The translations under genes and the position numbers were made by a program. The notes below the pieces were generated by a model that was given only the letters and a program-made list of their open reading frames with translations, ran no database searches and was not told the origin of the DNA. A stretch of DNA of 63,758 nt, counting the filler, from Collodictyon triciliatum (lineage: Eukaryota): assembly GCA_043381765.1 (NCBI GenBank). It is 17 parts of 17 records of this genome, joined end to end, with 100 filler letters (N's around TTAATTAATTAA, not from the genome) between each part and the next. Parts side by side here need not be neighbours in the genome. Positions count along the whole stretch, not along the records: positions 41,066 to 45,012 come from JBHJMP010006606.1; 16 more parts are not named here. The stretch is one strand, 5' to 3'. Positions 1 through 63,758 of the stretch are shown here, one piece after another; position 1 is the stretch's first letter; every line of letters starts with the position of its first letter.

Positions 1-61
<61 letters not shown>

Positions 62-99
62 CACATTCATTATAAGGCACTCATTTTCATTATAATCAC

Positions 100-2912
100 C
101 TGAAAACATTATAGTTAGAGTCCTGCGCTCGACATAAAGGCCGTGTGCGTACATGGAATTGTTCATAATTCTTCTGACGACAGCAAGAGGCACAAATTTA
201 CCAAATGATTGAAGCGCAGAGTCCATAATCTAAGCAAACATTGATATTTTTGTGAAATAAAAACTTATATCAACCCTGTCCAATAAGATTAAAAGAATAT
301 ACTTGACCTTAAAAGAAGATTGTATCATTCTTATTTCCTTTAAGTTTGAATTTGAATTCGAATCTCCCTATTTCATCCAATAATACAAAAATTAGAAAGC
401 AATACATCAATTATTTTTTTAACGAATCTTGTAGTGAGTGAGGATTTAATATGAAAAAAATATATTGGTCTCACTAAGAGGTTTTTATCGGATCTTAAAC
501 ACCAATTTAGATACAGAAAAAAGTACTGTAATTTTGTTTTCAAAATCAAGCCTCGAAATATTCTCCATAGCATCCGCTACTATATTTAAGGGCCTATAGA
601 AATAAAATGTTTTGATATAGTATTTACTTTATCATAGAATATTTTAATGCTGTACATATTTATTGAATTCATTTAGAATTAAGAAAAAGAATTGCAATAT
701 AAATACATATTTTACCGGCTTATATATGTGGAAGCAGTCATTGTGGTGACGAGGGTAAATAGAAACAGAGCTGCAGTAAGAGATGATGATATAACGATCA
801 TCCTATCTACCTTTGAGTAAATATCTCCACGGGGTATCAATATCACAACTGTCTGTTCATAATTTGAGCTTTGTTAGCAACTCAATTACAAAAATTTATT
901 CTTTTTTGTTTATTACCCACTCCACACCACCTCTCGGATCAATTAGGGTGGAGGCAAAAGTAAGAAACTCCGTTTTTCCCACATACATGGAAAACTTTCG
1001 AATACCCTCGATGGATTCCAGATGGCCATTTTCATCTTTCCTGAGTTTCTAAGTGATTTATTAACAATTAAATATCATTAACTTTGGACACTAACATCTT
1101 TTGATAATGTAATGAAATCTAACGTTTGCTGATTTGACTATTATTTTGTTGCTACCGCTCGTGTAAGGAAGCATTGTACCATTTGCATCTGATATAGGCA
1201 CTTTAAGTGTGTTTGCAATTAATTTGCCATCCTGTCACGATAAATTCTCTTTAATTTTGGAGTTATAAATGCTTTGAATTTAGATATATTCTAGATATTT
1301 TTTATAATGTGATTTTAATTAGTTACTTTTTGGAGGATATAAGCATATCCATTTTTTGTAGTTGAAATGCTCTTAAGTTTCTCCTGAACAAGGTTTAGAT
1401 TCATCCCCACGGATGCTACTCCAATAATTCTGCCTTTATTGGCATACATATTTAAAATAAACAAACATGAATGAACTTATCACTTGATACTTTGAATAAT
1501 CCAATTACTTCTTTCGAGGTCTCTGTATATCGGTCTAACGGCAACAAAGCTCGGTATTCCTCCTCCAACAACCTTTGCAGTATATATAGGGCTCCATGTC
1601 GGCCCTCCCTTACTAACAGCAGCTTTGTACCTTTTTCACACGAAAAAAAAAGTCATTTAATTTCAATAATGTTTGACATTAGATAAATTTTTGATGTAAA
1701 ATGTAGCTTATTGACTTTATCTTCCAAAAAAACAAAAAAAAAACCATGGTCTGGAGGTAGAATTAAAGCCAGGTGAGCTATTTTCTATGTTCAGCTCATT
1801 GAATGGCGTCTTTATGTTACTTCTGGTAACTAAACCGTCTTTAAGATAATAACTAGTCTCTGGTGCTGCGCAAGCCCAAGAGGTAGGGCCACGATCCCTA
1901 TTTATGCCTAAGAAATTTATGACATGATTTTAAATATATGCAAGGCCGCAATAAACTATTAAGCGATGACTGTGGCACTACCCGCAAAACTTCCATCATT
2001 TAACCCGAAAAAAGCCTTAGAGAGTGACTTGGTTTCCTATTTAAGTTTTACACCACTGTCACAACTCTGTAACATAATAATTAAGAACCAGAAAAACCAA
2101 ATATCCATTCATGACTCCGGTATTGACAAATATGTATTAGAACCTCTACTATTCCAAGATTTGCTAATCTGGCCCAAATATTGTCGCATCTGGGTGCGCT
2201 TTCCTCTAAATTCATTTCAATAATTGTAGCCTCAAATGAACGCAAAATTTCGTGTGGTATCTCAAGTGCTGCTTGAATCTCTTTACGAATCCTTTCTACT
2301 GTCTAATCATAGAACAATCATTTTACTTTGATAAAATGGAGAAATCAAAGATATTCTACCCCTGTAGATATTTTAATTGTTTGAAAAAAATTCAAAAAAG
2401 ACCTGAGTCTGCAGCTGATTAGATAAATCATTGACAGACTAAATAATAGAATAAATGTCACTAAGTCTGGGAATTGTCTAGAAAAAAACTCCTCATGTGC
2501 CCCACCCCCTTTCGATTTAAATATATGCATGTGTATGTGTATTGTTTCCCTCAAGCAAATTTAAAAAGATTAAAGATTCTTACTGAGAAACCGAATGTGT
2601 AGGAAGGAACAACACTGACCAGGGAAACGGATACCACTGATAGAAAAGACAATAAGAGGATAGAATTCCGAAGCGAAATTGTATGTTTGGTGTGATTTTC
2701 TGATGCAGCCTAAATTTTAGTAGATCTATATTATGCTTCCATTCTTAAACAATCAAGAGGGTATCTTTGAACATATAAAGGTGTAATGCTGACTAGTTAA
2801 TAGGAAACCAGTTCACCTGAATCCAATTATTTCTGTTAATCTGGTTTGGAACTACAGAATCTTCCAAAACAAGCGTTATACGGGGTTTATTTTCCTGAAG
2901 ACGACCAGCCAT
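100..2912 (-). CDS. Receptor-type class III adenylyl/guanylyl cyclase, TM-dCache-TM-HAMP-cyclase (5' part, multi-exon, truncated at contig end); paralog 1
   Basis: Spliced minus-strand exons: MAGRLQENKPRITLV..., TM1 ISLRNSILLLSFLSVVSVSLVSVVPSYTFGFS, Cache motif SRPW|YKAAVSKGGPTWSPIY, TM2 MIVISSSLTAALFLFTLVTTMTASTYISR, HAMP PLNIVADAMENISRLDF...EIRMIQSSF, then ALQSFGKFVP...RRTLTIMFS entering the cyclase domain. GT-AG introns. Confidence 0.85.
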
Positions 2913-4010
2913 TCTTATCATATGTAAATATTTCATAAATTAATAAAGGTATTGGACCCCCGTCGAAAGTTTAATATTATAGGGAGTTACATTGATGTCT
3001 GAGAGTATTTAGTATCAAATGACGGTATAACAAATCGCGTATTTATATTTTTAAGAATTAGGATCAATAGATGTATGTTGCAATAATTAATATGGTGTTC
3101 TATCATAAACTGAAAAGTAATTTCATGATTTAATATTAACATATCATTATTTTTCACATCATTCCCTCAAAGTTTTTAGGAATAAAAGATATTATGAGGC
3201 TGTTGATTCATTAACGAAAATACGAACAACTTGCGATGGTAATTAAATTAAAAGTGTGGCACTAAAATTAATTCTTTTCTTGCAAAATTAGTCAGGAAAA
3301 TAGCTGAACAAATCGTTCAAAAAAACGCATCAAAGAATATTAAAGGGTCCAATTTATTTTGGAGAGAAAGAAAGGTGAACCATGTAGTCCATTTTGCAAT
3401 TCAACTTTCAACATGATCTGTGTGTCAACTTAAAAAGAATATAGGGTATCAGAAGTTCGTTACGACTTCGTGGAGAACTATATTGATTTTTTTTTAAAAA
3501 AAAAAAAAAACCTCCGATAAAAAATTAACTTTGCGAATATATATTTAGACTGCACTTTTTGCATTGGAAAGATGATTTCTTTAATGAATGTATATATAAA
3601 ATATAACAGGACAAAGATAGGAGAATGAATTAAATTTGGTTTTCCCTAAAGTAAGAAATGCAGATACCACTCTAGCTATCGAATAGAATGAATCAGATCA
3701 AAGTCTTCACCCTATCAAATAGAATAACACAAAGACACCTGAAAGCGATCGTAGTCCTTATTTTTATGATAAATCACAGAAAAATAAAAAAAAACGAGAC
3801 ATAGTATATGTTACAACTATTACACCAGCCTCATAATTTTATCTGTGTTCATCTTTCTTTTTTTCTTTTTTTCTTTTTTTCTTTTTTTCTTTTTTTCTTT
3901 TTTCTTTTTTTCTTTTTTTTCTTTTTTTTCTTTTTTTTCTTTTTTTTCTTTTTTTTCTTTTTTTTTCTTTTTTTTCTTTTTTTTCTTTTTTTCTTCATTC
4001 TTTTTCATTA

Positions 4011-4110
4011 NNNNNNNNNNNNNNNNNNNNNNNNNNNNNNNNNNNNNNNNNNNNTTAATTAATTAANNNNNNNNNNNNNNNNNNNNNNNNNNNNNNNNNN
4101 NNNNNNNNNN
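4011..4110. other. Artificial contig-joining spacer (44 N + TTAATTAATTAA + 44 N); 16 copies in the window
   Basis: Identical 100-nt spacers start at about 4011, 8120, 12229, 16337, 20444, 24551, 28656, 32756, 36861, 40966, 45013, 49116, 53218, 57320, 61423 and 62553. The 12-mer puts stop codons in all six frames. N-runs at 13018-13500 and 55640-55842 lack it and look like true scaffold gaps. Confidence 0.97.
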
Positions 4111-4374
4111 CCTCTTCCTCTTCCTCTTCCTCTTCCTCTTCCTCTTCCTCTTCCTCTTCCTCTTCCTCTTCCTCTTCCTCTTCCTCTTCCTCTTCCTCTT
4201 CCTCTTCCTCATCTTCTCTATGGTAACCTTTCCATGAGGCCAAAGGAAGGTATCGTTTATGGCCGTATTAACACTTGTAGCTGATTTATCAACAGACATA
4301 TATATGGAATTTTTCTTTATCTCATACATAAATTATTGCATGTGAGCCTAGCCGGAGGAGATTCTCAGTCCAGT

Positions 4375-7300
4375 ATGATGGGTATATGATATTTTTTTTA
4401 AAACATATTCCTTGTTTGAAGAATAAGACATAGTCCAATCTCATAGTTTTTTTTTTTTTGTCAAGTGGTTATTTCAAAAGAATGCTATTTCAAGACTGAC
4501 CAATATTGGTGCGCTTTGTATCAATAGCAAAGTCACCCACGTCGAATCCTAAGGACATATCAGCCACTCAGAACCTCATTCCTATTACCCCTGCTGCCCA
4601 AAAGGAGGAAAAGAAGAAGAAAAACCTCAGTACATATTTTATTCTAATTTTTGTATAATGGACTATTGCCATCTATCTCAATCATGATCAGAACGACGAT
4701 GGTCCATCAGACAATTCATCCTACTATTCCATTACTGTCAAGTACTAAAAAAAAAATATGTATAAAAATACTTTCATGTTTCAGTCACAAACTTCTTCAA
4801 AAAGAAAGAGGATGACGGTCTCCAAATATCCACCCCATACAACTTTTCACATGATGCACATGTATCTTTTGACTACGAAACTGGAGCTTTCCAGGCAAGT
4901 AAAAATGGAAGCAATTATGGTTTTATTCTCTTCATATGTTTGGGTTTGAGGGGAATACATGCACCGACGATTAATTTTAGTATTTGATAACTATATTATC
5001 TTATGTTGTTACTAGTTATTGATGTGGTTGTGGTTGTATAGCCTCTAGTAACTTACCTAACTCACCCATCGTCAATGACGGATCACAGGGGTTGCCAAAA
5101 GAGTGGGAGGCTCTACTCAACAGCGCCGGAATTTCAAAGGATGAGCAACGCCAAAACCCTCAGGCTGTCATCGATGCTCTGAAGTTTGCGGACCAACAGA
5201 TGAAGGGAACCATCAACGAGACCCTGAAGTCCACCATGATTGTGGATTTGGCGCAAAAATTGGACCAGGTCAACCTCGATGACATCAGACTTGATGACCT
5301 CGTTTCCAGCAAAGAGGACCCCACGAAGCTCTTTTCCAACATGCGCAAAATTGGCGAAGGGTGAGTCCAATCACAGCCACTTATATGCATTCGTCTTTTT
5401 ATTTCATGAGCACCTGCCTGGTGTACTTCGCACGCTATCTTCAAGTTGGTGTACCGCCTAAAGGACTACTTATTCATTCTTCCACCCCTAACCTGAATTC
5501 AGCGCGTCCGGACTGGTGTTCTTTGCCAAACATACGAAGCTTAATCGTGATGTATAGTTTATTTATTTATTAATTTATTTATCTGTTACTTTTCATTTTT
5601 GTCATAAAAGAAGATAATGAAATCAGTGCTGGCTACAATTTCTAGGCCTTCTCACCGCCATAACCTCCAAAATCAACCAAAGATATATCATTTATAGGTT
5701 GCTGTGAAAAAAATCGACATGTCTACAGAGTCAAACCAGAAACTGATCAAGTCGGAGATTTACAACATGAAGAGACTGAAACATCCTTGCATCGTCGAAT
5801 ATATTGCCAGTCATTACTGCGGGAGCGAAATATGGGTCAGAGGCTCAATTGACATTTGCTTGAAACTATCATTAGTATTATTCAGTTTATGTTATATAGC
5901 TGGTGTATTTTCCTCGTTGATCTTTCATCGATATACATCGCCTATGAAACCCAGGTAATCCTCGAGTTTATGGAGGGAGGCTCCCTTACGGAAATTGTAA
6001 CCAGCGAAAAACGGATGACTGAACCACAAATTGCCCGTATTTGCTATGATGTAACTTTTCCTTTGTTTTATCATAGGAAAGAATAAAAAAAAAATCATGT
6101 TTTCCATGATATTAAGAATAAAATAAAGTACATTCTGAATAATCATATACAATGCAAACAATTATACTTCTTCTATATTTGGGCTTTGGTCTAAATTTTA
6201 TGACATAGATCTGTGATTTTACCTCAACCCCGACTAAATATGTGCGTTGTAGTCTCTGTCTGCCCTTAACTTTTTGCACAAAGCATCCATGATTCACAGA
6301 GACATTAAGAGTGACAATATTCTCATCAACTCCAAGGGCGAAATCAAGCTTGGTAATTTTTTTTCTCGAGATCTTTATGTCAACTTTTTTTCCCCTATTC
6401 GTCTGCATTAGTCTAAAGACTTTGTTAAAGCGGACTTTGGATACTGCGCCCAGCTAACCAAGGAAAAGTCTAAACGGTAAATATATAAATACGTACTATC
6501 ATGGTCACCACCGCTCTGGGAAATGCATGTTCATTAAATTTTAGGTTGCACACTCATTTCTGTCATCCCATTTCATATTGTTTCATTTTTTTTTTTTTTA
6601 TTCTTAGAACGAGCGTTGTCGGAACACCCTACTGGATGGCTCCCGAACTTGTTCGAGGTCACGAGTATGGGACAAAGGTTCTATCTTTTTTCTACTATCT
6701 TTTTTCTACTATCTTTTTTCTACTATCTTTTTTCTACTATCTTTTTTCTACTATCTTTTTTCTAGTTATCATTCCTTTGTATCGCTCTTCCGTCTCTCGA
6801 TGAAACCAATATTACTGATGACATTTCTCCTTAAAAGGTGGACATTTGGAGCACTGGTATTCTCATTATCGAAATGACCGATGGCGAGCCGCCCTACATC
6901 GACTACCCACCAATCAGGGTAATCACCTTCATACTCTCTTTTTCCTCATATCATATCATTTTTACTTCTTCGATGCATTACCGCCCTTCAAGCACCGCAC
7001 AGCAGCTCTCCTTCACTCACTCACTCACTCACTCACTCACTCACTCACTCACTCACTCACTCACTCACTCACTCACTCACTCACTCACTCACTCACTTAC
7101 TCACTCACTCACTCACTCACTCACTCACTCACTCACTCACTCACAACTACCACAACTCACCATCATACACTGCATCATACACGCAGGCGCTTTTCCTCAT
7201 CGCGACCAACGGCACCCCAGAAATCAAACAGCCCGAGCGCCTCTCTGCAGACCTGAAGGCCTTTATGCTTTGGTGCCTCACCGTGGACGTGGAGAAGCGC

Positions 7301-7505
7301 GGGTCGGCCGAGGATTTGCTCAAGGCAAGTGGCTCTATCCACACAAACACACAAACCACAAAGACGCACAAACGCGCATAGTGTTTACTTTGCTGGTTGG
7401 AAGCCACCAGTCCATCTTATTTTCTCTCGCCGTCTGGCCACCGTGCAGCACAACTTCCTCAAGAAAGCGTGTCCCGGCGAAGGACTGCGCAATCTCCTCA
7501 GCTAA
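4375..7505 (+). CDS. PAK: p21-activated (PAK/Ste20) Ser/Thr kinase with CRIB domain, multi-exon; start codon uncertain
   Basis: [27 protein letters not shown]; kinase motifs [52 protein letters not shown]; stop TAA 7503-7505. Confidence 0.95.
6678..6762. repeat. Intronic ~15-bp tandem repeat (TTCTACTATCTTTTT)n
   Basis: About 5-6 direct copies inside a PAK intron. Confidence 0.85.
7013..7144. repeat. (TCAC)n microsatellite in a PAK intron (also 45113-45248 as (GTGA)n)
   Basis: Directly visible. One of many SSRs: (CCTCTT)n 4111, (AAT)n 8220, (GAAA)n 12134, (TTTG)n 15403, (TTA)n 16183 and 55334, (TATG)n 31329, (CTTT)n 44912, (AAAC)n 49011. Confidence 0.95.
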
Positions 7506-8219
7506 GGAAACTCCACACCGACGCGGAGTCCGACTGGCTGGCCTGGCCTCTTGACCTTGTTTCCCAAGAAAACAATTCCTACACAAAACAAATGCACTTT
7601 CGGTTCACACTGACTCGTTATTTCTTTTTTTTTTTTTTTATCAAATTCTTTTTTTTCCCTTTTTTTCTTCTTTTTCCTCCTTTATTTTTTCAGTTTCACT
7701 TGACTTTCTTTGCGTCGGCGTGATGCTCTACATCGTCGAGCTCAAGATAAAGAAAAGGAAGGGGAAAGTCGAACATCCGCCCCTGGGTGCTTTCTCTCAT
7801 CGTCCTTGACCCAGGCAGATTATCCTTTTTTTTCTTTTTTCTTTTTTCTTTTTCTTTTTCTTTTTCTTTTTCTTTTTCTTTTTCTTTTTCTTTTTCTTTT
7901 TCTTTTTCTTTTTCTTTTATTTTCTTTTATTTTCTTTTATTTTCTTTTATTTTCTTTTTCTTTTTCTTTTTCTCCTTTTTCCTTTTCTTTTATTTTCTGC
8001 TTTTTCCTTTTCTTTTATTTTCTTCTTTTTTTATCTTCTTTTTTTATCTTCTTTTTTTATCTTCTTTTTTTATCTTCTTTTTTTATCTTCTTTTTTTATC
8101 TTCTTTTTTTATCTTCTTTNNNNNNNNNNNNNNNNNNNNNNNNNNNNNNNNNNNNNNNNNNNNTTAATTAATTAANNNNNNNNNNNNNNNNNNNNNNNNN
8201 NNNNNNNNNNNNNNNNNNN

Positions 8220-8298
<79 letters not shown>

Positions 8299-8969
8299 AA
8301 TAAATAAATAAATAAACATTCTATTAAATGGTGTTATCATATTCAAATATATTTATCCATCTGCAACGGAAGCCATTTGTTGACAACTGAGAGGAATGTC
8401 GAACACCTAGGAGGGTTTTTTTCTTTGCCCAGAAATTTCTAATGAATCGATTAAACTAATCCATACGAGTAGAACATTGTGTTATGATTAAATAGCTAAA
8501 TTAATCGGTCTTGTTCTTTTCATAAAATCATATGCATGTTGGAATATAACAAAATTCTATTTCCTAGCCGTAAAATTCAATCATAGTTTTGAATAATGAT
8601 TGCGTGATAAAATATACCAGTCTATTTTTTCTTCTAACCCTATTGAGATATATGTATTTCTTCTTGTATACTATTTTCAAATTATGATAACTGTGTGGGG
8701 ATGCAACTAGAATGAAGTAATTATCATCTTCATTTGCTTCAGACTGAGATCATAACGTCTTCGGGCTCCCAAAAAGAATATAAAACTGACAGTGACAATA
8801 ATGATAAAATTAACAATCAACAGAGAGAAACCGAAACATCAAAATACCCCTCTCTTTTTCTTGACTTTTTTAAACTCCTGGATCCACGTTCGTGGCCTGA
8901 GTAGAACTTATGCACAGTTGATTGTTTTTGATATGTAATTTTTATTGACAATTTTCTAATTAACCAGTG

Positions 8970-11807
8970 ATGGCAAATCTTTCAAGATCGATGGCTATCA
9001 GCATCTTGTTTGGTGAGTATTTTATGTAAACAAGATTGTGTGAAAGGAAAGAATTCATATCATATATGCAGGATTGCTCGTGCTCTACCAAGTTGGATCA
9101 CTGAACGGACAAACACACCTGATGCGGACTATAATTGGCCAGGATAATGAAGTTTGGTGTGTGGCTGTTACACCAGATGGAACGAAGGTTGTCTCCGGTA
9201 GCTATCAACAAATTAAAATTTGGAATGTTAGTGATGGTTCCGAAATTCGCTCGTTAAATGGTCATTCAGATTGGGTCTGGAGTGTTAGTGTTACATCCGA
9301 TGCATCAAAGGTGGTGTCCGGAAGCTTTGATGGTACTATCAAAATATGGGAGATTTCGAATGGATCACTGATACGAACCTTAGTGGGTCATACTGGCCGT
9401 GTATACTTCGTTACCATAACACCAAATAACTCGAGGATTGTTTCTGGAGGAACTGATCAAATCGTCAGAATCTGGAATCTTTCCAACGGTGAGACACTTC
9501 ATAGCTTAACCGGACATACACATACCATCGAAATAGTCACTGTGACTCCTGATGGAACAATGGTTGTTTCTGGAAGTAATGATGATACTATCAAAATTTG
9601 GAGCATCGCCAATGGTTCTCTAATCAGAACTCTCATCGGGCACTACAGTTGGATCAGTAGTCTTGATGTAACGCCAGATGGATCTAAAATTGTGTCAGGA
9701 AGTGATGACAGTACAATTAAGATTTGGAACCTCTCTGATGGAACCCTGCTGAAGACGCTGGTCGGTCATACCAGAGATGTCAGAAGTCTAGTAATAACCC
9801 CAGATGGATCAAAAGTTATCTCGGCTAGTTGGGACAGTACAATAAAAATTTGGACTATCTCAGATGGATCACTGGTAGACACACTGACTGCGCACAGTCA
9901 TGATGTTAGAAGTATCGCCCTTACATTAGATGGTTCAAGACTAATATCTGGAAGTTTAGACCAAACCATCAAGGTATGGGATATATGCACACCAGGATTG
10001 AACTATAATTCGGTTTCAAAAAAGTGCGAGAAATGCCCAAAAGGAAGCTACAGTCAAGGTCTGAGTGCTTCGTGCTTATCGTGCCCAGTCGGGACATATA
10101 ATGACAAAGTTGGTGAATCTTGGTGCGCTCCTTGCCCAGTGGGGACATACAACCCCACACCTGGATCGACTAGTCTGGAATCTTGTCTCTCGTGTCCAAC
10201 AGGAACATTCAACAATAGGACTGAGGCGTACCAGTTGTCTTCTTGCGAACCATGTGCAGATGGAAGCTACAGTCCATCTCGAAGTTCCTTCTGTCTCTCT
10301 TGCTTACGAGGGTTTTATCAAAAGGAAGGAATTACCAAGAATCCAGAGTCATGCTTTCAGTGCCCGAAAGGAACTTCAACTTCGAAGCCTGGATCATATG
10401 GGAGCTCTTCATGTATTAAATGCAAAGGTGATTTTGTTGAGCACGAGGATCTCTCTTGTTTCCCAGAGGAATGTACAAATGATTTGGCCAACCAGTATCC
10501 TGCGTGTTTAAACTATACAAAAAATGTTCAGAAAATTGCTAGTTTTTTGAATGTGATCCAGTCATCAAAGTCAGAGATGATGGGATATCAAGTATCTCTG
10601 GTAAATGATATGGCATTCGTATCTGTGCCATTTTGTGCAACTCCGCCATCACCATGCGATGGTGGATACGTTTTAGTTTACCGACGGGAAGCTCGCAAAT
10701 TCACATTCTTGAAAAAGATTAGAAACCCCTTCTTTAATCGAGATGTTAATTTTGGAACATCTATTGATATAAAAGGCAAATATCTTGTTGCTTCTATCCC
10801 TAATTCAATGCGAGATATGGGTTCTAAAGGAAATGTGGCTATATACGAATGGAATCAGCTCTCCGAAACTTTCACCAAGACGTGCTCTGTAACGCCAGGT
10901 AGGTTTAAAAAAGATTCTACCTTCTCAAAGGCAATCAGTGTTGTGGATAACCAAATAGCCGTGGGTTCTCCAGGATACCAGGTATCCGAAGCAGTAAATT
11001 CAGGAAGAGTTTACATTTTCCGAGTTGATTCCTTGAAGAAATGCGATGCTTTGGTTGTTATTAATTCTTTCCTCAAGTTACCCAATGAATATTTCGGTTC
11101 TGCCTTATCGTTCAACAGTGAGTCTATGATTGCTATTTCGAATCGCCCCCTTGATAAGAGCTATGAATCTGTTTTCATCATGAGCAAATCGAACAAAAAT
11201 TGGTATTTGAGTCATACAATATCAGACAAGAAAAAAATTGGGTTTGGGTGGAGGATTCTTTTCGTCAAAGGCCTACTGCACATCTCATCCCTTAAAGATA
11301 GCACCGTTTTACCCAATGCAGGGTCTATAAGTGTTTATGAAGTGAAAACTCAGGGCCATCTAAAGTTGAGTCATACCATAAGACCATTTAGAAGCTTGAA
11401 GGACCAACAATTTGGTTTCAGCTTTGATTCGGATGGAACAAGGCTTGTTGTTGGAACCAATCCTTGCGATGGAGAATCGACATGCACAACAACACGTAAA
11501 TAATTTCCTATGAATATGTGAAAAATATGAAGACATTAGGGTAGTATTTTTATTATTTTTTTTTAAAAAAAATTCAACTGAAGAATAACAATAATGCACA
11601 CCAAACAAATCGATAGGTATCGTCTACGTTTTCAAAGAAATTGATAATCAGTGGATCGAATACAGCAGATACAATAACGAGGCCTCTGATGGCTCTGATG
11701 GCTTTGGATTCGATGTTGCAGTCCTGAATTCAACAACCTTGATATCTGCACCCTACGAAACATCTAAAGGTATTCGCAAGGGAGTTGTCTACGTGGTTGA
11801 AGACTAG
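8970..11807 (+). CDS. Predicted secreted mosaic protein: signal peptide + ~7 WD40 repeats + Cys-rich (GCC2/GCC3, ephrin-receptor-like) repeats + FG-GAP-like beta-propeller
   Basis: Exons 8970-9012, 9072-11495, 11617-11807 (GT-AG, frame kept). N-terminus MANLSRSMAISILFGLLVLYQVGSLNG; WD repeats GH..V..V.VTPDG..VSGS.D.TIKIW; CPxGTY/CxxC repeats; FG(T/S/F)S..I..G..L.VG..GxVYIF repeats; TAG 11805-11807. Confidence 0.85.
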
Positions 11808-12135
11808 AAAATGCTCCTGTCGGGGAACATAAAAACAGTTTCTTCCACATATTTGTATTTTTGAGTCCTTCAGTTTTTTCGAACCCGAAAGTCCGACCCA
11901 ACGGGTGAATGTAAAAAACACTATATCATTTCCACATATATACTATTGACGATAAACCCTTTTGTGGAAAATATGCCGTTGTGGAGCTGAAGAAGAAAAC
12001 CTGTACCCGAGTCCATCTTGGAGTGATCTGGGAAAAGTCCTTGGAAGGGATTTGATTGAAGGTGTCTGTTGAAGCCCGACCCACTCGAACGATTCTTCTG
12101 TCATTTGAAAAGGTGATACACAGGCACACGCACGA

Positions 12136-12227
<92 letters not shown>

Positions 12228-12328
12228 ANNNNNNNNNNNNNNNNNNNNNNNNNNNNNNNNNNNNNNNNNNNNTTAATTAATTAANNNNNNNNNNNNNNNN
12301 NNNNNNNNNNNNNNNNNNNNNNNNNNNN

Positions 12329-12398
<70 letters not shown>

Positions 12399-12492
12399 AA
12401 AAAACAACCAAATTGAATACCCTATAACACTCAGACACAGACATAGACACAAAAAACATCTGCCCACGTCCACGCACAGCAAAGCCAGAGAC

Positions 12493-15400
12493 ATGGCCAG
12501 TAACCGGGCAACTCTGACGCACACAGAGGCGCAGGAACGACGCGAGCGACTTGTGGCAACACAGGCGGTTTTCTACCAACTGCGAGTGACGCTTCCTTTG
12601 CCGGGTGGATCGGCCTCTGTTGTGGAGGCGCAATGCTGGGTCACGTTTCGACTCAAAACCGCGGCCGAGCAGCACCGAAAAGACTTGCCAATCGAGTTTG
12701 GCGGGTTTCAGATACGCCGTGCATCTCTCAACAATGCGTGGGTCGCTGTGGATGCTGCCTGGAAGAATGGAAAGATATCTCTCCCTGCAGCGCAGCTCAA
12801 GCACGATGCCGCGCTGGATAATGTCCTGTATATGGAGTACTCTGTTCGTGCATCTGCCTCAGGGGCCGGTCTCCGCAGGATTGTCGACCCGACGGATAGC
12901 TCGCCCTTTTTTTTCACAGATTTGAAGGTTGGTGGCTTTCCCTGTATCTCGTCTATAGATTTTGATCACTAAAACGCAATAACTTATCATTGTTGATTAA
13001 TGGTTTTGTGGATTCATNNNNNNNNNNNNNNNNNNNNNNNNNNNNNNNNNNNNNNNNNNNNNNNNNNNNNNNNNNNNNNNNNNNNNNNNNNNNNNNNNNN
13101 NNNNNNNNNNNNNNNNNNNNNNNNNNNNNNNNNNNNNNNNNNNNNNNNNNNNNNNNNNNNNNNNNNNNNNNNNNNNNNNNNNNNNNNNNNNNNNNNNNNN
13201 NNNNNNNNNNNNNNNNNNNNNNNNNNNNNNNNNNNNNNNNNNNNNNNNNNNNNNNNNNNNNNNNNNNNNNNNNNNNNNNNNNNNNNNNNNNNNNNNNNNN
13301 NNNNNNNNNNNNNNNNNNNNNNNNNNNNNNNNNNNNNNNNNNNNNNNNNNNNNNNNNNNNNNNNNNNNNNNNNNNNNNNNNNNNNNNNNNNNNNNNNNNN
13401 NNNNNNNNNNNNNNNNNNNNNNNNNNNNNNNNNNNNNNNNNNNNNNNNNNNNNNNNNNNNNNNNNNNNNNNNNNNNNNNNNNNNNNNNNNNNNNNNNNNN
13501 NATATTTTGAGTTCATGAATTCAGGAGTTCTGTGTAATTCAACTGAGCTCACTATATGATAGGTCCTCATTCGCATTTGCCGCCGGAATTTTTCAGACGT
13601 TTGCCGCATCTGACGAAGGCTGCGGAGTTCCTGTTGGTATACATATCAGAAAAGGATTTTCTTCAAAAATTAAAACAGAGAGCATTCTCTCTAAGGTCAC
13701 AAAAGGTGTGTAGCAACTTGTGCCATATATGAACTCTTTGAAATTTCGCTAGTACACAGGGAAAACAAATCAAGTGCTAAAGCAACTATACATATTATAT
13801 TTACGATGTTATAGCCCTGACTGTTTACGGCCACTATTTCAATTGCCGATACCCCTACGAAAAATACGATGTTGTCATCATAAACAATCCGTTCCACCCA
13901 TGTAATGCCTCTGAAACATTGAATATTAAAGTATCGTTTGTGTTGAAATAAATTCATCTATGTATCTTTTTTCACAGATCGGAATGGTTAGTTACTCACA
14001 AACAAAAATAAATAAATATCGGATCGACCATAGATAAATCAAACGCAGGGTTGGTTGTTTATTCTGAGAGTCTCTTTGAAGAAATTGAAGAGGATTCGTC
14101 TCCTGATTTAAAATACAACGAATTTATTTTCCGAGAAGCTGCCAGAGGATGGATGGGTGTTTATGTGGTTTTCCATTGGTGGTTAGTACATTTTTACGTC
14201 GTCAAATATTTTCATCGGTATCACCACTTTCATATGATTAACTAAAGACTCATTGCACCCAAAAATAAGTACTATCATCTCATGTGGCTCAGCATTCTTA
14301 TTTTCCCCATAGCTATACTATATTTCAGAGATGCTGATTTTTTTTGGGTGGGCTTGTGTTTCATAGGGATATGTGGCTTAATCAATCTCTGGTCAATCTC
14401 CTTACATATATTGGGATGGATTTGTCTAATATTCAAGTAAATGTTTGGCAGGTATTTAAAGTCAAAAATCTATAAGACAACATATCAAGGATTTTTATTC
14501 ATGCTTGATTTTCATTCATTGATTTATTACCCGTATTTTTAGCTATTTTCATCAAAGATTAAGTCTCGTGCCCTCTTGGAAGACCCTCTGGCAAATCCCC
14601 ATTTAATACCAGGTACTATGGGCTTATTATTCGAACCGGGAAAGAAATTTATGCAAGAAGTAACAGAATATATATTAAACCTACCATGTATAGATGCTTC
14701 GGATGCTTCATTCAAAATTGAGCTTTTATCTACATCAAAGGTGCTTTTAGGATTATTATTATATAGAAATGCTAAGTTCATCACTACATGAGCCACATTT
14801 GCTTTGGCCAATTTTCTTTCATTGTAAATTGTGCATTGTATCATTTGCTATACCTACAATTACTAAAAATATATAAATGGTTTCCCTCAGGGCTCGGCTA
14901 TACTTTTCCAACTATATCACATTCTACAACCGAATAACTTTCAAGAAGTCATGGTATCCTTGTGTCAAACTTATCCGTTCTGCTGCATGGAAGTTCATGG
15001 TTTCCAATCCGTAATCGAGGTACTCTAATAAATATGATGCATTACATATTTTCATTTTGGATGTCATGTTTGAAACTACCATCGTTTTGAATTAACTGAC
15101 TAGAACATCTGCTCATTTTGTCTACAAAAGAAAAAATTTCAGTTTAGCACCAATAATGGAGAATCTGTTGATTTTGAAAGCTGGTGGGATTGTTGGATGT
15201 ATGGGGAGGGTAAGTATAGTATGCATCGTGATTCGTATGAAAATTCTTGATAAGTGTGAGCCAAGATTACTGAAGATCAGAAATAAAATATGATTTATTA
15301 TTTCAAGGACTAAACGTAATATCAGTCAATGTCGATGTTAATGCAAATCAAAAAATCAACAAGTTTGAAGTGGTAGTTATTTATCAATATTATTTTCATG

Positions 15401-16171
15401 ATGTTTGTTTGTTTGTTTGTTTGTTTGTTTGTTTGTTTGTTTGTTTGTTTGTTTGTTTGTTTGTTTGTTTGTTTGTTTGTTTGTTTGTTTGTTTGTTTGT
15501 ATGTTTGTATGTTTGTTTGTTTGTTTGTATGTTTGTTTGTTTGTTTGAATTTAATAGTAAGATGAAAAGCCCATTTATGTAATACCCGTTAGATCATTTA
15601 TGCTGAAAACTACAATTTTAGCACCAAGCTGGAGATTCGATTCGTCCTCATTATTTCAAAATACTTCTGGGCTATATGAGCGATGGGCAAAGTATGTTTT
15701 AACGACACTTTTCAAGTATTTACTTAGATATGTCACGCCTCTGGTAACAGCTCTGCAAATTAGATGAAAAATAAAAAAAAAAACAATTATACATGTTTGA
15801 CTATTACTTTGGTTAATATTTCTGCTTGCATTTATCTCAAAGTCATGGAGAATAGATTAATCGATGTCAGACTCGCTGATTCATCCATGTGCTTGCAGGA
15901 GTTAAGGGGACAGAATGCTCCCTCTGTGATATTTCCAAATTATGAAGATATTGGTAATTTCTTCTCGTATTCCGATATATCGATAACCGTATCTGTGATG
16001 GATGCATGATGTCAAGAGTGGATTCAAGAATGCAATCGAAATTTGCTAGGTCTATTCTCTGTCTCTTTGGATTATATGTCGCTCTCTTTCGTAAAGAAAA
16101 ACATATCCAAAGTATATCACGCCCAAACCAGAAACATGATTTCGTCCATACTTCGCGATTTATCCATACAG
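12493..16171 (+). CDS. M1-family aminopeptidase N homolog (actinobacterial PepN-like), predicted catalytically inactive; internal gap, 3' truncated
   Basis: LTHTEAQERRERL, GAGLRRIVDPTD..FFTD, YPYEKYDVV, NAGLVVYSE, IFREAARGWMG, WW|DMWLNQS, SK|GSAILFQL, IFPNYEDI|GLFSVSLD follow the PepN motif order, but HExxH, NE, GAMEN and the catalytic Tyr are substituted. Confidence 0.8.
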
Positions 16172-16231
16172 GCAACATTTCTATTATTATCATTATTATT
16201 ATCATTATTATTATCATTATTATTATTATTA

Positions 16232-16336
<105 letters not shown>

Positions 16337-16436
16337 NNNNNNNNNNNNNNNNNNNNNNNNNNNNNNNNNNNNNNNNNNNNTTAATTAATTAANNNNNNNN
16401 NNNNNNNNNNNNNNNNNNNNNNNNNNNNNNNNNNNN

Positions 16437-16782
16437 AGGCGATATTTGGGCCTCTGCAACAGCTGCGTCCAGAGGCAAAAACATTCTGGGCAGTGACGCG
16501 AGGCCATTTGCTATGGACTATGTGGATAGCGCGCACATACTCACGCAAAGCAAGACTCAACAACCAGCCACCCATTCCTGTAATAGACTGAATGATATCA
16601 TACAAATCTATTTCCTCAATAGCTTCCTTCGCCACCTGAACGTTCTCTGCTACTCAGACTCTGTAAGAAGAGACATGTGGAAAGAGGCTGAGAAAGATAT
16701 TAAACCTTGCCTTGTATCTCATTTAACCACGCACTGGAATAAAAATGAAAAACCCCATCCTTTAATTGATCCCTTTAAATAG
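16437..16782 (+). mobile_element. Degenerate 3' end of L1/Tx1-like non-LTR retrotransposon ORF2 (copy 1)
   Basis: AIFGP..FWAVTRGHLLWTMWIART..[frameshift]..YFLNSFLRHLNVLCYSDSVRRDMW is homologous to the ORF at 45464-45967 (ILFGP..LWTVTRGHMLWSLWSVRA..YRFLNRLLKHAGILRYSDRKRREMW). Confidence 0.7.
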
Positions 16783-17282
16783 AATAAATATAAACATGAA
16801 TGCAAAGGTGGCACCCTACTTGACAGAGAAGGCTAAAAAAACTCTTTTCGCTCAACATTTTTGACGGGCATATGTCCTGAAGAGAAAAAAACAGCAAAAG
16901 AATAGAGAACGGAAAAAAAAAAGTAATAGAGAAAAGATAAAGAGAGAAAAAAAAAAGGAGGGCAACACTCAACGCCAACTACCAAGTTCAACCGCAAGCA
17001 ACCTCCTCTTTAGCGTATAGAAGCAACTCGGTCGGCTATTTCTTTAAAGCAGAAAGTCTAGAGTTCTGCGACTACCTGCTTGTGAGATGATTTATAGTAT
17101 AGAATATTATTTTTATCAAGTCGTTCCGCTTCGACTCCAGAATAACATCTAAGAGAAAGGGGAAGAGGAAACACCGCAGTTAGGCAAAGCCGCAAGAAAC
17201 CCTCCGTCGAGGACCATTACAGACTGCTGCCACTCAAACCCAACACAATCCTCACAAAGCAGATCAGGCTCGTTCTGGAGAT

Positions 17283-20080
17283 ATGATCGGCATTGCCGAG
17301 ATTCAGAGTCTGCAGCGCCTTCTCCAGGAACACGAGGCTGCCTCATTCCGGACTCTGCGAACCCGCTTCGAGCAAACGTTTCTGCCCAACGACACGGCGC
17401 TTGTCTGCTGCGTTCTTGCGCAGCTCTTTGCAGATGGGCTGCTTCTGAATCAAGCGCAGCGCGTTGCAGCTTTGTTTCTGATATACGCGCAGCAGCGAAA
17501 CACCCCGTGGCACTTGCACCCTTTTCTGTCGTTCTGGCTTGACTCTCTCGACGCAGCACGCTCGATTCCCATGTCGATCTCGGTGGCTGAGGAAAACATG
17601 TTTATTCTTTTGCTTCACTCCGGTAATTACGAGGTATGAGTTGCATTCATTCATTTATTCCTTTTCCTTTTCCTTTTCCTTTTCCTTTTCCTTTTCCTTC
17701 CATCACAGAACCCCGAACCTCAGTGCAGTCCTTCATATGTTAGAAAGTTTTCGTGTCTCCGTCACTCATGTGTTTATTTAGACTTCTTTATATATTTTTA
17801 GTTTCATTTACTTAACATATTTATTCGTAATTATTTTTCTTTTACATCGCAACTCTTCAACCTAGTCATGCATCCTACTGTATTTCTTTTCAGCATCTAT
17901 TCATCAACATTCACTTTCGTAGATAAGGGATATAAATTGTGTATTTAAATCAAAATTCAACATGTCTCACATGAATAGTAGGGTTCTTTCCTTAATTTTT
18001 TGTATAAATTATGCTCCACAGAATATCACAAACATGACACCTCTTGATTTCGTTCGCCTACACTCCGAAAGGTTGACGCCTATTACAATTGACTTGGTTC
18101 CTCTAAGGCAAGCACGCCAGGAATTCAAGGAAAAGTACATCCAAAGGAAGCCTGCTGAAGGGCATCATTCGGGTCCGCTGATCAGTCCAGTTCACTCCTA
18201 CAGCGTGAACCCATTGATTCCTGCCCCTGATGACTCACAGAAGCAAGGGTAAAATAACTTACTAAAACAAAAAGAAAAGGGAATCTTCTGGTTGTATACA
18301 TCGTCTGACTTTTTTTTTCTTATCAGGCCATATAAATCGGCACCATATTTGCTTTTTACATATATACTCTTCTCCTTTTTTTTTCCTTCCATAATGTTTA
18401 CTTTTTGCTTCAATAACTGGTAAAGAGGGCGACTTGAGAAGCTTCATGAGTACGTATCAATGAGCCCCATGAAGCCCCAATTTTCAAACATTCCACCCAA
18501 TCCAACTCCTCCATTCACTGGTGAAGTATGTACAACTATAACAATAGTTCTTATTTGTTGATTTGTTGAGTATCAAAGAAAGATGATTTCTACGATGGCA
18601 TTATGTATTTATTTTTGCAACCCCCTCCCCTGAATATTTTACTTGAGCTCAGTCATTATTTATTTATCACTGTATAAACTCAAAAGCAAACTATTTTAGA
18701 TGGAATGGCTCCACCCCGAGACCACGTTCCAACTCCTTTGGGATCCATCGACTCTTGAAGACCGGCCGCCAAAAGAAGAGTTTCGGAGACTGCTAAATCA
18801 TGCATATGATGGTACATTAGATCAGATCCAAGTCAAATTCATGTTAGAGCAGGTACCATGAGACTTTTTGTGTCATGAAATTTTGATTGCACGTCAAATT
18901 ATTGTCGGTTATGTTCACTCTTAGGTGTGAAGGCTATTGCTAGATCCATATGATTTATATCCTGTTACTATTACATGACTATATCTCCTTTGCAGATAGA
19001 AGCAGACCCGAGTTTAATATCCCAGAGTGGTCTTAGCCCTGGAAAGCTTCCATCACTCATCGAAAATAGTTCACAGCTTGCAGCCGAAATACTATTGAAA
19101 CTAATGAATAGTCCCAATATAAAGGAGTACGTTCGTATTTGAAAACGACATTAATAACTTTAAGCACTTAATCAAACAGATTTGGCTGAGAAATTGGTAC
19201 TTTGAGTAATGAAATAGAAAATAAGAGATAAAATGTAATGTAATGAAAAGATAATAATAGAGTGGGACCCCAATCCATCAGCTTTGCATGACTTGAATCT
19301 AAATCGACAATTTGAATAACACCCGATTATATAGTTATTTGGCAGAGCTTATTAATATGGAAACCGGATTACATTCCATGGAAGTTGTGAACAAGGTATC
19401 CAGCCAGACAAACCTCCCTACAGAATTTCTTCAGCAGTATATAGACCGTTGCATCAGCCTGTGTCGCAACCAAAAGGTAAGCTGATGGATAATTACATCT
19501 AATCAATGCCACCTGAAGCAAAAACTATATTCAAACACTCGATTAATTTCCGTGAAAAATATTAAATCTAAGAATGAATGAATAAAATAAAATAAACATA
19601 TTCGATTAATGAGGAGTGCGTTGATATTCCTTGGATATGATTTCGTAATGTGCTCCAAACTAAACGAGCTGGTAATAAATACAGTAATTTTCGTCACAAT
19701 TTGTACACAGGATAAGTATGTTCAACATCGCTATGTCCGTTTAGTATGTGTCTTCCTCCAATCCCTTATTCGAAACAAGTCCGTTAATGCTGCTGACGTA
19801 TTTTTACCTGTCCAAGTAAATCACACCTTCCCGTAACATCACTCATTATACTTGTTTATGGAATACAAATGTCATGAACTCTGCTCACAGTCTTATTCGA
19901 ACATCTTCATCTACTGCTATGGTTTGGGGGTGGGCTATGTCCGAGCCATATTCTGCCACTCGTGGTTCACTCATTCCCTCCTCATCCTTCTCTGCATCAC
20001 AGTCCTTCTGTATTGAATTCAGCCGGATTAGCGAGGCCGTAACCCTCTTCCGTCTTCTCACCACACTGGTTCCGCAATGA
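17283..20080 (+). CDS. CNOT11: CCR4-NOT complex subunit 11, multi-exon
   Basis: N-terminal [19 protein letters not shown]-terminal [70 protein letters not shown]. Confidence 0.92.
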
Positions 20081-20543
20081 CACAACCACACCCGAAGCCA
20101 TCCCTCCTTCCATCTCCGCGGCTGGCCCGAACCCAATCGAATCGGCGTATTTCCCTCTCTTTCTCCTTCTCGAACTTTCTGCCTGTTCACCGAAATAAAT
20201 CACATCCAGGAAAGTGTAACTCTGATCAGGTTTCATACCGCTTTGGAAAAGGAAACTTGATCGGGTTTACTGCTTTGCTTCTGGGCGTTGGAATAGAACT
20301 GGGCTCGTGGCTTCATACCTCTTCCCCCAGGGGAAACCCCACGCCCCTTTGTTTTGTTTTGTTTTGTTTTGTTTTGTTTTGTTTTGTTTTGTTTTGTTTT
20401 GTTTTGTTTTGTTTTGTTTTGTTTTGTTTTGTTTTGTTTTGTTNNNNNNNNNNNNNNNNNNNNNNNNNNNNNNNNNNNNNNNNNNNNTTAATTAATTAAN
20501 NNNNNNNNNNNNNNNNNNNNNNNNNNNNNNNNNNNNNNNNNNN

Positions 20544-20700
20544 TTATGATGTTTGTTTTATGATGTTTGTTTTATGATGTTTGTTTTATGATGTTTGTTT
20601 TATGATGTTTGTTTTATGATGTTTGTTTTATGATGTTTGTTTTATGTTTGTTTTGTGTTTGTTTTATGTTTGTTTTGTGTTTGTTTTGTGTTTGTTTTGT
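20544..20700. repeat. TTTTAT-core minisatellite (TTTTATGATGTTTG)n; related arrays at 24651, 36961, 41066, 61523
   Basis: Direct tandem arrays with 10-14 bp units at contig starts. Confidence 0.85.
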
Positions 20701-21251
20701 GCTTTTATGACTATTTCATGACGAAAAAATTCCCACTCGTCACCAAAGCTGTAAATAGTCCAGAGATTAAACTGGCTTCTAGACTAGGTACCCATGATTA
20801 TGTATCTTCTAGTAAATTACGTCCAACTCACGCTATTCTCCCGCATTGAAACATGATTACAAATTGCTTACTATAAATTCCAGATACAACATGGGAACAA
20901 AGTGCAGCGTTCCCAAGCCACACAGCCACAGCCACAGTCACTTCAGCCGTTGTACAGGGAACCATTCGCAGCCTCAAAGGATACTTAAACCAGCCAGGCA
21001 TTCCCAAACGCTCTACTCGCATGATGAATAACACAGAGCAGCTCATATCACAAGTGGCTCGGCGCGCAACATCAGCATACCAGCAACCTTCGTCATACCG
21101 AAGACGGAAAAGCCAGCTACCTGTCAAAGATGCCGAGTGATCCGATGCGCAGAGACTGACTCAGCTTCTCCATTAATCCCCCAGCATCTCAGATCATGAA
21201 CACATTCATCCCCACACACTTTAGGCCCAGCATCCCAGAAGAAAAGAGAAG

Positions 21252-22101
21252 ATGAAGACCATCGCCACTGTCCTGTTTGCCCTTGTCCTTGTTGGCGCAT
21301 CTGTTGCCGTCCCTGTTCAGCAAGGTTTCCGACAATCCCTGTGCATTTACTCGTCCACTGCATTGAATCTGTCGTTTACATGCATCTGTCTTCAATCCCG
21401 CTTTGTCTGAGCTGCAATGACTCACGCCAGAAACACACAGCCGTCGTAGCCGACTTCACCATCGGCTCCAGCTTCAACACTGACCCGCGCGGAACAGCCG
21501 TCTCCTTTGTCAACGCAGCAACCTCCACGATAGACATCACCATGTACAAGTACGAGGACACAACCATCCACAACGCCATCGTTGCTGCCATCCGCCGTGG
21601 AGTTATCGTAATTGATTTCACGCCTCACAATCATATTCTTTGTTTTGCCTTCTGGACCTCTATGCGTCTGTTTGCTGCTTTTGCTTGTGCACCTTCATTC
21701 TCTGAAAGAGAGAAAGGAAAAGAAAGGAAGATATAAGACAGAGCTTGCGACGCACGCGTCGATACAAGATTGTCATAAGAATAAGCGTTTTATATGCGTG
21801 CGTAAAGGTCCGCGCCATTGTGGACAACACTGAGGCCGGCACCAAGGACTCTCTCGTGAAGGCTCTTGCTTCGGCTGGCGCTTCAGTCCGCACATGGTCC
21901 GGCGTTGGTAGCTTCGACAAGCTCCATTCCAAGTTTTCCGTCTATGACAGCGCAAAAGTCCTGACCGGCACAAACAACTGGACAAACTCGGGTGCCACTA
22001 CAAACATGGAGATTGTCATTGCCTTCGAGGCCGCCTCTGCTGTTGCCACCTTCCAAGGCAACTTTGACACCCTCTACTCCCAGGGCCGTCCAGTCTTTTA
22101 A
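21252..22101 (+). CDS. Single-domain phospholipase D-superfamily (Nuc/PLD6-like) HKD nuclease with signal peptide
   Basis: Exons 21252-21324, 21441-21607, 21808-22101; MKTIATVLFALVLVGASVA; AATSTIDITMY..IHNAIVAAIRRGVI|VRAIVD; HSKFSVYD (HxKxxxxD)..TGTNNWT..NME. Confidence 0.88.
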
Positions 22102-22498
22102 GCCATAAAGCAGCCATCGCCTTTGGATTCCCAAACTTGTTGTGTCGCAGAGTCTGGACGAAGAGACCCAGCTGCTCGTCTGATTGAACGAGCTGTCAGC
22201 CTAACTCCCTCCATCTCGATTGATTGTTTGATTGTTTGATTGATGATAACAACAGAAACAATGATGGTGGACCAATTCGGTGAGAATACCGCCAACTCCC
22301 CTCTATGTGTGTCTCTGACATCCTCCAGAATCATCAACATAATCTTTTCTTTTTTCTCGTTTTTTGTTTTTTGTTTTTTGTTTTTTGTTTTTTGTTTTTT
22401 GTTTTTGGTATCCATCTTGCATTTTCCGATTAGATGAGAAGTAACCGAGCCAGAAAACATCGTTGAAACGTTGCTCTTGTTTCTAGTGCACAACTCGT

Positions 22499-23768
22499 TT
22501 ATTCATCTGTGACGCCTTGCTGCGCACTGCTCTGCTCTTGCTGCGAAGAAGATGCTGCGTCCTGCTTTGTTCTTCCCGGTGGCTTTGGTCTCGAAGCCTG
22601 GCGCGTCTCCTGGGGCTGAGCCTGCGATGGTGGAGTAGCTGGCGATGCAGGATTAGACTTGGATTCCCTGGAATCCAGTAGCATGGTGACTGGCCCGTCA
22701 TTGACCAGGGAAACGCCCATCATGGCACCAAACACGCCGTCCTTGACACGATCGGGATTGTATGTTTTGCCCACTTGCTCTACAAATTGCTGGTAAAAAG
22801 TCCGCGAGCTCTCGGAGCTCATGGCGAGGTGGAAGTCAGGCTTGTTCCCTTTGAATGCGCCGTACAGGGTGAACTGACTCACTATGCGTGCATGTGTATT
22901 CAAGGACAAAGGCACATTCATCAGTCAGGTTCTCGGAAATAAATGCTTTCATGACAAAGTGGTAAGCGACCAGAAATACAGAAGGAGGAAGGCTTTGCAA
23001 TCGGATGTTTCGGTTGTTGTTGTCATCGTCGTCGTTTCTTAGTAGCTTCACCACAGTTTAGTGGGAGAAAGGAAAGTCGAAGAGAAAAGGAAGTATAGAG
23101 AGAACTGACGTCAAATTGAAATGTATTGATGCATCAAGGTCGCGGTCGTTATGTGCATTCGCATATTTTACCTAGAAGCACTTCATAGTTCATGTCCACT
23201 ACATTACTTGACCACGGCTTCCCCTCCGAGTTTGGCCATAGGCGGATGTTAAGTATCTTTCGCAGTCTTTTGATAAAGGAGCGAAAGAGAAAGAACCGAC
23301 ACAAATATGTTTACTTTTAAAAATGCTGTTGTTGAAAACAAGAACATATCAGGCGAATACTCAGTGTTGAATACTTATACATATGGGATGTGGGTGAAGA
23401 AATTAGTTGTATAGAATGGGTGTTTTTTTTTTCCTGGTACTGGATTGCAGCAGGTATGTCATCTGTGTGCGGTGATACACAAGAAGAAAATAAACAAAAC
23501 AAAAAAACAAAATAAGGAAAACAAAGCAAAATAGGAGGAAACAAAAACAAAAGACTATGAAAGATAAAGAAAAAGAAAAAGGAAAAGATAGAAATAGAAA
23601 AAGGAAAGAAAAAAGATAATAAATAAAAAAGTACATATAGTCCGTATCGGTTTTTATGTCGTCCCTGCTGATGCCGACGAGAACCAGTATTCCCGGACCG
23701 ATGGAAGAAACAATCTTTCCTTCCACCTCAACACTGGCGCTGCGGACTCGTTGAATGACTGCCTTCAT
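22499..23768 (-). CDS. DTD1: D-aminoacyl-tRNA deacylase 1 with a short low-complexity C-terminal tail
   Basis: [60 protein letters not shown]; three exons. Confidence 0.95.
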
Positions 23769-24787
23769 CTGATCAGAGTGTCTCGGTGAGCAGCGTTTCG
23801 CGGGTGCCTTTGAAACTCTATTGCCATCCCGCTGCGCTGAAGATCGCTTGCTTCAGATTCGTCGCTGTGTGGCGAACCACGATTGGATAGAAGATTCCAG
23901 ATAAGTACATCATATGTGGAAATTATATGTTATTCTCTAAAATGACTCACACAATATAGTGAGAGCGATATATATACCAATATAGTATAATTAATTATAA
24001 TTATATACTGAAAAAATAAAATAAATTGTGAATATTCCGAAACCGTCGCATTCAATTCGCTGTCCTTCTGGCGTTCTTCCAGAACTCATCTTATACCTGA
24101 AATGGATCTGATTGCAAATCAGCTGGTCAAATCACAAGACCATTTTTATTTTTCTGCCTTATTCGATTTTTTTTTGGGTGTAATGTCCATAAAAAGGCGA
24201 TAGAAATAACCAAGAGAAAAAACAGATGGGTGGATACCCACGGCCTAATCAGACCGGCGCGCACTGCTTAGATGTTGCAGCTTTTGAACCCAACTACGAT
24301 TTCTAGTGTAGCATGTTGGTGGTGATGGTGATAGTGATGGTGATGGGGTGCGGTCAAAGATGCTCCTAACTTGAGCATGTCACAAGCAAACCGATTCAGT
24401 TGCTCCAGTATTTGGGGTACTCTGTGCTGATCCGGTTTCTTCAGTTTTTGTTTTATCTTTCCTTGGCTGCCTCCTGCCTTGTGCCAACGATAACAAAAAA
24501 AACAAAAAACAAAAAAACAAAAAAACAAAAAAACAAAAAAACAAAAACAANNNNNNNNNNNNNNNNNNNNNNNNNNNNNNNNNNNNNNNNNNNNTTAATT
24601 AATTAANNNNNNNNNNNNNNNNNNNNNNNNNNNNNNNNNNNNNNNNNNNNTTTTTATGTCTTTTTTTATGTCTTTTTTTATGTCTTTTTTTATGTCTTTT
24701 TTTATGTCTTTTTTTATGTCTTTTTTATGTCTTTTTTATGTCTTTTTTATAGTGTGCCTTTTTAAATCACTGATATTACCCTCTTAG

Positions 24788-26069
24788 ATGATTTTTAGAG
24801 CAGGATTAGTGCTCTGCGTTGCTTATATTCTTGTTTCGTCATCATACCCCGGCGCATTGGCTGCAAGAAATGACATCACTCCGTTCAAGTTCTTTTCTCG
24901 GTTTGCTCTTCGTAAAATAAAAGGAAATGGAATGAGAAAACACGTTCTATATTATATTTTGTGCATTTTTTCCACTCTGTATACAAAGTTTGTAAGGGTA
25001 TGTCTAATATGAATCCCTTTTTTTCTCGTAGAAACTTTTTCATTCACCGGGTCTTAACCGATGAATTGAATAATTCAAAAAGTATTTACAGATTTTTTTT
25101 GTTCAAAATAGCATCATTATTTATTATTTGCAGCTATTACAATGACAATATGTGAAATAGGCCTATGTCACACGCAATTACTAGTAGAGTCTTTTATGAC
25201 TTTGGCAAAGCCTTAAAATTCTCATGATTAATCTTTCGTAGTGGAGGAATTCCCAACTGCACAGGTAGAGTTATTTAAAGAGGTTGATTTGAGTATCCTG
25301 TACGGGAATGCAACTTTATTTCAAGGAAATGGAGCTCAGGATACGATACCTCTAAGAATGTAAACTTAATCAAGTATTATAAACAAAAAAAAAATGCTTA
25401 TCTTTCTCTCCTTATTTCTTTATAGGTCGGTGAATAGTACATAATACAATTAAAGCTTCATCATTTTCATTTTAGAAAGTTCAGTAACAGATTCTCTGGA
25501 ACAGTTCATGCCAAACATGATTACGATCCTTTTTCTGGAGAGGGTTTCGATATTAAGGATATTGAGAATATAGTTAGATTATATAGATCGATTTGTGAAA
25601 AGATTATTCAATAATAATAATAATAAACATTTTAAAATGCCAAGATTTTCGGGCATAACATTATATTCTTTGGCCTGAATGCAGATCGGCTATGATCCAA
25701 TCTTAGATTTCGAGTTTGTCGCTTACGGAGAGGATGTATTTGCTTCTGTTGGTAAAGCTCAGGTTGTCGATATTATTATTATTTTTTGATATGATTCAAA
25801 TATTTGTTTTTTCATTATCATTTATTCATGTCAATCACCCCTTTTAGCTCTTTGAAGATGGGAGAACTCGGTTCTTTTTGACCCTTTTTTACATCTTTTT
25901 CTCTTTTTTTATAAATATGCATCAACGGATTCAACAAAAGCTGCGTGTGACACGGGGCTCGTTCATCCAAATCTTTATTCAGACACCAGACACATTCTTT
26001 GTCAATATTCTCGACCACACAAAAGAAAAGCTTGAGGTTGGCCACCACCTGTCTCGCATTAGCATTTAA
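24788..26069 (+). CDS. Hypothetical multi-exon protein with a signal-peptide-like N-terminus; exon structure ambiguous
   Basis: MIFRAGLVLCVAYILVSSSYPGALAA followed by short GT-AG bounded open segments; no recognisable family. Confidence 0.35.
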
Positions 26070-40600: not shown

Positions 40601-41403
40601 CACCCCGAAGCCTTGTGATCGTGGTGCCGCACCAAAATGATTACAAAAAAGAAGGAGAAGAAAGGAAGGAGGATACACGCTGCCAAGAAGTCGTGCAGAA
40701 GATGCAGAGTGTGTGGAAAAGGAAGCCCGGCACTGTTCTTTGACGCTTCAACAAGGAGGATGATTGGGATCCGATCTGCTTTGGATGTTGGCTTTTCTTG
40801 CTTCACGGCGCCATTTCCACAATCGGGGCTTTTGTTTGTGCGTGAATTCGGCCGGTCGAAAGTCGTTAAAAAACAAAAAACAAAAAACAAAAAACAAAAA
40901 ACAAAAAACAAAAAACAAAAAACAAAAAACAAAAAACAAAAAACAAAAAACAAAAAACAAAAAACNNNNNNNNNNNNNNNNNNNNNNNNNNNNNNNNNNN
41001 NNNNNNNNNTTAATTAATTAANNNNNNNNNNNNNNNNNNNNNNNNNNNNNNNNNNNNNNNNNNNNTGATGCTTTTATGATGCTTTTATGATGCTTTTATG
41101 ATGCTTTTATGATGCTTTTATGATGCTTTTATGATGCTTTTATGATGCTTTTATGATGCTTTTATGATGCTTTTATGTTTTCATTCGTAATTATAATTTG
41201 ATTGTGTGGACTGCCCTCATTTAATACCGAATCTGATGGCAATCTCTTAAGCAAAACTCATTCAAGATTTATAAAAAAAAAAAAAAATTCTTAACAAAGT
41301 ATATGAAAGCGGAAAAAGGAAAGCACCAAAAGACGATGGCAAAAATAGATGGCGATTTACAGGAAAAGTATATGAAATATCGTGACAAAATAATATGATT
41401 TTC

Positions 41404-41458
41404 CTTCATGATTTTTTTTTTATTCTTGCTTACAATTTTGTGCAACTTTCTTCATGAT
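41404..41458 (-). mobile_element. 37-bp poly(A)-tailed micro-retroposon with 9-bp TSD (CTTCATGAT)
   Basis: TSDs at 41404-41412 and 41450-41458; insert on minus strand AAGTTGCACAAAATTGTAAGCAAGAATAAAAAAAAA. Confidence 0.7.
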
Positions 41459-41561
41459 ATTGAAAATTTATGATAGGGTGAGATAAACGTGGGTGCAGAG
41501 TATACACAGAACAGATATAATGTCACGTCCATATTTCTTCAGGGATACTTTGCCATGAATC

Positions 41562-42498
41562 TTAATCCTGAAAATCCAACCCATATTCCGGATAGAGGTC
41601 TGCAGTGCGAACATTCTTGATAAGAGCTGCATGGTGTGAACGAAGAGACCTTCACTAAAAAAAGAAAATAATAAACGTAGATGATATTATCATGTTACCC
41701 ATTTGCCCAATCAATATCTGAGCGACGTCTTTTGTTTCGTTGTATCTATGCAGATGTTGGATCAGAATGGAATCCTCTGGGGTGTGGCTATGTTTTGCAG
41801 TGAGACGGAAAGTCAATTTGAAGCAGCAATAAAAATGTATTCGCTGGTAATGCTCCACCAACGAAGATGTAATTTTATATTTTATTTATTGTAGGAGTAC
41901 AGACTACGTATCTCCCCATTCAAATCATAGTCCAAGGGTATCAATCTATGTATCTTAAAATTGTATATACGCATAACACGAATTGGAAGCGCACATGAGA
42001 CAGAAAGCATGGTTACGTTGTGTTTGGGAGAGACTGTCTTTTGGGCAGCGGTGCAGAGTGTATTGGCTGTGGAGAACCAGGCGAATGTTCTTGAATCTGA
42101 CCAGGTTGTGCAGTGTTGAAATGAGTAAGAGTGTGCGATTTCGTGGGTGGGCGAGAAATACCTGGGGTGGTTTTGCTGGAGAAGGAGGCTGCACGCAGGC
42201 GCGGTAGAGAGTCAGTTGTCGCTTCGTCCCTTTGCAAAGCGTTGTTTGGCGGCTATTTGTACGGCAGGTCAGAGAAGGCGAGAAGGTAAGAAGGCGAGAA
42301 GGCAAGAAGGGGAAAGGCGAGAGGAGCCGCCTACACGAGGGAGCGGGCAGCCAGAGACGCAAGCACAGGGCAGAGGCGGGAGGGCGGGAGTGCCGTGTGG
42401 CGCTGCAGCTGCTCGGCGGTCTGGGGTGTGGCGGAGGTGGCCAGCAGCCTCACGAGCGAGTCGTGTGCGTCGGTTGTGGTTGTGTGATCCGTGGCCAT
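41562..42498 (-). CDS. SWI5: Swi5/Sae3 recombination mediator with putative N-terminal winged-helix domain (6 exons, ~177 aa)
   Basis: Exons 42498-42335, 42252-42162, 42096-42017, 41945-41901, 41787-41699, 41626-41562 join in frame. C-terminal IQHLHRYNETKDVAQILIGQM|ALIKNVRTADLYPEYGLDFQD is the Swi5 signature. Confidence 0.85.
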
Positions 42499-42603
42499 GG
42501 CTGTGGTTGTGGTTTTTTGTGGTTGTCGTCACTTTATGAGTTGCCGACTGCAGTGTGTGGAAATGAGAGAAGTGAAGGGAAGTGATGAAGGGGCGAGTGG
42601 GAC

Positions 42604-43719
42604 TCAGATGCCCGAGAGGCGCTGCGGGTGCAGGGGCGGGCGGACAAGCGGGGCCAGGGCCGAGAACCCGGGGACGCGTGTCTTTGGGGCGGGGCAGTCC
42701 CTGTTGCTGCCGTCTTCGTCGAAGGCAAAGAGCAGCACGTCGTCGCCTTCACAGCCGAAACCAGAGTCATAATCAAAATCAGAGTCAGAGTCAGAGTCAG
42801 AGTCGGAGGTAGAAGCAGAGGCAGAGGCGGAGGCGGAGGCGGAGGCAGAGGCGGATGGGACGGGACGCGTGCTGGCGAAGCGCTCCATCAGAGAGACGGG
42901 GCCGACAGCAGCAGGCGTGGGGGGCGGAGAGCAGGCGACGTCACAGGCAGGTGCAGATCGAGGCGGCGTGGTGGGGATGACGACAGGCGGGGCGGGGGGA
43001 GGCCATGTGGCGAGGCGGGTTCTGCAGGGCTGTGGCTGTGGCTGTGGCTGTGGGGCGTAGTCGTCGATCAGCAGGGCAGGGAGCGAGTGGGCAGGCGGGG
43101 TGCGCAGGGCGGCGAGGGCGGGCGGGGCGGGGTCTGCGAGGACGGTGAGGGTCAGGCGGTGGGAGCGGCAGCGGACGGGGCGCAGGGCGACGGTGCGGGG
43201 CGAGGCGGCAAAGTGGGCGATGTTGGGGAAGCCGACAGCCACGCGCAGGGTCAGGCGCTCGCACAGGCGGCCGGCGGGGCTGCTCGCGTCTGCCCGGGCG
43301 GCCCGCACCACGCGCCACAGCGGCTGCACGCGCATCAGGCTGGTCAGCACGCGCGCAAGGCCCACGCCGTCCGCATCGTCCGCACCGCCCGCCGCGCCCC
43401 CGTCTGCCGCGTGCAGCTGCACCACGTACGACTCTGCCAGCTGCAGCTGCGGCCGCACCGCCCCCACGCGCACCCCCACGTCCACGCGCACCACAAAGTG
43501 CCGCGGCACCACCTGCGGCCACACCCCCGCCCACTCCTCAAACAGCGCCCCAGGCAGCGTGGCCGGCAGCGGCAGCAGCGCTTCGCGGTCCACGCACACC
43601 TCCCGCCTCCCGGCCCCGCACCGCTCCCCGCTCACCAGCCGCAGAATGCAGTCCACGAGGTCGGTGGCCTCGGGTCCGCTGTGGTTGTGGTTGTGGTTGT
43701 GGTTGTGGTTGTGATACAT
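42604..43719 (-). CDS. ATG13: Autophagy protein ATG13-like (HORMA domain + Pro/Ala/Ser-rich tail), intronless, very GC-rich
   Basis: LAESYVVQL..LARVLTSLMRVQPLWRVVR..TVALRPVRCRSHRLTLTVLAD resembles the Atg13 HORMA pattern (LE.W...L.SL...R..PA.RL...V.T..G.L.LSV.Y); acidic aromatic tail DFDYD..LLFAFDED. Confidence 0.7.
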   Translation of the reverse strand: MYHNHNHNHNHNHSGPEATDLVDCILRLVSGERCGAGRREVCVDREALLPLPATLPGALFEEWAGVWPQVVPRHFVVRVDVGVRVGAVRPQLQLAESYVVQLHAADGGAAGGADDADGVGLARVLTSLMRVQPLWRVVRAARADASSPAGRLCERLTLRVAVGFPNIAHFAASPRTVALRPVRCRSHRLTLTVLADPAPPALAALRTPPAHSLPALLIDDYAPQPQPQPQPCRTRLATWPPPAPPVVIPTTPPRSAPACDVACSPPPTPAAVGPVSLMERFASTRPVPSASASASASASASASTSDSDSDSDSDFDYDSGFGCEGDDVLLFAFDEDGSNRDCPAPKTRVPGFSALAPLVRPPLHPQRLSGI

Positions 43720-44568
43720 AGATGGCTCTAGGGGTTGTGGCTTGGGTCTTGTGTGCTCAGAGTACGGGGTCTGTGGGGGGTTGTGGCGGTTGTGGCGGTT
43801 GTGGCGGTTGTGTGGGTTGTTGCTATGGGGAGGGGGATTCTCATTTCTTCTGTGGGGTGCAAGCACGGAGCCTGTGGGGCGCGGAGGCGGGGGGTTAGTG
43901 TGTCTCGTGGCGTGTGGGTTTGGGTGTGCTGGTGTTTGTGTTGTGAACCGGATCTGCGTCAGTCCTCCGGTGTACTCACTTTGTTATGCGCTGTTCATTC
44001 TTTGCAGGAGCTTTCAGGGTGGGGCGCTGGGCGCGTCGCTTAGTACAACATGGTGGTGCTGTCCGGGTCTGTTCTTGCTTGCGTTCTGGGGTAATTAACT
44101 ATGGTTGAAGAGTAGAAATAAGATGGGCAGCGGCCGCTCGCCAGGTATCTATACCCCCCGCTACTGTTTCACGGAAAAATCTGTGGTGCGCATGTGGCAC
44201 GCTTCAGCTGGTGCGTTGTGCTTCGTCGGGAATTCAGATGTTACCTGTGCATACGCTAAAGGATCATCCAAATTATTAGTGTAATGCATAAGCAACTGTT
44301 TCAGTACTAAATTATATTGTTGAAATGAGAATGTTAAAAAATTATATTGATATTGAGGTATATATAATAAATTCCAGAATAGAATACTCAAAAGCTGCCC
44401 AACAACGCGTTTTTTTTCTCAGGCCAGAAGCAGAAGCAGAGCAGAAGCAGAAGCAGAAGCAGCAGAAGCAGAAGCAGCAGAAGCAGAAGTAGGAGCAGAA
44501 GCAGAAGATCCTGGCGGAAGATCCAGGCAGATCCAGGCAGAACAGACACAAAGAGAAGAGCGCACAGC

Positions 44569-44907
44569 ATGGCAGAGACGCAGCGCCGCACGGCCCTGAG
44601 GCTGTACCGCACGATCCTGGACCTGCACCGGCGCAAGCTGCCGTTCGACATGCGCGTGCTGGGCAACCAGTATGTGCGGGAGGAGTTCCGGCTGCACAAG
44701 AGGGCGCAGGGCTCGCAGCTGCGCATGTTCATGGACGAGTGGCGGCAGTATGCGCACGTGCTTGAGACGCAGGCCGAGGTCACCGGGCAGGACATGGCCG
44801 AGGACGTGCGCCAGGCGCTCTCCCAGGAGCAGCGCGTCCAGCTCAGCAAGCTCAAGGACGAGGCCCGCACCTTTGCAAAGGACGAGGACGACAGCTACAA
44901 GTTGTGA
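44569..44907 (+). CDS. SDHAF3: Succinate dehydrogenase assembly factor 3 (LYR protein), intronless
   Basis: LRLYRTILDLHRRKLPFDMRVLGNQYVREEFRLHK..FMDEWRQY..LSQEQRVQLSKLKDE. Confidence 0.93.
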   Translation: MAETQRRTALRLYRTILDLHRRKLPFDMRVLGNQYVREEFRLHKRAQGSQLRMFMDEWRQYAHVLETQAEVTGQDMAEDVRQALSQEQRVQLSKLKDEARTFAKDEDDSYKL

Positions 44908-44911
44908 TGTC

Positions 44912-45011
<100 letters not shown>

Positions 45012-45463
45012 TNNNNNNNNNNNNNNNNNNNNNNNNNNNNNNNNNNNNNNNNNNNNTTAATTAATTAANNNNNNNNNNNNNNNNNNNNNNNNNNNNNNNN
45101 NNNNNNNNNNNNGTGAGTGAGTGAGTGAGTGAGTGAGTGAGTGAGTGAGTGAGTGAGTGAGTGAGTGAGTGAGTGAGTGAGTGAGTGAGTGAGAGAGTGA
45201 GTGAGTGAGTGAGTGAGTGAGTGAGAGAGTGAGTGAGTGAGTGAGTGACTTTGTACTTGTGTTTTGAACAGTGTATGTGTCCTTTGATCGGAGAAAATAA
45301 AAACGGGAGAATGGATGCTTGTCGGATTGTTGCTCCGGTGATTTCAATCCATGTTTCTGATTATTTATTTTCTTTATTCGATTCAAAGTGTAGCGAGGTT
45401 ATGCCATACAAAGGGGCGGGATGGGAGCGCATGTTAGAGAGCAAACGCGAGTAGGTGAAGACA

Positions 45464-46130
45464 CTACCATGGAGAGACTAGCACCAGAAAGAAATTAGTG
45501 ATAATGAGTAGGTTAGGTGGACGACCCAGCTGGTTAAATGGTTGCAAAGGTAGCAGGGGTTGGATATGCTGTGGGAGATATCGCACGACACATTCCCACA
45601 TCTCTCTTCGCTTGCGGTCAGAGTAGCGAAGAATGCCAGCGTGTTTCAGCAGCCTGTTCAAGAATCTGTATTGCACGAGGCTTTCAAGCATGGCTACATT
45701 GGTTTCTCGTTCGGGTGAATCGTTAGAGCGAGAGAATGCGCGCACACTCCATAAGGACCACAGCATATGTCCCCTTGTGACTGTCCAGAGTATTCTAGAG
45801 TCGTGGGTCATTAGGTATTGTGGGCCAAACAGGATGTCAGACGCGCTGAGTTGATTGGGAGCATAATCAAGCTCAGAGAGCATCTTGTGGGTAAACTCTG
45901 TCACTTTTTGAGCAAGAGAGCACTTCACAAATGTGTGTTCGATATAGTCATCTCCACTATGGCACATGGTGCATTCTGGAGAGGTCGTTGCTGCGTGGAC
46001 TACGCGCGCACCTATCCACAGCTCTCTGTTGGAGATATTGAGAAGTAGGGCGCAGTGTTTCGGGAGTAGCTGAGATATGAGGGCTTACTTCCAGCTTTTG
46101 GCTATCGGCGTGTCTATAACGCCTGTAGTT
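45464..46130 (-). mobile_element. 5'-truncated L1/Tx1-like LINE ORF2 3' end with CCHC zinc knuckle (copy 2)
   Basis: SWK*..LLPKHCALLLNISNRELWIG..CTMCHSGDDYIEHTFVKC (Cx2Cx8Hx4C)..LWSLWSVR; one in-frame stop. Confidence 0.75.
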
Positions 46131-46395
46131 TGTCCGCCAGCCAGGCCGAAAAGACCATAGCGCGTTCCCTTTGTACATTGGGTAATTCCAGATTTGTGAG
46201 CTCCACCGCCACCGGGAAAGCTGATTCATCTCGATCGGCTGGGAGCAGGCGAAACAAACAAGCTGGCGTAGAGCGCTTTGGGGCAGCCAGCGTCGAGTTG
46301 CCCTCCCTAGAACTCTCTCTAGCAGAGACTCTATGATTCTGCAGAAAACCTCGTGCATATTGACCATTTAATCGCTCCTTCTTTCAGTAGATCCT

Positions 46396-47058
46396 ATGAG
46401 CAGTGTCATCAAGGAGGCTGTTGCCAGGTCGGTCAAGAAGAGCACCGGAATCGTCGGGCTGCCGGTCGTCCCAAACGCCCGTGATGTTCTGATCAATATG
46501 TACACTCACACTCTAGAGGTTGTCAAGGCTATTCCCGCACAAGCCGACTATCGTAAGGCCGTAGAAGAATTCACCTCGTTCAGACTTGATGTAGGTCACT
46601 TGTGCAAAACACAAAAAACGCTATTGCTTTGACTTCTACCTTCCTACCTAACCTCGTCAGGGTGAGAGTGTGAAGATGCTTTGCTTTTAATATACGTCTT
46701 TTGAGATTTTCAGTTTCGTTGATAGACAGAATAACCGTCACTTTTTCTCGAAAACCCACCACCGTGTCCTTCTGCTGTTTCTTGAGACAAGTATGGAAGG
46801 TAACTTAATTTGTAATAGGTTGTCAAAAGCACAGAAGATATTCAAGAGATTGAAACCAAGATCAAGTGCGGACAAGTGGAGGAGCTGATTGAACAAGCCA
46901 AAGATGAGTTGGAATTGATTCCCGTGATGCTTAAGTGGAAGCCATGGGAAAAGAACATCAAGCTTCCGATTTTCCATCCAGTCAAAGCTTTACAAGAAGC
47001 CCAGCAAGAGCAACCTGCTCAGCCTTCATCCCCTGCATCTCCAGCACCCCCGAAATAA
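46396..47058 (+). CDS. NDUFA5: NADH dehydrogenase 1 alpha subcomplex subunit 5
   Basis: Exons 46396-46590 and 46819-47058; KSTGIVGLPV..IPAQADYRKAVEEFT..CGQVEELIEQAKDELELIPVMLKWKPWE. Confidence 0.95.
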
Positions 47059-47145
47059 AGAAGGCAGGAAGTTTCACATCATCACCAATGCCCCACTCAC
47101 ATCCTACTTGAACTTTCGCCATCCGGTCCCAATCGGACAATAAAT

Positions 47146-47201
<56 letters not shown>

Positions 47202-47402
47202 AGATGGAAAGGGTTTCATGGGATATGCAGGCTAGCGATGCCCAGCGCGACAATTAAATAATTTAGTCTTCATTTTTTTTTTCAGTTTATCTCTTGAAAC
47301 CTAATGGTCTGGTGGGCATGTGTGGAGTGTAACACTCTCGTGTGAAACACCAAAGTCGTAACTTGTTTCGTTGAGCGGAAAGTAATCCCCACGCAGTCCC
47401 AC

Positions 47403-48891
47403 TTAGTCCACACGAACAGACCATTCGTGAGGGATTTTCCCGTACTAAAGAGTGTATTTTGAACTTATATCAGATATGGCGAGACAGCTGAGAAGTAGTA
47501 CCTAGACTACACATGGACACATGTTCACATTTCTTTTTCATGAAAAAAGATAGACTAGGCACATCACTAGGAATAATATAACCTGAATCCCCATGATGGT
47601 GTCGGCAACGCGCTTGGCAATCGGCCCAATCTTAGACTCAGCCTCAGGCCCGAGAGGGATTTGGTAGTCCTACAGACAGTATGGATCAGACAGTTTCTTA
47701 ATGGACACAAAAATAACTCCGGCAATTAGACCCTAACCTACACCAAATAAAAGCATACCTTTCCATCGAAATTGATGCATTTTATTGGAGAAACAATCGC
47801 AGCAGTTCCCGCTCCAAACGCTTCGTAAAGCTGAAGAGAAAATATCGCAACAATTCGACCAGAGCAGTGGTACATGTGAGTAAGGGAAAAAAAAGGGGTC
47901 TCGATCAATATGCAATCATATGGCATCAGATAAAGATTCCTACGCGGCCTTCCTTGAGGGCATTGAGAACTTCACCCATGGTATAAGTACGCTCGGTCAC
48001 TTCAAACTCGCCCCACTTGCGAGCGAGAGTAAGAATAGAATCGCGGGTGACTCCCTCCAAGATAGTTCCATCACCCAGGGGGGCTGTGATGAGTTCCTTC
48101 TTTCCTGTACGTTTTTTATCAGGACAAAAAAACAACAACAAAAAAAAACAGCAGCAGCAACAAAGCGAAGAAAATAATGAGGTGAATTATGGACATCAGA
48201 AGCATGTCAAGTATGAAAACTGACCATCCTTGCGCTGCCAAAAAACAAACATGTTCATGGTTCCGACTTCTGTGACTTGGTGGTCCTCTCCAAATAGCCA
48301 CAGAATTTGGGAGTATCCACTCTTTGCTGCCTCTTGTTGCGGCTTAATACCAGGGGCATAGTTTCTGCAAGGGAGTAAATGGGGCAATTTTTACCAATAT
48401 GAAATATAACTCGCAGGTTAATACATTCATACGGTATGTCCATGATGGATAAAGTGAGCAGAGCTCAAACCCTCCACATTTCGTATATCCGGTTCCTCCA
48501 GGCCAAGCACGCACATATTTGGTGGTGGCCAATAAAGAGACGGGATTAAATCCAGTCTTGTAGTACGGGCCGACCGGCGAGAGAATGACGTACAACAGGG
48601 CTTGTGTGGTCGGTGCAACACCAAGAACGGGCTATGACGGACGTGAGGCGTTGACTTATTGACTCACATAAAATGTAAACACATCGATTCTTCTATTATT
48701 TCTTTGGGGTTACTGAAAACGTAGATTCGTAAATCTTTGACCGTGGAAGTGGAGAAGTAGGGTAGCGTTACCATAGTGGCAATCATGGTGGGACGAATGT
48801 ATAGAGAGTAGCCGACACCCTTTGGAATCCAATCTTTATCAACTTTGAGCAGCTCCTTGAGGCATTTGAGGAGCTCGCCCTTATCGAATGT
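47403..48891 (-). CDS. BCAT: Branched-chain amino acid aminotransferase (3' part)
   Basis: [81 protein letters not shown]. Confidence 0.95.
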
Positions 48892-51045
48892 CTGGTCACA
48901 TATATTTGTATTAGTGGAGTGCATTCCTTTCCCACTTCAGATTCAGAACAATTTATGATGGGGAATGTGATTGGCCAGTTTCCTATCAGTTGTGAAACAT
49001 ACAAGAGACAAAAACAAAACAAACAAACAAACAAACAAACAAACAAACAAACAAACAAACAAACAAACAAACAAACAAACAAACAAACAAACAAACAAAA
49101 CAAAACAAAACAAAANNNNNNNNNNNNNNNNNNNNNNNNNNNNNNNNNNNNNNNNNNNNTTAATTAATTAANNNNNNNNNNNNNNNNNNNNNNNNNNNNN
49201 NNNNNNNNNNNNNNNACAAAAACAAAAACAAAAACAAAAACAAAAACAAAAACAAAAACAAAAACAAAAACAAAAACAAAAACAAAAACAAAAACAAAAA
49301 CAAAAACAAAAAGGAAAAGGAGAGAAAAAATTCTCACAAGCAGACTATTCTACCCGAGGTGAATCAGCTCCAATACGATTTCTCGTTCTATTCGAGACTG
49401 ACAGAAGAGCGGATAAAGCTGTTGGGTCGATGAAAGTACGCACATCGCAGTTACTTCTCAAATCGATTTACACGGAGCAAAGATATTCAGCAAGCTAGAC
49501 TTGTGCTCCGGACACTACCATATGCGAATCTCAGAAGGAGACGTTCATAAAACAACCTTCCGAACAAATTTTAGGGTTGCTCGAGATCCTACTCATGTCT
49601 TTTGGGCGGACCCTAACCTTGTTAACAATTCTAAAACTCGTGCAAAAAATATTAAAAGACTTCACGGGCAAGTTCGTTGTCTGCCATTTAGACAGCATCT
49701 TAGTATTCAGTAAGTCAGCGAAATAATACAAGAAACACTTAGAACTAGTATTTGAAGCGCTTACAGCGAATAAGGTTTACGATAAACTTAAGGAATGTGA
49801 GTTTGGTACAAAATAAAGAGGAATTTATTGGCTACATTATCACATCAGAGGACATTAAGACAGATTAAGACAAGGCAGAAGGAATTAAATAATAGTCAGG
49901 ACCGACAAAGAAGATAGAATTACGCACTTTTCTAGGACTGGCAAATCAATATCTACACGTTGTTAAAGACTTCTCCCTAATCGCCAGACCGCTCACAGAC
50001 ATGCTGAAGAATTGGGGAGAATTCAAATGGAAAGAAGCTCACTCAACAGCCTTCGAAGATATTAAGGCTAAGTTGACCAGCACGCCAGTGCTTAACCCAC
50101 CAGTTTCGAGCAAATCACTCTCGTGAACATACAACGCCTCGGCCTCCGCAGCAGGGACATCCTTGAGCCAAAAAATTTATGGACACACACGCATACACAT
50201 ATATATACACACACGCACACACATACATATATATATATACATACACACATATATATACATACGTATACACACACACATAGAGACATATTCACGAAAGTAA
50301 AGCGAAAGCATAATAGAATCGAAAGATAAAATGGAGAAATTAATTAAGAGAGAACACAAGAAGGACTCTTATTTTGGAGGATTATGGATGGCCTTGACAG
50401 AAGGCAAAATCCCATCGACCCTAGAAAACAAAGTACAAAAATATTTAATCAAAGACAACCTGATCTTTACAGTCAAGGATAGGAGACTGTGTTGACCCAA
50501 TAACGAGAAAATCATCAAGACCATAATTTACAACAACCACTGTTCAGCCGTTGCTGGTCATTTTGAATTAAATAAAACATATGAACAGATAAGATCGAAA
50601 TATATCTGCTCAGGAATGCAAAGAACAATTAAATAATACATTGTGTCATGTGGTAGTTGCCAAGAAGGAGATTCAAATATTTAAAAAACCGCAAAGTTTA
50701 CCATAATCGATAGAAGCTCCTCCACAACTTTGGCGAGAAATTGAAATGGATTACATAACAAATTTGCCGAAAACAAGGAAAGTCAATGACTGTGTGGCAG
50801 TTTTTGTAGGACAATTGATAAAGTCTGCCCATTTTTCCGCGTGAAAAGGAACAGCATTCGCACTAGAAATGACAGTTTTTTTTTTTTGATAGCATATTCA
50901 AGGTTCATGTTCTACCAAGGAATATCATCGTTGAAAGAGACAACTGATTCACAAGTAGACTTTGGAAATCGACGATAGAAGCTTCAAACGAGAAACTAGG
51001 GATGTCCACCGCATCGTTCTCAAAAACAGAGAGACAAACAGAGAA

Positions 51046-51099
51046 AACTAATTTTTTTATTCTGCCTTTCAATTTTGTGCAGGATAGTGGAGAACTAAT
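51046..51099 (-). mobile_element. 40-bp poly(A)-tailed micro-retroposon inserted in the Ty3 integrase, 7-bp TSD (AACTAAT)
   Basis: TSDs at 51046-51052 and 51093-51099; removing the insert restores QTEKTNGTIEITVRTY. Confidence 0.8.
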
Positions 51100-51859
51100 G
51101 GCACAATAGAAATAACGGTGAGAACATATAGAAACGAGAAACAAAATGATTGGGACATATTGCTACCACTATTAGGGTTCGCGTACAACAATTCAACAAA
51201 CCCGACGACGAAAATGACACCATTCGATTTGAACAAAAGCCAGTAATCGAAAGCTTTACAACCCTTAATACAAAGAATAAGCGAATCAGATAAATTGACA
51301 TGAGATGAAATTGTGGATATTATTAAAACAAAAGTATAGAATATGCAGAAATATACAGAAGGGACACATGAAGGTCAGACACGCTACTCGGATAGTAAAA
51401 GAAAATTCGTGAAATTTACAGAAGGGGATATGGTACTCCTGAATGCTAGTAAGTTGAGATGGTAATTAAAAAACTGACACAAAGAAATTACAAACCCGAG
51501 TCATAGGACCATTTAGAGCGGAGAAGGTGATATCCCAGGTATCATACAAGCTAATATTACTAAAAAAAACATGAAAATTTATCCAGTATATTACATTAAC
51601 CTACTAAACAAGTATACCAGTAGAAAATATAACGAACAAGTAAAAGAGGATATAGTTGAGATAAAAGGTACTCGTGAGTTTGAATTTGAAAAGATATTAG
51701 GTAAGAGAATGGCTAAAGGTAAAGTCGAATACCTACAGAGACGGAAAGGATACATGGAAGAAGGCAATGGGAAACCACTAACAGACCGAAAGAATGGCAT
51801 GGACTATGTGAAGCAATTTGAAGAAGCGTCGAGGTCGCCGCTCGAGGGAAGGGAATAGT

Positions 51860-52225
51860 TGTAACAAACGCCCTTTTACAACGGACTATACATCTCTAGA
51901 ATACAGCATACCAGGAAAATTTCGAGGAAGAACGCCTCACCAGCGTGACGAAAGGGCAATTAACCCCCTCGCGACAAAGGCGTGGACGTTTCGTAAGCGT
52001 GAGTCGCATATAGGCGTCTACCCCAATACTAATGGCCCCTTCTACGCCTAGCTGTGCCTACGTTTTACCCTTCTCCTAGCGAGAACAATAAAGAATCTTA
52101 GTCTTTCGAGACGATGATATCCTCTCCTTACAGTATTTGATGTAATTGTCTTCCTCTCAGGTCCTCTTTCAGACGAAGAAGCCATGCCTTGGCCTTTTTT
52201 TTTTTTTTTTGATTTCAGGATTACA
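51860..52225 (+). repeat. 3' LTR of the Ty3/Gypsy element
   Basis: Follows polypurine tract GAGGGAAGGGAATAG; termini TGTAA...TTACA form an inverted repeat; partner LTR not in the contig. Confidence 0.75.
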
Positions 52226-52416
52226 CGCAAACTCAAAGTTTCATTTAATTTCTTTGGGGGTTCATTGCTAGAGGATTTTCTTGGTTGGGTGGAGGTAATG
52301 AGCTGAGGTGGTTCATCATCATCTTCTTGTTACGATTCGAGTGATCGTGTCCTGGAGGGTTGGGCATGCCTTTCACCCCTGGACTGCGTAGGTTGCGAGA
52401 GTTTACGATTGTGTTT

Positions 52417-52533
52417 ACCTTGGTGTTTGCCCCAAAGGAACCAAAGCCAACATCTTCACCATCCAAAGCCAACATCTTCACCATCCTGCACAAAATTAAA
52501 AGGAAGAATAAAAAAAAACCTTGGTGTTTGCCC
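52417..52533 (+). mobile_element. ~85-bp poly(A)-tailed micro-retroposon with 16-bp TSD (ACCTTGGTGTTTGCCC)
   Basis: TSDs at 52417-52432 and 52518-52533; insert ends CATCCTGCACAAAATTAAAAGGAAGAATAAAAAAAA and has an internal ~22-bp duplication. Confidence 0.8.
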
Positions 52534-52589
52534 TGGTGCTTTTCATGTTTTTCATCGTGTTTGGGCTTCACTTTCTTTCGGAGAGAAGT

Positions 52590-53060
52590 ATGAAAGGTGA
52601 GCAGAATTCTTGCAAGCCTATTTTCTCTTCTGGCACTCTGGACAGTTCTGATGCCAGAAACTTGACCATCGCGTCATTGGTTCAGATACCGTCCACAGCT
52701 TTGTAGTAAACTACGGTAGGCGAAAACATCGCTTTGCAGGCCTCTTCAATGTCTATCTTGGTGACGCCAGAGGGGGAATATCGTTGATAGCTGAGTGAAG
52801 AGGCGGCCTTTCTTGGTATGGATGGAAAGAGCGAATGGGTAGTTTAAACTCTCCTGCCTCGGCAAACTATGTGACATTTTCTTGGCGTGGGAAGGCTATT
52901 GTGTATCATTGGGGTTGATCTTACAGTTGCATGAAGACGTTCTCCTCGTGGTAATTGAATTCTCTAAGGACTCAAGTGAGTAATTTCTTCACTTCGGTTG
53001 CGGGCTTCGTGGTTGTGGGGAAGTTTGTGCTTACCTCGAAGGCGAACGTAGCAGCTTGCT
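52590..53060 (-). pseudogene. Possible degenerate LINE ORF1 (RRM-like) remnant
   Basis: Intronless stop-interrupted frames: YTIAFPRQENVT*FAEAG and SGVTKIDIEEACKAMF..VDGI*TNDAMVKF; resemblance judged by eye only. Confidence 0.35.
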
Positions 53061-53317
53061 CCGTACAAGTTCTGCACCTGGGCTCTCTTTGATCAGGGAA
53101 TCGGCGTGGCAGAGGGGTCTTTGTCGAGTTGTGTACTCGATTCTCGTGCATTCGAGTGTGTTTGTCTCAAGCTTGCGCTTTCGACTCCCTCACCCTCCCC
53201 CCTACCCACACCCACACNNNNNNNNNNNNNNNNNNNNNNNNNNNNNNNNNNNNNNNNNNNNTTAATTAATTAANNNNNNNNNNNNNNNNNNNNNNNNNNN
53301 NNNNNNNNNNNNNNNNN

Positions 53318-54019
53318 CACGTGAAATTGAGGTTTGTTTTGAAAGTGCTCAGCTTTATCAATGGGATGGTTGCTCGGGTCAATTTCTCCACTCTGAAAGC
53401 TTTTGTTGATATCCCGGTTGTTATCGCATTTATCTATTGTTGGTAGCAAGGGACAATATTTCTCGTTTTCTTGGACCAGTGAAAAGCATGTCTCGTCGTA
53501 AAATTCCAAAAGTATTTGTAATGCGTCATCGACTTTCATGGATAGAAACTCATCCTTTGTATATTGGCATCTAAAAATTAGTTGTCAGATATTTAGATAA
53601 TAATATGAAACTCCAAATCGAATAAAGGAAAAATATAAGAATGAATAGGATGGCTGCCCTACTTTCCAGGTGGTTTGAATGAGGAACATAAGACCGCAAG
53701 AAATATCATCGAAATGATTACAACGAACGCTCTCCATTTCCTTCAAAAACATATTTTTAGTTGAAAAATAGATAAGTTATTCTACGTAAAATGTAAATTA
53801 AAAATGTAGTATGGAACGAAACGGAGCGAACTAAATATTTGATGTAAATTCAAATAAATTAAATTCATTCACTCTTGGTATTTCATATATTTCCTATCTT
53901 CGACCCGAAATTTTATACATGTAAATATGTAAAATCAGAGCCCTTTGGTTTATTTATGTTTCTTACTTGAGACTACTGCAATTTATCGAACACACACAAC
54001 CACGCTCTAGGAGGGGCAT
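53318..54019 (-). CDS. Hypothetical type II membrane protein (5' part)
   Basis: Tentative splicing MPLLERGC..SLK|KWRAFVVIISMIFLAVLCSSFKPPGK|CQYTKDEFLSMKVDDALQILLEF..; runs into the spacer. Confidence 0.4.
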
Positions 54020-55331
54020 ATTTGCAGCTGAATTCTGATGAAACATATTTATCTCATGTAGTATTCAATAAATATACTTGTAAGACTGAAATTCTGTTCA
54101 TACCATTATGAACATTTGGAGATGTTACAAATTCTCTATTCATTGAGATTTTTGAAGAAATAATTATTTTTGTATTATTGATGCGATATCTTATTTTATA
54201 CTGTATCTTTTAGAGAAAATCGATGTAAACTATTCTTGTTTGGGGTCATAAGGAATGAATAGAATTTTCAAATAGTACAACAAATTTGAAAGTTCGATAG
54301 TAGCTAAAAGAAATAACAATGAAGTGTCCAACTACATTTGCGGTTCATATAAACGACTTTAAGTCCTAAATCCGCAACCATTAACCTTTGAAATATATTT
54401 TGTGATTCAAGATATCAATTAGATATGGAAAGTCATATATAGGCGCACTGACTCTTTTGTATTGTCACCGTTTCAGAATATAATTATAGTATTATCTATA
54501 TTCCTTTCTGAAGGGTGGGTGAGCCTTTTTTTTTTTGTTTTTTGTTTTTTTTTTGTTATTGTCATTGTTTTACTATTTACAATCAATCAGTGCAGAAGAA
54601 TTAATAATTGAATCTCTGGTGTAAAGATGGGTATCTCCATGAATTTTGAGAGCAAAAGCAGATGTTACTTTAATTATCAAAAACAAATGGCTTTAGAGAC
54701 TTACGCTTATTTGGAATGTGTGAATCGTAACGTTTTTACTTACTTTTAAACTGATAACGTGTGACAGTACTTTTTTATTTTCATACGATACCACAATCGG
54801 AGCACGAGGATGCCGGGTGCATTTCCTAATGACCGACCACCACGCTGCCACCGGGCTTCCGAGTAAAGCCGTGTAAACAAAGTCCAAATGACGTACGTCG
54901 AAGCAATAGATCTCGCAGAATTTAAAAGGAATAAAGATAAATGAAGTTAGAGCCTACTGCCTCGTTCAATTTCATTCTCTTTTTCAAATTGTTTAATGTA
55001 TTATATATTTAGAATCTAGGACCGAAAATGAGTGTGTACCTTTCAGGAATACTTTTACTTTTCTGAGTTCGGGTTAGGTGTGCAGAAAGCATGATAGTAT
55101 CACACAATGGGCATTATCCAAGCCGTATTCATAAACCCCAAACGTTGTAGCAGACGCATCCGTGAGAAACGATATTTACTATCAGTCGTTCACAGTCAAA
55201 GCTCCTTACTCAACTCTTAATTCATGTCCAGAGTGGTCATAAAAGGGTGTCAGCAACAAAGTTGCGACCAGAATCTCCAGGACAGAAGCTACATGCTTTC
55301 AATCAAGTAAATACACTTGTAATCAGAACTC

Positions 55332-55450
<119 letters not shown>

Positions 55451-56759
55451 GTTCTTCCTCAGGTTTGGCAGCGAGCATCACGCGGACGTGACAAACGGCG
55501 GTGCGTGTGGTTTTTTATTCGAGCATCACTTGTCATTTGATCGAAGCGGGATTTTTCCGAGTTTGTCGAAGTTGGTGCCGAGTGATGATGTGATGGGAGT
55601 GGATGTATTTCTCCGACTTTGATGATGGGACACCAAACANNNNNNNNNNNNNNNNNNNNNNNNNNNNNNNNNNNNNNNNNNNNNNNNNNNNNNNNNNNNN
55701 NNNNNNNNNNNNNNNNNNNNNNNNNNNNNNNNNNNNNNNNNNNNNNNNNNNNNNNNNNNNNNNNNNNNNNNNNNNNNNNNNNNNNNNNNNNNNNNNNNNN
55801 NNNNNNNNNNNNNNNNNNNNNNNNNNNNNNNNNNNNNNNNNNAAAAACAAAAAACAAAAAAAAACGAAAAAAAGAAAAAGAAACAAAAAGTAAAGAGGAC
55901 TGAGGAGGATGCCAACATTCTATCTAGGGCTGGTAGAACAGTATATTGGGTTGCGATTGTTAGTTACGAAGACGGTTTCCACGAAGCACCTAGGAATCGA
56001 GAGCGACCTTGTCGAGAGACAGGACGACACAGAGACCTTTCGAGCTTTGCTTCGACCTCATCGTGATTCTGTGGCTTTGATCCAATAAAACATGATTTGT
56101 GCTCGGATAGTTTGGTGGGCGCAAAAGAAAAGATCAAAGGTTGCGTGATCAAACCACAGGGAACATTCGATGAATATCCGCCGAAAAATATTATATTTCA
56201 AATATTTAATGTGGAAAATATGTTTAATTACCCAGCCTCGCGTCAGTGTGCGTAATGTTGTGACAACAGGTTGTAAAGATTCAACATACGCAATATAAAA
56301 GAAGAATTTAGTGATTAGGCTCCAACACGCGCCGGTATTTTCCTAGAATCCCTCGTTAGTGACACATATCCACACATGCGAGTAATGGGCGGCAACGAAA
56401 CGGGCTCCAGGATTCTAACAAAGCTATTTATTCACTCACTCCCATGATGTGGGATACGAAAATTCTTATGTTCTAACAAGACGACCCGTCCTTATGAAGG
56501 GGCGCAGGAGAGAAATGGAAGCCAGACTTAAAAAGTATCTTCAATGCTGACGATCTATGCGCGAATATAAATAGGTTAGGGAGGTGATACAGCAGATTCT
56601 CTATCGAAGGAAGAAACATGTTTTTTTGATTCATCAGCAGAGTGAGACTAGTACAAAACTAATGCATATTTTGTCATCTATAGAGATCTTTTAAACCCGA
56701 ACAAAAATAATAATTTTTTTTAATAAATATTGAGAGAAAATGTCAAAGACAGTTCCGTA

Positions 56760-57319
56760 CATGCATGCTCTTCAAAATAAGCTTTCGCAAGTTGGGCATA
56801 TCTCTGAAGTAGTTGCCGATGTGGGGATGCTGGGATAATAAAAAAATAAATAAAACTGGCTTGGTCTACACATGGAGCGTTGGAATTATGAGATTGTTTA
56901 GTTTGGAAGATCATAATTATTCTTTTTACATACTGGGGTATTGTCTTCGAGATTCAGCATTTTCAGGTTTGTCAAGAATCGAATTTCAGGAACAAGTGAA
57001 GTTATCTAATAAAGGAGTACAAAGTCGCTGGTAAATGGAATGAAAAAGTAACTAAAAAAAAAAGAAGAAGAATAAACTGAGATAAATCAACCTTATTTGA
57101 TTGGAGCCACAAGTAGTTCAGCCCTGTAAGTCTTCCAATTGAATTTGGAATAGATGATATCTGCCCAGCAGAAATAAATTATTTCAAAAAAAAAAAAACT
57201 AGCAATATCCGCATTAACCCGAACAAATCACATTTTAAAAGATAAAAATCTTACAAGGTTGCTAGATATATACATGCCTTCCAACGATGTTATTTGGCAT
57301 AATACCTCGGGGAATTCTT
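56760..57319 (-). CDS. Leucine-rich-repeat protein (fragment)
   Basis: EFPEVLCQITSLEGMYISSNL|ISSIPNSIGRLTGLNYLWLQSNK|ITSLVPEIRFLTNLKMLNLEDNTP; 3' end unresolved. Confidence 0.8.
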
Positions 57320-57419
57320 NNNNNNNNNNNNNNNNNNNNNNNNNNNNNNNNNNNNNNNNNNNNTTAATTAATTAANNNNNNNNNNNNNNNNNNNNNNNNN
57401 NNNNNNNNNNNNNNNNNNN

Positions 57420-60320
57420 ACAAGTGCCTCTGCTGATATGGACTCAGACAACGTCGTGAACCCTTCGATGTCTGTAATCGAAAGTATTGAATTATGATGT
57501 GTTTTGCAAGCAGCTGGGGCTTTTCTTTCCTCCTGAAGCTCTAAACGTGATACTTCAAACACAACTATAGCGTCGAATACAGAAATATGATTATCTGATT
57601 TATTCAATACATAAATAAATGACCTGTGAACATCACCGTCACGTTCCTGCGGTCTAAAAACAGCTGGCCTTGGTTGTTTGAGTCTGACACTATTCTCTTG
57701 ACAACAGCCATGGGTACAAACTTTCCGAAAGACTGCAAAGCTGTGTCCATTACCTGGTTATATAAAATATATGAGCTTCACATTTTTGATTTTTCAATAT
57801 TATTTCCAAACTATAAAAAAGTATTATAACCTGGAATGAAGATTGAATCATTCGAATTTCTCGTAGATTAGAGTTCGAACCTCCCTGTTGTGCGAGCGAA
57901 GATTTGAATCATTTTTTAAAAAAAATTATTAATTTTTTATTAGGTTCTTTCCGTCACTCTATCCTTACAGATGATTTATTTTCGAAGTTGAGCTTGGATA
58001 TGTTTTGCATTGCATCGGCTACAACGTTGAGTGGCCTTTTTTTTATGAAAGACACGCTTCGTCAGTAACTATATATTTCATTTTGAAAATCTCCTGAAAG
58101 TCATTTTTTCAGATATAATTTTACCTGCTAATGTAGGTTGAAACCACCATGGTTATTATCAGAGTAACAACGAATAGAGCAGCAGTGAGAGAGGATGATA
58201 GCACAATCATACTGTCCACCTTTGAGAAGATATCACTGCGAGGAATTAGAATGACCACGGTCTAAATGTAATCGAAAGGTAAAATTATCTATAATAACCT
58301 GTAAAATGGTCTTAGTAAAAAATTATTTCAGTTGCCTTAATTCTATTTTAGAATATAACATATGAAAAAAAAATTTACCCATTCTATGCCTCCTCTTGGG
58401 TCAACTAAAGTTGTTGAAAAAGTGAAGTATTCTTCATCACCTCTGTAAACCGAGAATTTTCGAACACCTTTAATAATCTCTATCCCCCCATCAGCAGTCT
58501 TTCTCAGTTTCTGGGCATCAATTGTCAATTTTAAATATCAATTAAAAAGAGGGAAGATAAGAGACCATGTAAAAATTTTTTACTAACATTTCCAGACTTG
58601 ACCATGAGCTGATTCTTAGAATTCGAATAATGAACCATTTTGACGTCCTTATCTACTATCGACACACCCAACGTATTGGCGATGATTTTTCCGTCCTTGA
58701 TATTATTGCAGGATTTTTTATTTTATTTAATATTATTAATTTTTTATCCAAATAGTGGTTTTATTTGAGGTGTTGGTTTTATTTCATCTACCTTCTGAAG
58801 GATGTAAGCCTGTCCGTTGTCACTTGTTTTAATTCCTTTCAGCTTATCTTGGATCAAATTTAATGTCATTCCGATGTTATTAACACCAATCAGCCTAGCT
58901 GTTTTTGAAAACGATTAAGATATTGAATACATATTCTTTATGATATTGAAGAAAATTGAAATCAATATTTGGTATATTAATAAAATAAAGATTCCGATTC
59001 TTCAAAGATTACTTTGATTGATATCCTTGAATATAGGCCTTACAGCACCCATAGCCAGAACTCCACCTCCTGCACCAACTGAAGCATAAACAGGAGACCA
59101 TGTGGGACTACCCTTGATTTTTCCTGCTTTGTACCTTTCCACAGAAAATAAAATATTATTTGATGTAATTAATATTGAAACTTCAAGGTCGTTTCTTTAA
59201 AAAAATATTTCACCATGGTCTAATAGTAGCGTTGTAAGGACTACTCTTTCTTATATTTAGTTCGCTAAATGGAGTCATTATTGTAGCTCTAGTCATGTAT
59301 GCATCTCTCAACTCGAAATTAGTCTCAGGTCCGGAACACATGAAAGTTGAAGAACCTCTATCAGTGACATGGACTTAAAAATTGATGAAATTAGTTTTGT
59401 TATTTCGATATTAATATCAGGATAAAATGCAATTCATTTATCCTACTCTATTATAATGATTACCAAGAATGCTGCCATCTTCTATTCCAAAAAATACTTG
59501 AGATAGAAACTTGGAATTCTAAATTTCGTATTTAAAGAAAAAATAAATAAATGCGTTTTGAAATATAAATACTTATTTTATGTTTTACCTCAACAACTCC
59601 AAGGTTTATTAACCTTGCTACAAAATTATCACATCTGATACCGTTTCTTTCTAAATCCATTTGAAACAGGGATGGATCTATCAGCCTTAACATTTCGTGT
59701 GGAATGTCAAGAGATGCCTGTATCTCCTGCCGAATACGCTCTACAGTCTTCATATAAATTTAAAAATGATTCACCAGAGGTTTTATAATTTTCAATTTTG
59801 AAAAGTCTTATGCTGAGATAAAAACCTGGGTTTGCAGCTGGTCGGATACATCATTCACTGACTAATTATTTTGCAGCAGGTTTTGAATAAGTTTTTTAAT
59901 TGAAATAAAATTTAAATATAAATAAATATGTGTATAGATTGAATTTCGTTTTCATTAATCCTACCGAAAATCCGAATGTGTATGATGGAACCACACTCAC
60001 TAGTGCGACAGATACGACAGAAAAGAATGAAAGAAGAAGAATCGAATTCCGCAACGAAATGGTGCGTTTAATTCCATCCCTTAGCTCTGCCTGGAATGGT
60101 AAATATTAATATAATTGATTCAAAAGTTCAAATCTTGTATTTTGTTCATGATTATAAGTGACTAAATTTTTTTATCATAGAAGCAGCTGATAAATTGTCA
60201 CAAATTTTTTATCAAAAGTTAGACCTCAGCCCAAGCATTGTTGTTGGATTCTTTCGGGCCGGATGAGTCGTCGGATACCAATGATATGCGTGGTTTATTT
60301 TCTTGGTTGCGGGTTGACAT
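57420..60320 (-). CDS. Receptor-type class III adenylyl/guanylyl cyclase, TM-dCache-TM-HAMP-cyclase (5' part); paralog 2
   Basis: MSTRNQENKPRISLV; same TM1; IRPW|YKAGKIKGSPTWSPVY; DPRGGIEW|TVVILIPRSDIF; HAMP PLNVVADAMQNISKLNF; ALQSFGKFVP..RRNVTVMFT|DIEGFTTLSES contains the first metal-binding Asp. Confidence 0.9.
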
Positions 60321-61838
60321 TTCTTTCCAAAAATGAGGATATTTGTCTATAAGAGCATCCAATTTTAATTTTAATTTTATGTTATATTGTTTTACTTTTA
60401 AATAAATAGAGCACATTTTTTCATCAATTGCTCATGAATATCGTATTGCGCTTTATTTTTTCAGGTATTTTGATTAACATCGAAGAGGCATTCTGATTGG
60501 GAAAAAGAAATTTGACTTGATTTACACCGGCTATTTTCAATGTTAATAAAAGTCATTCAAAGTATTTAATTATTATAAACACAAGACTTCATAAATAATA
60601 CATCTATCATGTTGCTCATACCAAACCCATCATATTATTAAATATATAAATTTTTTATTCAAATCTCTCTGAATGTAATTACGCTCTATATTTTTCTGTG
60701 TTAAATGCGAGTTATTTGTTTCTTTTGGTTATTTTATTAGCTTGTCAAAATTCCATGCTCGATTTCTCTGTGAATTTATACATCAAAAATGCCTCTGGCC
60801 GTGCTCTGTCAATTTAAAGCTTGTGTAATTCATTTATACAGTGCGACTTTGAATTTATACTCACGGGAAAATATTCAAGAATATAAAATTAATTTTCAGC
60901 CGTTATGCAAATTACCCGAGCAAAGTTTCGTCATCGAATTCACTGGGAATCGGTTTGCTACAGCTTTTTACTAAAAAAATTAGTTATAGCGACTGTCTTA
61001 ATATTATTCCACTAAATTTAAGCCTTTTTAGCTCATGGAGCTTGAGGAGACCGTTACTTTTGTCTGCAAACAAATGTCTCTTTGGCGCGAGTTTGGATGA
61101 ATTTCGATGAAATTCAGCAATTGCATCTATTTTAACTGAATGGGAAGTGAATTCGCGGCAAATAATGTCAGTTCATAATTGATAAAGCCATTCATTCAGT
61201 GAAGTTCCATGCACTGCAAAGAATTTTAAGTAACGGCTTTGCACATTGCAAAAGTTCATTTAATATAATAGTTCTATTCTTACCTTCGAAATTTGCATTT
61301 GATATAAACCGCGCATCATGTTGTTAAACTAGCCTATTGACTGGTAATTGTTTATCGACCTAGTGAACAAAGACCCAAGATTGATCGACCTGTTGCACGA
61401 AGGACATAATTCATTATTTAATNNNNNNNNNNNNNNNNNNNNNNNNNNNNNNNNNNNNNNNNNNNNTTAATTAATTAANNNNNNNNNNNNNNNNNNNNNN
61501 NNNNNNNNNNNNNNNNNNNNNNAAAACACAATAAAACACAATAAAACACAATAAAACACAATAAAACACAATAAAACACAATAAAACACAATAAAACACA
61601 ATAAAACACAATAAAACAAAAGGCAAGGTAGATGGAAAAGGAGTAGCTTTGTGTTTTTTTTTTTTTTTTACAATAGTCTAAAGCGGGTATGTAGAGTAAA
61701 AGAGAGCAATCAGATAATTTTTCTGTCTCCGGCTCAGACTTCCGTTTCTTTTTTTCTTCTTTATGTAACGCACCGATTCCGTTGTGTTGTTTGGGGCGTT
61801 GCTCATGCTGGATGGTTCTCCTTCAAGTTTCTGGCCGC

Positions 61839-62365
61839 CTATTGGATATCGTCACTTGTCCATGTGCAATGCCAATTCTCATTGATGCCGTCCAGTTGGG
61901 CCATCGTCTCCGTGTCAATCTCAAAGTCGAAAATCTCCGTGTTTTCCTTCATTCGGTTTGGATTACTGGACTTGGGAATCACAACTGAGCATAAATGATG
62001 AGAATAAGCAAAAAGGAACAAATATGAGCATCGACCTAGAGATGTAATTTTTTTTAAGTCTAAGTTTAAGTTTAAGGAAAAATTAATAATCTCCACCTGC
62101 ACCCTTCTGCAAAACCCATCTTAGCAAAATCTGTGCCACAGTCTTATTATGCTTGTTCGCAGCACCAACAACGATAGGATTCTTTATCAGCTAATGAAAC
62201 AAAATCAGTATATAGGAATACACATGACATTTATAACTGGAGTGAGAGCTTAATTCATACCTTGTCACGACCCTTGGCAAGAGAAGAGTACCCTTCAAAG
62301 TGGATTTCGTTTTCATGGCAGAAATGAATCAATTCTTTCTGAGAAAGCAGAGGATGAAACTCAAC
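61839..62365 (-). CDS. Aldo-keto reductase (3' part)
   Basis: VEFHPLLSQKELIHFC..GYSSL; KTVAQILLRWVLQKG; VIPKSSNPNRMKEN..FDF. Confidence 0.92.
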
Positions 62366-63285
62366 CTTCAAAAGTTCATCATAAAAGCAAATCAAAATTA
62401 GCCCAGTCACATGAGAAAATTCCAAACAATCTAACATTGAACCATCTATTGTAAAAAAACAAAAAAACAAAAAAACAAAAAAACAAAAAAACAAAAAAAC
62501 AAAAAAACAAAAAAACAAAAAAACAAAAAAACAAAAAAACAAAAAAACAAAANNNNNNNNNNNNNNNNNNNNNNNNNNNNNNNNNNNNNNNNNNNNTTAA
62601 TTAATTAANNNNNNNNNNNNNNNNNNNNNNNNNNNNNNNNNNNNNNNNNNNNGTGATTTCATTTGCTTTTTCAGTTACCCCCCGTGTCCCCACGAAAAGG
62701 AATGCCGATGATGCCCTCTCCAAAGTCAAACTTAATAGGCGGAAAGCACTCGTAGATTTGTGAATACCGACAAAATGAGTAAATAAATAATGGAGCTTAT
62801 GGAAATCGCAAATGAATTTCATAGCTTACAAACAGACATTCTGGTTCTAGTCCATCGCTAATTCGAGACAAAGATAGGTTATCCCGTTCGCATCCTTTTT
62901 TCCTTCTTTTATACAATTTAAAGCTCACGAAGGATTAGCCTTAGAGAGGGGCGATAAAAGTGTGCATGGAGAACAGACGCGCGGAGAGTGATCAGATTCA
63001 TCCCATTTATTTGTTTGCTGGGCGGACAGTCGGCCAGGAAGAAGCAGAGGCTATCTAGCTAACGAAAGAGAGACATAGCAACGTATTCGGTGAAACTGAC
63101 TGCATAAGAAGGAGAAGAGAAGAAAAAAATAAAAGAAAAAGCAAGAGGCAATTATAGTATTGGGCGATGACTAAAAGAAATCGGAAAAAAAATGTGTTCT
63201 GTTGATGGCACATATTGCGCATTCACACTCGAGAGCTTCGAAGCAGGCAGTTCTCAGTGCGCATTGTCTGATGACCCCGGCCTTA

Positions 63286-63549
63286 TTAGTCATCTCCAGA
63301 GCGCGATCCTCGGGCCTTCTTGCCGTCGGAATGGCTTCCGCCAGACTTGCGCTTTCCGAATCCTCCGCGTCCCCCACGACCGCCTCGACCCCCGCGACCA
63401 CCTCGGCCTCCTCGCCCGCCTCGGCCCCCGCGTTTCATAGCGTTTCCGGCATTCTCCCAGTACTTCTTCTCTTCCTCCTCTTCCACAAAGCGAGCAGCAA
63501 CATCAGCCCCGGCAATTTGAATGGTTGCAGAGTCTTCCCCGCCTATGGC
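63286..63549 (-). CDS. Last exon of a La/LARP7-like RNA-binding protein (end of xRRM + RGG tail)
   Basis: IQIAGADVAARFVEEEEEKKYWENA resembles the xRRM beta4-alpha3 end (..GE.EK.YW); followed by about eight RGG units and a basic GKRK motif. Confidence 0.6.
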   Translation of the reverse strand, partial: AIGGEDSATIQIAGADVAARFVEEEEEKKYWENAGNAMKRGGRGGRGGRGGRGGRGGRGGRGGFGKRKSGGSHSDGKKARGSRSGDD

Positions 63550-63758
63550 CTGATGGGCAGCGCAATGTGTGAATAAAAGAAACAGTGCCTGAATGGCATA
63601 ATGTGAGCGGGCACAAAGATAGTATGGCCCAGGAGATGGGGTGGATTTAGTCTAGAGAGGTGTGTGTTCCTTTCGGGGGGGGGGGGGGGGGGGGGGGGAG
63701 AACCTTTTTTGGGGTGTTTGGGGAGGGGGAAGGGGGCAAGGGTCCCCTTTTTTCTCTT

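Follow-up and report, generated by a model that had tools for sequence, protein, structure and literature searches.

The eukaryotic strand-exchange proteins have two conserved helper complexes, Swi5-Sfr1 and Hop2-Mnd1. A relationship between the two is already suspected, as is a similar mode of action, with a helical end that lies in the groove of the filament and a DNA-binding part that reaches duplex DNA. Characterised Swi5/Sae3 proteins are 85-91 aa long (Kang et al. 2015, PMC4402518; this paper and the two others cited below are quoted from part of their text) and consist of a whole two-zipper domain. In the complex known as Swi5-Sfr1C there are two leucine zippers, the second of which bundles with the C-terminal segments (Kang et al. 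2015, PMC4402518, in part). The N-terminal region of yeast Sfr1, which belongs to the partner protein, is intrinsically disordered (PMC7093153, in part). In Hop2-Mnd1, N-terminal winged helices are followed by three leucine zippers (LZ1-3), and the C-terminus forms a bundle of helices.

Here we describe a gene of Collodictyon triciliatum that encodes a Swi5/Sae3-family protein and that we read, with moderate confidence, as having an unusual layout, in which a probable winged helix is connected by a Pro-rich tether to half of a Swi5 domain. This layout, with its probable winged helix, is new. We found no Swi5 with such an N-terminal domain in a literature search (supplements excluded) or among the ESM Atlas rows displayed, and the parts of Kang et al. 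2015 (PMC4402518) quoted here describe no Swi5 with a winged-helix domain.

Gene model and transcripts of close relatives

The window, which is the whole stretch of 63,758 nucleotides that was analysed, contains 34 runs of N. Thirty-two of these are 44 letters long and are paired around TTAATTAATTAA, with a spacing of approximately 4.1 kb. This regular spacing indicates that the window is a chain of pieces of about 4 kb rather than a single stretch of chromosome. The gene lies wholly inside the piece at positions 41066-45012, and its neighbourhood is that piece alone. As originally predicted, it is encoded on the minus strand, where the coding region begins with the ATG at 42498 and finishes at 41562 with the TAA stop (41564-41562).

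To define the exons we relied on Logan contigs of four runs, compared with positions 41400-42700. The transcript evidence comes from X1 and X2 (organisms A and B of one study), whose records bear a poly-A run and an end resembling a template-switch oligo and are therefore cDNA. The 25-letter end in X1 is presumably the SMART template-switch oligo. The RNA support thus derives from close relatives rather than from the organism of the window, and is read from contigs, which drop rare isoforms. The resulting features are the following:

Exon 1, 42335..42498, minus strand: 164 nt, codons 1-54 plus 2 bases, GC 70%, with the ATG at 42498; encodes all three helices predicted for the N-terminal domain; its junction (42335/42252) is found in X1 record 4 and X2 record 8
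Intron 1, 42253..42334, minus strand: 82 nt, GT..AG, seen in X1 and X2 cDNA
Exon 2, 42162..42252, minus strand: 91 nt; the first 18 codons or so are the proposed beta-hairpin wing, read from the sequence pattern only, and the remainder opens the Pro-rich linker
Intron 2, 42097..42161, minus strand: 65 nt, GT..AG, in X1 and X2
Exon 3, 42017..42096, minus strand: 80 nt, Pro-rich linker
Intron 3, 41788..42016, minus strand: 229 nt, GT..AG, in X1 and X2; includes an unsupported mini-exon (41945-41901)
Exon 4, 41699..41787, minus strand: 89 nt; encodes the Swi5 domain core, including the LH-x-YNE-x-KD motif
Intron 4, 41627..41698, minus strand: 72 nt, GT..AG, from the cDNA of the relatives
Exon 5, coding part, 41562..41626, minus strand: 65 nt including the TAA; C-terminal end of Swi5, with Y-G-L-D-F-Q-D as the last residues
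3' untranslated region, 41502..41561, minus strand: the X1 and X2 cDNA departs from the window at 41502, with a poly-A run 18 nt beyond

Joined together, the five exons form a coding sequence of 489 nt that is in frame, has no internal stop and comprises 162 codons plus the stop, while the remaining two frames of the spliced RNA contain stops. The four joints in X1 and X2 skip 82, 65, 229 and 72 nt and have CT..AC ends on the plus strand, equivalent to GT..AG on the strand of the gene. Record 8 of X2 (470 nt) spans the four junctions in one contig, with blocks at 41502-41626, 41699-41787, 42017-42096, 42162-42252 and 42335-42392. Since the coordinates of this record are unbroken over the five blocks, the five exons are joined in a single molecule. 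In X1 the four joints are spread over two or three separate contigs. Exons 1 and 2 are therefore spliced to the Swi5 exons, as had been proposed, and the splice between them yields exactly the N-terminal string given in the original prediction. A weak alternative acceptor of intron 2 is found at 42066, 30 nt further in and in frame (X1 only; 95 nt skipped, side 27).

The gene model with six exons was not borne out. Its additional exon, of 45 nt (41945-41901), lies inside the 229-nt intron and is skipped by both relatives, whose cDNA shows four GT-AG junctions; the supported model has five exons and 162 aa. The mini-exon is the sole in-frame and stop-free candidate among the 15 AG..GT cassettes of intron 3. 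One open cassette in 15 does not exceed the chance expectation. A minor isoform with the mini-exon may exist.

At the 5' end, the poly-A site of the upstream gene, at 42513, leaves a leader of at most 14 nt for the Swi5 gene. The X1 cDNA terminates no more than one base from the ATG and has a different letter at 42498, and hence the 5' untranslated region and the start codon are not seen in RNA. In-frame Met codons occur only at positions 1 and 141, which means that any AUG-initiated translation of the Swi5 part includes the N-terminal segment as well.

The two relatives are close to the window in sequence. X2 shows 8 differences over 443 aligned bases, and no insertions or deletions within the coding sequence were reported in X1 or X2. 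In X1 the N-terminal exons diverge faster than the Swi5 part, with 12 differences in the 254 bases of exons 1 and 2 and none in the 267 bases of the 3' part. Four changes are listed for exon 1, two of them silent and two non-synonymous.

We used the same transcripts to weigh the possibility that the architecture is an artefact. The contig might be chimeric, with a GC-rich 5' portion attached to an AT-rich Swi5, or the N-terminal exons might be transcribed but untranslated with Swi5, the functional product being a short Swi5 that is initiated within intron 3. Exon 1 does have a GC content of 70% and exon 5 one of 42%, in a window stitched from pieces of about 4 kb, and an ATG lying just inside intron 3 is framed through the mini-exon into exon 4, with an estimated product of about 88 aa. 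However, the fall in GC is gradual and has a similar profile in neighbouring gene regions of the piece, and exons 1-5 occur in a single cDNA contig of an independent data set, with canonical splice sites. In addition, the contigs of both relatives skip the stretch of intron 3 that holds the ATG and the mini-exon (the 229-nt joint), and the peptide encoded before the mini-exon has Pro and Gly residues, unlike a leucine zipper. We regard an artefact of either kind as very unlikely.

The Swi5 half of the protein

Exon 4 (29 aa) matches the Swi5 profile PF07061 with 29.1 bits, above the gathering cut-off of 22.1, and matches no other Pfam family at E ≤ 1. The 76-aa ORF reaches 27.8 bits against the same profile. 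Among the ESM Atlas rows displayed for exon 4 there are only Swi5 clusters, all single-domain. The core helix motif LH-x-YNE-[IT]-[KR]-D is present. The only substitution seen in exon 4, T130I in X2, turns YNETKD into YNEIKD, which we take to be the commoner form of the Swi5 motif. The C-terminal residues Y-G-L-D-F-Q-D have, by position only, the same spacing as F83, L85 and D89 of the mouse protein, with Tyr in place of Phe. A further point in favour of Swi5 is intron 4, whose position and phase recur in an inferred intron of the Swi5 gene of metagenome locus L001. In mouse SWI5, F83 and L85 are required for the binding of RAD51, and the F-x-L-x-x-x-D motif includes D89 (Su et al. 2016, PMC5291256, in part). 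In its above-cut-off PF07061 match, its LH-x-YNE-x-KD core and its C-terminal spacing, the protein of the window is therefore like Swi5 of S. pombe, Sae3 of S. cerevisiae and SWI5 of mouse and human. It is a Swi5 homologue.

A clear Swi5 domain had been predicted, and this stands for its C-terminal half, the first leucine zipper being missing. The match of exon 4 covers positions 40-59 of the 80 in the profile and exon 5 would supply the rest, which identifies the C-terminal half of the domain. Positions 1-39, which correspond to the N-terminal leucine zipper, have no match, and the domain is thus incomplete. When aligned to chain 3viq_B of S. pombe Swi5 (85 residues), exon 4 falls at residues 44-63, and exons 4 and 5 together correspond to approximately residues 36-85. 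Residues 112-162 make up this half; the corresponding region of S. pombe Swi5-Sfr1 builds the second leucine zipper and the bundle of helices at the C-terminus. With only half of a Swi5 domain, the canonical pairing with Sfr1 is not assured.

The place where the first leucine zipper would be is occupied by a linker of 38 residues (74-111), encoded by the end of exon 2 and by exon 3. Eleven of its residues are Pro, which bears out the Pro-rich linker of the original prediction, and exon 3 has no Pfam match. A weak search for longer proteins carrying the Swi5 exon returned one candidate, which did not score.

A domain order with a winged helix at the N-terminus would also be that of a shortened and divergent Hop2 or Mnd1, whose C-terminus merely scores better against the Swi5 profile. 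HHpred matches both Hop2 and Mnd1 to Swi5 (PDB 3viq), and the LZ3wCH part resembles Swi5-Sfr1C (Kang et al. 2015, PMC4402518, in part). Exon 4, however, matches the Swi5 family and no other, and no exon matches an LZ3wCH family. The LH-x-YNE-x-KD core and the C-terminal Y-x-L-x-x-x-D are features of Swi5, and the protein has 162 aa, with a Pro-rich linker in place of three leucine zippers. The specific likeness of the N-terminus to Hop2 and Mnd1 that had been proposed was not recovered either, as the rod-like coiled coil is missing and TBPIP and Mnd1_HTH are both absent from the exon-1 Pfam matches at E ≤ 10, a range in which the HMMER filters drop most matches above approximately 0.1. That the gene is a reduced Hop2 or Mnd1 is extremely improbable.

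The N-terminal segment

All Pfam, fold and atlas analyses of the N-terminus were performed on single exons, with exon 1 separate from exon 2. The best Pfam match of exon 1 (54 aa) is the winged-helix domain of DprA (DprA_WH, PF17782), with an E-value of 8e-4 and 19.8 bits against a cut-off of 22.9, over positions 8-49 of the 61 in the profile. HTH_IclR (E 0.063, 13.5 bits) and HTH_9 (E 0.23, 12.0 bits) follow, also below their cut-offs, and the 65-aa ORF has a sub-cut-off match to the AlkZ-like family (15.5 bits). All Pfam matches of exon 1 are to winged-helix or HTH families, each below the cut-off, with no coiled-coil or generic helical family among them. The ESM Atlas offers a lead in this direction, though no proof. 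All seven cluster rows listed, out of 30 matches, are winged-helix by name or by family, with a best score of 0.91, and the clusters near exon 1 include DUF2582, TrmB, HTH_24/WHD_DprA and HTH_IclR. The ESM recognition of exon 1 is 2954, above the mark of 2300 that is reached by 91 of 100 known-family proteins and by 9 of 100 shuffled ones.

We also modelled exon 1 with AlphaFold2 without an alignment. The model has helices at residues 6-22, 25-33 and 39-53 (mean pLDDT 68.6, pTM 0.40, only moderate model confidence), which coincide with the placement of H1-H3 from our own reading of the sequence. Structure prediction thus returned the three helices of exon 1, but did not return a significant winged-helix match. 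Foldseek against the PDB gave six rows, all with E-values of 6-9 and none significant, with titles that include DNA-binding and transcription complexes (LexA, Zalpha, phage Mu C and RNA polymerase III). When Foldseek and VIA-align were considered together, the model again had no significant winged-helix match and resembled generic three-helix bundles only. Folding exons 1 and 2 as two chains gave a score of 0.02 and the outcome 'no answer', which counts neither for nor against packing of the hairpin on the helices.

Exon 2 alone has no Pfam match. The stretch with which it begins has a strand-turn-strand pattern and starts right where the match of exon 1 to DprA_WH ends, so we infer that the unmatched positions 50-61 of that profile would correspond to the wing. 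Searches of NCBIfam with exons 1, 2 and 4 returned nothing, and the sequence search of the PDB with exon 1 returned one chance-level row (ADRM1, E 1.6).

Searches for relatives of exon 1 with HMMER against 1.84 billion representative proteins gave two matches, neither of them a true relative. Both are tandem-repeat proteins, whose scores sum six to eight stretches, and we discarded them as compositional. No relatives of exon 1 were found among longer proteins in a word-index search, and in a metagenome scan 597 stretches matched the exon-1 pattern and none was confirmed. With two tandem-repeat proteins as the only matches, there is no family to lean on for the N-terminal domain. To see if the DprA_WH match continues into exon 2, we built a local HMM from 77 enterobacterial DprA proteins, which share at least 86% identity in the region. 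It scored exon 1 at -0.6 and exons 1 and 2 together at -1.1, compared with a mean of -0.9 for 200 controls with shuffled exon 2, in a set so uniform that the test had no power. Similarly, hhalign against 25 enterobacterial DprA proteins gave a probability of 0.9% and in another region, from a set too narrow to have power.

These results have to be weighed against a Swi5 homologue whose first 73 residues are an extension of another kind, i.e., a disordered or amphipathic segment, a protein-binding helical bundle or an organelle-targeting peptide, fast-evolving and basic. One human SWI5 isoform has a long N-terminus and offers a comparison for such an extension. Residues 1-73 are rich in Thr (13), Leu (12), Ala (10) and Arg (7), and by our own count residues 14-73 contain one acidic and about ten basic residues. 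This T/L/A/R-rich, basic composition could mimic helical HTH profiles or mark a targeting or disordered region. The sub-cut-off scores of all HTH matches, the likeness of the AlphaFold2 model to generic three-helix bundles only, the lack of relatives among the 1.84 billion proteins and a substitution rate above that of the Swi5 part all agree with an extension of this kind. On the other hand, every sub-threshold Pfam match and every listed Atlas row falls in the winged-helix group, the best E-value is obtained from only 42 of 61 profile positions and the ESM recognition lies above the mark for known families. As for a targeting peptide in particular, there are three Asp within the first 13 positions, and Asp near the N-terminus is unusual for a mitochondrial presequence. 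We consider an extension of another kind rather unlikely, if a serious contender, and a winged helix the probable identity of the N-terminal segment. The winged helix of the original prediction is thus weakly supported, by the type of the exon-1 Pfam matches and of the Atlas clusters listed, with Pfam scores below the cut-off and with no significant fold match.

Comparison with known complexes and possible role

Unlike characterised Swi5, the protein of the window has approximately 73 residues of probable winged helix followed by the linker of 38 residues, and it lacks the first leucine zipper of the two-zipper domain. The overall layout is similar to that of Hop2-Mnd1, in which a winged helix of DNA-binding type is N-terminal and a Swi5-like helical end is C-terminal. 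Here, however, the C-terminus is Swi5 proper and the three-zipper rod of Hop2-Mnd1 is missing, and the resemblance is one of layout and not of demonstrated descent. An evolutionary link to Hop2 and Mnd1 had been suggested, and this analysis gives no support to descent. Most probably, the N-terminal domain was added in this lineage and is not a relic in common with Hop2 and Mnd1.

We infer the role of the N-terminal domain from these comparisons. As a Swi5/Sae3 protein, the product would be a subunit of a Rad51/Dmc1 accessory complex. Residues 1-73 or so would fold as a small winged helix-turn-helix, with the three helices encoded by exon 1 and the beta-hairpin by exon 2. The Swi5 half would either pair with a partner of the Sfr1/Mei5 type or self-associate, and would dock on the recombinase filament through its conserved end. 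The tethered winged helix could then contact duplex DNA, which is the role of the N-terminus of yeast Sfr1 and of the winged-helix pair of Hop2-Mnd1. The N-terminal region of Sfr1/Mei5 would likewise supply the DNA contact of a Swi5 complex. In Sfr1/Mei5 that region is on the partner, whereas in the protein of the window a folded-looking domain, as predicted from exon 1, is on Swi5 itself. In bacteria, the RecA-loading mediator DprA likewise has a small winged helix on a recombination-mediator protein, and its PF17782 domain is the best profile of exon 1, with a score below the cut-off and no descent implied.

A bolder reading, which we consider unlikely, is that of a self-sufficient Swi5, which would have lost the first of its zippers and acquired a winged helix that binds duplex DNA and is attached through a flexible Pro-rich tether. 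Acting as a homodimer or together with a minimal partner, such a protein would reproduce the layout of Hop2-Mnd1, in which one end bears two winged helices and the other a helix bundle that binds the recombinase. If this were true, the DNA-binding role of yeast Sfr1 would sit on Swi5 itself, and the gene would be a natural experiment in which two classes of Rad51/Dmc1 accessory factors are interconvertible. A folded DNA-binding domain on Swi5 would also put the suspected relatedness of the two complexes into one small, testable polypeptide, and would show that the DNA-binding role is able to move between subunits. Should the N-terminus prove to be something other than a winged helix, the gene would encode a Swi5 with a shortened zipper and an extension specific to its lineage, of interest only to annotators of this group of protists.

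We looked for possible partners in the rest of the window. Pfam found none of the Sfr1, Mei5, Hop2, Mnd1, Rad51 and Dmc1 families at E ≤ 0.001 in the 53 of 69 ORFs of at least 110 aa that lie in the other pieces; the remaining 16 ORFs belong to the piece that hosts the gene and were scanned separately by Pfam.

Finally, the metagenome scan with the Swi5 exon returned a single locus (L001), which holds a Swi5 of the ordinary coiled-coil type from a different AT-rich eukaryote. There, the YNETKD exon comes directly after a coiled-coil exon. We considered this locus as a spliced transcript of the window gene and rejected it, as it is a separate, ordinary Swi5 gene. Intron 4 of the window gene has the same place and phase as the donor of L001 as read from its sequence, after 'GKI' plus one base.

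Possible alternative forms of the Swi5 transcript

The cDNA contigs of one of two close relatives (X1) weakly support a second acceptor of exon 3 of the Swi5-family gene, at 42066 rather than 42096 on the minus strand and hence 30 nt into the exon (support recorded as side 27, 'between: not known'). This acceptor is in frame, and its use would drop ten linker residues. A frame opened by an ATG just within intron 3 (41882-42016, minus strand) passes through the mini-exon of the original prediction. If spliced to exon 4, this frame would encode an estimated 88 or so residues, which is an ordinary size for Swi5, and the stretch may either be relictual or serve as an alternative first exon. The contigs of the relatives skip across it.

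Sequence variation and GC content of the Swi5 gene

In the contigs of the second relative (X2), codon 130 (41734) encodes Ile rather than Thr, which turns the YNETKD of the window's Swi5 core into YNEIKD. YNEIKD is the commoner version of this motif. Along the gene (41562-42498), GC content drops steeply from 5' to 3', both in the exons (70, 59, 50, 45 and 42%) and in the introns (56, 49, 36 and 32%). The adjoining gene regions of the same piece (42600-44900) have a similar-looking GC profile.

Genes and repeats on the same piece

The piece that hosts the Swi5 gene (41066-45012) also carries the following features:

41066-41178, start of the piece: tandem 11-mer (TGATGCTTTTA)n
42604-43983, minus strand: ORF of the gene upstream of Swi5, low-complexity, with no Pfam match
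44383-44907, plus strand: LYR-motif protein gene (Pfam Complex1_LYR_2, E 5.5e-16; Complex1_LYR, 6.2e-6)
44910-45012, end of the piece: AAGGAAAGA-like repeat

The spacing between the upstream gene and the Swi5 gene is very tight. A poly-T loose end in both X1 and X2 contigs places the poly-A site of the upstream gene at 42513 (minus strand), only 15 nt ahead of the Swi5 ATG, and the metatranscriptome runs X3 and X4 both show the same 3' end. The repeats at both ends of the piece are probably assembly break points.

Make-up of the window

Throughout the window, pieces of about 4 kb are chained by N44-TTAATTAATTAA-N44 linkers (for example, 40966-41065 and 45013-45112). There are 32 runs of 44 Ns, arranged in 16 pairs, and further N runs of 484 and 203. 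Because piece length declines slowly along the window, the data suggest that the pieces are unplaced contigs ordered by size. Genes on separate pieces are not neighbours.

Outside the Swi5 piece, a Pfam scan of long ORFs returned matches at 5023-5361, 9044-11500, 21706-22098, 22502-23852, 27976-28593 and 45467-46084. The domains found were:

P21-Rho-binding domain
WD40 propeller with Ephrin_rec_like repeats, in an 819-aa ORF
PLD-like domain
D-Tyr-tRNA deacylase, spread across two ORFs
WKF domain
zf-RVT, the reverse-transcriptase zinc-binding domain

Since its match is divided in this way, the D-Tyr-tRNA deacylase gene probably contains an intron.
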